Virus record (IMG/VR): IMGVR_UViG_3300021142_000007 | Coordinates: 71,400-135,399 of that record | Length of the DNA: 64,000 bases | Source: a virus | Strand: one strand, 5' to 3' | Shown here: piece by piece, positions 1-64,000 of the stretch | Layout of the letters: the number at the start of each line of letters is the position of its first letter | How positions within the stretch are numbered: position 1 is the first letter of the stretch | The notes under the pieces: generated by a model | The model's database searches: none | What the model was told of the DNA's origin: nothing | Seen by the model: the letters and a program-made list of their open reading frames with translations, nothing else | Translations under genes and position numbers: made by a program

Positions 1-40
1 TATCTCTACCTGTAGTTATTCCGTTAGATAGAACATTCAT

Positions 41-766
41 TTAGGACTGAGCAATAAGCTTTGCGAAGTATTGTTCAGCTGTAAGAGGCACGATTTCACC
101 TGAAGGTATGATTTCAGAGTCCATTTCAAACAAGAGAACATCGCCTTGTCTCTTGATGTACTTGATATGTGGTATCATGTTCTCGTATACACGAATGGTT
201 GAAGCAATAGCTTCCAGCGCACCATTATGAGCATACTTTTCTTCAATCCACAACCAGTGTTCTTTGTTGGTTGTTGTACACCAGCACTTCACGCAGTAGT
301 TATCCTCGATACCCAGCGTAGAGCAGTCTATCTTATGGAGTTCATAGATGACATCGTAGTTTCTTAGCTTATACGAGCCATCTTCGTTGTATACACGATG
401 TGTTACGTTTTTACCTTCAACGTTAATCCTAGTATTACCCAAGTTCTGAATCATTTCAGATACGTTTATGGAACCAAACACGATTGCTCTGAAGGTAGAA
501 TTTGAAATTTCAAATGCTTCCTTGTATGAGAAAGGCTTTGCTTGATTGAAGTAATACAATAGAAGGTCTGCTTGATTCAAGCGGTCATTTGCTTCTAGTT
601 GTATAAGAGACTCTTTGAGAGGTCTTATGAAGGAATCCATGAAGCGTTCTTTATTACGCATAAGGCCCTTGAGGTATCTCGCGAAGTCAGGCAAGCTAAC
701 ATCATCGATGTATGAGTCTTTTTCGATATCGTATTCGATATTTGGAAGAAGAGGAATTTTTTGCAT
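41..766 (-). CDS. DUF6745-like protein with C-terminal RQGDVLL segment
   Basis: Motif VKCWCTTTNKEHWLWIE...ALEAIAST resembles DUF6745 (recalled, not searched); C-terminal KRQGDVLL. Confidence 0.45.
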   Translation of the reverse strand: MQKIPLLPNIEYDIEKDSYIDDVSLPDFARYLKGLMRNKERFMDSFIRPLKESLIQLEANDRLNQADLLLYYFNQAKPFSYKEAFEISNSTFRAIVFGSINVSEMIQNLGNTRINVEGKNVTHRVYNEDGSYKLRNYDVIYELHKIDCSTLGIEDNYCVKCWCTTTNKEHWLWIEEKYAHNGALEAIASTIRVYENMIPHIKYIKRQGDVLLFEMDSEIIPSGEIVPLTAEQYFAKLIAQS

Positions 767-792
767 ATGATAATTTTTTAATGAATTAGTAA

Positions 793-822
793 AATGGTCA
801 TGACGAATGTGTCATGACCATT
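793..822 (-). terminator. Intrinsic terminator
   Basis: 12-bp inverted repeat aatggtcatgac/gtcatgaccatt downstream of the 835-1155 gene, short U run on minus strand. Confidence 0.6.
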
Positions 823-834
823 GGGGTTACTGGA

Positions 835-1155
835 TTAGAGAGTCCACACAGGAATCATGTCCAGATTTTTTTTGCCGTTTTCAGAAACGGTGATTACTTC
901 GATTGCCATCAGCTTGATGCTTGACACTTCAAGCGTGAATTTGCATTCGGTTGGTTTCGCAGAACCATTTTCAGACAAGTCTGAAAGCGTATTGGCACCA
1001 GCCCAAGACCAGAGTCTCCTTGTTTGTACGAGTTCAACAGCGTAGTGACCGTCATGAGCAGGTTCACATGACTTAAGGAAACCAAAGTGAACACCTGCTG
1101 AGTAGGTTCTGATACATACGTAAGGGTAGCCATCTGCGTTAACGTTTTTCTTCAT
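835..1155 (-). CDS. DUF6948-like small phage protein
   Basis: VCIRTYSAGVHFG...TRRLWSWAGANTLSDLSENG motif (recalled family). Confidence 0.65.
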   Translation of the reverse strand: MKKNVNADGYPYVCIRTYSAGVHFGFLKSCEPAHDGHYAVELVQTRRLWSWAGANTLSDLSENGSAKPTECKFTLEVSSIKLMAIEVITVSENGKKNLDMIPVWTL

Positions 1156-1190
1156 TTTTTGTTTTTTTGTTAGTTAGTTAATTAATGATA

Positions 1191-1221
1191 CAAAGGTATA
1201 AAATTTATTTTAAAGATGCAA
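1191..1221 (-). promoter_or_regulatory. Bacteroidota sigmaABfr-type promoter (representative of ~30 copies)
   Basis: Minus strand TTGCA...TACCTTTG matches the -33/-7 consensus TTTG/TAnnTTTG; + strand caaaggta also at 2356, 2764, 3439, 4739, 5639, 6541, 7631, 10523, 13001, 16010, 57716 and others, each just upstream of a minus-strand gene. Confidence 0.9.
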
Positions 1222-1263
1222 GTATTTCTGAATTTTTTTTCGAAATAATTTCAGAATGAACTT

Positions 1264-1506
1264 CTAGTCTGAAATGGAGTACCCTTTAAGTCTACCACAA
1301 CTGATATTAGAAAAGATACCACCTTGGCCAGAACCAGAGCCATGTCCAAAACCACAGCCCACACCATCACCTTTACCATTACCAATTCCGCTACAGCTTG
1401 AACTACCAACTCCGCTACCAAATCCGCTTCCACGACCACTTCCATCACCTTTTTTATAAGGCGAAATAATACTATCTGGATTTCTACCGTATGACTTTAT
1501 TTCCAT
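1264..1506 (-). CDS. Gly-rich peptide, MEIKSYG family copy 1
   Basis: MEIKSYGRN leader followed by (Gx)n repeats. Confidence 0.7.
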   Translation of the reverse strand: MEIKSYGRNPDSIISPYKKGDGSGRGSGFGSGVGSSSCSGIGNGKGDGVGCGFGHGSGSGQGGIFSNISCGRLKGYSISD

Positions 1507-1777
1507 ATAACTTATCCTTTACCATTTCCATAACCATCTCCACGACCAAAAGACCTTACCCTAGACTCAGCGAGAATACAATAACCCATATCAGTACCAG
1601 TGCCATCACCATAACCCTTACCATATCCAGTGCCATCACCCTTACCATATCCAGTGCCATAACCCTTTCCATTTCCTTTGGTACCGCCCCATCCATCAGC
1701 ATGGCCCCAGCCACAGAATATATCTTGGTTTCTACCGTATGACTTTATTTCCATATAACTTATCCTTTACCATTTCC
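1481..1777. repeat. 49-bp perfect direct repeat (1481-1529 and 1729-1777)
   Basis: tttctaccgtatgactttatttccatataacttatcctttaccatttcc occurs twice, each spanning a gene end, spacer and next start. Confidence 0.9.
1512..1754 (-). CDS. Gly-rich peptide, MEIKSYG family copy 2
   Basis: MEIKSYGRN leader, GYGxG repeats, ends GNGKG. Confidence 0.7.
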   Translation of the reverse strand: MEIKSYGRNQDIFCGWGHADGWGGTKGNGKGYGTGYGKGDGTGYGKGYGDGTGTDMGYCILAESRVRSFGRGDGYGNGKG

Positions 1778-2017
1778 CTTTCCACCGCCATCACCACGAC
1801 CTTCTGCTCGGCATCTTCCATTAGCACCACCAAATCCATCTCCCCATCCAAGTCCCTGTCCAGTTCCCCAATTATAACCATCATCATAGCCATCACCGCT
1901 GCCATCACCCATACCACCTCCATCTCCATCTCCGTTACCATTACCACATCCATCAGCATCGCCATGAGACCAACCCCATTCTTGTTTAACTATTCTTCCG
2001 TGTGATAATACTTCCAT
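1760..2017 (-). CDS. Gly-rich peptide, family copy 3
   Basis: MEVLSHGR leader, GDG/GWG repeats, ends GNGKG. Confidence 0.7.
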   Translation of the reverse strand: MEVLSHGRIVKQEWGWSHGDADGCGNGNGDGDGGGMGDGSGDGYDDGYNWGTGQGLGWGDGFGGANGRCRAEGRGDGGGKGNGKG

Positions 2018-2087
2018 GTCTCGTATTTAAGAAATAAAAAAAGGCTATATATTACTATAGCCTTTTGTTTTATTCATCTTAGATGAA

Positions 2088-2324
2088 TTAGTCAAAAGCG
2101 TTTACCATTTGACCAGTCAAAGGGTTCACCTCTTGCTGTGTCAACTTGATTACGTGTGCGCTTTCGGTTACTACTACACCGTGTTCACCGTGGAGTACTA
2201 CGCCTTGGCCTTCGCATTCAAGGACAAGTCCGTTAAGGTTGTCAAGCTTACGCTTAAGGGTAACTTCACCATTGATGGTGTGTGTGTTGGTCGATGGTTC
2301 TAGGACCAGTGTGTTTTTGCTCAT
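2088..2324 (-). CDS. Small beta-rich protein with HxEH motif (likely partner of the DUF6745-like protein)
   Basis: True start MSKNT at 2324 behind a promoter; THT...LHGEHG...QQEVNP. Confidence 0.5.
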   Translation of the reverse strand: MSKNTLVLEPSTNTHTINGEVTLKRKLDNLNGLVLECEGQGVVLHGEHGVVVTESAHVIKLTQQEVNPLTGQMVNAFD

Positions 2325-2327
2325 AGC

Positions 2328-2799
2328 TTTTTGTTTTTGGTTTTTATTAATAATACAAAGGTACGTATAATATTTGAGAAATTCAAGCTTTATTCGAAAT
2401 TTATTTTTTATATATTGTATATCAATCGAATAAGCATTGCCCCACATGCCATACCTATTATAAATATGCATATCAAGGATAAAAGGAAGCTTGTGTTTTC
2501 GTTCATGGGTTAAACGATTTATGAAAATCTACTTAAGAAGTTAAGAAACGTTAAGGCTATTAACAGAATGTTTATTATTGGTAGCAAAGAAATACCAAAT
2601 GCTAGCATCCCTAGATAAAGGTTCTTCCAGTTTCTAGGATTGCGTATGGCATTACCCAATAGCAATTTATCAATGTAATAGCTTCTATAGAGCCAGTATA
2701 GTCCACATAGGACACCAATCGTGTATATCATAGTATTTTTGTTTTTGGTTTTTATTAATAATACAAAGGTACGTATAATATTTGAGAAATTCAAGCTTT
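2328..2799. repeat. 64-bp perfect direct repeat of promoter plus 5' UTR (2328-2391 and 2736-2799)
   Basis: tttttgtttttggtttttattaataatacaaaggtacgtataatatttgagaaattcaagcttt twice, offset 408. Confidence 0.9.
2519..2731 (-). CDS. Small membrane protein
   Basis: Start MIYTIG behind the repeated promoter; two hydrophobic segments. Confidence 0.6.
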   Translation of the reverse strand: MIYTIGVLCGLYWLYRSYYIDKLLLGNAIRNPRNWKNLYLGMLAFGISLLPIINILLIALTFLNFLSRFS

Positions 2800-3419
2800 T
2801 AGGAAATTTTTTTGTATATTTTTTCGATATCTTTGAGATGTACTATTCCTTCTTCTATAGGTAAGTAACTTATACCATATAAAGACATCAACTTATATAG
2901 CTGCTTTATATGTTCTTTTGGATATGACTTACAACCGAACTTGACGTTAGATTCAGATACTTCCATGCGATGACCAAGTATCTGAACGCCATTATGTTTA
3001 TCTATTTCTTGCTGTGTTGCTTTTCTGAAGTAATTCGGATACTGGTCAATATATAAAACATGACCTTCATCTGAAATGGCAACCTTAAAATTACTCTTAG
3101 TGTTTCCATTAGGGGCACCAATAAGGTCAACTCTAATAACGTCACCAACATGAGCCGCAGCTTTATACATGGGATGGTTTGTGTTATTACCGCCATCTCC
3201 AAGGACGTATATGTAGTCACCAACCTTATATTCGTCTTCATATACCGCATCAAACCATATATCAAGAACCTTAGCGTCTTGCGCCTTGTCTATGCTTACG
3301 ATATCGTTTGATACTAAGAAACATCCGTTATCATATATGTAAGAATCTATACCAAAGAACTTCCCAGCATCCGCTGCGCTTACGGTTCCATTAAGCTTAT
3401 ATCCGATTATTTTTTTCAT
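2799..3419 (-). CDS. Hypothetical protein
   Basis: 206-aa ORF with own promoter at 3439. Confidence 0.6.
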   Translation of the reverse strand: MKKIIGYKLNGTVSAADAGKFFGIDSYIYDNGCFLVSNDIVSIDKAQDAKVLDIWFDAVYEDEYKVGDYIYVLGDGGNNTNHPMYKAAAHVGDVIRVDLIGAPNGNTKSNFKVAISDEGHVLYIDQYPNYFRKATQQEIDKHNGVQILGHRMEVSESNVKFGCKSYPKEHIKQLYKLMSLYGISYLPIEEGIVHLKDIEKIYKKIS

Positions 3420-3478
3420 TGTTTTTTGTTTTATGCTACAAAGGTACTAATAATTTTTGTAATTTCCAAATAAGTAGT

Positions 3479-3817
3479 TTACATATCCAAATTACGTCTG
3501 GAGATATCGATGCTGTCGCTTACGCTATACTTATACTTCGTTACGTTAATGATAAAACCCTTGATTGAATCACCAGCCTTATACTGATTATATGTTTTTT
3601 GACATACTTCATACTCATGAGCCTCTGAACCATCATAGACTTGTAAGTAATACGTATCGTATTTACCACCAAACATTTCTTTTTTAAGAACAACAACGGT
3701 TGTATCGGTTAGTGTTCTGTATGTTTTGTAATCGTTGCAGCTTGACAACAAAAGCAGAGAGAATAAGATAAGGGTTATTTTTTTCATATTTATTTTTTTC
3801 TTGTTGGTATTAAACAA
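3479..3817 (-). CDS. Putative lipoprotein
   Basis: MKKITLILFSLLLLSSC lipobox. Confidence 0.6.
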   Translation of the reverse strand: MFNTNKKKINMKKITLILFSLLLLSSCNDYKTYRTLTDTTVVVLKKEMFGGKYDTYYLQVYDGSEAHEYEVCQKTYNQYKAGDSIKGFIINVTKYKYSVSDSIDISRRNLDM

Positions 3818-4719
3818 AGGTTGTCAGTAGAATCTTTCTTTATTTCCCAATCAAATTTATCATTTAGATAGAACGCTTTGTTTACATATTCAGACCCACT
3901 TCTAATAGCAATCATTGAATCAACTTTATACCCATCTTTTTTAAACAATTCTAACTCATCAACCCTACCCTTGCTCAAATCAATTTCTTTGGTTTTCAAG
4001 AACGGAAATTCTTTTTCCATTCTTTGTTTCCAAAGACCACAGCAATTATTTTCGTAGTATTGTTTTATGAAGTCTTCGGTTGTTTCACCCGTGAAGCCAT
4101 CAACATTTTCTCTTACGAGTTTTTGTTGTTCTGCATTCATGGCTTTAAACCCTTCCTGAAGGAATGATAGATTGATACTTATCTTTTTCATTTGTTTTGG
4201 TGTTTCTTGTTTTAAAACGTGTTTGATAAATTGTTCTGTTGTTATTTTTTCATACCCAGAAAAGTCTTCATCATCTAAAAATTCTCTTTCTTCATCACCA
4301 TAATAGTAGCTACCATCTGGGTGATATGATAGTATTAACTCATTTTCATGTACCGTAATACCAGCAAGAAAGGTAGCCACGCTATTTTTCCATTCATTGA
4401 GCATTTGTTTGTTCTCTGGTGTAACAACACAATACCATTTTTCTGGAAGTTCAACGCCATTTACAATTTCATCCCACTCTTCAAGGGTTAGTTCTACGGT
4501 ACCTTCAGGAAACTCCCCAAGTTCAACACGCCAACCCGTATTTCCACAATCACAAGTTCTTAATAATCCCACTCCGTAGTAAGCATCAAGACACCCAGAC
4601 CAAGGAGAATCAGCATATCCATTTTTCTTGCAGTAGTCATTAAGCCAAGATATGTATTTATCCCATAAAGGGTTATTTGAATCTCTTTTAATTGCAAAGA
4701 GATTAGGTAGTTGTTTCAT
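3790..4719 (-). CDS. Hypothetical protein
   Basis: 309-aa ORF, promoter at 4739. Confidence 0.6.
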   Translation of the reverse strand: MKQLPNLFAIKRDSNNPLWDKYISWLNDYCKKNGYADSPWSGCLDAYYGVGLLRTCDCGNTGWRVELGEFPEGTVELTLEEWDEIVNGVELPEKWYCVVTPENKQMLNEWKNSVATFLAGITVHENELILSYHPDGSYYYGDEEREFLDDEDFSGYEKITTEQFIKHVLKQETPKQMKKISINLSFLQEGFKAMNAEQQKLVRENVDGFTGETTEDFIKQYYENNCCGLWKQRMEKEFPFLKTKEIDLSKGRVDELELFKKDGYKVDSMIAIRSGSEYVNKAFYLNDKFDWEIKKDSTDNLCLIPTRKK

Positions 4720-5673
4720 TGTTTTTTTGTTTATGATACAAAGGTAATAATACTTTTTGTAATTACCAAATTATTCTTCAATAATACTTAAAATACCACC
4801 AAAATGGTCGGTGTCTTTAGCTTGTCTTTTACCATCCTTAACTAAGTAATCTTTTGCTAGGTCAATTGCACAGCAAGCCGTATTATAACTTTTTTTCTTG
4901 TATTCTTCGTTGAATGAATTAAGCCATTTTTCATCACATGATGTTAGGATGTCGTAGGCTTCATCAACAGATTCTGGTATGAGAAGCTTAACCAGCTTTT
5001 TTCTGAGGTATGTTTTTTCTCTTTGTGTCATTAGTTCATATGCATTAGGGTTTCAGCAACACCTACCTTAAAGGTTTTAACACCTTCTTTTCTATCTAAG
5101 CTGGGGATGTATGCAGATACGATATAACCTTCTAGGTAGGGTTCACACTTAAGAATAATGGTTTCATCTACGTTCCACTTTTCTTTTTCGTGAATGATTT
5201 GTTTTATCGCATTTTCAAAATTTCTTGTCATTAGTCCAGTATATCTGTTATGTCATCAAAAACATCTTCTAATGCTTCGCTGAAGTCTATGCGAAATAAT
5301 ACTAGTATCGTTACTAGGATTATAGCTATGAGTATACAAGTATAAATCATAGGTTATTTATTATTTTTGATAGCATTAGTTCTCTAATCTTTATCTTAGA
5401 AGATATACCTTCAGCAGTCTCGGTATAACCATATTCTTTGGCTTCTGCCAATTCGATATATAGGTCATCCAATTCATCCTTCAGGCTTTCAGCCAAATCA
5501 TAATCGTTTATGGGTTCGGTATTTGATTCATCCTTAGAAAGGATACTAATAGCTATTAAGAACCCCAAAAAACCGCATCCAAGCATGTATAGTATTTCCA
5601 TCATATAGTTTCTGATATTTTTTTTTTGAATTATAATGCAAAGGTATGTAATCTTTTTCAGACTTACAAGCTT

Positions 5674-5940
5674 TTATAAATAAAAATTTTTCCAATTACC
5701 ACTACCATCGCCACTACCATCGCCACCACCATTACCACTTCCTTCTCCATGTCCCCAGCCATGTCCAGAGCCATAACCTTCGCCAGAGCCATGACCCCAT
5801 CCATTTCCGTTTCCAATGCTATTTCCATCTCCCAACCCACTTCCATCTCCACCTCCCCATCCACCAGCATCGCCAGAGCCATCAGCCCAAAAATGAACAT
5901 GGGTTGTATCTAAGTTCTTTCCGTATGAATTAATTTCCAT
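5674..5940 (-). CDS. Gly-rich peptide, family copy 4
   Basis: MEINSYGKN leader plus GxG repeats. Confidence 0.7.
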   Translation of the reverse strand: MEINSYGKNLDTTHVHFWADGSGDAGGWGGGDGSGLGDGNSIGNGNGWGHGSGEGYGSGHGWGHGEGSGNGGGDGSGDGSGNWKNFYL

Positions 5941-6536
5941 TAGTATTTGGCCCAGTATCTAAGTACATAATTTCTTGTTTCTTCTGGCAAGTCAGAATAG
6001 TTCGCTCCTCTGCTATACCAAGCTTGAAAGTTTCCCCAACCCCAGTTATAGATGATTAGCTTATAGTTAAGGCTATTTGCAATACCAGCTTGCTTGAGGT
6101 ACAATGGAATTTGTTCTCCTAGCAACCATTCACCTATCTTGACATTGTATTTTCTTATGAATAAGTCTTCATAGGAATAGCGTTCTTTTGGATGATTGAT
6201 GTTCCATTCATCCAAGCCAGCTTGTGTAACTTGCATAGAACCAACAGCGTTCATAACCGATGTCTTGTAGTCCTTATCGCCAGACTCAATCATACGAACT
6301 TGGTCATAGTCTAGGTCCGTAAGGAATTTGCTTGCGCTATCGCGTGTTACAACAAATGGCTTTAAGACCTTCGGAATGGATGTATACTTCAGACTAAATC
6401 CTGTACTGAAGCCAATCATGACGAACATGATGAAAGCGAAGGTTATTGGCTTCATCATTATTTTCCAATAAGGGACGTGTACTTCTCTAAGAAGTTCGTC
6501 TCTGTAGTATAGCGTTTTTGTTTTTAGTAATTTCAT
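5940..6536 (-). CDS. Membrane-anchored lytic transglycosylase (SLT domain)
   Basis: IESG catalytic motif, AVGSMQV, YNWGWGN, LPEETRNYV; N-terminal TM segment. Confidence 0.8.
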   Translation of the reverse strand: MKLLKTKTLYYRDELLREVHVPYWKIMMKPITFAFIMFVMIGFSTGFSLKYTSIPKVLKPFVVTRDSASKFLTDLDYDQVRMIESGDKDYKTSVMNAVGSMQVTQAGLDEWNINHPKERYSYEDLFIRKYNVKIGEWLLGEQIPLYLKQAGIANSLNYKLIIYNWGWGNFQAWYSRGANYSDLPEETRNYVLRYWAKY

Positions 6537-6955
6537 GATACAAAGGTAAAATTAATAAATGAAAACTGCAAGTATATCTACTTATTTTTTTTCTGGATTA
6601 TCTTTAAGTTCTTCTTCGACCCGTTCTTTGTTCTTGAAACAGTGACCAATGCCCATCTTTCCCCAATTATCAATAAAATGCTTATGTATTTCGGATTGAA
6701 CAAAAGCCTTATCTCTTGGCTTCTGCCAGTTAGGGTCCGTAACGAAGACTTCCGCTCTTGATAATTGGAAGTTTGATTCGGTCAATAGCTTTTGAAGCAT
6801 ATGGTATCTTATGCTCAACAACTTAGTGAATTTGTCCCAAGCCGAATCCGTTTCAGCAAGTACGAATAACAAACCATTTTCAAAAGAAGATAAGCTTGCT
6901 TCTTTATTTCGAACCGCATCAACCATTCTAGCTATTTCATCAAAGTCTTTTTGTT

Positions 6956-7195
6956 TCATGTGTGTTTTAGTTTTTTATTTGTGTATCCAAAGTCTTTTAT
7001 AAAGTGACCCTTACCACGACCAAACCCATCTCCCTTGCCATCACCAGTTCCATTTGAACACTTATGATTAATACTCAAACGATAGCCTCTTCCATCACCA
7101 TTACCAGCACCATTTCCTTTTCCAGAAACAGTTCCTCGTCCAACGCCACGCCCATCTAGGGTTCTCGCATCAATTCCGTTTGTGAGTACTATCAT
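6956..7195 (-). CDS. Gly-rich peptide, divergent family copy 5
   Basis: MIVLTNG leader plus GxG repeats. Confidence 0.55.
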   Translation of the reverse strand: MIVLTNGIDARTLDGRGVGRGTVSGKGNGAGNGDGRGYRLSINHKCSNGTGDGKGDGFGRGKGHFIKDFGYTNKKLKHT

Positions 7196-8171
7196 TTGAT
7201 ATGGGTTCTAGTATGGTTTTGTAAACTATTTTTTCATCGTCTTTATCAACCCATTGGGTCTTTACAAGTCTTCCGTTTACGTAATACTTGAGCAGGTTGT
7301 ATTCAATAGTTTTTCCATTTTCATCAATGCCATATTTAACTTCAAAATCCAAAGAAGTATATGACTTATTATATGGAATAGGTTTGATTTGTGTTTTGCA
7401 ACCTGATGCAAATAACACACAGACAAATATAAAAACAAAGATAGATTTCATGTGATTACTTTTTTTTAGCAAGATTTTGTATCTTGATGTTAGCAAGTTC
7501 GATTTCTCTTTCAAGGTTTCTTATCTCGGACTTATAGTCTTCGATAGTCTTAGCTGGGGCTTGATACGATGAAGTACCAGCACGTCCATATTGTCTTATG
7601 ATGTTGTTTACGTATGTCTTTTCCATGATGCAAAGGTAAGAAGTATTTTTGATACTTGCAAGTATTAAGGCATAAATTTAAGGCAAAATAAAATAATATA
7701 AACAAAGATTGAACATATGAATACAGCGGTTCCCCATTCGTCTATCATATAGCCTGTTGCAAACATACTAAACTTAGCATTTATTGCCTTACTAGCTTTA
7801 TAATTCCTTATTGTTGAAACCAAGCCCCAGATGAATACTAGAATTGAAAGTGTATACATATTTAGTCTATTGAAATGATGAATATTTTAATTACCTTATA
7901 CGAAAGATATATCGGCCAGAATACGATTCTCATGACCAAGATGATTTGTGGCGTTGAGTCTGGTATCTCTGATTGGAAGATAACCAACCATAAGATATAC
8001 CAGAGTATACCTAGTATATATGCTATTAACATGATTACTTATTTAATCGTTTAAGCCGCTTTGAGTTATATGGAACCAAAGAGTCTACTATGTGAGGACC
8101 AGATAAACCATAATAAAAGAATTTTATCATATGATACAAAGGTATGAAAATAATTTGACTTAACCAAGCTT

Positions 8172-8813
8172 TTAGTAGAGATTATTTTCGATACGTGAAA
8201 CTACTTCATTTTTGATAGCATCGGAAACAACATGATGCTTGTCTATCCAGTTTTTATAATGCGTTTTAAGACTGCTATATAATGGCTTCATGCGCTTAGA
8301 AAGCTTTACTTCAGATGGCTTATCAGCAGCGTTTATCTTACGAAGTTCTTTCAGCAGGTCGCTAAGTTCATCCATGGAATACTCAAGTAGTATTTCACTT
8401 GGTTGTTTTATATGAGGTTTTTGTTTTTGAATACGAATGACCGAACCTTGTCCATGCATTATCTGAATCACATATGACCCCAAGTATATTGCAGTGCCAG
8501 TAAAGTCATTGTAGTATCTAGTGTCTTTGCATGGCTTACCATATACCATAGCATATTCAAAGATGAACCAAAACATAGGTTCACGTGGTTCGTAGCCTAG
8601 AGACATTTCCTTTCTTACATAGGCATCCGAATCATACTTATTGATGTACTTCTCGATTACAGCATCAATCCTATCACCGAACTTCTTATGAAAGCTATTT
8701 ATGTTTTTGGTCAAGCGTTCGTTTAAGAACTTGCGTTCCTTTGCTAGTCTATCAAGTTCTACTTGTGCCTCTGGACTATTGAACCACTCCTCTAGGTCTG
8801 TTATTAAGCTCAT
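8172..8813 (-). CDS. Hypothetical protein
   Basis: 213-aa ORF in operon context. Confidence 0.6.
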   Translation of the reverse strand: MSLITDLEEWFNSPEAQVELDRLAKERKFLNERLTKNINSFHKKFGDRIDAVIEKYINKYDSDAYVRKEMSLGYEPREPMFWFIFEYAMVYGKPCKDTRYYNDFTGTAIYLGSYVIQIMHGQGSVIRIQKQKPHIKQPSEILLEYSMDELSDLLKELRKINAADKPSEVKLSKRMKPLYSSLKTHYKNWIDKHHVVSDAIKNEVVSRIENNLY

Positions 8814-9906
8814 TGTTTAGTCTTTTATTGGTGTTAGGTTATACTTTATTTCAAACTTCCAGCAAACCTCACGTAGTCTTTGACTTGTTATTCTATGAAA
8901 AGAAAGCTTTCTTAGCTTTATGATTTCTTCAAGCACAAGTTCTTTATCGGCATCATTCCGCATCATTTCTTCGATTTCGTCTGCCTTGGCACCGAAGGTA
9001 TCGGCAGCTTTGAATATAACGTAATAGGCTATGGTTACAACTAGTGTAAGACCTATGGATGCGATTGCTAGTAGTATTTCTTCTTTCATAGTGTAAAGGT
9101 ATAAAATCTTTTTCTTAAAAACAAGCTTTATTGCTTATATTTTTTCCATCGCTTGATTACTTCTTTATCTGTTCCTAATTGATTGAAGCTATCGGTGTGT
9201 GTCCATGACATCTTTTGATAGTCATAGATTTTCTTTTCACCACACCTCTTGCATATGCACTTATCAGGTAGGCTTGGGAAGTTATATAGCCATTTGTGGC
9301 CGAACACGAGACAAATTAACTTAGTCATTGATTTCCCATTTAACCCTGTTAGGAGACAGGAACTTAGGAATATTGGCATTGATTACCGAACTAATCTCTT
9401 GGTTGCCAGCATTGAGATTGGTTACTTCAACGATTTCAAGTTCCGCGAGGTCTTCGTATATGGCAATTACACGCACTTTCGCGAAGATATCATAGAATAA
9501 CTGATGCGTACCTTCGTTTGAGGTGTTAATGGTCAGCACATCTTTATAGATGCCCACATCTCCAACCTTTGGTCTGCGTTTGCGTCTGAAAAGGCTCTTG
9601 AATGATACGATTAATTCGATGTCGTTGTTATATTGTTGCATACTTTTGTTTTATGATGCTAAGGTAAGAAACTTATTTCAGACTACCAAGAATTCATGTG
9701 GAATTATTTGCTGGTATTTAATTTTTGTTTTCGAGTATATCATCAACAACCATACTAGAGGCTATCAATACAAATATCATAAGACCATCAAGAAACGTAT
9801 TCTCATCCTTACACAGGATAATAAGGCTCATTATTGCTGAAGCTAATTCAAGAAGTATAATTATGAATCTGTATATCTTTGTCATGGTAGGTATTTTTCG
9901 GTGTTC

Positions 9907-10100
9907 TGGGTGACACGATTTGTGCCACCCATACTACCCGTTTGTGATTGTTGTCTTTTTCACCTAAGCCCTAATCAAGTGCTGGAAGCATTCGGCTGTT
10001 AAACACGCATGTCAATAAGGCTAGAGGGGTGTTTAACAGCTTATAGGTGAACATCGTATTATCCGACAAGATAATCTAACCACCAGCATAACCTCTAGTC
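9907..10100 (-). ncRNA. Candidate structured (pseudoknotted) ncRNA
   Basis: Complementary pairs 9995-10006/10029-10040 (12 bp), 9959-66/10044-51, 10021-27/10092-98, 9980-85/10083-88, and hairpin 9907-9931. Confidence 0.5.
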
Positions 10101-10106
10101 TTCGTG

Positions 10107-10209
10107 TAGGGGGAACAGGACTTGAACCTGTACGATGTGCGCTCCTTATTTGTACACAACAAGGGCATCAAGAGTTCCCTCCCGCGTCTACCAATTTCGC
10201 CACCCCCCT
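10107..10209 (-). tRNA. Aberrant Leu-like tRNA-like gene without a canonical anticodon loop
   Basis: Acceptor AGGGGGG/UCCCCCU, Leu-type D arm GCGAAAUUGGUAGACGC, T arm ACAGG-UUCAAGU-CCUGU; 51 nt between D and T arms. Confidence 0.7.
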
Positions 10210-13049
10210 ATATCTTACTCGCTGTCAATGACCGCGCTTATGTCTTTTACAAATTGCTTAATCAGCTTTTGTATTTGTTCGTTTTGCTTACCGTTTAGCT
10301 GATGATTCACATCATCGTTCATTGTACGGTTGTTTACTCTTTGCATGACGTTCTTTACGTCAAGTGTTGATAGACTTGTTCTTTCATTCCCTGTCATATA
10401 GCCTCTGAAAGCTACCATCTTTTCAATGAATGCTTTGTTTGGTCTATTTCTTTCGCTGGTTTTAACAGGTGCTTTGGTTTTTTTTGTTTCTACAGACATG
10501 ATATGTATTTTTGATTATGATACAAAGGTAATACTTTTTTTCAGACTTCCAAATATAACTTAATAATTTTTCAAGTTCGCCAAAAGATTTTCCTTTATCT
10601 TTGGATGTAAGTGGGGGTTATTTGTTATATGTTTCTTTAAATCCCTTCTGTCGAATTTCCATGTTTTTGGATTTATCTTGGGCAGTGGTGTGTATAAGAA
10701 CTCATAACTATTTCCGTTCTCCCAAACAACCTTTATATCTATCCATCCATTGAAATCTTCAGGTTTTATGGGGTTGTAATACGTGTAGTAATGATAAGAC
10801 TCCTCAACTTTTTTGGTTTTAATGTTGGAATGTTGAGCTTTTCTTCTAGCCCTATGGTATAGTTCAACTATCTTTTCATCGATATTTCTTATTAGTTTGC
10901 TATATTGGGAATCCAGTATTTGAATTCCATATGAGGTATAGTTGGAACTTATGTTCCTGTCATAGATGTTGTATGATGTGCTAGCTTGGTCAACGTAATA
11001 ATCCTCATTTACCAATTTAGTTGAATGTTTGTGAATATGTGTTGTGTTCCCTTTAAAATGTCTATCCAGTTGTAATCACAAATACCAAATGCTATTATAT
11101 ACAATGTAGTAAACAACATTTCTATGATAAGTCCTGCAATAGCACCAATTCCATCAGTCCATTATTCATCAGAAATAACATTTAGTATTAACCAAAGTAG
11201 TAAAGCACACGGAAAATACATCAAGAAGTCCAGTATGTGTATGTTTGTCATGATTATTAGTCTTTTATTAGTATTCGTAAAGCATTTTCCCATTGGTCAA
11301 AGAATCCTGTTGGCCATCGGTTGCACTTACCATTTTCATTAATAACAACCTTTATCTCTTCTTCTTGATTTTTAAATAAACAATAGTATCCACCTATCTT
11401 TTTTTCTTTTGCTTGGATTCTGATGTCATTGAATTGGTGTTCGTTAACAAACCCAAGGCTATTGCCATCTGGGTCAAATAACTCCCATTGATTACCTTTT
11501 ATGTCTTTTACTTGTAATATCATTTTATTTTTGTTTTGTTATTTCAATTAATTTTTTCAGGCAAGCTAGTTCGGCTTCTTCATATGATAAAAACCCAACT
11601 TCAAGGGTTACTTGTGATTCAGTAGTAATATTATCTATTGAAAAAGTCCATGCATGAGCTTTATACGGTGAATTTACAGTTCCGTTAAAACTATGTTTCT
11701 CTCTAAACCATTTGAAAGCTTGAGAATATAGTGGAGCTGATATAAACTCTTGAGTTTCGTGACTTCTAAAGGTATGTGTAAAGAAAAACATTTCTTTAGT
11801 TTCTAACTCACCATTTAAGTAAGTAGTTAAACACTCTTCATTAAAGCCTAAGTCTCTTAAAGCTTTCGATTCTTCGTATGGTACAAATAGTTCTGTCATA
11901 TTCCTAGTTTTTTTAGTATTTCTTTTTCCAAATTTGGTATGTCTGTATAGAAATCTTTATCTACTTCTTTATCAACATAATCAAGTATTTCAGGTAGAGC
12001 TTCTTTTATACCTTGTTTGATAGCATTTTCCATATTACCATAAGTGTATTCTAAAGAACTACCGTTAGAATCAGTTTTCCAATCATTGCCTTCAATTATT
12101 TTATCTATATCTAAAGGCTTCAAGTCTACATTATTAATAGGCATAATTACTGATTTTTTTAAGTATTGTGATAAGATAAATCGCCCCAGACCTGTTGGTT
12201 CAAGAGGATAGTGCTGATAAAAGCCACCCTCCAAAAGACCCAAATCATAACACATCTCCCTTTCTATTTCTTGTTTATCAGTAAGGTTGAAGTACTCATC
12301 GTTAAGTTCATAACCCCTATGATAATCCAAAAGGACCTTTAAGTGTTCATCGTCAATCTCTATTTCAGATATGAATTTCATACTGGTTTTATGCGTGAGG
12401 ATTAAAGGTGTTACCAAGTCTATAAAAATACTTATACAGCGTCATTTCAAAGCTTTGACTAAAGATGCTGAGCATCTTTATTTCTTCTATCAACTCGTTG
12501 TATTCTATATACGTATCGACATCCTTCCAGTTTTTAGTGGTTATATTTAACTCCTCTAACCTAGATTGAGTTAATGAATACTTGTAGAGTATTTCGGCCT
12601 TTAGGGTTTCTGAAACAACAACTAAATTCTTGAGGAAATTCAGCAATTCTTTTCGAATTTGAACTCTGAGTTCTTTCTTTATTTCATCTTGTGTTTTTAC
12701 TGACATTATATGTATTTTATATCTGGTTATTAGATATGCTTTTGAATCTGTCATTAATTTCCTTTAATAAGGGGAATAAAAGCTGATTAACCTGTAATAC
12801 AAGTATATTTTCCTCACCAAAGCATTCCACAACTGCTTTTCTAATCAGTGAATTTTCATCATATGAATCATTACTAAGTTCATCTATCAAATCTGATAGC
12901 TCTTTATTGCTTAGGCTTTCCATATAATTTATGACCTTATTATGTATATTCTCTGCTTGTGTTTTTACTGACATAAATTTAGTTTTTGTTTGTGTTGATG
13001 CAAAGGTAAGTAATTATTTTGAAATAACCAAATCACATGTGTTAAATAA

Positions 13050-13535
13050 CTACCCTAGTATTTGTTTTAGTGACTTATAAACGCCATCCAATTGTGTCTT
13101 GTTCTCATATGGAGACATGAAGGGGCCTATCGGCTCTTTCACCGTAAACAAAACCTTCGTGAAGTAATTGGTTGAAAAGAACCTTGAATTACATTGTTCT
13201 AGGATTTCTTCACATGTCGGTTCAGATGTCAGCAGACCGCAAAGCCAATGGTCTTTTTGCTTTCTCAACAACACATACGGATGTTGAAATATCGGGTGCA
13301 TAAGCACATCTCCAGCCTTATATTCATTTGGAAGAACCTTATTGGATGTGTTAGGCAGAGCTGTTACCCAAGCAATTATCCTATCCCTGTCAGCTTGTGG
13401 AAGATGACCCAGCAGCTTTATCTTCTCTATTAGTTGTACTTTGTCCATGTTGTAATTATTTACCGCAAAGGTAGGAATTATTTTTGAAACCACCAAATTT
13501 ATTTGAACCAAAATGGTGTTTCTCGATTTTTCCAT
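13050..13535 (-). CDS. Hypothetical protein
   Basis: ORF with internal promoter at ~13466; true start probably MDKVQ. Confidence 0.5.
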   Translation of the reverse strand: MEKSRNTILVQINLVVSKIIPTFAVNNYNMDKVQLIEKIKLLGHLPQADRDRIIAWVTALPNTSNKVLPNEYKAGDVLMHPIFQHPYVLLRKQKDHWLCGLLTSEPTCEEILEQCNSRFFSTNYFTKVLFTVKEPIGPFMSPYENKTQLDGVYKSLKQILG

Positions 13536-13969
13536 GTTGCAAAGCTACGCTTATCAACCATGTAGTATTGTCTGTAAGACTCAACTGCATTGCCTATCTT
13601 ACATTCATCTGGCATCGCCAATGCAAAACAGGTAATGCTTTGATTGATACGTATGCTAGGCTTATGTTCAATAGCCCATTCTATTACATCCTGTGACTTA
13701 TGACGCTTGCCATATCTGTATGTATATTCTTGACACAACTCAATACCCAGCTGACACAACCAATCGTAGTTCTCTACGCACTCCCTAGCCCATATACAGC
13801 AAGGATGATTCTTATGCGATAGCTTATAAGGTATGTCTAGCTGGCTTTGTGTTATATGATGAACACCACATAAAATTTGTGCTGCCTCCAACAATTGTTT
13901 TATACAATGTTTGTCTGAATGATATTCAGCACATTTTTTCGGAGACAAATCTAAAACAAATATATTCAT
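13499..13969 (-). CDS. Pyrimidine-dimer DNA glycosylase/endonuclease V-like protein
   Basis: MNIFVLD...DKHCIKQLLEAAQIL...HKNHPCCIWARE motifs. Confidence 0.8.
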   Translation of the reverse strand: MNIFVLDLSPKKCAEYHSDKHCIKQLLEAAQILCGVHHITQSQLDIPYKLSHKNHPCCIWARECVENYDWLCQLGIELCQEYTYRYGKRHKSQDVIEWAIEHKPSIRINQSITCFALAMPDECKIGNAVESYRQYYMVDKRSFATWKNRETPFWFK

Positions 13970-14651
13970 ACTAAAAAAATGGTTTTATCTTCGATTATAC
14001 GATGCTTTAACTTATTTGGAAGGTGTGTATCGATTTCGGTACGAAACGTCAACATGATGCGTAATACGTCCAAATCACCGTATTCTATCTTCTTTAGGTT
14101 ACGGTCAAATTCGACACGGTTTCCATTATCGGTTAGTGATAGTATCTTTTCTCCTTTGGCATGTTCGTGCCAAATAGCTGAATTAGAACGCTTAGCGGTT
14201 ATTCTTTCACCGTCATCAACTTGCTCCACTTCAATAGTGTATTCGTGTTCAGATGAATCGTTGAATACCAGATATGTTTTTTTGTCTTCCATGATTATGT
14301 CCAAAGGGTATATCTTATGTTAATTAATTTGATAAGTTGCTGGTTATCTTCAGTATACTGTTTATCGCTATAGTCTTGGATATCCTTGCGCTTCATCCAC
14401 CAGTCATAGAGTTCCTTTGCCATCAAACCTTCTTTGGTATTGGCATAAGCTGGGCTATGTTCGAAAAGGCCTTCTTTTTCTACACAGTCTTTAAGATGCT
14501 GGAACGAGCTATGTAGTATTAGTACATCAGCATCAACCCAACTTCTTTTATTTGGAAGCGATTCGATTTCTATCTTTCTCATATCTTATAATTGAAAAAC
14601 AAAGGTATAAAATAAAAATGAGACATCCAAATTGGTGTCTCATTTATTTTG

Positions 14652-15677
14652 TTAAAAAGCGTATGACTTATGGCTATTTGACATCGGCAGTAGCTTAACC
14701 GTATATGTCTTAACGATTTCGTTTTCATCATAGTCAACGTATTGAGAGACGAAGCTTATTTCATCTTTCGTGAACTTAGTAAGCTGGTCAACACGAAAAC
14801 CACCAATGTGCTGCCAAGAGTTCTTTATCTTTCTTTCGCTAGTAAAGAACTTAGTATACTTCTCGACACCATTTTCACTTACAATCATCTCATACTTGTA
14901 GTGTTCGAACTTGTAGTTATAGTTCTCCTTGAACTCTGAGAATGGCTTATTGAAAATATTTATATCAGTTATTATCGATATAAGCAAGTCTATGTTCAAG
15001 TTTATAAGCGAAACATTATCTTCAAGGTCTTCCTTGAATTCTTTGTTTACTAACAAGTCTTCAAGTATGGTCTCGAACAGTTCTTCAGGCAACTCTTCGT
15101 ATTCTCTTAAGAACTTTATCCTAGATGGACGGTTAATAAGGAATTCATTCACACGTTCATTGGTTGTCAATAAGAAAAGAATACGATGACTATTTGTCAT
15201 AACCCCATCCATAAAAGATAAGAAAGACTCTTGCGAATGGAAGTTCTTTTCTTCAGATGAAGACGTATTGGCAAATAGCTTCTCAAATTCATCCACATAT
15301 AAGCAATAGTCTTGCTTTATATCGTTTAGGAATTCAATGAAATCAACACCGCTGGGTATCGACTTGTTTATTATGATGGTGGGAAGATTAATCTCCCTAC
15401 AAAGTAGCTTGGCCTTAAGGCTCTTACCTTGTCCTTTGGTACCAGTCAATAGAACACCCAAGTTCTTTTTGGTATTTTCGAATGATATCTTGACCAGACT
15501 GCTTAGCCCACCATCAAATTCATAGATTTTATCTGGGAACTTGAAGTCTTCGATGTCTTCGAGATAACAGTTGCCGTTTCCGTCAAAGTTAAATAGATAG
15601 TTCTTAGGTTCTAGCTTGTCAACTATCGTCAGTTGATTGAAAAAGTGATACTTACCGTTGTTTTTTAAAATGTTCAT
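14652..15677 (-). CDS. AAA+ ATPase
   Basis: Walker A GTKGQGKS, Walker B LYVDEFEK, SRH NRPSR. Confidence 0.85.
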   Translation of the reverse strand: MNILKNNGKYHFFNQLTIVDKLEPKNYLFNFDGNGNCYLEDIEDFKFPDKIYEFDGGLSSLVKISFENTKKNLGVLLTGTKGQGKSLKAKLLCREINLPTIIINKSIPSGVDFIEFLNDIKQDYCLYVDEFEKLFANTSSSEEKNFHSQESFLSFMDGVMTNSHRILFLLTTNERVNEFLINRPSRIKFLREYEELPEELFETILEDLLVNKEFKEDLEDNVSLINLNIDLLISIITDINIFNKPFSEFKENYNYKFEHYKYEMIVSENGVEKYTKFFTSERKIKNSWQHIGGFRVDQLTKFTKDEISFVSQYVDYDENEIVKTYTVKLLPMSNSHKSYAF

Positions 15678-16139
15678 CGCGTTTAGTTAAGGCAGAATAT
15701 AGCACTGCCAGACTTTAGTGTTCTTTTTTCGAACACCTTAGTTTCATGCGCTTCGATTGCGCATAGAAGGGTTTTTATGTTTTTTTCGAGATACTCAAGT
15801 TGTTCTTCAATCTCAAGTATCTTATTCAAACGAAGTTCAAGGTGATTTGAATCACCTCTGAGTTCTTCAAGACAAGTCTCGAATTCCTCTTTGGCTTCAG
15901 ACAATTCACCCATTAACGATATGGTATCCGCAAGACTGAAGTGTTTGTAAACGAGGTCCAGTTCGAGCAGTGTTTTGTTTGTATCCATGACTTTATTATT
16001 TTGTTAGTGCAAAGGTATGAAATACTTTTGACACTTGCAAGTTTTTTAAAAGAAAAAAAATAGGTGGTCTCCACCACCCATCCGACCTATAAAAATCAGG
16101 TCTGCTTAACAAAAATCCGTCAATGCGGAGATAATATAA

Positions 16140-16766
16140 CTATTGTGTTTGTGTTGTTTCTTCCTTTGTATCTAGGTGCTTGGCAACCCAACCTTTGTTG
16201 TTTGAACCAAACGATACCATGCATGTTATGGTTATTGTGAATAATGCAATAACCGCTATGAAATAAACCAAGCTACGCTTAACAGCAGACCTTGATATTT
16301 CGTATTGCTGGTTTTCGCTAAGCTTATTGATGTCTTCTGAAAAAGGGTCGCCACGTTCTATTGTCCACATGTAGAAGTTTGGTCCCCATATCAATAATAG
16401 GAAGCTGGTGATGAACGAAGCTATATTGATTCCAATCAACCAATTTATGGCTTCTTCGCTCAAGAATAGGTTCAAGGCAGCTAAGCCAATCCAACCATGA
16501 GCGGCATCATATACGAAGTAGCCGCAAAGAAGCATAATGACTATATGGAATGGATTTCTGAACTTATTTTGATGCAATAGAGCAACAACGCAGTATATCG
16601 GACCAATGAAGGCTGCGATGAATATCCCTGCTACTAGAAGGAAGAAAGATTCAACAAATTCTATTTGCGCTAGTGTTCCGTAGTCCCATTCTTCAACTCT
16701 GAAGGTTGTACCATCGCTATTGGTTCCTTTGAAAATGTTTTTCGGGAAGATATCTAATCCAGCCAT
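16140..16766 (-). CDS. Multi-pass membrane protein
   Basis: Four to five hydrophobic helices. Confidence 0.6.
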   Translation of the reverse strand: MAGLDIFPKNIFKGTNSDGTTFRVEEWDYGTLAQIEFVESFFLLVAGIFIAAFIGPIYCVVALLHQNKFRNPFHIVIMLLCGYFVYDAAHGWIGLAALNLFLSEEAINWLIGINIASFITSFLLLIWGPNFYMWTIERGDPFSEDINKLSENQQYEISRSAVKRSLVYFIAVIALFTITITCMVSFGSNNKGWVAKHLDTKEETTQTQ

Positions 16767-17134
16767 TTTATATTTTTTTATTAGTTAATAAGACAAAGGT
16801 ACGAGAAATAATTTAAAAAACCAAATTATTTTTGATTTATTTTTAGACTTCCTCGAAACCCATATCTAATAAGCCTTTCTGGATAGGTGTGTATTTCTTA
16901 TCGGTATTCCCATCAACATAAGCTTCCGCATCGTTTATAAGCTTTAATATGGCTTCGTTAAGGGTTACATCCGTAACATCATTTACTACTTGGTAGTAAT
17001 TGTTATGGCCAGAATTGTTTATACTTACCTTATGATATCTAGCACCATCAAGTGCTCTCTCTACCTTTACATTTAACTCGACAAGTATTATGAATTCGAA
17101 ATTTTTGTAATTATGTGTTTTTCTAAGTTGCATT

Positions 17135-17743
17135 TTATTTTTTCTTTAGTAGATTTCTAAGTTTATTTTTTACAATTTGAATGGTCGCCCTTATCTCTCT
17201 GTATTCTTCATCGGTGTATATATGGTCATCGGTCAATAGGTCATTGACCATCCTTGTATTGAGTCTCGTGTAAACATTCTTTAAATCGTTTACCATCAAT
17301 GCTGTTAATTGAGTATTGTTCGGCTTGCCACCATTTAACATGATGTCCTGTTCAATCTTATCCTTACCATACCTTCTTGGAAGACTGGATTCGATTTTGT
17401 TACGTTTCTTGGGTTCTTTGACCTCTTCAACTTCTGGTTCTTCGTTATTGAGCATGACAGGATGTAGGTCTTTGCCTTCCAGCTTTGCGAAGTATAGATA
17501 CTTGTTTACTATGCTTATCTTTGTAAGAATGATATTATCGAACAAGTCTTTGATAAATGTCTTGGTTTCTTCACTTAATTTGTTTTCCTTTGACAGGGTT
17601 TTAACCAAGTTAAATGACATGGATATATCATCGGAGAATATCTCGTATAGGTCTGGGTCCTTTTCAATAACGGCTAACGCAAGTGTTTCGATGTATTCAA
17701 CATCAGCAATCTTTTCTATTGTCATAAAGCAATTTATTTGCAA
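17135..17743 (-). CDS. Hypothetical protein
   Basis: 202-aa ORF. Confidence 0.55.
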   Translation of the reverse strand: MQINCFMTIEKIADVEYIETLALAVIEKDPDLYEIFSDDISMSFNLVKTLSKENKLSEETKTFIKDLFDNIILTKISIVNKYLYFAKLEGKDLHPVMLNNEEPEVEEVKEPKKRNKIESSLPRRYGKDKIEQDIMLNGGKPNNTQLTALMVNDLKNVYTRLNTRMVNDLLTDDHIYTDEEYREIRATIQIVKNKLRNLLKKK

Positions 17744-17867
17744 ATATACTAAATAAGATTTAAAAATGCAAGTGGTTTTTTTTAGAAAAAACTTTGAGAA
17801 TTCAGATATTTTGCATACCTTTGTAGATGAATGAAAATAAAAGCGTATAGAAATATGGACGTAGACC

Positions 17868-18233
17868 TTACTTAAAGGCTATCGGGTTATCAACAACCTT
17901 ACCCATGGCATCAGCTTGCTGTACGGTCAAGTGTCTTACCTTGCCATCAGCATCTGGCTTGCCAGATACAGCTTTGCCTATTGCAGACCTGTCGGTTGCG
18001 CTATCTGCGTCACCAACACCAGCAGCACCCATAACCTGAGATAGCTTCAAAAGCTTTCCTGGGCCTTGCGTGGCGTTCTTAATCTTCTTTGTAAGAGTCT
18101 GAACCTTACCTTTTTTATCCTTATTAAGGTCTTCATAGTGTCCAGAATCAGTTTCTTTCTCCTTAGATTCTTTAGCCGCTTCAGCAACTCCCAACGCTTC
18201 CCTCAATAGTGTTTTTATATGATTCTTATCCAT
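17868..18233 (-). CDS. Putative late/virion-internal protein
   Basis: Start MDKNHIKTLLREAL; upstream ATATTTAT motif. Confidence 0.5.
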   Translation of the reverse strand: MDKNHIKTLLREALGVAEAAKESKEKETDSGHYEDLNKDKKGKVQTLTKKIKNATQGPGKLLKLSQVMGAAGVGDADSATDRSAIGKAVSGKPDADGKVRHLTVQQADAMGKVVDNPIAFK

Positions 18234-18323
18234 GTTAATTCTTTTATAATAAATATCGAAGGCTAGATAAAAACACAAAAAACCTCGGTGTACACAAATG
18301 TGTACACGAGGTTGTATTTTTTT

Positions 18324-19178
18324 TCATGAAAGGATTTCAGTGTCTTCAAGTCTTAGTCTTAGCCTTTCTAGCGATTTTTGACGTATCTGTCTAACCATTT
18401 CACGACTAATATTGAATTGCTGCCCAACATCAGCTAGCGTTCTTTCTTGCGAACCGTCAAGACCAAACAATGCTATCATTATTTCTTTGTCTCTTGGCTT
18501 TAGAGTGTTTAAGAGCTTATGAATTTCGCTCTTCAAGTCTTCGGTCATAAGACTCATATCGGTTGGTCCGAAGGAGTCATCAACCAGAACTTCACCAAGT
18601 GTTGTTCCGTCACCCTCGTCTCCACTTATATCTCGGTCAAGAGAATCCATACGATAAGAGTTTAGTAACTCTGTGAAGTCGTATTCATCGGTTCCGTTAC
18701 CGAATAGTTCGTGAGCATAAGCTTCTCTACCAAGCGTTTGTTCCAGTTCTTGAATGCGCTTATCCATCTTGGATAGGTCATTTACCTTATTGGCTGGAAT
18801 ACGAACCATACGGCCATTTTTTGTTAGGTGTTCCATGATTACCTTACGAATCCACCAAACAGCGTAAGAAATGAATTTAAAGCCCATTTCTGGCTTGAAC
18901 TTATCCGCTGCTATGATAAGACCTATGTTGCCTTCATTTACGAGGTCTTCGAGCGGATTTTGACTATTTGAATACTGCTTTGCAACACTGATTACAAAAC
19001 GCAGGTTTCTGCGTATAAGTTCTTGTTTTGCATCTTCATCACCATTGCTGGATTTCTCGGTAAGCTTAGCTTCCTCTTCGCAGGTCAGCACCGCAATAGA
19101 AGCAACCTCTTTAAGGTAAGAATTAAAAGATTCGTTTTGTCTGTTGGTTACCTTAGCGGTAATAACTAATTGCTTCAT
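18324..19178 (-). CDS. RNA polymerase sigma70-family factor (RpoD/RpoS-like)
   Basis: Region 2 NLRFVISVAKQY, DLVNEGNIGL, FISYAVWWIR; region 4 TLADVGQQFNISREMVRQI. Confidence 0.95.
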   Translation of the reverse strand: MKQLVITAKVTNRQNESFNSYLKEVASIAVLTCEEEAKLTEKSSNGDEDAKQELIRRNLRFVISVAKQYSNSQNPLEDLVNEGNIGLIIAADKFKPEMGFKFISYAVWWIRKVIMEHLTKNGRMVRIPANKVNDLSKMDKRIQELEQTLGREAYAHELFGNGTDEYDFTELLNSYRMDSLDRDISGDEGDGTTLGEVLVDDSFGPTDMSLMTEDLKSEIHKLLNTLKPRDKEIMIALFGLDGSQERTLADVGQQFNISREMVRQIRQKSLERLRLRLEDTEILS

Positions 19179-19244
19179 GCTTTCGTTGTTGTTTATGTAT
19201 TAAAAAATAAAGGTAATAAGTATATTTGAAATTCAAAGGATTCT

Positions 19245-19679
19245 TTATGAATTTTTCATTTCTCTTTCTAGGTCCTTAGCTTTAAGGCTCTGTCTTTTGT
19301 CATAGGTCTTTTTTCCTTTGGCCAATCCAATCTCCAGCTTTATATAGCCAGTCTTGGTCAAGATAATTTCAAGAGGTACGATTGTCAAGCCTTTTTGTTT
19401 AACCTTATCGGCTAGGCTAGTGATTTCTTTCTTCTTTAAAAGAAGCTTTCGGTCCCTTAGTGGTTCATGGTTGTTGTTGCGACCACCTTGTTCATGTTCA
19501 GAAACATGCATGTTTTTGATATATATTTCTCCATTTTCGATAAGACAATAGGCTTCGCTTATGTTAACCTTTCCAGTCCTTATTGACTTAACTTCTGAAC
19601 CCTTGAGTTCAATACCAGCTATAAGCTTTTCTAGGATGGAATACTCAAAAAAAGCTTTCTTATTTTTTACTATTAACAT
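19245..19679 (-). CDS. smpB: SsrA-binding protein
   Basis: NKKAFFEY...AGIELKGSEVKSIR...RKLLLKK...GKKTYDKR. Confidence 0.95.
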   Translation of the reverse strand: MLIVKNKKAFFEYSILEKLIAGIELKGSEVKSIRTGKVNISEAYCLIENGEIYIKNMHVSEHEQGGRNNNHEPLRDRKLLLKKKEITSLADKVKQKGLTIVPLEIILTKTGYIKLEIGLAKGKKTYDKRQSLKAKDLEREMKNS

Positions 19680-20133
19680 TTTTACTAATTATTTTGGTTG
19701 AGATGAAAATTAAATCCAGAGTTTTTACTTTGACTATTACGTCTTTTCTATTTTTTCTTTGGTATAATTCATATGGGTCTTTACTTGACCCGACACTTTT
19801 GCCCTTACATCTTTGTTCTATGAATTCTTGTAGACTTAATTTATCTACCATTATCCAGTAGTCTTCAGTTTCAAATGCAAAATAGTCAGCTTTACCGTAA
19901 AGCCAGGATAACTTACCTAGAACATTTTTCAATTCAACCCAATGAAAATTTTCATTATATGTGAGGTCACCCCTAGATTCTTTTTTTAAAGACTTAACAT
20001 CAATTTTTGTTTCAATCTTTAAATCCCAGTGTTCATATATATCTTCCTCTTTTTTAGGTAACGAAACATCTTCAAATAAATTTGCGAAGTCTTTTTCTTT
20101 TAGTTTACCTATTATAAATTCTTTATTGTTCAT
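19660..20133 (-). CDS. Putative PD-(D/E)XK endonuclease
   Basis: EHWD...IDVKS motif; more AT-rich than neighbours. Confidence 0.5.
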   Translation of the reverse strand: MNNKEFIIGKLKEKDFANLFEDVSLPKKEEDIYEHWDLKIETKIDVKSLKKESRGDLTYNENFHWVELKNVLGKLSWLYGKADYFAFETEDYWIMVDKLSLQEFIEQRCKGKSVGSSKDPYELYQRKNRKDVIVKVKTLDLIFISTKIISKNVNSKK

Positions 20134-20450
20134 TTTAGTATTTTAACAATCTTCATATCAATTGAGTCACCAACACAATAAGCCTTATGTCCACTATGAA
20201 AAACATGACCATACTTAGTGAAGTATATCAAGCGTGTTTCTGGTATAAAGTCATAAGGCTTATCGACACCAATGCTATCAACCCTAACCCTAATCGTTGT
20301 ATACTTAAGAGGTGGTGAAGCAATGAAAGAAATCGAAAATATGACCAAAGCAAAGAATGCTATTAGCAATCCAAGTATTATGTTTTTTGAGTCTTTGACC
20401 ATGTGTTGTTGTTTAATGCGAAGGTAAGTAATAATTTCGTAACTTCAAAA

Positions 20451-21071
20451 TTATTTCGTAGCAAATTTTGTCATAAAGATAGAAATGAGTATCATTTGGA
20501 CCTGCTTATCCAGCAAGTCATTGGTATTGGTGAATTTCATATCTTCGTTTACAATCACAAAATCAGACATAAGGATTTTATGGTCATCAGAAATCTGAGC
20601 ATTCATTTTTTGGAGTACTTCTTCTAGGTTCATGTTATCCCTTGCCATAACTCTTTTAACCCTTGTAATCTTATCAGCAATTACCGATACCACGTAGTCA
20701 AAGTTTTTATCAGCATGTGTTTCAAACAAGATGGCTGATTCAAGGATTACCATGTCATGACCCTCGGATTCTTTTTCAGCAACAAATTTTTCAAACCTTT
20801 CAGCCACATAAGGAGTTATAAGAGCGTTTACTTCAGATAGGATTCTTTTATCACCGAAGACCCTAGCTCTCATTTTGGTTCTATTGATTTCACCATCAAC
20901 CAGTATGTCATGGCCTACGATATCCAAAAACGCTTGTCTTATCTCTGGATTCTTTTCAGCTTCTCTAGCTGTTAGGTCGCTGTTGAAGACTGGAATATCC
21001 TTGTCTTCAAATATCTTTGATATCGTTGTTTTTCCAGCCCCTATGGACCCTGTAATGCCTATCCTAATCAT
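20451..21071 (-). CDS. coaE: Dephospho-CoA kinase
   Basis: IGITGSIGAGKTT, ESAILFE, RVMARD. Confidence 0.92.
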   Translation of the reverse strand: MIRIGITGSIGAGKTTISKIFEDKDIPVFNSDLTAREAEKNPEIRQAFLDIVGHDILVDGEINRTKMRARVFGDKRILSEVNALITPYVAERFEKFVAEKESEGHDMVILESAILFETHADKNFDYVVSVIADKITRVKRVMARDNMNLEEVLQKMNAQISDDHKILMSDFVIVNEDMKFTNTNDLLDKQVQMILISIFMTKFATK

Positions 21072-21083
21072 AAGTAGTAGTTT

Positions 21084-21812
21084 TTAAAACGTACCAACGC
21101 TTGGTACGCCGTCTTTAATTATCAAGTATTCATCAACATCACCCAGACAATCAATCATTATGATGCTTGGGAAACTTTCGTTCAAGTATATTTTTTTTAC
21201 TGGTGTATGTCCAACAACACAAACTATTTCCTTAACCATGTCATCAAATAGTGAACGTGGTCTTACCCATATAGGTCCCTGTGTTATATCATCACCAGTC
21301 ATACTCATATTTTCACCTATCGAAAACCCAAATACTCTTGGTTTATACTTCAAGAAGTCATTAATTTCGTTCACCATAACATCATTAACTTGTGGGTCTA
21401 TGTTATTAGGTGCCAGGGTAGCTTTAACCCAAGTCTTAGTAAGGCCAGCATGACTAAAGAAATACTTATCATGCATGTAGCACATTTGAATCAAGTCTTT
21501 ATTTATTGCGTGTTCAATTAGTTCACCTATTTCTAAGGCGTACCCTGCTTGATAACCAGAGTAGTCTTCACCGATATTTTTTATATAGTGAAAATCATGG
21601 TTACCAAATAATAGTATTACCCTATCTGGGTTAGCCTTCTTAAACTCAAGTATATCCTTGAAGTTTTCTATCTGACGATTCCCACTATAACCTCTATTAC
21701 GAGTATCGAAGTAGTCACCGATAAATACATATAGGTCTGCATCATGTTCTTTGGCCACTATGGTCTTCCATTGAAGACGACCATGAGTGTCACCAATCGA
21801 AATTATCTTCAT
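21084..21812 (-). CDS. Calcineurin-like metallophosphoesterase
   Basis: GDTHG, GDYFD, GNHD, HAG, GHT motifs. Confidence 0.9.
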   Translation of the reverse strand: MKIISIGDTHGRLQWKTIVAKEHDADLYVFIGDYFDTRNRGYSGNRQIENFKDILEFKKANPDRVILLFGNHDFHYIKNIGEDYSGYQAGYALEIGELIEHAINKDLIQMCYMHDKYFFSHAGLTKTWVKATLAPNNIDPQVNDVMVNEINDFLKYKPRVFGFSIGENMSMTGDDITQGPIWVRPRSLFDDMVKEIVCVVGHTPVKKIYLNESFPSIIMIDCLGDVDEYLIIKDGVPSVGTF

Positions 21813-22143
21813 GATTATTTCTTGTTTACTCTTTTGATTAGCTTATCAATCGATGTGTCAGAAAGAACACCTTCAACCTTAGCTTTTGCTCCGCTAAAGA
21901 ATTCGATTGACTTATCGGTTGGGATAGCATACCAAGTATTGGTATATGTGTTGTTCCAGTAAAAATAGCTGTAGTTCTCGTGCATGGTTTTAGTTTTTAT
22001 TTGTGAAGTTATTTTTTATCGTATCGTAAACATACCAACAAAGCATTGCGAATACTTCAAGACAAAAGAAGTCACCTAGCGTTACCTTACTTATCTGCCA
22101 TCTTAATACGATGTAAATCAATAATGCTGCCGCTAGGAGTATT

Positions 22144-22833
22144 TCAATTAGTGTTAGTAGTTTTGTCTGTTTCATTATATATCGTTACCTGTATTGGTAT
22201 ATGTACAGGTTCATATCGGTAATTCACCGTACTAGCATTTATCAGTATGGCTCCAGAATCCATGTCAAATCTACCATATCCTTCATGGATATGACCGCTG
22301 ACATGTAGCTTTAGGTTTTTTAATTGTTCAACCCTAGTTCTAAGTCTTGGACAACCAGCCAAGTCACCGTGTGCTGTTGTATCCAAGTATCCCCTAATGG
22401 GTCCATGTGTTATAAGAATGTTCGTGTCATCTGGAATCATATCCCAATGAGGGGTGATTTCATCATCCTTACGATTGAACGCCCAATTATAAAACCAAGG
22501 CTGAACTGGACTACCCCAAATCTTGAAACCTTCGATTTCAACACCACTATCGTTAAGATACGTTATGCTAGGGTACTTAGCTAGCATATCGCTTATGTCT
22601 TTTTTAGACATATCTTCAAAATAGAAGTCATGATTACCTGCAATAAGTATCTTGTACTTGAAGTTTAGCCCATCATACCATTTCAAGAACCCCTCGACCT
22701 CACTAGCATATCCACGACCAGACATATCTCCAGCATGGATTATCATATCGATTTCATTATTTTCATTTTTGATATGACGTTCATCGATTAACCAGTGTTT
22801 ATTATGGGTGTCGCTTATGCAGAGTATCTTCAT
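22144..22833 (-). CDS. Metallophosphoesterase (MPPED/239FB-like)
   Basis: SDTH, HAGD, GNHD, THGP, GHIHE. Confidence 0.9.
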   Translation of the reverse strand: MKILCISDTHNKHWLIDERHIKNENNEIDMIIHAGDMSGRGYASEVEGFLKWYDGLNFKYKILIAGNHDFYFEDMSKKDISDMLAKYPSITYLNDSGVEIEGFKIWGSPVQPWFYNWAFNRKDDEITPHWDMIPDDTNILITHGPIRGYLDTTAHGDLAGCPRLRTRVEQLKNLKLHVSGHIHEGYGRFDMDSGAILINASTVNYRYEPVHIPIQVTIYNETDKTTNTN

Positions 22834-23236
22834 TTCTTCAATAATTCTTTTCCATTCTTAAGTAATTCTTCTAGTTCCCATGGAGTATACATTTCATGAT
22901 ATTCTTCAAGGATTTTAGCCTTGTAGTCATCATGTAGCGTATCACCAAAAAATTTCTTGGTAACTTCAAGCTCGTATTCTAGGTCATGTATTTCTCTTTT
23001 TAGTTCGTTGTTCTCGTAGGTTATTTCATCGAAATCATCTTCGTCTATAAGATTACCGCCTAGTTTTTCGTAAACTTCACCAGCATAATGATTAAATAAC
23101 CTTACGATTTCTTTTTCGGAATCAGCAGATTCTAGTTGTTTCATGAATAACGAACAAATATCAAAGTGTTCGTTTAGAAACGCTATTAGCAGCGTTTTAA
23201 ATTGGTTGAACGTATATTCTTTTGTATCAATATTCA

Positions 23237-24382
23237 TTATGAAAAGTTTTGATTGTCATCGTTATATGTGTCTTCAACAGACTTGTTTTCATCTCTTAGC
23301 ATTTCACCAACCATACCACCAGCAAGGCTTCCACCTGCCATCTGACCCATGATAGCAGAATCGGTTGCATAACCAATCATAGCTGACGTTAAAAAGTCAT
23401 CGTTTTGAACTATTTCACGCTGACCGAAATAATTTCTAACGTATGAGTCATCTTTTGTTACATAGAAACCATTTGCATCCCTTTCGGTGATGTTCTTTGC
23501 AACAGGTGTGAAATCCTTTATGCGTTTAAGGTATTGACGGTCTTTCAAGTCACCATGCCATATATGGTATAGGTCACCCTTCACATAACCTACCTTGTTT
23601 TGTACTACGCTATTAAATCTAAGCGACCATTCGTTTACCGATTCAAGGTCTTCGGTGAATGACTTAGCAATACAAGAGTGACCTATTTGACCATACGCTG
23701 CATGTGCTATGATATGGTCAGCACCTCCAACAAGAGCCTTGTCGTAAAGAGGAACGGCATCCAGAACTTCACGTCTAGCACCCCAAGCAAATCCAACATG
23801 ACCGTGCTGGTCATAATTTGAACTGTTAGCAAATGGTGGTTTTGTCGCACAGTTAGCTCCGAAGCTTCTCCATAATTTAGGATGTCTAAGCTCTGGTAGA
23901 CTTGCAAGAAGATATAACTGCTTAGTAACTTCGAAGTTAGGCTTGGTATCGTCTTGGTCCAAGTGGAAGCAGTATTCAAAAGGCTGAATGATATTATATG
24001 TTTGCAGTGCTTTAACACCATCAACCAACCAATTTTTATTGGTAAAGACAACATCGGCATCCAACCAAAAGATATACTTGTATTTTTTATCAAGAGACTT
24101 GATGACGTTATTCAAGAGGGTTTCTTTGTGCCAAAGCAAGCTAGTTGTTTTTACGGTTTTGATGTTTTCGTTAGATGGCAATTGAGGCTTAGCGTCATCT
24201 ATCAGACACTCAATAATCCTATGATTGAGATGCTTTATCTCGTCATAGAAGATGTTGAATGCTTTGACCCTATACGGATTGTTCTGAGGATTAAAATAAC
24301 ACGAAATTATGATAGCCTCAGAGTGTGTTTTGTGCTTATCAGCGTATAAAAAGTTGTTCTTGAATGCGTCTATGATATTCAT
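23237..24382 (-). CDS. Putative GT-A fold glycosyltransferase
   Basis: WHKE, WLDADVVF (DxD), GGAD, HIWHG. Confidence 0.6.
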   Translation of the reverse strand: MNIIDAFKNNFLYADKHKTHSEAIIISCYFNPQNNPYRVKAFNIFYDEIKHLNHRIIECLIDDAKPQLPSNENIKTVKTTSLLWHKETLLNNVIKSLDKKYKYIFWLDADVVFTNKNWLVDGVKALQTYNIIQPFEYCFHLDQDDTKPNFEVTKQLYLLASLPELRHPKLWRSFGANCATKPPFANSSNYDQHGHVGFAWGARREVLDAVPLYDKALVGGADHIIAHAAYGQIGHSCIAKSFTEDLESVNEWSLRFNSVVQNKVGYVKGDLYHIWHGDLKDRQYLKRIKDFTPVAKNITERDANGFYVTKDDSYVRNYFGQREIVQNDDFLTSAMIGYATDSAIMGQMAGGSLAGGMVGEMLRDENKSVEDTYNDDNQNFS

Positions 24383-24859
24383 TTGTTTTTTTGTTTAACG
24401 CAAAGGTATGAAATTATTTTGACAACTACAAGCTTTACCAAATATTTTTTATAGCTTTTTCCGTTTCTTCTATTATCCTATCCTCATACCACATATCGAA
24501 GTATTTAATCATAAGCCACTTAGGCAGGTTTTTCTGACCAAAATAATAGGCACCAAGATGGTTGGTATCCATCGTTCCGTATATCGGGTGTTTTACTTCC
24601 CAGTTACACGGACCCAATACGACATAAGCATCGTCAAGTATCTTCTTGAACTCTCCAACTAAATCATCTAGCTTTCTTTGACACCAGTTCTTGAACACTT
24701 CAAGAGCATTGGGCATACCGCAAAAGATAGAGAAAATTTCTTCTTTTAATTCATATTGACTTAAGATGCTGGATGTATTCTTATCTATAAAACACAAACC
24801 GCTCTCTAGTTTGAAATCGTAGTTATTGGTAAGATACTTCAACACAATATCATCTTCTG

Positions 24860-26791
24860 TCATAGTCTTATAAGGGTTAAATCTATGTTTTTCTTTTCGA
24901 TATCAACCGACTTGATAACTACCATAACTTCATCACCAAGTATTATTATATTTCCAGTCTTGCTACCAACGATTCGATAATTAGGTAGGTCAGCAGAAAA
25001 TACATCACCACCAATTTCAGTTAGTCTGACCATTCCTTCGGTTTTGGTTTCTTGTATTTCAACAAAGATACCATAGTCGGAAACTGAACTTACAATTCCC
25101 TTATATATCTTACCAACTTGTTCAGACATATATATGCAATGCATGTACTTTATAGAGTCTCTTTCAGCCTTCTGCGCCTTCTTTTCTCTTTCGGATAAAT
25201 ATGTACACTTAGAATCCAACTTATCTAGTCTTGGTGCTGGCTTGCCTTCAAGGTATCTACCTAATAACCTGTGAACCATTACATCTGGATAGCGTCTTAT
25301 TGGACTGGTAAAGTGAGCGTAGTCCTTGAACCCTAGACCATAGTGACCTATGTTTTGTGTTCTGTAGTCGGCCTTTTGCATGGTCCTAGTTACCAGTGTT
25401 TCAATCATGTTCGCCTCTGGCTTACCCTTTACATCAATCAAAAGCTGATTAAGCGTTCTAGTTATATCTATTGGGTCTTCCGTTTGTATCTCATAACCAA
25501 ATTGTTTTATGAATGTCTTGAGATTCATTAGCTTTTCAGCATTTGGCTTATCATGAGCGCGATTAACCATGGGATAACCCTTTTCATTCAAGAAACGAGC
25601 AACATGTCTGTTGGCAAGTAGCATGTATTCTTCAATCAATTTGTTTGAGTCTTGACTGGTCTTGAAGGTCAGGCCGATAGGTTTGTTATTTTTATCTAAG
25701 TTAAATCGAACTTCGTGTTTATCAAAAGATATGCTACCTTTCTCAAAACGCTTAGCCCTCATTTTTTTAGCTATTTTATCAAGCATTAATACCGCATCAT
25801 ATATCTCATATGGCATATCGCTTCTGTCTCCATCATTTCTTAAAAGCGGATTTTCAATTATACTTTGAGCTTCTTCATATGTGAATCTATGGTTGGAGTG
25901 TATTACTGTTCTACCGAACCATTCTTCTATCACGTGACCATTTTTATCTACCTTAAACACCGCAGAGAAAGCAAGCTTGTCTTCATGTGGCTTAAGGCTG
26001 CAAAGACCATTTGATAGTCTTTCTGGTAGCATTGGAACACATCTGTCAACCAAGTATACGCTTGTGCCTCTAGCATAGGCTTCTTTGTCCAACGAAGTAT
26101 CAGGACGAACATAGTGTGATACGTCAGCGATATGAACACCAACTTCTACCAAGTCATTATCAAGTATTTGAAAGCTCAAGGCATCATCAAAGTCTTTGGC
26201 TGTTGCTGGGTCAATGGTGAAGGTTAATACGCTACGCATGTCTCTACGCTTAGCAATTTCTGATTCTTGTATCTTTTCATCGATAGCTTCTGATTCAGCA
26301 ATCACATCGGTATCGAAGTCGTAGGGTAAGTTATACTCCTCAAGTATAGAGTGTATTTCGGTTTCGTGTTCACCAGCATTACCAATTACACGAATTACCT
26401 CCCCATTTGGATTCTTAGCGTCATCCTTCCATTCAACAAGTCTTGCAACCACCTTCTGACCGTTGGTTGCGCCAAGTATCTTGGAAATAGGAACATAAAA
26501 GTCGAATGGTATCTTATTGCTATCTGGAATGAAGAAAGCATAGTTCTTGCTTACTTCGATGGTACCAACAAAATCAGTTCTGAACCTTGTCAGTATTTCG
26601 ATTACTTCGCCTTCAAGACCTCGACCATTTCCTTCTATCACACGTATCTTTACGGTGTCTAAGTGAAGAGCCTTATTGGTATTGATTTTGCTAATGTATA
26701 TGTCTTTTGGTAATTCATTGTTTACCAAGTATGCAGACCCCGAAGTATTCATACTAAGTCTGCCTTCAATTATATCGTCTATTTTTATCAT
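24860..26791 (-). CDS. rnr: Ribonuclease R
   Basis: TIDPATAKDFDDALS, HIADVSHYV, HFTSPIRRYPD, C-terminal S1. Confidence 0.95.
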   Translation of the reverse strand: MIKIDDIIEGRLSMNTSGSAYLVNNELPKDIYISKINTNKALHLDTVKIRVIEGNGRGLEGEVIEILTRFRTDFVGTIEVSKNYAFFIPDSNKIPFDFYVPISKILGATNGQKVVARLVEWKDDAKNPNGEVIRVIGNAGEHETEIHSILEEYNLPYDFDTDVIAESEAIDEKIQESEIAKRRDMRSVLTFTIDPATAKDFDDALSFQILDNDLVEVGVHIADVSHYVRPDTSLDKEAYARGTSVYLVDRCVPMLPERLSNGLCSLKPHEDKLAFSAVFKVDKNGHVIEEWFGRTVIHSNHRFTYEEAQSIIENPLLRNDGDRSDMPYEIYDAVLMLDKIAKKMRAKRFEKGSISFDKHEVRFNLDKNNKPIGLTFKTSQDSNKLIEEYMLLANRHVARFLNEKGYPMVNRAHDKPNAEKLMNLKTFIKQFGYEIQTEDPIDITRTLNQLLIDVKGKPEANMIETLVTRTMQKADYRTQNIGHYGLGFKDYAHFTSPIRRYPDVMVHRLLGRYLEGKPAPRLDKLDSKCTYLSEREKKAQKAERDSIKYMHCIYMSEQVGKIYKGIVSSVSDYGIFVEIQETKTEGMVRLTEIGGDVFSADLPNYRIVGSKTGNIIILGDEVMVVIKSVDIEKKNIDLTLIRL

Positions 26792-26871
26792 CTATTTAAT
26801 TCGTATCACAAAGATACATATTTGTTTCCGTATTTCCAAATAAAAACCCACTTTTTAGGGTGGGTCATTTA

Positions 26872-27384
26872 TTAGTGTCTACCTGCTGGTACAACATTTA
26901 TTTGAAAATCTGTTATCTTACCATCCAACGCATTTCTTTTTCCCCAGTCTTCAAAGGTAGGAACATGTTCTAACCTATCTTCCCATAGCTCGAAGGCCGA
27001 GTTAGGATACTTCTCAACCAAAGAATCCAATACCCTTAGCTTGAATACATCTGTGCTACCACCATAGTTATAGTGATATTCATCAAAAACCAGTTCTTTT
27101 TCATCCAAGACCTTTTTAACATGGTCACCTAGCTTTTTCAATCGACCAGTCAATAGAACCATGACCACACCTTCTTCTTTCTTGACACGGTGGTAATCAG
27201 TTATAACATCAAGAACCACAGGCATTTCAAATATGCTTGTATCCAAAGAGTCAGCTTGACTCCACCATCCCTTATGAGGCCATTCGTTTCCAGTCTTTTT
27301 TTGATACTCTACACGACCAGAATCTGGAAGAGGTGTTGATACCAGCGTTCCATCGAAATCGAAGATTTTTATTTTATTTTTCAT
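26872..27384 (-). CDS. HAD phosphatase (RNA-repair/Swiss-army-knife type)
   Basis: FDFDGTL, LLTGR, WEDR. Confidence 0.75.
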   Translation of the reverse strand: MKNKIKIFDFDGTLVSTPLPDSGRVEYQKKTGNEWPHKGWWSQADSLDTSIFEMPVVLDVITDYHRVKKEEGVVMVLLTGRLKKLGDHVKKVLDEKELVFDEYHYNYGGSTDVFKLRVLDSLVEKYPNSAFELWEDRLEHVPTFEDWGKRNALDGKITDFQINVVPAGRH

Positions 27385-28275
27385 CTGTTTTATATGTTTT
27401 AGTGTAATAGTGTTCTCCAAATCCAAATTTTTCTACTTGTGAATCAATAACACCATCTTCAAAAGCGGTTTCAATTTGCTCTTTTTCTTTTAAAAGAAGC
27501 TCTTGAATTTTTACTTGTATTTCCCACCAAGGGTCATCTAAAAGTCTACCTTCTTCCGAGTCTATCCATTCCAATAATTCTTGTAAAGCGGTTTTCATAT
27601 CTTAAGCCTTAGTATTTCTTGAGCACTTATATGAGCTTCCCCATCAATCCAATAATCAGCCTTGTTATAGACCTTTTGAATCGCCATATTATAGGCTAAT
27701 TTAAAGAGCTTTTCGCCTTCTTCTTGAATGTATTCTTTATCAAAATCAGAATATAACTCTTTTTCGACAATATCTTTTATTTCTTTTTCGCTCATATTGA
27801 ATTATTTTACACAAAGGTACGAAATCTTTTTTAAACTTCCAAATTTAATTTCTATATTATCTGGAAAATATCATCCCCAGACCTATGTTGGGGTTCTAAA
27901 TAGAATAACTGCGCACTGGGTGCTGCCATCGGAACTACAGGTATTATATCATTAGATATCAAAGACCCGATAACCCTAGTTATGTTTGGAAATAGCTTAG
28001 TATTATTCCAATAGAATCTTAGATTAACACGCTTAGCTTTTCTTTTAGCCCAAGTATTAACTATCTTCTTTATCTGACTTTCAGGTAAAGAAAATATAAG
28101 CTTTAAGTTACTAATTAAATCATCGCAGTATACATATTCAAGTTGTTCTAGGCTTGGAACATATATGCAGAATTCTCCCTTATCGTTCTTGGATAGGATA
28201 TATGTTTGATTTAAGTATCTGTATACAATCTTTATCATTGTATAACCATACTTAATTTAAAATACTATGTAAAGC

Positions 28276-28524
28276 TTATTTGGTCTTCGGCTTAAGAGTC
28301 AAATACATATTTCGCCCTTCGAGCTTAGGAAGAGCTTCAGCAGAACCAACTTCTTGAATAGCAAGAACCATCTTAAGCAGAAGTGCTTCACCAGAATCAA
28401 CGTAAGCCATTTCACGACCACTAAACTTCATGGTAATCTTAACCTTATGGCCCTTGGTCAAAAATTCTTTGATGTGTTCAATACGATATGCTAGGTCGTT
28501 ATCAGACGTGTTAGGTCCAACCTT
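28276..28524 (-). pseudogene. infC: Stranded 3' half of IF3 gene (IF3 C-domain)
   Basis: Frame reads KVGPNTSDNDLAYRIEHIKEFLTKGHKVKITMKFSGRE...PKLEGRNMYLTLKPK with no proper start. Confidence 0.85.
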
Positions 28525-28561
28525 TTCACTAATATGTGATATTTATATAAAAAAGAAAAAC

Positions 28562-29299
28562 ATGGGAAAAGTAAAATATAAGACTGAAGAAGAAAGAAAA
28601 CAAGCAATTATAGCTTCAAAGAAAAAATATGAATTAAAAAACGCTAATAAAATAAAAGAAAAAAATAAAATTTATCAAGAAAAGAATAAAGAAAAAATTA
28701 ATTTAAAAGGTAAAAAATGGCGTGAAAAAAATCCAGAAAAAATGAAAGAAATTTATTTAAGACAAAAGAATAAAACAGGATATAAAGATAAAAAAAATAA
28801 ATATAAGTTAGATAATAAAGAAAAAATAAAAATTAATAGTAAAATATATTGTATTAAAAACAAAGAAAAAATTGCTAACGCAAAGAAGAAATGGCTGGAA
28901 GAAAATCCAAATTATTATAAAACTTATGTCAAAAAAAGAAAATTAGAAGACCCATTTTTTAAATTAAAAACATCTATAAGAACAATAATTTATAAATCTT
29001 TAAAAAATAAAAATTTATCTAAAAAAAACAAAACCATTGATGTTCTGGGTTGTTCATTTGAACACTTTAAAAGTTATATCGAAAGTAAATTCGAACCTTG
29101 GATGAATTGGGAAAATCAAGGGAATCCGAAAGATGGAGTTTTTGAAATAAATAAAACATGGGATATTGACCATATAATTCCGTTAAGTTCAGCTAAATCT
29201 GAAGAAGATATTATAAAATTGAACCATTATACCAATCTTCAACCATTATGTTCTTTCACAAATAGATATGTTAAAAAAGATAACTTATTTTTTAGTTAA
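28562..29299 (+). CDS. HNH homing endonuclease
   Basis: WDIDHIIP...NHYTNLQPLC..N; Lys-rich N-terminus; opposite strand; AT-rich. Confidence 0.85.
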   Translation: MGKVKYKTEEERKQAIIASKKKYELKNANKIKEKNKIYQEKNKEKINLKGKKWREKNPEKMKEIYLRQKNKTGYKDKKNKYKLDNKEKIKINSKIYCIKNKEKIANAKKKWLEENPNYYKTYVKKRKLEDPFFKLKTSIRTIIYKSLKNKNLSKKNKTIDVLGCSFEHFKSYIESKFEPWMNWENQGNPKDGVFEINKTWDIDHIIPLSSAKSEEDIIKLNHYTNLQPLCSFTNRYVKKDNLFFS

Positions 29300-29779
29300 T
29301 GGTTTAATAAAACTTGTTATTTTTTTGTCTTCCAATTTTGGTTCGCTTTGAACAACACAATATTCCTTTAAATTAAGAATAAATTTTAAAACGACAAGCA
29401 TAGCGTTATCAACAAACATTAACTCTCTTCCCTTTAAAAATAACGTTATTTTAACAGAATGCCCTTTTTCTAAGAAATTAATTATTTGCTTTATTCTATA
29501 TGAGATATCGTTTTCTGAAATATTTAAACTCAATTTCACCTCTTTCATATCCAACGACTTTTGTTTTGGCTTCTTGCTTTGCTCGTATATGAATTTTTCG
29601 TAGTTCATAATCTTACACACAGGAGGCGATGCGTTTGCGCCAATAAGAACCAAATCCATTTCCTGTGATTCAGCCAAGGCCAGAGCTTCATTAAAAGACA
29701 TAATACCTTGTTCAGCAACCCTTACTTGACTTGCTTTGATTTCTCTGTTAAGAAGATGTTGTTTTTTGTTTTTCTTCAT
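29285..29779 (-). CDS. infC: Translation initiation factor IF3
   Basis: NREIKASQVRV, DLVLI...PPVCKIMNY, KEVKL, GHSVK..KGRE. Confidence 0.92.
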   Translation of the reverse strand: MKKNKKQHLLNREIKASQVRVAEQGIMSFNEALALAESQEMDLVLIGANASPPVCKIMNYEKFIYEQSKKPKQKSLDMKEVKLSLNISENDISYRIKQIINFLEKGHSVKITLFLKGRELMFVDNAMLVVLKFILNLKEYCVVQSEPKLEDKKITSFIKPLTKK

Positions 29780-30247
29780 TTATAAGATTTGTTTGAGTAT
29801 TCTAAATATGTCATCAAATGAATTAACCATTGTTATACCATATTTCTCAGCTGTAATATCTACATTGCCTTTTCTGTAAAACCCATCTGGACAATAAACA
29901 ATAAGCTTTCTTGACTTAGCATGAAGACCAAGTTCCAATAATGAAATCGGAGATGTTGTGTTTGGGTCGAAATACATAAGTATGACATCAGCAGATTCAA
30001 GCGCATTAAGTTCCCATAGAACTTGTTCCTTGAAGTTAGGATTGGTTATCTTTTGTTCCCAAGTTGAATCCCAACCATCACGTCTTGGATTTAAAAAAAT
30101 GAAAGGGTGGTCCTTTAATTCATTAACAACATTTTTCTGCCAATCAATCGCTTTACCCATTTGTATGCTACCGCCTAAGAATACACTTATATAACCATCA
30201 ACATAATTTATTTTATGCGGTGCCTTGATTTCAATTGCTTTACTCAT
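29780..30247 (-). CDS. Nucleoside 2-deoxyribosyltransferase-like protein
   Basis: VFLGGSI, NPRR, QVLWE, SPISLLELG. Confidence 0.85.
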   Translation of the reverse strand: MSKAIEIKAPHKINYVDGYISVFLGGSIQMGKAIDWQKNVVNELKDHPFIFLNPRRDGWDSTWEQKITNPNFKEQVLWELNALESADVILMYFDPNTTSPISLLELGLHAKSRKLIVYCPDGFYRKGNVDITAEKYGITMVNSFDDIFRILKQIL

Positions 30248-30254
30248 TTATTTT

Positions 30255-30434
30255 TTAGTTTAACATTCCGTTAAATGGGTCATCATCGTCTTCGTCATCA
30301 TCATTTTCTATGTCTATTCTTTCGATTTCATCTTCTAGTTCGTCCAAAACACTTATCGACAAAGAACCAGTAGCTTCATCGTACTTGATAACTACAACGT
30401 ATTCACCTAGGTCTATTTTTTTAGTTATTTCCAT
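30255..30434 (-). CDS. Small acidic protein (59 aa, not in ORF track)
   Basis: MEITKKIDLGEY...DDEDDDDPFNGMLN; TATTTATA motif upstream. Confidence 0.55.
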   Translation of the reverse strand: MEITKKIDLGEYVVVIKYDEATGSLSISVLDELEDEIERIDIENDDDEDDDDPFNGMLN

Positions 30435-30458
30435 AATGATATTTCTATATAAATATCA

Positions 30459-30713
30459 TCAAGAAAACCCATTTTTTATTAAATCCAGCTTTTCTTTCCT
30501 AGAAAGCTGTTTTATTCTGTATTCTTCTTTGCTGGCTTGACTTCTATCTTCAGCTTCTTTAAAGGCCAATAGAGCGACTGGGAGCCTATTTTGGGTATAC
30601 TTAGCCCCCTTGCCTTTATTGTGCGTTATAAGCCTTTTATTTACGTCTGTGGTTATTCCTGTGTATAGACTACCATCACTACATTCTAGGATATAAACAT
30701 ACCACTTTTTCAC
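30459..30713 (-). CDS. GIY-YIG nuclease (UPF0213-like)
   Basis: YVYILEC.DGSLYTGIT...HNKGKGAKYT. Confidence 0.9.
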   Translation of the reverse strand: MKKWYVYILECSDGSLYTGITTDVNKRLITHNKGKGAKYTQNRLPVALLAFKEAEDRSQASKEEYRIKQLSRKEKLDLIKNGFS

Positions 30714-30934
30714 TAGTCTAGCGTTACATATAGGGTACCAGAATTGGTTAGGCTCTGCTCTGAAACGTATCCATACTCTGAAAGTATATCATTAACTACC
30801 TTTTTCATCGAATCACTATTTCCAGTGACAATTTCAATATAGCGTATTCCCAGCTTCATATTTTGCCATATGAATGGGTCCAGTAACCTAGCAACATCTT
30901 CATGCTTAACACCATGTAAATCAATTTTTCCCAT
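30713..30934 (-). CDS. Smr-domain protein
   Basis: IDLHG...IVTG. Confidence 0.65.
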   Translation of the reverse strand: MGKIDLHGVKHEDVARLLDPFIWQNMKLGIRYIEIVTGNSDSMKKVVNDILSEYGYVSEQSLTNSGTLYVTLD

Positions 30935-31373
30935 CTATCAAAGCTTTTATCTTATCAAGACACATAGATTGAGTCTCATGAAGCATATTCTTGGCTTCAT
31001 CAAGCATAACCCATTGATAACCATCCATTTCTGGGAACCCTCCTTTGTCTTCTGGAACAAACGAATTGCACTTCAAATCTAGGTTATCCCAATTAAGGTG
31101 TGGGTTATGACCTTCGTAGACCAAAAATGGGTGAAGAGCTTTTTTCTTGCTTCGATAATTTACCATATCCATAGCAATCATAGAGCACCCCTTGACATCC
31201 ACATTTGATTCTTCAAAGGTTTCACGTATAGCAGCATCAGCGGCTGACTCACCTTCTTCTATCTTTCCTTTTGGGATACTGAAAAAATCTGGCTTATGGT
31301 TAGTTGGATGGCATATGAGAACCATTCCATTTGTCCTAACCAAAAATACTCCAGCTGCATTTACTTTTGACAT
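30921..31373 (-). CDS. NUDIX hydrolase
   Basis: PKGKIEEGESAADAAIRETFEE. Confidence 0.9.
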   Translation of the reverse strand: MSKVNAAGVFLVRTNGMVLICHPTNHKPDFFSIPKGKIEEGESAADAAIRETFEESNVDVKGCSMIAMDMVNYRSKKKALHPFLVYEGHNPHLNWDNLDLKCNSFVPEDKGGFPEMDGYQWVMLDEAKNMLHETQSMCLDKIKALIDGKN

Positions 31374-31395
31374 CTTATATGTGTTTTGTTTTGGG

Positions 31396-31854
31396 TTAAA
31401 AACCTAGGTTTTTCTTTGCAAGCGTTATATTAGAGTACTTGCTAACTCCTGTTATCTCTTCACCAAGCCAAGATGGTTTTACCCATTTCTCCATAGCCTT
31501 TATAGACTTGAATTCTACTTCTACGGTTACTAGACCATTAGGAAAAGTATCGATGTCATAGTGACCCTTTCGGTTAAAGCTAAGCCTATTTTTCTCCACC
31601 CTCATAGTGGACTTATCGTACATCAACTTAGCTTCTTTTAGTGGGATTTCGTACTCAAATTCATCTCTGATTACGGATTGAGTGAACTTGATACCCAATA
31701 CAGCTTTTGAGTTATTGATTATCCTGACACGCACTTGTTTTCCCTTTTCAGCACAAATATAGGCTTGCTTTATCTTAAGCTTTTGATATGTTGCTGGTAT
31801 CGGAATGCTTGCACCTTCTGCCAGTAAAAACTTCTTTTCAATTTCTTTTCCCAT
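31396..31854 (-). CDS. CYTH-domain triphosphatase
   Basis: EIEKKFL, VRVR, EFEYEI, EVEF, WLGEEIT. Confidence 0.9.
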   Translation of the reverse strand: MGKEIEKKFLLAEGASIPIPATYQKLKIKQAYICAEKGKQVRVRIINNSKAVLGIKFTQSVIRDEFEYEIPLKEAKLMYDKSTMRVEKNRLSFNRKGHYDIDTFPNGLVTVEVEFKSIKAMEKWVKPSWLGEEITGVSKYSNITLAKKNLGF

Positions 31855-32093
31855 AATACAAAGGTACTAAATATTTCTTGCATTGCCAAATACCATCCCA
31901 TCTTTTTTTGAAAGCTGGCCAAATAGTTCATATTTTTTTGCTATATTATCACAATAATCAATAAGCTTATTACAAACATATCTATGGTTCTCACCAATAA
32001 TCAAAATTGGTATCCACATCCAGAAAGGAGTTGTGATTATCATTACCAAAATAAACAAATATATTATTCCAATATATAACCTTAGAAAGATTT

Positions 32094-33692
32094 TCATATT
32101 TTAAAAGTTGTAAATTCGTTATTGATAAAATTCAAGTGTTGAGCTTTACCGTCTTCATGTATAAGAACATGTGATTGTAACCATGTACTTGGGCCTACAT
32201 TATAACCAACCCTTAGTTTGGTTGAAGTACCTACAGATATTGCACCATCTTTACGGCCTGGTGTGTGAGAATGGCCAACAACTATTTTGGTGTTCAATTG
32301 ACGGAACTGTAAAAGTGAACCACGACTACCATTAGAACCTTGGTCTCCATGTTGTCCAAGCTCCCATCCTCCCTTAACCTTATAAGAGGCATTGCGACCT
32401 AGCGTAATAAACTTAGGATAGGTTTTCTTTATTAGTGCTGGTATAACACCCTCCACCTTCATAGGGTTCTTTGCGTGTTGTTCAAGAAGTATATCTGACA
32501 ATTGCATATACAACCTAGAGTTTTTATAGGTAGGTTGTTTCTTCCAGTCTTCGTTCTTTAACCATCTATCAAGGAAGTCATCATGGTTGCTTCTAACGAT
32601 AACAACATTTTTGAACTTCTCAAAGTCCTTAAGACCCTTCGTCATCATATCCAATTCTTTCTGTAGGTCATTGGTACCATTTATCTCTTTACCGTACTGA
32701 AGAAAAGGGTCCTTCATTTGATGATGTGATATCGAATCACCGTCAAATACGTCATGTAATATAACGTGATTTGGCTTGTACTTGTTCATGAACTTAAGTG
32801 TTGTATCCAAAACCTTTTGGTCATGCTGACCATAGTGTATATCACCAAGTATGATAGCTTCAATAGTCTTTATACTAGTTACCTTACCTTTTTCAACCTT
32901 ATAAATCAAATCAGTAAAAGAACCTGTCTTATCATCAGCTGTTACTTGTCTTATGAAAAAGACATCGTTATCTTTTATTTCTATGATAACAAAGCCAAGC
33001 GTATGGTGAAATTCACCCTTTTTGCCAGACTTTGAATCTGTATAATTCATAACGGTAACAGCACCAGTTGTGAGCATCATCTTAGGCTTATTACCTTCAA
33101 GGACAGGTATCATTTCCATTTGAACCTTTGGGCTACCAAACACACAAGAGTTGATTCCGCTTATACCTTGCATACCACTCATTGGGTTAACGGCTGTTGG
33201 TTGTATCTTTATATCGGACATGATAGATACGTACTTGTGAATATCATGACGATTAGCGTCAGCGTAGCGTTCAACCTCTTCAACCCAAGCTTCATTTTCA
33301 GCATCAGCAAATACCGATGTTGGATTCTTATAACGACCAAGAATTATGTGGATACTTGCATCTATCTTTTTAGCATAGGCTTCAAGGTTCTGATAAAAAC
33401 CCTCATGTACTGGTGTGTTGTTTTGCGCCCAAGTAACCAAGAAGCGTTTTTTGCTTTTATCAAAAACACGTTTTTTTGCCAGAGTATATAATTCTGGTTC
33501 TGGAGTTTCTTTCTCTTTTAAGCCAAGTCTTTCACTTAACCATTTTCTGGCAGTTCTTTCTGAGATGTTATATTGAGAACCAATTTTAGTAGCTAACTGT
33601 TCAACGGTTAAAGCTAAAGATTTTCTATTTTTATAATTATCCATTATAACCAATAATTCATCATCAGTTAGTTCATTAAATTTTTTTCCCAT
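32094..33692 (-). CDS. T5 A1-like HTH-metallophosphoesterase
   Basis: TWAQN, GDIH, HDVFD, SNHDD, HGD.GSNGSRGS, GHSHTP, YNVGPSTW. Confidence 0.7.
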   Translation of the reverse strand: MGKKFNELTDDELLVIMDNYKNRKSLALTVEQLATKIGSQYNISERTARKWLSERLGLKEKETPEPELYTLAKKRVFDKSKKRFLVTWAQNNTPVHEGFYQNLEAYAKKIDASIHIILGRYKNPTSVFADAENEAWVEEVERYADANRHDIHKYVSIMSDIKIQPTAVNPMSGMQGISGINSCVFGSPKVQMEMIPVLEGNKPKMMLTTGAVTVMNYTDSKSGKKGEFHHTLGFVIIEIKDNDVFFIRQVTADDKTGSFTDLIYKVEKGKVTSIKTIEAIILGDIHYGQHDQKVLDTTLKFMNKYKPNHVILHDVFDGDSISHHQMKDPFLQYGKEINGTNDLQKELDMMTKGLKDFEKFKNVVIVRSNHDDFLDRWLKNEDWKKQPTYKNSRLYMQLSDILLEQHAKNPMKVEGVIPALIKKTYPKFITLGRNASYKVKGGWELGQHGDQGSNGSRGSLLQFRQLNTKIVVGHSHTPGRKDGAISVGTSTKLRVGYNVGPSTWLQSHVLIHEDGKAQHLNFINNEFTTFKI

Positions 33693-33866
33693 ATTTTTTT
33701 AATTTTTGAAACATTTTCATTGTATTTTACAATAACAAGTTTAATTTTATTTTTTTTACAAAATTTTATTTTTATTTTATCTTTCTTTTGTCGGTCTTTG
33801 AAGGCTTTTTCGCCACCAAAACCATCTATTGATTTATAATGTTGAATACCGTTGAATTCAATACCA
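33668..33866 (-). pseudogene. C-terminal remnant of DUF559/Vsr-like endonuclease
   Basis: IEFNGIQHY...KDKIK..FC...IKL.IVKY matches the C-termini of 35533-36240 and 42568-43482. Confidence 0.75.
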
Positions 33867-34139
33867 AGCATCGGTTTCAAGGGTATCGAAGTCTGTTAAT
33901 ACTACACTGATTTCATCAGACTGCGTATATGCAAACTTAGCCCCTTGGATATTTTCACATAGGAAAACACTTGTTGCATCCATATCATCACTGAAGCCAT
34001 CATCAAATGGCTTAGTAAGATTTTTGGTGAACTTTGAGAAGCCTCTACCGTCCAAGCGGATAATGGTGATAAGTCTTCTTGTTAGGAACTGCTTTGTCCT
34101 ATCTTCGTAATGAGTTTTAATTCTATCCCCTAGATTCAT
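33858..34139 (-). pseudogene. Truncated tRNA(His) guanylyltransferase Thg1-like
   Basis: IIRLDGRGFSKFT, KPFD, YTQSDEIS; stops at 93 aa. Confidence 0.85.
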
Positions 34140-34278
34140 ATCTTATAGTGTTATTAGTAGAAAAAACATGAGCCATCCCCAACCATCTTTTCCGTTATAC
34201 GCTAGAAAAACAGAACCTGCTAACAGGGCCAATTGGAGTATTCTTCTGTATTGAATATTGTTAATTATTTGTTTCATA

Positions 34279-35262
34279 TTATCTTGATTTTTTCAATGCT
34301 TCGTAACTGTACTCGCAATCTATCGCATAGATTGCTAATGCAATTTGGTCAGCAACTGTTAGTGTTTTTATTTTTTCGTATGCTGGTCCAGTCTCAAAAG
34401 ACTTAACCCTTAGTGAATCGCTAACTACCAACTCAACCAGCTTTGAATTGGCAATATTCTCATATGCTTTTCCAGATAAGACACCATGACTAATCAAGGC
34501 TCTTACGCTTTTGGCACCATTTTCAAGCAATACTTCAGCGGCTTTGCAAAGAGTACCAGCAGTATCAACCATGTCATCAAGGATGATAACGTCTTTGTTG
34601 GTTACAGCACCTATGATTATCATTTCATCAACCTTGTTAGCCTCTTTACGAGTCTTATCCATCATAACGATTGGTATGTTAATACCATATCTTTCGTTTA
34701 CTTGTTCTTTGATACGTTTTACCCTCTTACCAGAACCAGCATCTGGACCGCAAAATACCGTATCTTTGGTATGTATGCTACTGATATACTCGTCAAATAT
34801 ATTCTTACCCTCTATATGTGTTACAGGTATTTCAAAAAACCCTTGTATTTGGTCTGCATGAAGGTCATATGTGATGATTGCCGTTGCACCAATAGCTTCA
34901 AGCTTCAAAGCCATAAGCTTAGCACCTATCGGACCTCTAACTTGGTCCTTTTTGTCACTTCTTTGATAAGGGAAAAAAGGTAATATAGGTATAATTTCTT
35001 TAGCAAAAGCCCTTTTTGCCGCGTCTATAGCCAATTCAAGTTTAATTATTTCGTCAGAATTTATTGGTGAAGTTAAAATATATACTCTTTTACCTCTAAT
35101 CGAATCAATAAAATCGACAGACAATTCGCCATCAGAAAATTTCTGATTATTTATTGAACCTAAAATTAGGTTTATTTTAGCATCAAATAAATTAATTTTA
35201 TTTATTATTTTATCGGGTAATTCTTTACGGCCATCTAAGCTAACTAAAATTGATTCAATCAT
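34279..35262 (-). CDS. prs: Ribose-phosphate pyrophosphokinase family protein
   Basis: FSDGE, PYQRSDK, DLHADQIQGFF, PDAG, DDMVDTAGT. Confidence 0.92.
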   Translation of the reverse strand: MIESILVSLDGRKELPDKIINKINLFDAKINLILGSINNQKFSDGELSVDFIDSIRGKRVYILTSPINSDEIIKLELAIDAAKRAFAKEIIPILPFFPYQRSDKKDQVRGPIGAKLMALKLEAIGATAIITYDLHADQIQGFFEIPVTHIEGKNIFDEYISSIHTKDTVFCGPDAGSGKRVKRIKEQVNERYGINIPIVMMDKTRKEANKVDEMIIIGAVTNKDVIILDDMVDTAGTLCKAAEVLLENGAKSVRALISHGVLSGKAYENIANSKLVELVVSDSLRVKSFETGPAYEKIKTLTVADQIALAIYAIDCEYSYEALKKSR

Positions 35263-35381
35263 AATATATTTTTATTCGATACAAAGGTACGAATAAATCT
35301 TGACAATAACAAATATTTTTAAAAATATCTGATAAAAATATGATTTTTTCAAAACGTTAAATATTTATATATAAATTAATA

Positions 35382-35531
35382 ATGGCAAGACCAAGACTAA
35401 AACAAGAAGACCAAAAAGGCAAATTAGGTATAACTATTTCTAAAGAATTAATTACTAAAATAGAAAGAGAATCAAATAATAAATCTAAATTCATAGAAAA
35501 TCTTGTTATTAAATATTTTAAAAATAAATAA
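35382..35531 (+). CDS. Small ribbon-helix-helix-like protein (49 aa, not in ORF track)
   Basis: MARPRLKQEDQKGKLGITISKELITKIERESNNKSKFIENLVIKYFKNK, directly before the endonuclease start. Confidence 0.65.
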   Translation: MARPRLKQEDQKGKLGITISKELITKIERESNNKSKFIENLVIKYFKNK

Positions 35532-35532
35532 A

Positions 35533-36240
35533 ATGAAAAAATTAACAAGTGAAGAGATTATTAAACGATTTGTTAAAATACACGGAACTAAATATGATTA
35601 CTCTAAAGTAGTGTATACTGGTGCAAAATCAAAGGTAATAGTTATATGCCGAAAACATGGTGAATTTGGTGTTATCCTTGATAAACATGTATTGGGTTCT
35701 AATTGTCCCAAATGTGTTGCCGAGCAGTACCACAAAGACTTTAAAAAATCAACAAATGAGTTTATAAATAGAGCTATTGAAATACATGGAGATAAATATG
35801 ATTATTCATTAGTTAATTATATCAATAATAAAACCAAAGTTAGTATCATTTGCCCTAAACATGGTATTTTCACCCAAAGAAGTAGTTCTCATATTAAAGG
35901 ATACGGGTGTAATATGTGTAAAGAAAGTTTTGGTGAGCGTAATATTAGAAAGATATTAGAAAACCGTAAAATTAACTTTAAATCTCAACATAGATTTAAT
36001 GATTGTCGTTTAAAATTACCTTTACCTTTTGATTTTTATTTACCAGAGCATAACACATGTATTGAATTTAACGGTAAACAACATTATGAATATAATCATT
36101 TTTTTGTTTCAAAAAAAGGGTTTAATGAATTACAAGAAAGAGATGAAATTAAAAGTCTCTATTGTAGAGAGAAAGGAATTAAACTTATTGTAATTAGATA
36201 TGATGAAAATATTGAAAACAAACTTACTAGTATTAACTAA
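35533..36240 (+). CDS. Homing endonuclease (DUF723-like Zn repeats plus Vsr/DUF559-like nuclease)
   Basis: Repeats HG.KYDYS...C..HG.F...H..G..CP.C; LPFDFYLP..CIEFNG.QHY. Confidence 0.8.
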   Translation: MKKLTSEEIIKRFVKIHGTKYDYSKVVYTGAKSKVIVICRKHGEFGVILDKHVLGSNCPKCVAEQYHKDFKKSTNEFINRAIEIHGDKYDYSLVNYINNKTKVSIICPKHGIFTQRSSSHIKGYGCNMCKESFGERNIRKILENRKINFKSQHRFNDCRLKLPLPFDFYLPEHNTCIEFNGKQHYEYNHFFVSKKGFNELQERDEIKSLYCREKGIKLIVIRYDENIENKLTSIN

Positions 36241-36286
36241 CGAAAATCATGAGTCTCAATTGAGGAGTTAATTCTAAATAACCAAA

Positions 36287-36751
36287 TTATTCTAACAAAT
36301 AATCTTTAACCTTATCAGAACCATACTTCAAGAGTGTTCTGATACCTGAACTAGATATGTGTTCGTACTCCTTATCGCAGAATATGCTTATGAGCTGTAT
36401 ATCTGGCATGAGGTCTTGCAAATAACGATATTGATTCATTTCGTACTGAAGGTCCACAGAATTTCTAAGCCCACGAATAACCGTTACATTTTCATAATGA
36501 AAAACCTCTTCTTTTTCTGGAAAATAAACGATTTGAGATTCCTTAATGAATTCGGTTAATAAACAATTATAGTCTCGAACAATGTAGTTATCCATTATTA
36601 GCTTTGGCATTGGAAGCAATGCGTTGTTTTTCTCTGGATTAAAACCTCTAGCGATTATGACCTTATCAAAAATCTTCTCGGCCTTTTGTAGTATGTTGTA
36701 GTGACCACGATGAAACGGGTTAAAACTACCAGGGTAGACTCCTAATCTCAT
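36287..36751 (-). CDS. coaD: Phosphopantetheine adenylyltransferase
   Basis: YPGSFNPFHRGH, IRGLR, ISSS. Confidence 0.85.
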   Translation of the reverse strand: MRLGVYPGSFNPFHRGHYNILQKAEKIFDKVIIARGFNPEKNNALLPMPKLIMDNYIVRDYNCLLTEFIKESQIVYFPEKEEVFHYENVTVIRGLRNSVDLQYEMNQYRYLQDLMPDIQLISIFCDKEYEHISSSGIRTLLKYGSDKVKDYLLE

Positions 36752-37374
36752 ATGCTTATTTTAGCGTTATAGTAACCTTTTTTATGTACTTAGGGTCAAT
36801 CTGATTCAAGTCGCTAGTATCTTCTAGCTTAGTACCTTCATTGAAGGTTACATTCAACGATAATACTTCGTCTTTTTGAACAGCTTCAACCATTTGAAAT
36901 ACTTCATCTGGTAATACGTTATCATCACCAACATGGTTTAGTATTTCTTTTCCGTCTTTAAGTATTGATAGTTCCATATGTTAATTTATTTTTTTCCAAT
37001 TTCTATCGTGATAACGTGTTTTGTACGTCCCAAGCTCGAAGCTCTGATTAAATAATATGATATCCAATGCCATAGGTAATTCAGAATATAGCTTATCCCA
37101 TTCTTCTTTGCGTTCAGAATAGTCTGGTAATTCACTTTGGTCCATAGGATTAAAATCCGCTGGCTTTCCATTAAGTATCGTATTGATGGCATCATACAAG
37201 TATGTTTCTCCAAATGGAGGCGCAACTCCATCGCCTTCATCAGCAACAGAACATATAACGTTATCTGGGTTCTTGGACCAACGCAAGTGCTTTAATAGCT
37301 TTACGTGTTCCTCTTTTAATTCAAATGTAAGTACACTCATTATTCATCATTTTTATGGGTCCCAATTGCTTGGG

Positions 37375-37677
37375 TTATTTTACAGCAGTATACACAGCCT
37401 TAAGCAGTGAAGATGTTATTCTGACGATTATTCCGAAGCCACCAACGTAACCGAAGTCATACCAGTGACCATTGTTATTTACAGCGTAAACCTTTATCGA
37501 ATCGTCAAACAAGCTTCCGATAAAAGAAACGAACATTATCATACCATGCCATACGCCGCCCCAAAATCCGTATATATGTGTTGAATCTGCAACATGTACG
37601 GTTACGTTAGGTGAATGAGCACAACTTGCTAGTGTTAATATAAGCAAGGCAGCCAAAAATAGTTTTAAGTTTTTCAT
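37375..37677 (-). CDS. Membrane lipoprotein
   Basis: LASC lipobox; GFWGGVWHG, WYDFGY. Confidence 0.6.
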   Translation of the reverse strand: MKNLKLFLAALLILTLASCAHSPNVTVHVADSTHIYGFWGGVWHGMIMFVSFIGSLFDDSIKVYAVNNNGHWYDFGYVGGFGIIVRITSSLLKAVYTAVK

Positions 37678-37695
37678 ATATTTGTTTATTTTAAT

Positions 37696-38160
37696 TTAGA
37701 ACATGTGCGGTATGGTTTTTTCACCACTACCATATTTATGCTTCAACAACAACAAAACCAAGTTCCATTCGGTGTTCGGGTCAAAGCCAGCCTTATCCTC
37801 GAACAACACATTCATGTATGGTTTTTTATCATAACAACCATAACCATTTATATCGGTTGGAACTTCTGGATTTTCGTTTACATACTTGAATCTTATGTTG
37901 TTTTCTTCAAATAGCTTAAGATATTGTTCTATCTCATGAGGATGTGAACATGTATACAGAACCATAACGATATCATCAAGTTCGCTTATGAATTGCAGAG
38001 CCTCTTTTGCATGTGGATAGAATTCTGTTGGAATATCATTGGCCTTGTAGTTAGGCTTTATGATGGTTCCATGGATATCAAAAAACCAGTAGGTCTTGTC
38101 CCATCCGCGTTTTTCTTTAATTTCGAAATGATTTTTTAATATGGAGTTAATTATAGACAT
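37696..38160 (-). CDS. HAD-like hydrolase
   Basis: FDIHGTI, YTCS, EDKAGF. Confidence 0.65.
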   Translation of the reverse strand: MSIINSILKNHFEIKEKRGWDKTYWFFDIHGTIIKPNYKANDIPTEFYPHAKEALQFISELDDIVMVLYTCSHPHEIEQYLKLFEENNIRFKYVNENPEVPTDINGYGCYDKKPYMNVLFEDKAGFDPNTEWNLVLLLLKHKYGSGEKTIPHMF

Positions 38161-38325
38161 GATTATTTTTTAAATATGTTTTGAAAATCAATTCTTTTCA
38201 TCGAATAAAAGGTCTTATCATGTTCGAAGTAAACCGTATCTCCGCTATGGAAAATATTTGTTGGTTCCCATTTCTGTACAACCTCAACTTCAAGATTTTT
38301 CTCTGATTCATTGGCAACGCCAACC

Positions 38326-38808
38326 TTAACTATTTTGTTCATTTAGTATGCTAAGTATTTTTTCTTTTATCCCAGTCTTCTTTATTCCTTCTTGCTCATT
38401 AGGACATCTAACAAAGTTATCACCTAAGAAATTGCTCATATCGATATCATCGATTGCAACCCATTTAATGTCATTCTTCCATGCATGTATGGTTAACCAA
38501 GTCTTTATTTCATCAGCTCGTCCTTCTTCTAGGCTATTTCCTTTATATAAGGGACTTGATGGAGTAAATCCAATTGGACCCTTAAAAACGAAGTTATGTG
38601 CAAATATTTCACGTAGTTCCTGAAGCGTGTAGTTATTTCTCCAATCAGAAGATATGATTATCTCAGCATTGGTTTCTTGTAGAATGAAATTCAAAACAGC
38701 TACAGCCTTCGGGTCGAACATATAAGCATCCCATTTATTATGGGTGCCACGTCCATAACAAGAAGTGGTACACATTACTCCGTCAATATCAAGGAAGATT
38801 AGCTTCAT
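38326..38808 (-). CDS. HAD domain protein (RNA-repair type)
   Basis: FLDIDGVM, ISSDWR, AIDD. Confidence 0.8.
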   Translation of the reverse strand: MKLIFLDIDGVMCTTSCYGRGTHNKWDAYMFDPKAVAVLNFILQETNAEIIISSDWRNNYTLQELREIFAHNFVFKGPIGFTPSSPLYKGNSLEEGRADEIKTWLTIHAWKNDIKWVAIDDIDMSNFLGDNFVRCPNEQEGIKKTGIKEKILSILNEQNS

Positions 38809-39193
38809 AACACAAAGGTACTAAAAAAATTTGAAATGTCAAAGCTTTTAGAATAAAAGACTCGTAAAATGTTGTACACCGTTTTCATCATAGTATAAAA
38901 CTGTCATATTATCTATGAAAGCATAATAATCATGATTGGTTATGTCATAGGTCAAAAACCCTAAAACACTAGGCGCATTATTCTTATATGCGATGTCATC
39001 ATATTCATCAGTATCCTCAGATTCAATCATCATATTTAAGACGGTCAAGTCTCTTTTTAGAGTATCTAAGGCTGACTCGTCATACATGAAGTTTCTTTCT
39101 GATAGCCCATCTCCATCACCATGCGTATACTCAAGTATGAGTTCATAAGATGAAGTTGGGTTTACTACTGGTCTGTCTATTCTTATCTCCATA

Positions 39194-39658
39194 TTAATTT
39201 TTTTCTGGTACGTAATTAACTATCGTAACATATTCGCCACGCATTTCTTCTTCGATTATTTTTTCTATGATTTCCCATGAACCCCCTGCTAATCCAGAAC
39301 CCATGCGATTAAAGCCGAATGTCTTTCCAGAGAATTTTTCTTTCATAAGTTTTATCGCCGACCTTAAAGCGTCATACTTAACCATTACTTCATCTTGATG
39401 TTTCTTCTTAAAATCGTACATACCATAAAGGTTAACAACGATTGGCGTTGTTTTCTCGGTAAATGAAATGGTGCCAAGCTTATTAATGTCGCCTTTATTT
39501 GTGGCGCAATCAACAGCGTATGCTTCTGGATACTTAGCCTTTATTTGTGGTGCTATTCCAGCACCAAAAGTTAAAAAACAATTACAGCAATGGCCAATAA
39601 CATCGAAGTTCCCTTCTTCTGCAAGTTTTAATAAATCTCCATCTATATATTTAATCAT
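39194..39658 (-). CDS. Macrodomain (ADP-ribose processing) protein
   Basis: GDLL, HCCNC..TFGAGIA, GSGLAGGSW. Confidence 0.85.
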   Translation of the reverse strand: MIKYIDGDLLKLAEEGNFDVIGHCCNCFLTFGAGIAPQIKAKYPEAYAVDCATNKGDINKLGTISFTEKTTPIVVNLYGMYDFKKKHQDEVMVKYDALRSAIKLMKEKFSGKTFGFNRMGSGLAGGSWEIIEKIIEEEMRGEYVTIVNYVPEKN

Positions 39659-39669
39659 AATGTTTGTTT

Positions 39670-41274
39670 TTATTTTTTATAATATGAGTTTGTTCTTTCT
39701 CTGACTTCTTCAAAGGTATACTCTCGAACGATTTTTCCATCTTCGAATACGGTTACAAGTTCGTCAACTACATTATTGAAATCCGCATCTCTGGAAGTAA
39801 CGGTACGATATGTGCCATCCTCGTTCTTAACGAGTTTCAAACGGCCTTGTTTTGACTTCTTGAAAGATGGCTTCAAGTTGCCATCAGCATCAACTTCGGT
39901 TGGAGACTTAACCAAGTCACGTTCAACACCATTCACAACTGCAAAGCAAGCTTTGGTAGCGAAGTTTTGAGTGTCACGGTTGATATCCGCTTGAAGTAGT
40001 TTACCGCCCATTCCGAATACGATATTTTCAGCTGAAATCTTCAAGGTATCAAGTTTTTCATAGATAGCACCGATAGAATTTATGTTAACCCCATCACCTT
40101 GAATTACACGAACTTGTGGAGGCAGAACCTTATAGCCCTTTTCATTTACCGTATATCCGAACTTATCGAATAGTATTTCGAATACCAATTCAAGAGTCTT
40201 CAGAACATCACCAGAGTCTGGACGAATAACCAATTGGTTGCCTATCGTGGCTGGTCTGCTCAATACCAAATCACGTAGCTGGGTTCCCCAGTATTCTGAA
40301 CAAGCGCGAAGAATACCATATGAGTCTGACACACATGCTACTATACCTGTAGGATACATTTCAAGCACACGCTTCATCATTTCAACTTCTCCAGCTTCAC
40401 CTCTCATGGTCATGATTGAGTGTTCAGTTGCTGGTACGCTAAGACCAAATACACGTTCGGTGTTATAGTACTCGCAAATGAGCTTTGATGCTATGGTTGT
40501 ATCAGAACCCAAGAAGTTTACCAAGTGTGCGGAGCCACCAATAGCTGCTGACTGAACGCTTGATACACCACGGAAACCGAAGTCATTCAGAACGAATTCT
40601 ACCGACATATCGATTACGTCTTTCGGAAGACAAGTTGTCTTTTCGAAGTACTGATAGACTATTTTTTTGACTTCATGAGAGAGTGTTGCAACGGTAATTG
40701 GATACCAAATTTGAAGCATTATCGTTTCAAGGAAGTTCGTTAACCAATAGCAATTAGGGTCTGTGTTTTCGATGGTTAAAAGAACGTTCTTAACACCAAC
40801 TATGGTTCCTTCTGGAACAGCCTTTATGCGAACTGGAAGACGACCACCATGTACATCTATGATGTATTGGAACTTAGACTTGTCGAATACATCGTCACGA
40901 CCAAATACGCCTAGCTTTGTACCTAGATACTCATAGGCTTCATCAAGTTCTTCTTGTGTTATGGCTACACCTTCTATGTATTCTTTCATGAAGGCTTGAA
41001 GACCGTAAAAAACGGTCTCGCTGAACTTACCACCACGTGATTCAAGATATGAGTATATGGTAGTAGTGTTTTCTTCATAAAACTTGTGGTGTGAATACTT
41101 GTAGGCATCACCCAGCAAAACGAGGTTATTCGGCTTATCAAGAGCCTTGGTTATAAGGCCTTGAAGTTCTTCTATCTGGGTCCAGTCTCTATTTTTTATT
41201 GCTTCTGCAAGTCGGTCTTTGATTACCGATTTAAGACCTATTTTTCTTTTTAGTTGTCTAGTTAGTGATTGCAT
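39670..41274 (-). CDS. nadV: Nicotinamide phosphoribosyltransferase
   Basis: DAYKYSH, DFGFRG, PATEHS, SDSY, IRPDSGD, GMGG.LLQ. Confidence 0.92.
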   Translation of the reverse strand: MQSLTRQLKRKIGLKSVIKDRLAEAIKNRDWTQIEELQGLITKALDKPNNLVLLGDAYKYSHHKFYEENTTTIYSYLESRGGKFSETVFYGLQAFMKEYIEGVAITQEELDEAYEYLGTKLGVFGRDDVFDKSKFQYIIDVHGGRLPVRIKAVPEGTIVGVKNVLLTIENTDPNCYWLTNFLETIMLQIWYPITVATLSHEVKKIVYQYFEKTTCLPKDVIDMSVEFVLNDFGFRGVSSVQSAAIGGSAHLVNFLGSDTTIASKLICEYYNTERVFGLSVPATEHSIMTMRGEAGEVEMMKRVLEMYPTGIVACVSDSYGILRACSEYWGTQLRDLVLSRPATIGNQLVIRPDSGDVLKTLELVFEILFDKFGYTVNEKGYKVLPPQVRVIQGDGVNINSIGAIYEKLDTLKISAENIVFGMGGKLLQADINRDTQNFATKACFAVVNGVERDLVKSPTEVDADGNLKPSFKKSKQGRLKLVKNEDGTYRTVTSRDADFNNVVDELVTVFEDGKIVREYTFEEVRERTNSYYKK

Positions 41275-41277
41275 ATA

Positions 41278-42219
41278 TTATTTTTGTGTTTTTATGTATT
41301 CTAATAGTTTCACGAATAGTTCTCTGTGTTCTGGCATGATATCCGTTTCGATACTTATGCTCTTAGGGTCCACCCATTTAAGTGCTTCGATATCATCGGT
41401 TGGCTTAGCAGAACCCCAAAGAAACTTACCAATGAAAAGAGTTGTCATGATACCAGACTTAGACTTAGCATAACGCCAGTCATTTATTTGAGCACTGGCA
41501 ACATACTTGAGGTCACCAAGTTCGCAACCACCAGTTTCTTCCATGAATTCCCTCTTCGCAGCTTGTTCCCATGAACTATCGGTTCTATCTACAAATCCAC
41601 CAATGAATCTGTAGAGTTTTTCGTTTGGCTTTCTAGCCAATAGGATTTCACCTTTTTCATTGTAAGCTACCACATCAACCGTAGGGTATGTAACTGGTCT
41701 CTGAGAAGATACTTGATATATAATACCTCTTCTGAAGTCAGAAGAAGATACTACTTCACGAGCAACACTTGCACGTACTTCGGTGCCGCTATAATTAACT
41801 TGAGCAACCACTTCTATGGTTTCATGTCGGCCAGAATAATGAGAAATGAAAGAGTCTCTGCTACCATAGAGGATAGCTTTTGCTTCACCGAAAGGAAGGG
41901 CTATTTGAGCGTCAAGATTAGATGACCATTTTGCATCATCACGAACATCTCTTTGTGGCAAGACAACCACGTTAGGATATAACTCTTGAATCATGGCTTT
42001 TCTTGTTGCGAAATCCAAGGGGTCATGTTCATTAGCAGTACCATTTGAAACCCCAAGTAATATAATAACTTGTTTGTGATAGTAACAAACAGTATTGATT
42101 AGTTGCTTGTGTCCCAGATGCAGGTCTGGAACTTGAAAACGTGCCATAACGACTCCGATGGGGTAGTCGTTCATGTTTATATCATGTTTTAGTTTTAGGA
42201 TATCGTATTTTTCTTCCAT
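41278..42219 (-). CDS. Bifunctional NMN adenylyltransferase/ADP-ribose Nudix (NadM-Nudix)
   Basis: ARFQ...HLGH, SGTEVR, GGFVD...AAKREFMEE. Confidence 0.88.
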   Translation of the reverse strand: MEEKYDILKLKHDINMNDYPIGVVMARFQVPDLHLGHKQLINTVCYYHKQVIILLGVSNGTANEHDPLDFATRKAMIQELYPNVVVLPQRDVRDDAKWSSNLDAQIALPFGEAKAILYGSRDSFISHYSGRHETIEVVAQVNYSGTEVRASVAREVVSSSDFRRGIIYQVSSQRPVTYPTVDVVAYNEKGEILLARKPNEKLYRFIGGFVDRTDSSWEQAAKREFMEETGGCELGDLKYVASAQINDWRYAKSKSGIMTTLFIGKFLWGSAKPTDDIEALKWVDPKSISIETDIMPEHRELFVKLLEYIKTQK

Positions 42220-42401
42220 TTTCTTTTATTTAACACAAAGGTACAAAAAAAATCCCGATAAACCAAATTATCGGGAACTTTTTTTAATTAATAAAACCCA
42301 TTCCTTTTCTTTCCTTTTTTACTTTTTTGTATTTTATTTAAAAATTTTAACAATTTATTTTTATTTTCGACATATTTATATGTATAAACAAATTAGTACT
42401 T

Positions 42402-42575
42402 ATGAAAAAAACAAGAGAAAGGTCTTTAAACGATAAAAAGCAAAAAACAGAATCAATGACATTTAGGATTGAACCAGAATTAAAAGATACATATCTTCAA
42501 TTTTGTGAAAAAAAAGGTTGTTCATATGGTAAAAGAATAAGACTTTTAATTAAAGAAGATTTAGAAAATGAGTGA
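42402..42575 (+). CDS. Small ribbon-helix-helix-like protein (57 aa, not in ORF track)
   Basis: ...TESMTFRIEPELKDTYLQFCEKKGCSYGKRIRLLIKEDLENE; overlaps the endonuclease ATG. Confidence 0.65.
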   Translation: MKKTRERSLNDKKQKTESMTFRIEPELKDTYLQFCEKKGCSYGKRIRLLIKEDLENE

Positions 42576-43482
42576 TAAACTACATAAATTTATTACTAAG
42601 GCCTCTGTTATTCATAAGAACAAATATTCATATGCTGATTCCATTTACATTTCAAGTAAAACAAAAATAACTATAGTATGTCAAGAACACGGTATTTTTG
42701 CGCAAACTCCGAATAATCACTTAAAAGGTAAAGGATGCCCAAAATGTGGGATAATAAATAGAAAAAATTGCAAAACCAAAAATATTATTCAGTTTGTTAA
42801 CGAAGCTAAAGAAATCCATAAAGACAAGTATGATTATTCAAAGGTTATTTACAAAAATTTAAAAACTAAAGTAATAATCATATGCCCAGAACATGGGTTA
42901 TTTAGCCAAACACCAAAATCTCATTTGAAGGGTTGCGGTTGCCCAAAATGCGGTAGAATAATATGTGGTGATAAACTATCTTTAAATACAAATGTTTTTA
43001 TAAATGAAGCTAAGAAAATTCATAAGAACAAATATGATTACTCCCTAGTTAATTATAAAAACATGAATTATAAAGTGAAAATTATTTGTAATCTTCATGG
43101 TATTTTCAGCTGTTCGCCTAACCATCATTTATATATGAAATCTGGGTGTCCAGTTTGTAAAGAATCAAAAGGAGAAATAACAATAAGAGAGTATTTAATA
43201 AATAATAATATTAAATTTATACCACAATATAAAATACCTGAATGTAAAAATAAAAAACCATTACCATTTGATTTTTACTTACCAAAATATAACACATGTA
43301 TTGAATTTAATGGCTCCCAACATTATCAAGTTAATAGTTTTTTTGGTGAATCAAATTTTAACTTAACACAGAAAAACGATAAAATAAAAATGGAATACTG
43401 TAAAAATAACAGTATTCCATTAATTATAGTTAAATATAACGAAGATGTTGTTAAAATGTTAGATTTATATTTTAAAACCTAA
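42568..43482 (+). CDS. Homing endonuclease (3x DUF723-like repeats plus Vsr/DUF559-like nuclease)
   Basis: Same architecture as 35533-36240. Confidence 0.8.
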   Translation: MSDKLHKFITKASVIHKNKYSYADSIYISSKTKITIVCQEHGIFAQTPNNHLKGKGCPKCGIINRKNCKTKNIIQFVNEAKEIHKDKYDYSKVIYKNLKTKVIIICPEHGLFSQTPKSHLKGCGCPKCGRIICGDKLSLNTNVFINEAKKIHKNKYDYSLVNYKNMNYKVKIICNLHGIFSCSPNHHLYMKSGCPVCKESKGEITIREYLINNNIKFIPQYKIPECKNKKPLPFDFYLPKYNTCIEFNGSQHYQVNSFFGESNFNLTQKNDKIKMEYCKNNSIPLIIVKYNEDVVKMLDLYFKT

Positions 43483-44805
43483 CGTATCTTTTTCTTTTTG
43501 AACCTGGCTTGAATAAAAGCCCTTGTAAGACTCTTTTATTAGGCTTATGGTATCTTCCATCTTCCAGTTAGGGTCATCTTCTGACATCTCCTTCAAGTTA
43601 TCCGCTAGGTTAGCAATGAAAGCACCAGTTATATTAACCTTCCTTCCATTTATACTGCACTTAAGAGCATCATATACTTCTTCAACATGCCATTCTTTAG
43701 GGAGGTGAATCTTACATACCTTTTCTATTTGACTCTCGTCAAGGAAGCTATAATCCAAGGTGAAGTTAAACCTACCTGGTCTCTCAGCCGCTTTATCCAC
43801 CAAGCCCTTATCGTTGGTAGAAGCCAATAGGCTTATCTTACGTTTCTTAACACCATCGAAGAAGGATAAGAACTGGCCCAGTAGTCTTGTATAGCTACCA
43901 TTATCACGAGAACCAAGATACAAGTCGATATCATCCATGATGATTACACCATTCTCAAATATCTCACAAGCTTCGAGTATGCTTGTTAGGTCATCAGATG
44001 TTTCGAAGTCTGGTATAATGAAGGTTGCATGTGGTACAAGCTTACGAGCAATTTCACGTATACTTTCGGTTTTACCTGTGCCTGGTTCCCCGTTCAACAA
44101 GTACCTAGCATTATTGCCCTTCAATACGCGGTCAACAAAATGCTGGATAAACTTCCTCTGAACTTCGGTAAGTATCAATTCGTTTTCAGACTCTTTGATA
44201 TCTATTATTTCGATACCCTTAAATCTTCCTTCACGAAGCTTAACCTTTATAACCTTACCTTTGTATTCAGAATGATTGAACGCTAGGCTCATTATTCTTT
44301 TGAATATCTTTTCGAACTCTAACGGTGTTATACCCTTCTTAGCCGCTATGTTTACTTGTATCATTACTTCACGGCTATTTGTTACGTGTATTAGCGTTTG
44401 AAATATGAACTCGTTGTCTGGTATGTCTTTAAAAGAACCCTTGAACCAGTATTGTCCAGTAACATCAAAGATTCCGTTAAACCTTAGTCTTCCGATGCTG
44501 TCGGAGTGACCATAGCTTTCAACAACGAAGTCTTTATGCTTACCTCTGAATGAACCATGTAAATAAGCGTTTAGGATTGCTAGTTCAAGAAAGGTTATAT
44601 CGTGAGCTTCATGTTCTGACTTGTACGTCTCCAATTCTTCATCTATTTCTTTTTCGTCATCTTCGAAGAGTCTACCTATAGATTCTGGCAAAGGCCTTTC
44701 TGGGTCAATAATAATATCCATACCAAGCTGTTCTGCTTTTTCTTCTATAAGTTGTCTGATAGAAATAGTTCCCATGTCTTCTATTTTAATTTTACCCTTA
44801 TCCAT
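43465..44805 (-). CDS. AAA+ ATPase
   Basis: GEPGTGKT, IIMDDID, ERPGRF. Confidence 0.85.
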   Translation of the reverse strand: MDKGKIKIEDMGTISIRQLIEEKAEQLGMDIIIDPERPLPESIGRLFEDDEKEIDEELETYKSEHEAHDITFLELAILNAYLHGSFRGKHKDFVVESYGHSDSIGRLRFNGIFDVTGQYWFKGSFKDIPDNEFIFQTLIHVTNSREVMIQVNIAAKKGITPLEFEKIFKRIMSLAFNHSEYKGKVIKVKLREGRFKGIEIIDIKESENELILTEVQRKFIQHFVDRVLKGNNARYLLNGEPGTGKTESIREIARKLVPHATFIIPDFETSDDLTSILEACEIFENGVIIMDDIDLYLGSRDNGSYTRLLGQFLSFFDGVKKRKISLLASTNDKGLVDKAAERPGRFNFTLDYSFLDESQIEKVCKIHLPKEWHVEEVYDALKCSINGRKVNITGAFIANLADNLKEMSEDDPNWKMEDTISLIKESYKGFYSSQVQKEKDTLGFKI

Positions 44806-44816
44806 ATTAATTTTTT

Positions 44817-45440
44817 TTATTCCGTTCTTGTTAATTTTTGATACTCTACGTGTGATAATTTATCGATAACTTGATAGTGAGTGATTGGCTTGTAGTCATG
44901 AAGCATACAACCGACATCTATGACCCTTCTGTTGTCATAGAAGCTTGCGTCTTCACCATGGTGAAGATTTCCATGCGTATGGCCATGTATCATATACGCG
45001 CCGTGATGTGCTTTATTCCAGCTATATATCGGATAATGAAAACAACAGAATAAGTTCTCTTGTCTATTGCCATCCTTTTCGTGTGTTATCTTTACTTCAA
45101 GATAATCCTGTATGGTTTGGAAACGACCAAAGCCTTTTATATCCTCGTATTTGTCATGATTGCCTAGCACATAGTGAATACCACCATTAAGTCTTTTTAG
45201 CAAGTCAGACACTTCTTGTTTTTCACTGGATTTGGCAAAGCTAAGGTCCCCTAGATAAATAACCGTATCTTCTGGAGCAACCACTTGATTCCAACCATCT
45301 TCTATTGCTGAATTCATTTCTTCAACACTATTAAATGGTCTGTTATCAAACTTAAGTATATTAGCGTGACTTATGTGTAAATCACTCGTAAAGAATATGT
45401 TCTTGGGTTTTCCTTGTGTTAGGTCTATATTTATTCTCAT
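44817..45440 (-). CDS. Metallophosphoesterase
   Basis: TSDLH, LGD, GNHD, HGHTH. Confidence 0.9.
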   Translation of the reverse strand: MRINIDLTQGKPKNIFFTSDLHISHANILKFDNRPFNSVEEMNSAIEDGWNQVVAPEDTVIYLGDLSFAKSSEKQEVSDLLKRLNGGIHYVLGNHDKYEDIKGFGRFQTIQDYLEVKITHEKDGNRQENLFCCFHYPIYSWNKAHHGAYMIHGHTHGNLHHGEDASFYDNRRVIDVGCMLHDYKPITHYQVIDKLSHVEYQKLTRTE

Positions 45441-45964
45441 TTTCCTAGTTCTTTTTTAATATCCCCGATAATCATATCAAGGTTTTCAGATTTAATTCCT
45501 AAGATACTATTATCATCCAAAAACTTCTTCAACTTCGCATCAACAAGCTTTGCGGCCTCTAGGTCTTGATAACGGCCCTCTGTTTCATAATCAAAGCTTG
45601 TATCTCTTTCTATGAAGTACAACAAGTTATTGTACTTATGGTATTCCTTTAGAACCAAAGCCTTTAACTCTTGACATTCTGATTGGTCGTATACGCAGTT
45701 CAGAATCAATGGAGAGTCCGTTATTATAACATCAACTTCATCTTTCATAGTGAACAACTGAAACTGTTGCTTGCCAAATAGATACTCTTGGTTTTGAACC
45801 ACCTTAACCGCTTTTTCACGAAGCTTTCTTTTTATATACTCCCATGAAACATCACAAGTTATACCAGAGCGTTTTAGCTTAGCAAACAATTCTGCTGATA
45901 GGATTGACTTTCCTGTACCTGGCCCACCAATCACATTAACCACCAAACACTCTTTATTCTCCAT
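45437..45964 (-). CDS. P-loop kinase (NadR/AAA_28-like)
   Basis: GGPGTGKS, ITDSP. Confidence 0.7.
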   Translation of the reverse strand: MENKECLVVNVIGGPGTGKSILSAELFAKLKRSGITCDVSWEYIKRKLREKAVKVVQNQEYLFGKQQFQLFTMKDEVDVIITDSPLILNCVYDQSECQELKALVLKEYHKYNNLLYFIERDTSFDYETEGRYQDLEAAKLVDAKLKKFLDDNSILGIKSENLDMIIGDIKKELGK

Positions 45965-46544
45965 CGCTTTCCATTTTTGCTTTTAACTTCGCAAGAACAT
46001 CGCTTGAATCACCCAAGCTAAATGTTGTTACCTTCTTTGTCTTAGGACTGGTTGTAGCCTTATGAATACCCTGTGCTTCTGCATTCTTAGAAGCTTCTAT
46101 AAAAGCATCGTGTCTGATACCACCTAGCAACCATTTTATATGCTTATCACCAGAAAGAGCTTTCTCGCTTACCCAGTTGATAAATTCTTGGCAAGCTTCG
46201 TGTGACATGAAGGTTGTGGTGTCTTTACCAGTAAATCCAAGCTTCTTATCACCAATCAGGTTACGAAGAGGGTTAACCTTATCAGCTTTTTCGTCAAATA
46301 ATGACTTCATGCTGTTAAGCAGGTCGGTCTTGTATTGTTCGCTCTCCATACCCTCCATAATTTCAGAAATAGATACCAATGGAGCACTGGTAATAGCGCA
46401 ACTAAACTTACCTTCTGGCTTGTCCAAAACCTTTTTGATATTGGTCACAGGGAAATAAGCTCTAACAAGATGACTCAAAAATGTTTTGCTCTTCGGGTTT
46501 GCTAACATAGTGTCCAAGTTAGCGTGGATTTTTTCTTTAGTCAT
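45954..46544 (-). CDS. Hypothetical protein
   Basis: 196-aa ORF. Confidence 0.55.
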   Translation of the reverse strand: MTKEKIHANLDTMLANPKSKTFLSHLVRAYFPVTNIKKVLDKPEGKFSCAITSAPLVSISEIMEGMESEQYKTDLLNSMKSLFDEKADKVNPLRNLIGDKKLGFTGKDTTTFMSHEACQEFINWVSEKALSGDKHIKWLLGGIRHDAFIEASKNAEAQGIHKATTSPKTKKVTTFSLGDSSDVLAKLKAKMESDGE

Positions 46545-46659
46545 GTCTATTTTGTAGTTAGTAAATAATAAGTTAAGAAAAGTTGTACGTAGTGTAATTA
46601 TTTATTTTATTCTGGTCCATTTTCTTATCTTAGTATGATACCAAAGATAATTGTTAAGC

Positions 46660-47094
46660 TCATGATGCTAATTGTTCGTTAAGTAATTTTTGTACAACCT
46701 TATTGTCGAAAGCCTTACCGTGATTTTCCTTGTTGAAAGTGCCCATCAAAAATCCAGCGTTTTTATTGATACTAGGACGAGCCAAAATTTCAACAAGAAT
46801 ACCACGTATTTCATCTTCACTCATTAACTTAGGAAGGTATGGTTGAAGGAAAGACAGCTCAAGTTCTTGGTCTTGTGTGGGTTGACCAAGCTTTCTTTTA
46901 GCTTCAATGGTTTCATTGATACCTTTCTCGAATTTCTTAACTATCTTAAGAACGTTTTCATCGGTTGATGCTATCATTTTACCTTCTTCCGTTTGGATTT
47001 GACCTTTAAGTACTCCGAGGAAGTTCTTCTTGGTCATTTCTTTAGCTTTGTATGCTGTTAAGAAATCTGCGTTTATTTGTTCTTTAAGACTCAT
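46660..47094 (-). CDS. GatB/YqeY domain protein
   Basis: MSLKEQINADF..AYKAK...YLPKLMSE.EI. Confidence 0.8.
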   Translation of the reverse strand: MSLKEQINADFLTAYKAKEMTKKNFLGVLKGQIQTEEGKMIASTDENVLKIVKKFEKGINETIEAKRKLGQPTQDQELELSFLQPYLPKLMSEDEIRGILVEILARPSINKNAGFLMGTFNKENHGKAFDNKVVQKLLNEQLAS

Positions 47095-48652
47095 ATATTT
47101 AGTTTTTCTTGTTTACAATAAAGTGGTGACAGTGTTTGTTTCCATCAACCCCATAATACAACGGTGTTAACTCCCCACGTTGTATCTTTTCACCAACCTC
47201 TTTCCTTTCTTCAGATGTTGCCCCATCGCATATCTTAAACACCTTAAACGGCAACTTAACTTCTTTCAAGACTTCTGGTTCTGGTTCGATACTAGCTTTT
47301 TTCTTGGCCGTTTCTTTCTTCTTAGAAGTCTTTTTAACAGGTTCTGGTCTTTTCTTAGGTATTATTTCTTTTATGGGTTTTGGCTTAACCTTTTTTCTTT
47401 CTTTTGCCATTTAATTAATCGTTACAAAGGTACTATTATTTTTCGAATAATGCAAGGATTATCTATTTTTAATTTTAGAACTCATCAGCATCGTTAGCTG
47501 ATGCAGCTACTATTATGTTGAGTTGAGCCATTATGTGAAAACTTTAATTTACCATTCTCTTCCGTTATGGAAGTTAGTGTGTCTTTGGAATATGTCATTA
47601 TATCGAAAACTACTGAACGACTCTGGTCTAACCAACGCTTAAATATTAGTTGACCCTTGGCATTATAAAGATATAGTTCGTTACCGATGATTGCTTTTGT
47701 TATCATGACTGATAGGGTTGAGGACCTTCAAAAATTTCACATATATCGAGATATGTAAACTTATCTAGGTTTTTAAAAATAACATCCAATTTCATTACGT
47801 TGGATAAGCTTGCTTTTTCAACGAATCTATGTTGTTCGTGTTCTAGGATATAAGACTCAAGCATAGCTTCTTCATCATGCTTTATGATTTCTTTTAGCTT
47901 ATCTATTTGTTGTTTGGATAAGTCTCCACCCTCAACACGATAACCTATTTCTGTTATTAATTCATCTGTTTTGAATTCGTCAATTTCAAATTCTAACTCA
48001 ACAGTTCTATAGTGTCTCATTTCATTCGTTTAATGAATAATTAAATAATAGTTCGGTGCATGTATCACAAAAAGATGGCGGTTTTTTACCGATTGGTGTT
48101 GAGATATAGTCCTTATCGCCTAGACCTCTTCTTTCGATTACAACACAATCACCATCTTCTACGTTATTTTCGCTACATGAAACATAACACATCATACAAA
48201 AACATCTATTACATAATGCTACAGGATTACCCCCATTAAGCTTTATAATCGGTTTTGGTATGTTCATGGCAAAGGTACTATTTAATTTTTACATTATCAA
48301 GCTTATTACCATAAATATCTTTATGTATTGGAATCGGTTGGTTCTACCAGCAAGCTCTGTAAATACTTAACACTTGTTTCAACCAAGTCTTTCTTTTCAC
48401 TTACCTTTTCGTTATCCGCAACCTTAATTAAGAGACATAATGCCTCGCAGAGTGTTGATATATCACCTAGCACCATATCCTTTATACCTTCTGGTGTTGT
48501 TGGTTCAACAAATCCATTTGGTTTTGATATATGTATTGGTTTATTTCTTGTAGTATCTAAATCAATTATAATAATATTTTTCATAGTATATTTTATACAA
48601 AAATACGGTTTTTTTCTGACAATTTCAAGTATTTATAAGAAAAAAAGTTACA

Positions 48653-48769
48653 ATGACAAAGAAAACACAAATTCGTATCAAAAGAAAAGGAGTTCATTCC
48701 AAGAAGAAAGCCGCATATAGCAAGGTTTCCAAGCATTATCTTAAGAAAAGTAGAGGACAAGGAAAATAA
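48653..48769 (+). CDS. Small basic protein (38 aa, ...RGQGK; not in ORF track)
   Basis: MTKKTQIRIKRKGVHSKKKAAYSKVSKHYLKKSRGQGK with upstream TATTTATA. Confidence 0.65.
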   Translation: MTKKTQIRIKRKGVHSKKKAAYSKVSKHYLKKSRGQGK

Positions 48770-50374
48770 TTATTTTATTTCCTTCAACGCTTTTTCATAG
48801 TCTGATTGGGTAAGACCATCGTTAGGATTTACCAGAATAAGCCTACCTGGGAATTCCTCTTCCGTATCATAAGCGACATCATCCAAGACTACAAAGTCAG
48901 TAACATTATGATGGTCTAACCAAGATTGAATCTGTTCTCCACGCAAATACTTGCTAATAGGGACCGTTTTACCAATTACTTCACCAGTTACGCCAGCTGA
49001 CTTTAAATTTGCCTTTAAATCGTCAAAAACCATGTTGTTTTTACAAGATGAAATCATTACTATCTTAGCATTAGTTTCATCGGTAAGCTTATTCAAGTTT
49101 TTAATAGCTGTCTTGTCCCAACCCTTATTACAATCCTTTTCGCCATTTTCAAGTTCATGTGTTTTTGTAATAATAACACCATGAATATCCAAGAAAACTA
49201 CCTTTGTTGGTGTATAATCAGCCTTAGCAATGACTTCGCTTTTTTCTGCGTAGTGAATCCTTTCAAGAACGTTTTCCATAGCAGATAAGATACCCTTGTA
49301 TTTATCATCACTGTTTATCATCACCCACGGTGAAAATAAGAAGTTAGTATGTTCAAGTGTTTTTTCAATATAAGGCGTAAGCTTATCCCAATTGGCAACC
49401 ATGCTCTCGTCATTCTTGCTGAACTTCCAGTATCTAAGTGGGTCTCTCTTTCTTAATTCAAATCTAAGCTTTTGATTATCTTTGGTTATATCAAACCAAA
49501 GCTTAATAAGTATAACACCTTCTTTTTCAATCAGCTTCTTTTCAAAGTCACCAACTTCATCCATGAATTCTTCGTATTGTTTCTTGGTACAGTATCCCAT
49601 TGCTGGTTCTATTACTGACCTATTATACCAAGACCTATCAAAAAGAACTATTTCGCCTTCCTTTGGCAAGACTTTCTTATAGCGTTTAAACCAATTATTC
49701 TTTTCATCTTCCGTTGGAATACCGAAGGTTTCTACCCTTGTATGCTTAGGGTTCAAGAATTCTTTAAAGGTTTCTATATTCGAACCCTTACCAGCTGCAT
49801 CACGGCCTTCAAATAGAATGATTATACGCTTGTTGTTTTCAACAGCCCATTCTTGTAGCTTAAGCAATTCTATTTGTAACAAGTACTTCTTTTTCAAGAA
49901 TTTTTTGTATGATAGTTTTTTTGAGTCATTTATTACTGACTTGATTGCTTCGTATTGCTTATCTTTTTTGGTATTTTCTTTATACGTTTCATAAACGCTC
50001 TCCACAAGAGAGTCAATATCAGTAATGTAGTCATCGATAAGCTTGCTCGGCTTTTTATTTTTGGATATCTTTATTAGTAATTGTATTATACCTAGCTTCT
50101 TAAGTACGCTTTCTTCAAATTCTGATTCAAGCTCGGATACCTTGCTAAGTATTTTTTTGGGGTTCTCAGATAAGTCTTTTAACTCAACCAAAGCCTTAGC
50201 CAAACGATTCTTGAAAAAGTCCAATTTATGTCTTTCTTCAAGCGCATGTCTTAGATTTACCATCAAGTCCTTAACACACTCAATAACCTCGTCTAGGGCG
50301 GCTTCTTCTTTCTTAAAGAAATTTTCGCTTATAAGGTTTAATTCTTTTCTAAGTAATTGCTTGGTTAGTTTCAT
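48770..50374 (-). CDS. ppk2: Polyphosphate kinase 2 fused to C-terminal HAD domain
   Basis: FEGRDAAGKG, FDRSWYNR, LRYWKFS; then FLDIHGV...VVLDD. Confidence 0.88.
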   Translation of the reverse strand: MKLTKQLLRKELNLISENFFKKEEAALDEVIECVKDLMVNLRHALEERHKLDFFKNRLAKALVELKDLSENPKKILSKVSELESEFEESVLKKLGIIQLLIKISKNKKPSKLIDDYITDIDSLVESVYETYKENTKKDKQYEAIKSVINDSKKLSYKKFLKKKYLLQIELLKLQEWAVENNKRIIILFEGRDAAGKGSNIETFKEFLNPKHTRVETFGIPTEDEKNNWFKRYKKVLPKEGEIVLFDRSWYNRSVIEPAMGYCTKKQYEEFMDEVGDFEKKLIEKEGVILIKLWFDITKDNQKLRFELRKRDPLRYWKFSKNDESMVANWDKLTPYIEKTLEHTNFLFSPWVMINSDDKYKGILSAMENVLERIHYAEKSEVIAKADYTPTKVVFLDIHGVIITKTHELENGEKDCNKGWDKTAIKNLNKLTDETNAKIVMISSCKNNMVFDDLKANLKSAGVTGEVIGKTVPISKYLRGEQIQSWLDHHNVTDFVVLDDVAYDTEEEFPGRLILVNPNDGLTQSDYEKALKEIK

Positions 50375-51456
50375 TAGTGTATGGTTAATAATACATTCTT
50401 AACATCTTTTCTGAATGCTGCGTCATCACCATCTTCAGGTGTAACAATTACGCTCCATTTAGGAATATCTGTCTTAGGAATGCTTTTCATTTCATCATAT
50501 GTTAATACATCGTCTTTATTTAATTTGAAGTGCTTAGCAACACGAGACTTCAAAATTTCTTCATCACTTGTTTTCATCAAATCTAAATCACTAAATAATT
50601 CTTTTGGTACTGTTTTAGACAACTTTTGCTTTCCAACATCAATCTTATCCATTTCTTTTTTATTGGCACCCACAGAAAATGTTGTGTCAAACCCCTTAGC
50701 ATCTGTTGCAACATCACCCATCTTCGTATAAGCATAACTATCAACGTTATAACCATCTTCCTTTAAGCGTTTCATAACATTTTCAGCAATACTTACATAT
50801 CTCTTGGTAAAGAAGTCTCCAGAATCATTCCAACGTAGTATAACCTTTGGTTTATATCCCTTAAGTGCTTTGTGTTCTATGGCTTTAGCTTTGAGTTCTC
50901 TATACATTTGCTCTTCATACTCGTCTGGGTGATTAAGCAAGTAATTAAGTCTTCTGGTCATTGAATCATAAGATGCTGCGTAGCGTATATAATTACCTTT
51001 CATTGCATAGCATATCGCTATGCAGCTTCCCGCGCCTGGACACGTATTGACATAATAGAACTTTTTATTCTTTATATCATAAGCTAGACCTCTAAGTGCT
51101 GGTAAGCCAGTTTTATACACAAATTCATGTGGGCCACCACTCTTAAGTATCTTTTCATTCGTATTGATTAAATTATTTGGCTTTTGAGTGATTTTTTCTA
51201 TGAAATCGTTCAAAACAACACCAGACTTGGAGTCTTTGAAAAAAGAAGACTTAGCATGTAGATATGGTGTACCCTTGTTGAACTTTTCTCTTTCACCATA
51301 CTCTTTATCAGCATTTGCAACCAGTTTATTCAAATAATCTGTTATATCTTTAGGGTCAACACATGTTTTTTTAACATCTGAAAAAGTATCTTCCCAATCT
51401 ACTTCGTCCAATTGAGCTTTAAACGCTAGTGCTTCTCTTACAAGTCTTTTAATCAT
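50374..51456 (-). CDS. GP88-like Cys-cluster protein
   Basis: TCPGAGSCIAICYA, LRWNDSGDF, YAYTK. Confidence 0.65.
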   Translation of the reverse strand: MIKRLVREALAFKAQLDEVDWEDTFSDVKKTCVDPKDITDYLNKLVANADKEYGEREKFNKGTPYLHAKSSFFKDSKSGVVLNDFIEKITQKPNNLINTNEKILKSGGPHEFVYKTGLPALRGLAYDIKNKKFYYVNTCPGAGSCIAICYAMKGNYIRYAASYDSMTRRLNYLLNHPDEYEEQMYRELKAKAIEHKALKGYKPKVILRWNDSGDFFTKRYVSIAENVMKRLKEDGYNVDSYAYTKMGDVATDAKGFDTTFSVGANKKEMDKIDVGKQKLSKTVPKELFSDLDLMKTSDEEILKSRVAKHFKLNKDDVLTYDEMKSIPKTDIPKWSVIVTPEDGDDAAFRKDVKNVLLTIH

Positions 51457-51513
51457 AAAGTAATTTTACTATAAATATAACAGCAAGCAATAAAAAAACC
51501 GACATATGTCGGT

Positions 51514-52635
51514 TTAATTTACTACTTGTGTGATGTGACCACCACCTATTACGTCTGCTGGATTTTCTGGGTCGTAAAAAACGCTAGATTGACCTGGCGT
51601 GATGGCCCTTACTTGATGATGAAAGTCAATCCTAATGCTTTCGTTATCCAAGCAAGTTACCGTCCCCAATACCGTCTTGCCTCGGTATCTTACGTTTGCA
51701 AGCACTTCCATGCCATTCAAGGCCTCGAACGGATACTTTATGGTATTCACCTTAGATACAATCATAGACTGCCTCATAAGGTCCTTTTCCCTACCAAGAG
51801 TTACTTCATTGGTCTTGGGGTTTATATCGGTTACATATAATGGGTCACCATCACATATCCCCAAGCCCCTTCTTTGACCAATAGTAAAATAAGGATAACC
51901 GTCATGGGTTCCGATTACCTTTCCGTTTACGTCCAGAAAATTTCCTTGGGTTATTTCACGCTTTCTTGATAAGAATGCACGATAGTTGTTATCTGGGATG
52001 AAACATATTTCATAGCTTTCGCTCTTCTTTGCCATGTCTGGATAACCCCTATCCAACGCCATTTGTCTTATTTGCGTCTTTTCATATCCACCAACTGGGA
52101 ATATAGTTCTTTTTAAAACATCTTGGGTTAAACCATGAAGAACATATGATTGGTCCTTGGTAGCGTCCACTCCGCTTGATAGGATATATCGGCCATTTTC
52201 GTTTCGTATGATAGCGTAGTGACCAGTTGCTATGTATTCACAATCCATCTTATCAGCAATGCTAAGCAAAGCACCCCATTTGATGTGTGTATTGCATAGG
52301 ATACAAGGGTTAGGAGTTCTGCCAGACATATACTCGTCAACGAAGTTATTAATAACAGCATCGCTGAAGTCTGTACGTATATCGTATATATAGTGTGGGA
52401 TATCATAGTCAACACAAATAGCCCTCGCATCATTGATGTCATCAAGAGAACAACAACCAGTTGTCTTCTTTGACCCCTCCGCAACGCCAGAACTAGCGTA
52501 GTCCCAAGTTTTCATGGTTACCCCGATAGGCAATGCTTCAGCTTCCTTCAAAAGAATAGCTGACACGGTACTATCGATACCTCCGCTACATGCTACGAGC
52601 ACCTTCTTTCCCTTTAAGTGTGTTAAATCATTCAT
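51514..52635 (-). CDS. mnmA: tRNA 2-thiouridylase MnmA
   Basis: SGGIDS, TPNPCILCN, ATGHY, KDQSY, ICF, TIGQRRG, TPGQ; start MNDL. Confidence 0.95.
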   Translation of the reverse strand: MNDLTHLKGKKVLVACSGGIDSTVSAILLKEAEALPIGVTMKTWDYASSGVAEGSKKTTGCCSLDDINDARAICVDYDIPHYIYDIRTDFSDAVINNFVDEYMSGRTPNPCILCNTHIKWGALLSIADKMDCEYIATGHYAIIRNENGRYILSSGVDATKDQSYVLHGLTQDVLKRTIFPVGGYEKTQIRQMALDRGYPDMAKKSESYEICFIPDNNYRAFLSRKREITQGNFLDVNGKVIGTHDGYPYFTIGQRRGLGICDGDPLYVTDINPKTNEVTLGREKDLMRQSMIVSKVNTIKYPFEALNGMEVLANVRYRGKTVLGTVTCLDNESIRIDFHHQVRAITPGQSSVFYDPENPADVIGGGHITQVVN

Positions 52636-52648
52636 GTCAGATTTTTTG

Positions 52649-52720
52649 AGCCTCCAGCCAGAACCGACCTGGCAATCTTTCCATACCACAGAGAGATTTT
52701 TCCTGTTAAACTATGGAGGC
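52649..52720 (-). tRNA. Degenerate tRNA-Thr(GGU)
   Basis: Acceptor GCCUCCA/UGGAGGC, loop GUGGUAU, T stem GCCAG/CUGGC with noncanonical loop GUCGGUU. Confidence 0.6.
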
Positions 52721-52728
52721 AATTTAAA

Positions 52729-53028
52729 ATAACAAGATGAGCTTAGCCGCGATTCTGTTATTATCTCATCATTTATCTGCAAGTTTTATCTTGCTGGAGG
52801 GTAACCCCTACCACGCACCTACCTGTCTATCATCGAGCTGAAGGTTCCCACTCTAAGACTGTTTGGCTTGCACCCTATGTTGCGGAAGTGCTAACGATAG
52901 CCTTGTTATCCCCTACACTAAGGGGTAGTCCTCTATCTCCTTCCTCCTTCTGAAAGGTGTCGCGAACTTCCTCTAAATCACCTATCCATTTCTGGGGCAA
53001 CTCAGCGATGAGTTCTCTGTCTTGTTAT
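52729..53028 (-). ncRNA. rnpB: RNase P RNA
   Basis: GAGGAAGUUCGCG ... AGAUAAAUGA ... AACAGAAUCGCGGCUAA (P4 with bulged U); P1 and P2 (CUCAUC/GAUGAG) pair; TAGCTTTG promoter at 53035-42. Confidence 0.88.
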
Positions 53029-53269
53029 ATAATACAAAGCTAAGCATTTATTTGGATAAATCCAAGTATTTTTGTAATAAATTATAAATTGCATCATAAG
53101 ATAATTCATTCATGCTACCAAATACCATTTGATAACCTCCAAATCCGTTTGGAAAAAGAGTAATACAAACACGATAACCACGGTTATTTGAGTACTGCAC
53201 CCAAATTCGTCTGTATTGAGGAAATGCTTGTTCAAGTTGTAATCCGTACATAATACTATAAATTTAATG

Positions 53270-53343
53270 TGACCCCAGCGAGGTTCGAACTCGCAACCTT
53301 CGCCTTAAGAGGGCGTAGCTACTTCCACATGAGCTTTGGAGTC
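53270..53343 (-). tRNA. tRNA-Lys(CUU)
   Basis: Cloverleaf, loop CUCUUAA; A at position 8. Confidence 0.85.
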
Positions 53344-54121
53344 AAAGTGATTTATTCCTTTTTACATAAGGAATGTTAAAAGAATCTAAGTGTTTATACA
53401 TTATTTTATAATTACCACCCTTTGCTGCTATATTTAAGTCTAATAATGCTTTTCTAATGTTCCCATTATTTCTTTTATACGCTTCAATATAATCTTGTGA
53501 TGTTAATTTAACAGTTTTATTTTTATCTGATATATTTCTACCTCGCCAAGTTTTTGTTAGTGAATGACAATTTGGACAGAGTGCGATTAAGTTATCTCTT
53601 TGATTATTTTTATTATTTCCGTCTTTATGCTCCAATTCAAGAACCAAATCACATTCCAACCATTTATCCAAACCACAATTAAAACATTTTTTATCTTGTT
53701 CCAAGATAACTCTCATTCTTAAATTATCAAATTTTAATGTGTTAAATTCGGCGTTTAAAATTTTATCTTCTTTAATTTTTTCTAGAAATTTATCACCTGT
53801 TACACCTTTAAATTTTGCTTGATAATACTCTTTCTCAAGTCTTTTATTTTTTTCTTTCTCAGTTTCAACCCTTTCTTTTGTTCTATAAGTGTTAGAACAA
53901 TATATCGAACAAAATTGATGATTTCTTGTTTTTATTTCTTTACCACATTTAAGACAAGTTATTACCTTAACCCTATAGATATTTTTACTTATATTTTTTA
54001 TTTTAGTTTTTTTACAATTATTACAATGGTACGATATTGTGGATTTTGAACATCCTAATATTTCTTTTATTTGATTATAGGTTTTACCTTCACTTCTTAA
54101 TTTTAATATTTCTTCTTTCAT
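53342..54121 (-). CDS. HTH-HNH homing endonuclease
   Basis: LELEHKDGN..NN..DNLIALCPNCH; N-terminal HTH. Confidence 0.85.
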   Translation of the reverse strand: MKEEILKLRSEGKTYNQIKEILGCSKSTISYHCNNCKKTKIKNISKNIYRVKVITCLKCGKEIKTRNHQFCSIYCSNTYRTKERVETEKEKNKRLEKEYYQAKFKGVTGDKFLEKIKEDKILNAEFNTLKFDNLRMRVILEQDKKCFNCGLDKWLECDLVLELEHKDGNNKNNQRDNLIALCPNCHSLTKTWRGRNISDKNKTVKLTSQDYIEAYKRNNGNIRKALLDLNIAAKGGNYKIMYKHLDSFNIPYVKRNKSL

Positions 54122-54185
54122 ATTAATAAATATATGTAAACTTAAGAAAATCGAACCAATACTTAAAAAAAATTTTTTTAACCTG

Positions 54186-54257
54186 TCTTCCCGCCGAGAG
54201 TCGAACTCGGCCCCATATGTTAAAAGCATATTGCATACACCAGTTTGCTACGAGAAG
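54186..54257 (-). tRNA. tRNA-Lys(UUU), atypical
   Basis: CUUCUCG/CGGGAAG acceptor, AUAUG-CUUUUAA-CAUAU. Confidence 0.8.
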
Positions 54258-54260
54258 GAT

Positions 54261-54336
54261 TGGTGCATCCAGTGGGCCTCGAACCCACAGCCTTCTCCTT
54301 AAAAGGGAGTAGCCCGTCCACTTGAGCTTTGGATGC
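54261..54336 (-). tRNA. tRNA-Lys(UUU)
   Basis: GCAUCCA/UGGAUGC-ACCA, loop CUUUUAA; A at position 8. Confidence 0.88.
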
Positions 54337-54395
54337 TTATTTAAGGACAATATCTTGTCCATTAGACATCCGTAGCTGTTGACCACAGATGCCTT

Positions 54396-54440
54396 TTAAC
54401 GTTTGGATTTTCGTTTAGAAGTTAAGGCAGTCTTTTTCAT
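54396..54440 (-). promoter_or_regulatory. Candidate Lys-rich leader ORF (MKKTALTSKRKSKR)
   Basis: 14-codon ORF with 5 Lys codons directly upstream of three tRNA-Lys genes, followed by hairpins. Confidence 0.45.
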
Positions 54441-54476
54441 AATGCGTTTTTTTATTTATGTTAAAAATAATTTTTG

Positions 54477-54563
54477 TGAGGTGAAAAGGAATCGAACCTA
54501 ATTCAGCATTGGTTTGCACAGGCGTTACAGTGCCCTACCGTGTCCATAACGGCCTACAACCTC
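54477..54563 (-). tRNA. Degenerate tRNA-Tyr(GUA)
   Basis: CUGUAA loop (8 nt), long variable arm, mismatched acceptor and T stems. Confidence 0.6.
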
Positions 54564-54659
54564 ATTTGTGCCTCTCTCTGCACCCGTCATACCATGTTGT
54601 ATTCTGTTAACCCCAAATGGGTCCTAACGGTAACACGAGTATCAAAAACCAGTATATTT

Positions 54660-54992
54660 TTATTTGAATAATTTACCTTTATAAAAGCTTTCAATAAAAG
54701 AATCGATATCTGTATCATCAATTAAATCTGGTGATAAAAATTTATTAACTTTGTTATTATAATCCATGTATCCAGATTTAGTGTTAGACACTAAAATATT
54801 AACACTACTTTCAGATATCACCTCTTCAAATACATGAATCCAATTTTCTAAATCCTCTCCTTCGTCTTCAAACTTTTTAACGGTAGTTTTCAACTTTTTA
54901 ATGAAGGTTTCGTTACCTTTTTTAGGTATGTAAAAATTCCATTCTTCACCTTCGTGACCGTTTCGTTCTTCTATCCAATAATATTTACTCAT
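54660..54992 (-). CDS. Hypothetical protein in tRNA array
   Basis: 110-aa ORF. Confidence 0.55.
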   Translation of the reverse strand: MSKYYWIEERNGHEGEEWNFYIPKKGNETFIKKLKTTVKKFEDEGEDLENWIHVFEEVISESSVNILVSNTKSGYMDYNNKVNKFLSPDLIDDTDIDSFIESFYKGKLFK

Positions 54993-55004
54993 ATTAATTT
55001 TTTT

Positions 55005-55045
55005 TGGAGTCGATAAGGTGAATCGAACACCCGTCCGAGCCTTGG
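55005..55045 (-). pseudogene. Stranded 3' half of tRNA-Gly
   Basis: CCAA-GGCUC-GGAC-GGGUG-UUCGAUU-CACCU-UAUCGAC-UCCA. Confidence 0.8.
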
Positions 55046-55046
55046 A

Positions 55047-55613
55047 TTAAAGCTCTATTAACCCAGCATGTATTTCTCTATGACAATTAGCACACACCAT
55101 AATACATTTATCAACTTCTTCTTTTAAAACATCCCAAGTTCTATTCATATAAGTCAATTCAAATTTTTTTTCCAATTGATTAATATGATGAAAATCTAAT
55201 GCTTGTATACATTTACTATAACCACAAATTTTACAAGCACCACCTTTATATTCAACTAATTTCTTTTTATTTAATCTTCTATGATTTAAACTAGCATCAA
55301 TATTTTTTTGTTTACGTTCATGTTCTGTTAATACTTTTTTGGGTGAAATATCTAAGTATTTTAAAACAGTAAATTTAGACCATCCAAATTTTTCAGCTGT
55401 TTTAGTTGAAGATTTTGTATCATTATAAAATTGTTGCATTAATTTAATTTCTTCTTCATTAGGCGACCTAAATTCGTTAAAATTTTCTAAACCAGCATTT
55501 TTACAATGATATGAAATTGTTCCTTTGGAACAATTTAATTCACTTATTATTTCACTATATGTCTTTCCACTTTTTCTTAATGAAATAATTTTTTCTTTTA
55601 AACTATCTTCCAT
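55047..55613 (-). CDS. HTH-HNH homing endonuclease
   Basis: GGACKICGY.KC..ALDFHH...KCIMVCANCHREIH. Confidence 0.88.
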   Translation of the reverse strand: MEDSLKEKIISLRKSGKTYSEIISELNCSKGTISYHCKNAGLENFNEFRSPNEEEIKLMQQFYNDTKSSTKTAEKFGWSKFTVLKYLDISPKKVLTEHERKQKNIDASLNHRRLNKKKLVEYKGGACKICGYSKCIQALDFHHINQLEKKFELTYMNRTWDVLKEEVDKCIMVCANCHREIHAGLIEL

Positions 55614-55661
55614 ACAATATTATTTATAATAATAAATATGTAGAAAGTTCAAAAAAGATTG

Positions 55662-55733
55662 AGCATCATACAGAAATCGAATCTGCGTCCCCACATTGGC
55701 AATGTGGTATAATAGCCACTATACGATATCGAC
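55662..55733 (-). tRNA. Chimeric tRNA-Gly(GCC) with unpaired acceptor stem
   Basis: Perfect anticodon arm CCACA-UUGCCAA-UGUGG, but 5' GUCGAUA does not pair with local AUGAUGC. Confidence 0.75.
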
Positions 55734-55796
55734 ATGAATACCGAGAAGCAATGCATTGCTTGTGGAAGTCTCGGTCCCAAACTTTAACCCACATTG

Positions 55797-55879
55797 TGCA
55801 GATAGAAGGAATCGAACCCTCTCCCTCTGGGTGGAAGCCAGATATACAAGTGCTTTCGCTACCGTTATACGATACCTGC
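55797..55879 (-). tRNA. tRNA-Gly(UCC) with expanded D loop
   Basis: GCAGGUA/UAUCUGC, UCUGG-CUUCCAC-CCAGA; GC-GAAA-GC insert in D loop. Confidence 0.8.
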
Positions 55880-55886
55880 AAATATT

Positions 55887-56507
55887 TTATTTTCGTCCTT
55901 TAATCCATCCATCGCTGATATATGAATCAAGGTCTTCTTTCTTAATCTTTTTATTCTCACCGTTTCTCGTTATCCAACAAGTTCCATACTGAGAGTTTGT
56001 TTGACCAACACCTATTCCTTTAGATGATTTACTCATTAATTTTTTCGTTTCATTTGAATGCTTTCTACCTTTCCAATTACATATGTTGTTTTCTAAATTA
56101 TTACCATTTTTCTCAAAATTTTTAATCCCACCTTTAGAACGCCAAATATTTAATTTATCATAATATTTTTCATCAGTGATTTTACGACCTTTTTTAACAC
56201 CTTCTATTGATATGTATCCACCTTCACCACCAATTACAAGATTCATACACAAATCTTCTCTAAGAAGTTCTTCATTTACAATTTCCTTCTCTCTCTTTTT
56301 TAATTCTTCCCTACTTGAACAAAATTCCAGTATCTCTTTCTCATGATTTTCTTTCCCATGATAATTGATAGAAAACCAAAGTCGTTTTCCGCTCCCAAAA
56401 TAACCATCATCCAGATTATCGGTTGAGTGCATTCCGATATAATATCTTTGTGTTACTTTACAAGTAATTTTATAGATATAATGATGTTTCCTTTCTTTCC
56501 TTGCCAT
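55887..56507 (-). CDS. GIY-YIG homing endonuclease with NUMOD3-like tail
   Basis: YIYKIT...YYIGMH...YFGSG; KGRKHSNETKKLMS. Confidence 0.88.
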   Translation of the reverse strand: MARKERKHHYIYKITCKVTQRYYIGMHSTDNLDDGYFGSGKRLWFSINYHGKENHEKEILEFCSSREELKKREKEIVNEELLREDLCMNLVIGGEGGYISIEGVKKGRKITDEKYYDKLNIWRSKGGIKNFEKNGNNLENNICNWKGRKHSNETKKLMSKSSKGIGVGQTNSQYGTCWITRNGENKKIKKEDLDSYISDGWIKGRK

Positions 56508-56553
56508 ATATTCATTTCTATATAAATATACGATAAGTACAAAAAGGTCAAGG

Positions 56554-56626
56554 AGCGAGAGATGGGAATCGAACCCACATTATTCCTACTTGGAAGGAAG
56601 GTGCCATGCCACTAGGCGACTCTCGC
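56554..56626 (-). tRNA. tRNA-Gly(UCC)
   Basis: GCGAGAG/CUCUCGC-U, loop CUUCCAA. Confidence 0.88.
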
Positions 56627-56629
56627 ATT

Positions 56630-56698
56630 ATCAATTTCTTAGTCATCATTTCTGATGTGCAGCTATCACTACGTGCAAGTGAATTGATTTAGATAGCT
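56630..56698 (-). ncRNA. HDV-like (theta-type) self-cleaving ribozyme
   Basis: P1 AGCUAUC/GAUAGCU, P2 AUCAAUUC/GAA(A)UUGAU, P3 ACU/AGU, L3 UGCACGU, P1.1 GC/GC, P4 CAUCA-GAAA-UGAUG, J4/2 ACUAA; starts right after the tRNA-Thr discriminator. Confidence 0.82.
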
Positions 56699-56778
56699 AG
56701 CCAGTGGAGAGACTCGAACTCCCGATGTTTGTGTGGCACTTTACAAAAGTGCTGTTGTCGCCGCTGAACCACACTGGC
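56699..56778 (-). tRNA. tRNA-Thr(UGU)
   Basis: GCCAGUG/CACUGGC, GCACU-UUUGUAA-AGUGC; 12-nt variable region. Confidence 0.85.
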
Positions 56779-56837
56779 ATTTTGATTTTTACGCTACTAC
56801 TAGTGCTAGTCTATAAAATCATAACAGTCTTGTCCTG

Positions 56838-56923
56838 TGAGAGTGGTAAGATTCGAACCTACTAAGCCTGTTAAGGCAACTGGGTTACAGCCAGCCCCAA
56901 CACTCCAACGTTGGCGCACTCCC
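56838..56923 (-). tRNA. tRNA-Tyr(GUA)
   Basis: GCUGG-CUGUAAC-CCAGU, long variable arm. Confidence 0.85.
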
Positions 56924-56979
56924 AAGATTATTTTCTATGATTCCGTGTACGGTCTATGAAAATATAACAGTCTAAAGCG

Positions 56980-57059
56980 TGGGATTATAAGGACTCGAAC
57001 CTTAGAACCCGAAGGAGCTGATTTACAGTCAGCTGCAATTGCCGCTATGCGATAATCCC
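56980..57059 (-). tRNA. tRNA-Tyr(GUA)
   Basis: GGGAUUA/UAAUCCC, GCUGA-CUGUAAA-UCAGC. Confidence 0.9.
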
Positions 57060-57127
57060 AAAAACAGAATGGCATGTTTGTTTCAAGTAAAAGTTTGATT
57101 TGTTAATTTGCTGTATCCATTCTTTAG

Positions 57128-57198
57128 TTGAGTCTGGTAGATTTGAACTACCATTTTCAGGGTCAAAACCTGACGAACTGCCATTATTCGAAGACTCA
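57128..57198 (-). tRNA. tRNA-Gln(UUG)
   Basis: UGAGUCU/AGACUCA, UCAGG-UUUUGAC-CCUGA. Confidence 0.88.
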
Positions 57199-57262
57199 AA
57201 ATCATTTTAACTATGGGACAATATATGTACTTCCTAAACTCGTATAGTACTAACCGAATATG

Positions 57263-57336
57263 TCGAGTGGGTCAGAATCGAACTGACTAACTGACGGCTC
57301 CAGACCGCCTGTGCTTAAAACCTTAGTCACCACTCG
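57263..57336 (-). tRNA. tRNA-Pro(UGG), atypical
   Basis: CGAGUGG/CCACUCG, loop UCUGGAG (C33), weak D arm. Confidence 0.65.
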
Positions 57337-57343
57337 TTAAAAG

Positions 57344-57416
57344 TAGGGCAAATGAGACTCGAACTCATAACCTCTCGGACCCAAACCGAGAAATCTGCCA
57401 ATTGATATACTGCCCT
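57344..57416 (-). tRNA. tRNA-Pro(UGG)
   Basis: AGGGCAG/UUGCCCU, CUCGG-UUUGGGU-CCGAG. Confidence 0.88.
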
Positions 57417-57473
57417 ATGAAAATCCAACATGTCAAAGTACACTTTGGTCAATTTTTTATTTGGTGACCTACC

Positions 57474-57515
57474 AAAAACTAAAAACCCTAGTCTGTTTTT
57501 ATTCGGACTAGGGTT
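57474..57515 (-). terminator. Intrinsic terminator (candidate attenuator) upstream of the tRNA array
   Basis: 10-bp stem AACCCUAGUC/GACUAGGGUU followed by UUUAGUUUUU. Confidence 0.85.
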
Positions 57516-57543
57516 ATCATATCTTGTTTTTCTTTTGTCTGGG

Positions 57544-57651
57544 TTAAACCCATTCACCTTCGAAAGCGACACACATAACCTGTCCTCTTGGCCCTTGTTT
57601 ACCTTGGCCTTGCGGTTTTCCTGTATACTGATATGTGGTCGTCTTTTTCAT
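57544..57651 (-). promoter_or_regulatory. Leader peptide ORF (35 aa) of the tRNA operon
   Basis: MKKTTTYQYTGKPQGQGKQGPRGQVMCVAFEGEWV between the promoter (57716-23) and the terminator. Confidence 0.75.
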
Positions 57652-57915
57652 TTCTTTTTTGTCTTGTGGGTTGCCCCGTTTTTAATTAAATATCTCTTTG
57701 TTTATAAATGTACTGCAAAGGTACTAAACTTTTTTTATTTTGTCAAGCTTTTTGCAGTATTTTTTTAAAATAATAATCGTGTTGCCTTGTTATACACTAC
57801 TCTCTGATGTTTAGCACTTGGCTTTCTGGAAGTTGGAATTGAACCAAAACTATCATTATTTCAATACAAAGGTACGGGTTTTTTTTGATACTTGCAAGCT
57901 TTTCCTAAAAAATAT

Positions 57916-58272
57916 TTAGGGTTCGTCTTCCGAAGATTCATCTTCTATAACTTCTTCTACCTTCTCACTTACTTCATCAATGGTTTCGCTTACCTCGTCC
58001 ATTGTCTCTTGAAGACTAGACAATCCGCTGGAAAGCACTTGTCTGGTTTCTTCGTTTTCTATTGCTTGACGGTTTACACTCATTTGAATGAAGATGCTAA
58101 GGTATATGGCTTCAAGCGACACTATGGTTGTAAGAACCAATAGAACATCACTGCTTGAAAAACCAAAGAGTATAAGTGAACACATGAACACAAAGAAAAC
58201 ACTATGTAAGAATAATGATGATGGGGTTCCTACCCAGAATATCATTTTATCGATTAGTGTTTTCTTTTTCAT
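57916..58272 (-). CDS. DUF1003-like membrane protein
   Basis: WVGT...LTTIVSLEAIYLSIFIQMSVNR. Confidence 0.75.
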   Translation of the reverse strand: MKKKTLIDKMIFWVGTPSSLFLHSVFFVFMCSLILFGFSSSDVLLVLTTIVSLEAIYLSIFIQMSVNRQAIENEETRQVLSSGLSSLQETMDEVSETIDEVSEKVEEVIEDESSEDEP

Positions 58273-58278
58273 GTCTTG

Positions 58279-58734
58279 TTACTCCTTTTTTCTTGTTCTT
58301 TTCTTAGGTTTTTCAACTGCTGGATTCATCTTATCTCTTAGTTCAGCAGCCTTTTCATAGTCTTCTTTTTCTAGGGCCTCTTGAAGTTGCTCTTCAAGCG
58401 TTTTCTCCACGAGCTTGGGTTCTTCAACCCTACCACCAAGCCTCTTAGGGTCATCCGTTACGATTACCTTAACGATATCTCCTTGTGGCGTGTGCCATAT
58501 CCTTTTTTCGAAATACAGAACACCATCAAATCCAGATTCTATTTCATCTGGGTCACCGAGGTTAGTATCCAGCGTCCTTTCCATACCTTCCAATGGTATA
58601 GCAGATTCAAGACCCATCATCATCTCAATCATCTTCCTAGCTTCATCTCTAAGCCTAGAGGTATCGCTATTCTTTTTGGGTTTGTTTCTGTTATTTAAAA
58701 AGTCATTAAACAAATCGTTAAAACCTTTATCCAT
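58279..58734 (-). CDS. UVR (UvrB/C) domain protein
   Basis: LQEALEKEDYEKAAELRD. Confidence 0.75.
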   Translation of the reverse strand: MDKGFNDLFNDFLNNRNKPKKNSDTSRLRDEARKMIEMMMGLESAIPLEGMERTLDTNLGDPDEIESGFDGVLYFEKRIWHTPQGDIVKVIVTDDPKRLGGRVEEPKLVEKTLEEQLQEALEKEDYEKAAELRDKMNPAVEKPKKRTRKKE

Positions 58735-58815
58735 AGTTGTTTTTTTATTTTGTTATATTCTGATATAAATATATCTCGAACAACAAATATACGAATTCTA
58801 AAGCTTAATGTCAAG

Positions 58816-59640
58816 TTATGATTTCAATAAAAGCTCCTTTATTTCATTGAATACAATCCTGTGGTTATCCTTGTATTCGGTCCAAGCCAATCCCATAGCC
58901 TTCAAGTCATAATGCTTTACTATCGTGCTGTATTCTGTTGTGCCTTCTGGAAAGCCAATGATATAAATAACATCAGCCAATTCGATTGCCAGCTTTATAT
59001 CATGGGTGGAAAATATAATCGTATTATACTCGTTATCATCCTTGATTCTTTCGAACGCTTGCTTAACCCTTTCTATATTTCCAACATCCAATCCAGAGAA
59101 TGGTTCGTCAAGAATCATGAAGTGTTTTGATGAAAGGATTTGCTCTATGATGGCTGTGCGTTGACGTTGGCCACCAGATAATTCGCATGAATACTTCTTA
59201 CGGTGTTCAGATAAGCCCCATTCGTCCAGATACTTGGTAATAAGGGCTTCTTTTTCTTCCTTTTTCATAGCAGACTTACGCATAGCGTAGTGCATTATAT
59301 CTTCCACCGTCTTATGGCGAAAAAGCGTATATTTCTGGTCAACAAAACCCATATCGCCTTCTTCGATTATCTTAGCGTCATTGACATCTGATGTTCTCAT
59401 ATCCGTAATTAGTATCTGACCGCTTGTTGGTTTAATCAAGCCAGTCAGAGCCTTGAATAGGGTAGACTTACCACGACCAGAACGACCTATGATTGCAACA
59501 ACTTGTCCTGTAGATGCATGACCCTCTCTTACAACATTTTTGATGACCATATTGATGTCTTTCAAGACAGGTTTTTGACCATAACCAACACTTAATTTAT
59601 CCACGTAAAGGATTGTGTCTTTTTCTGAGTATTGTATCAT
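58816..59640 (-). CDS. ABC transporter ATPase (NitT/TauT-like)
   Basis: GRSGRGKST, LSGGQRQR, LDEPFSGLD, STHD. Confidence 0.92.
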   Translation of the reverse strand: MIQYSEKDTILYVDKLSVGYGQKPVLKDINMVIKNVVREGHASTGQVVAIIGRSGRGKSTLFKALTGLIKPTSGQILITDMRTSDVNDAKIIEEGDMGFVDQKYTLFRHKTVEDIMHYAMRKSAMKKEEKEALITKYLDEWGLSEHRKKYSCELSGGQRQRTAIIEQILSSKHFMILDEPFSGLDVGNIERVKQAFERIKDDNEYNTIIFSTHDIKLAIELADVIYIIGFPEGTTEYSTIVKHYDLKAMGLAWTEYKDNHRIVFNEIKELLLKS

Positions 59641-59641
59641 A

Positions 59642-60412
59642 TTAAAAATTTGAGTATGTAAAAATAAGCTTGCGAAGGCTTGTGATTATGAAGTCCAAAG
59701 ATAAGCCAAGCAATACGATTATTATTTGCAATGCGATTACTTTTCCGCTATCACCAAGCTTATCATTGTTTTTTATCAAGAACCCAAGACCACCAGCGGC
59801 AACCAAGATAGACTCTACCGTAACAAGCATCATCCATACGATTGCTAGGTTTTGTCTTACGAGTTCAAATACGTAGTCCAGCCTACCCTTTATAACCACT
59901 TCCCATAGTATCTCCCAACGACTACAACCAAGTGTCCTAGCGTGGTCAAATTCTTCTGGTTGAATATCCTTTATCATTTGAATCAAGCTGGTTGTAAGAA
60001 AGGTTGTCATGAATACAACCAATACCCAAACCTGCAAGACCCTAGCATCGTTTATCATGATTGCTAGATAGAACGCTATACCTGTTAATGGCAAGTATCT
60101 CAGCTTAGATATGAATGTGCCTATTGGGGAAAAGAAAGGTATCGCTGAAGAATAAGCTAGGAACAATGATATTAGTATCGATATGAAGACAGCTTTTCCG
60201 CAAAGTGCTATCGAACTTACTATGTGAACAACCAGACCCTCTTTCCATAGGTCAACAAGGCCGCTACCAACTTGTTTTGGTGTTGGGAATAAATGGGTGT
60301 CGCCAAAGCTACAGGCAACCCAAAAAGCTACTAGGATAAACAACCAAGTAGTCATTATGCTAGATGTTGTTTTGGAGGATAATTCCTCAAATGGCTTAAG
60401 TATTTTCTTCAT
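59642..60412 (-). CDS. ABC transporter permease
   Basis: PTP motif, EAA-like loop FDHARTLG, multiple TM segments. Confidence 0.88.
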   Translation of the reverse strand: MKKILKPFEELSSKTTSSIMTTWLFILVAFWVACSFGDTHLFPTPKQVGSGLVDLWKEGLVVHIVSSIALCGKAVFISILISLFLAYSSAIPFFSPIGTFISKLRYLPLTGIAFYLAIMINDARVLQVWVLVVFMTTFLTTSLIQMIKDIQPEEFDHARTLGCSRWEILWEVVIKGRLDYVFELVRQNLAIVWMMLVTVESILVAAGGLGFLIKNNDKLGDSGKVIALQIIIVLLGLSLDFIITSLRKLIFTYSNF

Positions 60413-60473
60413 TAGTATTATTTGATGACAAAGGTACAAAATGTTTTTTTAATTTCCAAGCTTTATTAAATAA

Positions 60474-60501
60474 AAAAACCCCAGCATTATGCTGAGGTTT
60501 T
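60474..60501 (-). terminator. Intrinsic terminator
   Basis: aaaaccccagca-tta-tgctgaggtttt inverted repeat with U run on minus strand. Confidence 0.7.
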
Positions 60502-60517
60502 GATAAGTATGTGTTGA

Positions 60518-62332
60518 TTATTTCAACAGTGTGATATCAACTCTACGGTTCTTAGCACGACCAGTAGCTGTGTTGTTATCAGCAATTGGATTGCTATCAC
60601 CTTTACCATCTACAAGTTGGAACCTCGAACTGGAAATACCTCTCGAAGTCAAGTATTGTACCACAGAGTTTGCACGACCCTTAGACAGCGTTACATTTGA
60701 TGCTGCATCACCAACGTTATCGGTATAACCAACTATCTGAAGCTTGGTTTGTTCTGCTTGAACAAGAAGGTTGTATATGGTTGTGAGGTCTTTTTCTGAA
60801 CCTTCGATAGCTGTGCTACCAGTAGCGAAGTTTATATTCCAGTGACCATTAGCCATAACTTCTGTCTTGTTTTTGCTGTAGTCTTGTTTCGTAGCTGTAC
60901 CAGCGTCAACATCAGAGATAGACTTCAAGAAGTACAAGTTAACAGCATCTTCATAACCCAATACACCGTCTTTACATGTCTGATTAAATCCACCTGCGTT
61001 CAGGTCCGTCAAGTAACTAGATACTTGGTTGTATACCGCTTTATAACGATTGTTACCATCTGTTACACCGAAGTATTGGAGAGCATCAGCGTAGTTGAAT
61101 ACAAGCGTACCGCCTACATGATAGTCAAGACCATCTTTGGTACCTGTTTGACCCTTGAACATATCGTACCAGTACTTACCAGTTTCGAAGTTATAGGTCT
61201 TAGCTACACACTCAGATGCTTTTACCGCCCATTCATCATATAGCTTGAACTGGTTATTAGCTGTATATGTTTGCTTAAGGATATTCGTTACTTCTTTTTC
61301 GTGTGACAAAGCGTATTCTTGAATAACGAATACACAAGTTGCCATTTGGTTTACGAAGTCTTTGGTAGATACCACATCTGTAAATCCGCTGAGGTTATCA
61401 AAAGCAAGCTTATCACCTGGCGTCCACGTAACACCGCCTGTGATTTGTTTATTAACGGTTTTACCTGTAAGCTTACCATTCTTAACCTCTTTCAAAGGTA
61501 TGGTATATCCAGTTTTTTGTGACTTGATAAGGTCTTTGATTGCTTCGATATAGTCATCGTTAGGTGCAGGTACGAAGTTAACCGCTTCAGCATCATAAGT
61601 TGTAGGGTCTGGGTTAATCGCTACCTTATTAGCTGAACAATAGTTCACAGCTACAACCCAGTCACCATCACCGATTACGGCTGAGATAACAGAACCCTTA
61701 AGGCTTTGAGGATTGTCTTTCCATGCTTTAGGTCCTATCAGCTTGTCTTCACCATATGATAGACCAATAGCACCGATGTTTTTGATATGATACTTGCCTT
61801 TACCAAACTTTTGGTCAAGTGCTTGTTGAGTAGTTGTCTGGTAGTATGGACCACCATCACCCATGATACTAACAGCAAACGCTGATTTTTCAGAAGTAGG
61901 ATTAGCATTACCAGCAGCGAGTTCTTCAACGAATTTGAGTTGCATATTACGAAGGTCGTTAACACCATCCATACGAACTATTTCGAGATTTACATCAGCA
62001 GCTTCCATAAGACTACCTTTGGTAGTACGAGGGCCACCATTAGCTACAATCATACCAGAGTTACCATTCCAAGCGTATTCAGCGATACGCATAAGTGGCT
62101 TATTGGCTACGCTGGTTGATGGCGTGGCAGAAGGCAAAGGCAGCTTTTCGCCTTTGGTTACGTTGTCAAGCTTATCTGAACTAAGGGTAAGACCCTTGAG
62201 TTGTTTTGAAGCGGTTACGCGCAGACCTGGCGATACGAAATATACCCCTACAAGAAGTACTGCGATTGCAAGAGTTACTATGATACCCTCAGCAAGTGTT
62301 GTTAGTTTTTTTGTTTTTAGAATTGCTCCCAT
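60518..62332 (-). CDS. Membrane-anchored substrate-binding protein with C-terminal OmpA-like peptidoglycan-binding domain
   Basis: N-terminal TM; GYTDNVG...NVTLSKGRA...GRAKNRRVDI. Confidence 0.85.
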   Translation of the reverse strand: MGAILKTKKLTTLAEGIIVTLAIAVLLVGVYFVSPGLRVTASKQLKGLTLSSDKLDNVTKGEKLPLPSATPSTSVANKPLMRIAEYAWNGNSGMIVANGGPRTTKGSLMEAADVNLEIVRMDGVNDLRNMQLKFVEELAAGNANPTSEKSAFAVSIMGDGGPYYQTTTQQALDQKFGKGKYHIKNIGAIGLSYGEDKLIGPKAWKDNPQSLKGSVISAVIGDGDWVVAVNYCSANKVAINPDPTTYDAEAVNFVPAPNDDYIEAIKDLIKSQKTGYTIPLKEVKNGKLTGKTVNKQITGGVTWTPGDKLAFDNLSGFTDVVSTKDFVNQMATCVFVIQEYALSHEKEVTNILKQTYTANNQFKLYDEWAVKASECVAKTYNFETGKYWYDMFKGQTGTKDGLDYHVGGTLVFNYADALQYFGVTDGNNRYKAVYNQVSSYLTDLNAGGFNQTCKDGVLGYEDAVNLYFLKSISDVDAGTATKQDYSKNKTEVMANGHWNINFATGSTAIEGSEKDLTTIYNLLVQAEQTKLQIVGYTDNVGDAASNVTLSKGRANSVVQYLTSRGISSSRFQLVDGKGDSNPIADNNTATGRAKNRRVDITLLK

Positions 62333-62424
62333 TGTTATTTTGTTTTTTTTTTTGTTTTTAAATGTTTACGTTACAAAGGTAATAAATGTATTTTATACTA
62401 CCAAGTTTTTTTTGTTAAAAATTA

Positions 62425-63552
62425 TTAGAACATATCTCCAAAGCCACCAGACTTAAGCTTATCACTCGCTGTGAGTTGATAGTCAGGGTTAGCGTACTGC
62501 TTAGCTTGAGGTATGATGTCTTGACCAACCTTAATCTTATCGGCAATCTGGTTGAGATTAGCGTAGAGTTCGTCAGAGTCGAGCGTATAGTTGCTAGTAA
62601 GGGTCTCGATATCCTTCAAGTTACCAGCAGTCATAGCGATATCGGCAGAGATTGTAGATGTCACAACATCAAGAGCATAGTCAAGTTCCCATCCCTTCGT
62701 GAAGCCAAGTGCTGACTTTGCAGCTGTTGTTGCGGCATTGGCTTTTTGACCGAATGCGTAGTCTTTCTTAAGCATTTCAACCGTAGCATCGAAGTCGGCT
62801 ACCTTTATTTCCATAGCGGTTTCAACCATGGTAAGCTTTTGACCCATCTTCTTCATAACAGCGGCACGACTACCATACTTCTGAACGAAGTCCTTGGCTT
62901 GAGTCAACTTATTAGCAACACGCTGTGCTTCAGCAAGTGCTTTTTGAAGTTCAGATGCCTTATTTACATATTCATCATCAGACTTAGCTTCGACACCTCT
63001 GGCCTTAACCATATTATCCATATCGGACTTAATCTTTTCTGCTTTGCCTTGAAGTGCTAGTATCTTTGATTGACCAGCTTCAGCTTCTTTTTCAGAATTG
63101 GAAGCTTCGATTTCCATTTCTTGCTTGAGTTGAGCGATATTGCTTTTGGCAATACGGAAGGTGGTTTGGTTTTGTATCATCTTATCACGTTGAGCTTCAA
63201 GTTCAGCGAATGGGTCATACTTGATAACAGCTTTGTGTAGTTCACGTGTAAGGATACGTATACCCTTAAAGATTACAGGTGCTGCTACTACCAAAGCCAC
63301 CAGCATTATACCTGTTGCTGCAAGTGCCAGCATTTGACCAAGAGCCACGAATACTGGAGGTAGAACATAGGTCCACAGAAGATAACCAACACCTACGATA
63401 GACGCTAGCTTAAGGAACCAGAAGAGGTCTTTTTCACCCTTTCTGAAGTTATCAACCTTCGTTACGATTTCGTCTTGGTTGAAGTGTTTTAGGATTGGGA
63501 GCGCAGATAAGTCTGCATTGATATTATTTGAAATTTTTGTTTGAGTAGCCAT
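62425..63552 (-). CDS. Two-TM plus long coiled-coil protein (PspA-like)
   Basis: Two hydrophobic helices then ~250 aa of heptad-rich helix. Confidence 0.55.
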   Translation of the reverse strand: MATQTKISNNINADLSALPILKHFNQDEIVTKVDNFRKGEKDLFWFLKLASIVGVGYLLWTYVLPPVFVALGQMLALAATGIMLVALVVAAPVIFKGIRILTRELHKAVIKYDPFAELEAQRDKMIQNQTTFRIAKSNIAQLKQEMEIEASNSEKEAEAGQSKILALQGKAEKIKSDMDNMVKARGVEAKSDDEYVNKASELQKALAEAQRVANKLTQAKDFVQKYGSRAAVMKKMGQKLTMVETAMEIKVADFDATVEMLKKDYAFGQKANAATTAAKSALGFTKGWELDYALDVVTSTISADIAMTAGNLKDIETLTSNYTLDSDELYANLNQIADKIKVGQDIIPQAKQYANPDYQLTASDKLKSGGFGDMF

Positions 63553-63558
63553 TTTATT

Positions 63559-64000
63559 TTATTTTATGTTGTTTACAATACCTGTCTTTACTTGCTGGAT
63601 AGAAGTCACCACTTGTGTCTTAGCAGAATCGTTAGCTGCAAGCTTGCTATCGATTTCAGCTATCATTGGCATATACTTACCTTCAATAGCTGATAACTTG
63701 CTTTGACGGTCATTGAGTTGAAGGTTCAAAGCATCTATTTGCTGCTTTATCAAATCAACCTCATGAGATAGTGATTGGTTTTCGTTATTTTTTTGTGTAA
63801 GGAGTTCTTGCTTCTTAGCGTTACCCTTAGCCACATAGTCTGAATAGACCTTCTGGATTTCATTGATGTAGAAATCAGCTTGTTGCAGAACCTTATCCTT
63901 GCTTATGGTCTTATCCATTCCATATCCCATAGCATAAGCCATCGTATATATTTGTGGATTATCAATACCACCATGAGTGATAGCTTGGTATAACTCATAG
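63559..64000 (-). CDS. Coiled-coil protein (partial, runs off window)
   Basis: Open frame to window edge; Gln/Lys-rich heptads. Confidence 0.55.
   Translation of the reverse strand, partial: YELYQAITHGGIDNPQIYTMAYAMGYGMDKTISKDKVLQQADFYINEIQKVYSDYVAKGNAKKQELLTQKNNENQSLSHEVDLIKQQIDALNLQLNDRQSKLSAIEGKYMPMIAEIDSKLAANDSAKTQVVTSIQQVKTGIVNNIK

What the first reader, a model, noticed from the sequence alone, without database searches (positions are those of the whole stretch)
57474..57723. Codon-sampling leader-peptide attenuator controlling the phage tRNA array (candidate tRNA-depletion sensor)
Seen: the order is promoter TACCTTTG (57716-23), 35-codon ORF (57651-57544), strong intrinsic terminator (57515-57474), first tRNA (57416). 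Codons 2-21 are 20/20 (2-24: 22/23) Lys, Thr, Tyr, Gln, Gly or Pro, exactly the six amino acids of the downstream tRNAs. They step through synonymous codons matching the encoded anticodons: AAA/AAG (UUU, CUU), ACG/ACC/ACA (UGU, GGU), TAT (GUA), CAG/CAA (UUG), all four GGN (UCC, GCC), CCG/CCA (UGG). Just after this tract, GGACAGGUUAU (57585-75) can pair with the terminator 5' arm AUAACCCUAGUCC (57517-05) as an antiterminator. Established: leader-peptide attenuation of amino-acid operons (trp, his, thr). Inference: stalling on any of these codons, for example after host anticodon-nuclease attack, permits readthrough and produces replacement tRNAs. I know of no description of such a multiplexed, inducible phage counter-defence.
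Basis: partly seen in the sequence, partly recalled or inferred. Interest (0 to 1): 0.93.

Follow-up and report, generated by a model that had tools for sequence, protein, structure and literature searches.

The report
Leader-peptide attenuator gating phage tRNA array
A large uncultured phage places a block of tRNA genes behind a tiny test gene written almost only in the six amino acids those tRNAs carry and wired to a switchable transcription stop, so it probably makes these tRNAs when ribosomes read those codons slowly.

Summary
On the minus strand lie a Bacteroidota-type promoter (57746-57716), a 35-codon ORF (57651-57544), a strong intrinsic terminator (57515-57474) and then a tRNA array (57416-52648). 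Codons 2-21 use only Lys, Thr, Tyr, Gln, Gly and Pro, the only isotypes in the array. This is the longest such run in all six frames of the 135-kb contig (20; next 11).

In IMG/VR and GenBank phage contigs, 33 distinct promoter-ORF-terminator-tRNA units fall into about 17 modules with different tRNA sets. In 30 of 33 the leader contains every amino acid of its own array. Matching beat 100,000 of 100,000 re-pairings and is frame-specific. Alternative 1:2, 2:3 and 3:4 helices are present.

Not supported beyond chance: tuning to particular synonymous codons. Untested: translation, readthrough, and the counter-defence trigger. Six literature searches found no description. This scan has noted the same thing before on other DNA.

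Best reading: a ribosome-speed feedback switch on tRNA supply, a new variant of classical attenuation.

The parts
57716..57746 (-). Bacteroidota-type promoter: TTGACA (57746-57741), 17-nt spacer, TACCTTTG (57723-57716)
   Evidence: Sequence. The pattern TTG-N17-23-TAnnTTTG occurs 35 times on the coding strand and 8 times on the other strand of the window. That this consensus is Bacteroidota-type is recalled, not tested.
57652..57715 (-). A-rich 5' untranslated leader of about 58-64 nt (start site not mapped), with a small hairpin at 57677-57668
   Evidence: The segment just after the promoter is conserved in family-B relatives. Contig depth over 57680-57753 is many-fold raised in metagenome run X4, as expected of a repeated promoter/UTR cassette.
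57544..57651 (-). Leader ORF of 35 codons plus stop
   Evidence: Homologous leaders occur in L067, L068, L084, L087, L102 and L103.
57580..57648 (-). Control codons 2-24: 22 of 23 are Lys/Thr/Tyr/Gln/Gly/Pro
   Evidence: A natural variant at 57630 changes codon 8 from Gln to Lys, both within the set (a single variant, so anecdotal).
57627..57646 (-). Segment 1: 5' strand of the 1:2 hairpin, lying in the Lys/Thr/Tyr/Gln control codons
   Evidence: 18 predicted pairs with 57583-57563. All 7 family-B leaders fold an equivalent hairpin of -16 to -22.5 kcal/mol with different sequences.
57562..57585 (-). Segment 2: 3' strand of 1:2 (57583-57563), overlapping the antiterminator strand (57585-57575)
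57505..57518 (-). Segment 3: terminator 5' arm, the alternative partner of segment 2
   Evidence: Duplex of -12.4 kcal/mol. In alignment A1 the 2:3 helix pairs in 94.6% of cells, against at most 60.7% when slid.
57474..57495 (-). Segment 4 (terminator 3' arm, 57495-57486) and the U-rich tract
   Evidence: Hairpin -16 kcal/mol, z -4.52, 0 of 200 shuffles as good. It is also part of the MFE fold of the whole leader.
57343..57416 (-). tRNA-Pro (UGG), first gene of the array, 58 nt after the U-tract
56552..57336 (-). Array, part 1. Odd tRNA-like element 57336-57263 (not called by any tool); Gln-UUG 57198-57127; Tyr-GUA 57059-56979; second Tyr-GUA-like class-II tRNA 56923-56839; Thr-UGU 56778-56699; Gly-UCC 56626-56552. 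Two structured spacer elements lie at 56972-~56925 and 56829-~56780.
53269..56507 (-). Array, part 2, interrupted by endonuclease genes. GIY-YIG ORF 56507-55887; Gly-UCC with enlarged D-loop 55879-55797; partial Gly-GCC 55724-55670; HNH ORF 55613-55047; Lys-UUU 54336-54261 and 54257-54185; HTH/zinc-ribbon ORF 54229-53342, HNH-like by eye (no Pfam HNH hit); Lys-CUU 53343-53269.
   Evidence: Relatives L067 and L068 carry the same Pro-Gln-Tyr-Thr-Gly-Lys module in compact form.
52648..53065 (-). Separate unit at the array's end: promoter 53065-53035, RNase P-like RNA 53024-52729, tRNA-Thr (GGU) 52720-52648
   Evidence: Thr-GGU is therefore probably not under the leader's terminator.

Best explanation
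This is a ribosome-mediated (leader-peptide) transcription attenuator that sets transcription of the phage's Pro-Gln-Tyr-Thr-Gly-Lys tRNA array according to how fast ribosomes decode codons for just those six amino acids.

Proposed mechanism (inferred, none of it measured): host RNA polymerase starts at the promoter at 57746-57716. A ribosome begins to translate the 35-codon leader.
- Slow decoding. If any control codon (codons 2 to about 18) is read slowly because its tRNA is scarce or uncharged, the stalled ribosome covers segment 1. Segment 2 stays free, pairs with segment 3, the terminator cannot form, and polymerase reads into the array.
- Fast decoding. The ribosome moves on to segment 2 (codons 23-30) while segments 3 and 4 are being made. 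The 3:4 terminator forms and transcription stops 58 nt before tRNA-Pro.

The outcome would be a negative-feedback homeostat, an OR gate over six isotypes, on the supply of the very tRNAs the array encodes.

Shown here: the anatomy, the recurrence of the same design in many phage tRNA arrays, and the co-variation of leader content with array content. Inferred: translation of the leader, the direction of the switch, and co-transcription of the whole array.
For: 1. Anatomy in the window: promoter, ORF, terminator and tRNAs in the stated order. The whole leader folds with z -4.48.

2. The in-set run of 20 codons is unique in the six frames of the contig.

3. Co-variation.
- A script combining ARAGORN, a hairpin/U-run finder and an ATG-ORF rule found 44 units, 33 with unique peptides, in 107 fetched loci plus the window.
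- 30 of 33 leaders contain every amino acid of their own downstream array.
- For 17 module representatives the mean F1 was 0.72, against 0.41 +/- 0.03 for re-paired leaders and arrays. None of 100,000 derangements reached it.
- Example leader stretches and their arrays: HIQPQHQPQ with Pro/His/Gln; SKHSKHSSFSSKWF with Trp/His/Phe/Lys/Ser; LDILVVLSVAVLLWDDAAEE with Asp/Glu/Val/Leu/Ala/Trp; QQIQQQQ with Gln x3.

4. Frame specificity: precision and recall are 0.60 and 0.96 in frame, against 0.29/0.70 and 0.27/0.63 in the other frames.

5. Substitution pattern among 21 homologous leaders.
- In control regions, 42 of 100 codon changes are synonymous.
- 32 of 48 variable columns stay inside the tRNA set, where about a third of random non-synonymous single-base changes would.
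- In the tails, 0 of 31 variable columns stay inside the set.

6. Antiterminator: a segment in the 3' part of the ORF complements the terminator 5' arm better than dinucleotide shuffles (p <= 0.05) in 19 of 33 leaders, mean z -2.39. The sequences differ between modules.

7. In a ribosome-footprint folding model, 27 of 33 leaders keep segment 3 paired while the A site is in the control run and lose that pairing afterwards. In the window it is paired at codons 2-18 and lost from codon 19.

8. No consensus promoter lies between the terminator and 53065.
Against: - There is no expression data. No RNA run holds the stretch, so translation, termination and readthrough are all unobserved.
- The window's own antiterminator duplex is not significant alone (p = 0.147). 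Within its family the 2:3 helix is conserved but has only 1 compensatory pair, and the shuffle control is not significant (146 of 500).
- Codon-level matching to the encoded anticodons is no better than codon usage predicts (274 of 330 against 257.9 expected).
- Arg AGA at codon 22 has no matching tRNA in the array.
- 25 of 63 array starts in the fetched loci had no unit under my filter.
- The leader stop codon lies 29 nt beyond segment 2, so termination depends on ribosome timing or on re-formation of 1:2, not on a ribosome parked at the stop codon.
- In the footprint-free equilibrium fold of the nascent RNA, segment 3 is also partly paired (8 of 12 nt).
- A half-copy of an array-specific spacer motif abuts tRNA-Pro (57433-57415). 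Its function is unknown, and promoters of another type cannot be excluded.
- The loci were gathered with two sequence motifs, so they are not a random sample of phages.
Confidence: 0.8

Rival explanations
1. The same attenuator, but its selected function is counter-defence. It would detect loss of specific tRNAs caused by host anticodon nucleases, or by the phage's own attack on host tRNAs, and switch on replacement tRNAs. This differs from the best explanation only in the physiological trigger.
For: The array holds Lys, Tyr and Thr tRNAs. From recall, not from any call, these isotypes are known targets of anticodon nucleases, and phage tRNAs are known to rescue such attacks. The OR-gate layout over many isotypes would suit an unpredictable attack. 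A tRNA 2-thiouridylase-like gene lies next to the array.
Against: Leaders and arrays of this design cover nearly all isotypes, including Trp, Cys, Met and Leu. That fits general supply control better than a response to particular nucleases. No defence or anti-defence gene was linked to the unit here. The sensor cannot tell cleavage from low abundance or poor charging.
Confidence: 0.25
2. Reversed or different logic: efficient translation of the leader promotes readthrough, or the terminator is constitutive and the tRNAs are made mainly from other promoters. On this view the codon-matched peptide reports on translation for another purpose.
For: The stop codon is 29 nt downstream of segment 2, so the classical parked-ribosome picture does not apply exactly. 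Conserved array-specific spacer elements of unknown function exist, one half-copy directly before tRNA-Pro. The RNase P-like RNA and Thr-GGU have their own promoter.
Against: The antiterminator strand sits just downstream of the control codons in most leaders, and the footprint model gives the classical direction in 27 of 33. No consensus promoter lies between 57716 and 53065. The spacer motif occurs only inside the array, so it is not a general phage promoter.
Confidence: 0.08
3. An RNA-only switch: the leader binds tRNAs directly through codon-like triplets, in the manner of a T-box, and is not translated.
For: Like a T-box, it precedes translation-apparatus genes and has terminator/antiterminator alternatives.
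Against: No T-box or other riboswitch family matched at E <= 1. The match to the tRNA set is frame-specific. All units begin with ATG and end in a stop because the filter required it, but synonymous changes dominate and non-synonymous ones stay inside the set, as expected for decoding. Ten or more specifier triplets in a row have no precedent (recalled).
Confidence: 0.04
4. Chance, or an ordinary small protein gene that happens to lie before the tRNAs.
For: The leader is A/C/G-rich, which by itself favours Lys, Thr, Gln, Pro and Gly codons. One unit that passed my filter (L061 7817-7903) looks like a false positive.
Against: The run of 20 is unique in about 270,000 six-frame codons. None of 100,000 re-pairings reached the observed match. 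The peptides of different modules share no sequence apart from a short N-terminal Met-Lys-Asn-like start.
Confidence: 0.02

Closest known systems
Multivalent leader-peptide attenuators of enterobacterial amino-acid operons (thr leader with Thr and Ile codons; ilvGMEDA leader with Ile/Leu/Val; also trp, his, leu, phe). Recalled textbook knowledge; PMC1183508 and PMC3082878 seen as search listings and abstracts only.
   Same: A short ORF between promoter and intrinsic terminator, control codons cognate to the regulated product, mutually exclusive 1:2, 2:3 and 3:4 helices, and a read-out of ribosome speed.
   Different: The regulated genes are tRNA genes, not biosynthetic enzymes, so the product acts directly on the sensed step. 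Six isotypes are sensed here and up to 13 in relatives, instead of one to three. The element lies in a phage with Bacteroidota-type promoters, and one genome carries several such units, each with its own roster.
pheST (pheM leader) attenuation of phenylalanyl-tRNA synthetase in E. coli (recalled; not seen in any call)
   Same: Leader-peptide attenuation applied to a component of the translation apparatus rather than to amino-acid synthesis.
   Different: It has a single isotype and regulates a protein enzyme, not the tRNAs.
T-box riboswitches
   Same: A terminator/antiterminator decision that reports on the state of a given tRNA and controls translation-related genes.
   Different: A T-box binds uncharged tRNA directly and is not translated. 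No T-box match was found here, and the signal here is frame-specific.
The inducible trn tRNA operon of Anabaena sp. PCC 7120 (PMC8421152, PMC10272220; passages read with the find mode)
   Same: A supernumerary, horizontally mobile tRNA array that is silent until translation is impaired.
   Different: Control there is by a ribbon-helix-helix repressor (TrcR) acting on repeats in the promoter. The words 'leader' and 'attenuat' occur 0 times in either main text.
Phage tRNAs that compensate codon-usage mismatch or replace tRNAs cleaved by host defences (recalled literature; not read here)
   Same: It gives a rationale for why a phage carries these tRNAs and why demand for them might vary during infection.
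   Different: As far as my six searches reach, those accounts describe no sensor or inducible control of the tRNA genes.

Membership tests
Ribosome-mediated (leader-peptide) transcription attenuator | Short ORF located between a promoter and an intrinsic terminator, upstream of the regulated genes | tested here: met
   Promoter 57746-57716, ORF 57651-57544, terminator 57515-57474, first tRNA at 57416.
Ribosome-mediated (leader-peptide) transcription attenuator | Leader enriched in codons cognate to the regulated product, co-varying with that product across relatives | tested here: met
   20 of 20 codons in the window. 30 of 33 leaders cover their whole array. None of 100,000 re-pairings matched.
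Ribosome-mediated (leader-peptide) transcription attenuator | Strong intrinsic terminator (hairpin plus U-run) | tested here: met
   -16 kcal/mol, z -4.52, 0 of 200 shuffles. Not listed by the simple scan because of its 12-nt loop.
Ribosome-mediated (leader-peptide) transcription attenuator | Antiterminator helix (2:3) that excludes the terminator | tested here: inconclusive
   Window duplex -12.4 kcal/mol, p = 0.147 alone. In family alignment A1, 94.6% of cells pair but there is 1 compensatory pair and the shuffle control gives 146 of 500. Across modules 19 of 33 reach p <= 0.05.
Ribosome-mediated (leader-peptide) transcription attenuator | Helix 1:2 that includes control codons and sequesters segment 2 | tested here: met
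   18 pairs, 57646-57627 with 57583-57563. An equivalent hairpin forms in all 7 family-B leaders.
Ribosome-mediated (leader-peptide) transcription attenuator | Leader is translated, and stalling at control codons raises readthrough | not testable with these tools
   No RNA run holds the stretch. Only indirect support exists: frame specificity, the substitution pattern and the footprint model.
Ribosome-mediated (leader-peptide) transcription attenuator | Regulated genes have no promoter of their own downstream of the terminator | tested here: inconclusive
   No TTG-N17-23-TAnnTTTG promoter lies between 57716 and 53065 on the coding strand. Sigma-70-type matches are not above shuffles (29 against 23.3 +/- 5.5). 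Other promoter types are not excluded.
T-box riboswitch | Match to the T-box leader model (specifier loop and T-box sequence) | tested here: not met
   cmscan of 52000-58500 at E <= 1 lists only tRNA-clan hits, a weak RNase P hit and antisense Plastid-ycf2 hits over tRNAs.

The most novel reading that the evidence does not exclude
The unit is an inducible, multiplexed counter-defence. The leader works as a six-channel detector of tRNA loss, whether from host anticodon nucleases or from the phage's own destruction of host tRNAs, and releases replacement tRNAs only when one channel trips. Huge phages would then carry a distributed set of such detectors that together cover almost the whole genetic code.
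Probability: 0.25. Interest if true: 0.95.

Novelty: new variant of a known kind. Interest (0 to 1): 0.88.

Why it matters
Classical attenuation uses ribosome speed to control the synthesis of amino acids. Here the same device appears to control the supply of the tRNAs themselves, so the regulated product feeds straight back on the sensed step.

If confirmed, it would be a simple, protein-free homeostat for decoding capacity. It would explain how large phages with dozens of tRNA genes avoid making them when they are not needed. It would also give a sequence-readable roster of which tRNAs belong to one transcription unit.

It makes open questions about why phages carry tRNAs directly testable, for example codon-usage compensation versus replacement of degraded or cleaved host tRNAs. 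One can ask what induces readthrough.

It also offers compact, programmable codon-specific sensors for synthetic biology.

The same units are present, unannotated, in deposited huge-phage genomes (LR745206.1 and LR756501.1).

Tried and rejected
- blastn of 57300-58000 against cultured and deposited phages gave no match. blastn of the array (56540-57480) gave only single-tRNA matches in 188 records. No cultured close relative was found.
- RNA evidence: no RNA holder is listed for the stretch. The one read-laying run used DNA contigs only. It showed a repeated promoter/UTR segment and five single-base variants plus two one-base length variants, nothing about transcripts.
- Codon-level tuning was tested and not supported. 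Leader codon counts against tRNA gene copy numbers give only a weak correlation (Spearman 0.24, n = 113, p = 0.011).
- The simple promoter/terminator scan did not list the leader terminator, because of its loop limit, and found no excess of sigma-70-type promoters.
- The shuffle control on the family-B antiterminator helix was not significant. RNAalifold on alignment A1 recovered the terminator but only a weak 1:2 consensus, because MAFFT misaligns the 3' strands.
- The genome search with RF00010 found no RNase P match in the contig or in four relatives' records. The RNase P-like hit therefore rests on cmscan alone.
- The region after the second promoter copy (57930-57750) has no significant similarity in the fetched loci.
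- The conserved spacer motif was considered as an internal promoter. I set this aside because it occurs only inside the array and forms a co-varying stem, but its function remains unknown.
- Misses: 25 of 63 array starts had no unit. Of the 7 I inspected, one follows an inserted transposase-like ORF, and the others follow protein-coding genes or sequence with uncalled tRNA-like pieces.
- Rows dropped. The permutation test used 17 representatives of the 33 unique leaders and included the likely false positive. The codon test dropped that one. The substitution test used the 21 leaders of the five modules that have two or more members.
- Literature searches that found no description. Supplementary files of papers were not consulted.
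Full report
WHAT IS THERE. The window is the last 64 kb of a 135,399-bp virus record (36% G+C; CheckV completeness 36%, so a fragment of a much larger phage). Of 52 ORFs of at least 150 codons, 47 lie on the minus strand. Eight of 10 large ORFs tested hit phage protein families, three of them with a named function (nuclease, DNA transfer protein, nicotinamide phosphoribosyltransferase).

On the minus strand the order is as follows:
- a promoter, TTGACA-N17-TACCTTTG (57746-57716);
- an A-rich untranslated leader;
- a 35-codon ORF (57651-57544);
- an intrinsic terminator (stem 57515-57486, U-tract to 57474);
- 58 nt further on, tRNA-Pro (57416), the first gene of an array that runs to 52648.

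The promoter pattern occurs 35 times on the coding strand of the window, typically 20-40 nt before a start codon, and 8 times on the other strand. That this consensus is typical of Bacteroidota is recalled knowledge.

CHECK OF THE OBSERVATION. The ORF reads MKKTTTYQYTGKPQGQGKQGPRGQVMCVAFEGEWV. Codons 2-21 are 20 of 20 Lys/Thr/Tyr/Gln/Gly/Pro. This is the longest run of these six residues in all six frames of the contig (next longest 11). The six residues make up 31.3% of long-ORF residues.

The array holds Pro-UGG, Gln-UUG, Tyr-GUA, Thr-UGU, Gly-UCC, Lys-UUU x2, Lys-CUU and Thr-GGU. Rfam adds a second Gly-UCC with a 13-nt D-loop insertion, a partial Gly-GCC, and a weak class-II hit that I read as a second Tyr-GUA. 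No other isotype is present.

The array is interrupted by a GIY-YIG gene, an HNH gene and a third ORF that looks HNH-like by eye (HTH/zinc-ribbon hits only, no Pfam HNH hit). Relatives L067 and L068 carry the same Pro-Gln-Tyr-Thr-Gly-Lys module in compact form. The terminator hairpin folds at -16 kcal/mol (z -4.5), and the whole leader folds with z -4.48.

THE COMPARATIVE TEST.

How the loci were gathered:
- The DUF1003 protein encoded just upstream led to 20 IMG/VR loci, 5 of which have a tRNA array downstream. Each of these arrays is preceded by a promoter, a small ORF and a terminator, and the ORFs spell the local tRNA set. Examples are TAVATTTPVTGG before Pro/Ala/Thr/Gly/Val tRNAs and YEGAYGYEG before Tyr/Glu/Gly tRNAs.
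- Two motif searches then fetched 87 more loci.

How units were scored: a fixed rule was applied to all loci and the window. It required a hairpin of at most -11 kcal/mol followed by a U-run, ending at most 200 nt before a tRNA, and took the longest ATG ORF of at least 15 codons ending within 110 nt upstream of (or up to 12 nt into) that hairpin.

Results:
- The rule gave 44 units with 33 distinct peptides.
- 30 of 33 leaders contain every amino acid of their own downstream array. In-set runs reach 34 residues.
- I grouped the leaders by eye into 17 modules and kept one apparent false positive. With one representative each, mean F1 between leader and own array was 0.72. For re-paired leaders and arrays it was 0.41 +/- 0.03, with a maximum of 0.53, and none of 100,000 derangements reached the observed value.
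- The match is frame-specific: precision/recall 0.60/0.96 in frame, 0.29/0.70 and 0.27/0.63 out of frame.
- Two deposited huge-phage records without annotation carry the same units. LR745206.1 has a Gln-rich leader before three Gln tRNAs and a Pro/Asp/Gln leader before Pro and Asp tRNAs. LR756501.1 has a Leu-rich leader before five Leu tRNAs.

Limits of this test: the loci were found through two motifs and are not a random sample. tRNA calls in the loci are ARAGORN's only. Several arrays are cut by the end of the locus. 25 of 63 array starts had no unit under the rule.

EVIDENCE FOR DECODING. Among 21 homologous leaders of five modules, 42 of 100 minimal codon changes in the control regions are synonymous. 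In 32 of 48 variable columns, all residues stay inside the module's tRNA set. About a third of random non-synonymous single-base changes would do so. In the tails after segment 2, 0 of 31 variable columns stay inside the set. One natural variant in metagenome contigs turns codon 8 from Gln into Lys, both in the set; this is a single case.

By contrast, the choice among synonymous codons does not follow the encoded anticodons more than codon usage predicts (274 of 330 readable against 257.9 expected).

RNA SWITCH.
- Helix 1:2. In the window, 57646-57627 (control codons 2-9) pairs with 57583-57563 in 18 pairs. All seven leaders of the window's module fold an equivalent hairpin of -16 to -22.5 kcal/mol built from different sequences.
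- Helix 2:3. Segment 2 (57585-57575) can instead pair with the terminator 5' arm (57517-57505) at -12.4 kcal/mol, which is not significant alone (p = 0.147). In the module alignment this helix pairs in 94.6% of cells, against at most 60.7% when slid. It has a single compensatory pair and a non-significant shuffle control.
- Across modules. Here the sequences differ, and 19 of 33 leaders have a 3'-ORF segment that complements the terminator arm better than dinucleotide shuffles (p <= 0.05; mean z -2.39).
- Footprint model. I used a simple model: the nascent RNA up to segment 3, with 30 nt around the A site held unpaired. In 27 of 33 leaders segment 3 stays paired while the ribosome is in the control run and loses the pairing at later codons. 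In the window the change falls between codons 18 and 19. This is an equilibrium model with an assumed footprint, so it is an inference.

MECHANISM AND RIVALS. The best-supported reading is classical attenuation turned on tRNA genes. Slow decoding of any control codon lets 2:3 form and polymerase read into the array. Fast decoding puts the ribosome on segment 2 and the terminator forms. The product relieves the signal, so this is negative feedback on tRNA supply.

The same design serves arrays of nearly every isotype, which favours a general control. The other rivals considered are reversed logic or separate promoters, an untranslated tRNA-binding switch, and chance. They are disfavoured by the geometry, the frame specificity, the absence of a T-box match and the permutation result. 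Only experiments can settle the direction of the switch and co-transcription.

WHAT IS KNOWN. Six full-text searches found no account of leader-peptide attenuation of tRNA genes. The nearest published case of an inducible tRNA array is the Anabaena trn operon. It is controlled by the repressor TrcR at the promoter, and neither paper's main text contains 'leader' or 'attenuat' (passages read).

This scan has reported the same design on other DNA several times. I reached my reading before seeing those notes. One of them gave me the lead to the Anabaena papers.

I file the unit as working like, and by anatomy belonging to, leader-peptide attenuators. The functional criteria remain untested. Because the regulated product and the multiplexing are new, I class it as a new variant of a known kind.

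Noticed in passing
window 56972-~56925 and 56829-~56780 (-); half-copy 57433-57415; many loci (e.g. L007, L068, L081): A conserved structured element sits in inter-tRNA spacers: a fixed 8-base head, a variable 7-mer, ATAG, a variable hairpin, then the reverse complement of the 7-mer. It begins 3-9 nt after one tRNA, and the next tRNA begins 31-41 nt after the motif. The 7-mer stem co-varies: 29 of 54 instances have an exact complement, with 11 different 7-mers, against 3.6 expected when 7-mers are swapped. It occurs only inside the tRNA array in this contig and has no Rfam match. Its function is unknown; a processing signal or a ribozyme are guesses.
   Followed up: partly
window 53024-52729 (-), promoter 53065-53035: An RNase P-like RNA of 296 nt has its own promoter inside the tRNA region. 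The Rfam bacterial class A hit scores 28.2 bits (gathering score 100), E 3.6e-07 on 461 bases, spans the whole model, and retains the conserved core stretches. The genome search with the same family did not find it in this contig or in four relatives' records.
   Followed up: partly
window 57336-57263 (-): A tRNA-like element lies between tRNA-Pro and tRNA-Gln. By eye it has a perfect acceptor stem and T arm, but an irregular D arm and a C at position 33 of the anticodon loop. ARAGORN and Rfam do not call it. My fold omitted its first 4 bases.
   Followed up: partly
window 55879-55797, 55724-55670 and ~55045-55005 (-): One Gly-UCC tRNA has a 13-nt D-loop insertion. The Gly-GCC tRNA lacks an acceptor stem in place. 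A sequence that could supply its 3' acceptor strand and a T arm lies just after the HNH ORF, which suggests a tRNA gene split or partly duplicated by an endonuclease insertion (by eye).
   Followed up: no
window 57897-57792 (-): A second copy of the promoter (57897-57867) is followed by a 19-codon ORF (57851-57792) with no clear terminator. It may be a decayed leader cassette. It has no significant similarity in the fetched loci.
   Followed up: partly
window 52689-51514 (-): A gene for a tRNA 2-thiouridylase-like (MnmA-type) enzyme directly follows the tRNA region (Pfam tRNA_Me_trans, E 2.6e-64). Together with the Lys, Gln and (elsewhere) Glu tRNAs, it suggests that the phage also supplies a wobble-uridine modification; that link is recalled.
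   Followed up: no
loci L007, L015, L024, L028 and window 56778-56699: Several phage tRNAs of normally short-armed isotypes (Pro, Gly, Val, Thr) are 80-91 nt long with an enlarged variable region, according to ARAGORN.
   Followed up: no
window 54440-54396 (-): A 14-codon Lys-rich ORF lies about 60 nt before the Lys-UUU/Lys-UUU/Lys-CUU sub-array. No strong terminator follows it, and my unit finder did not call it. It may be chance.
   Followed up: no
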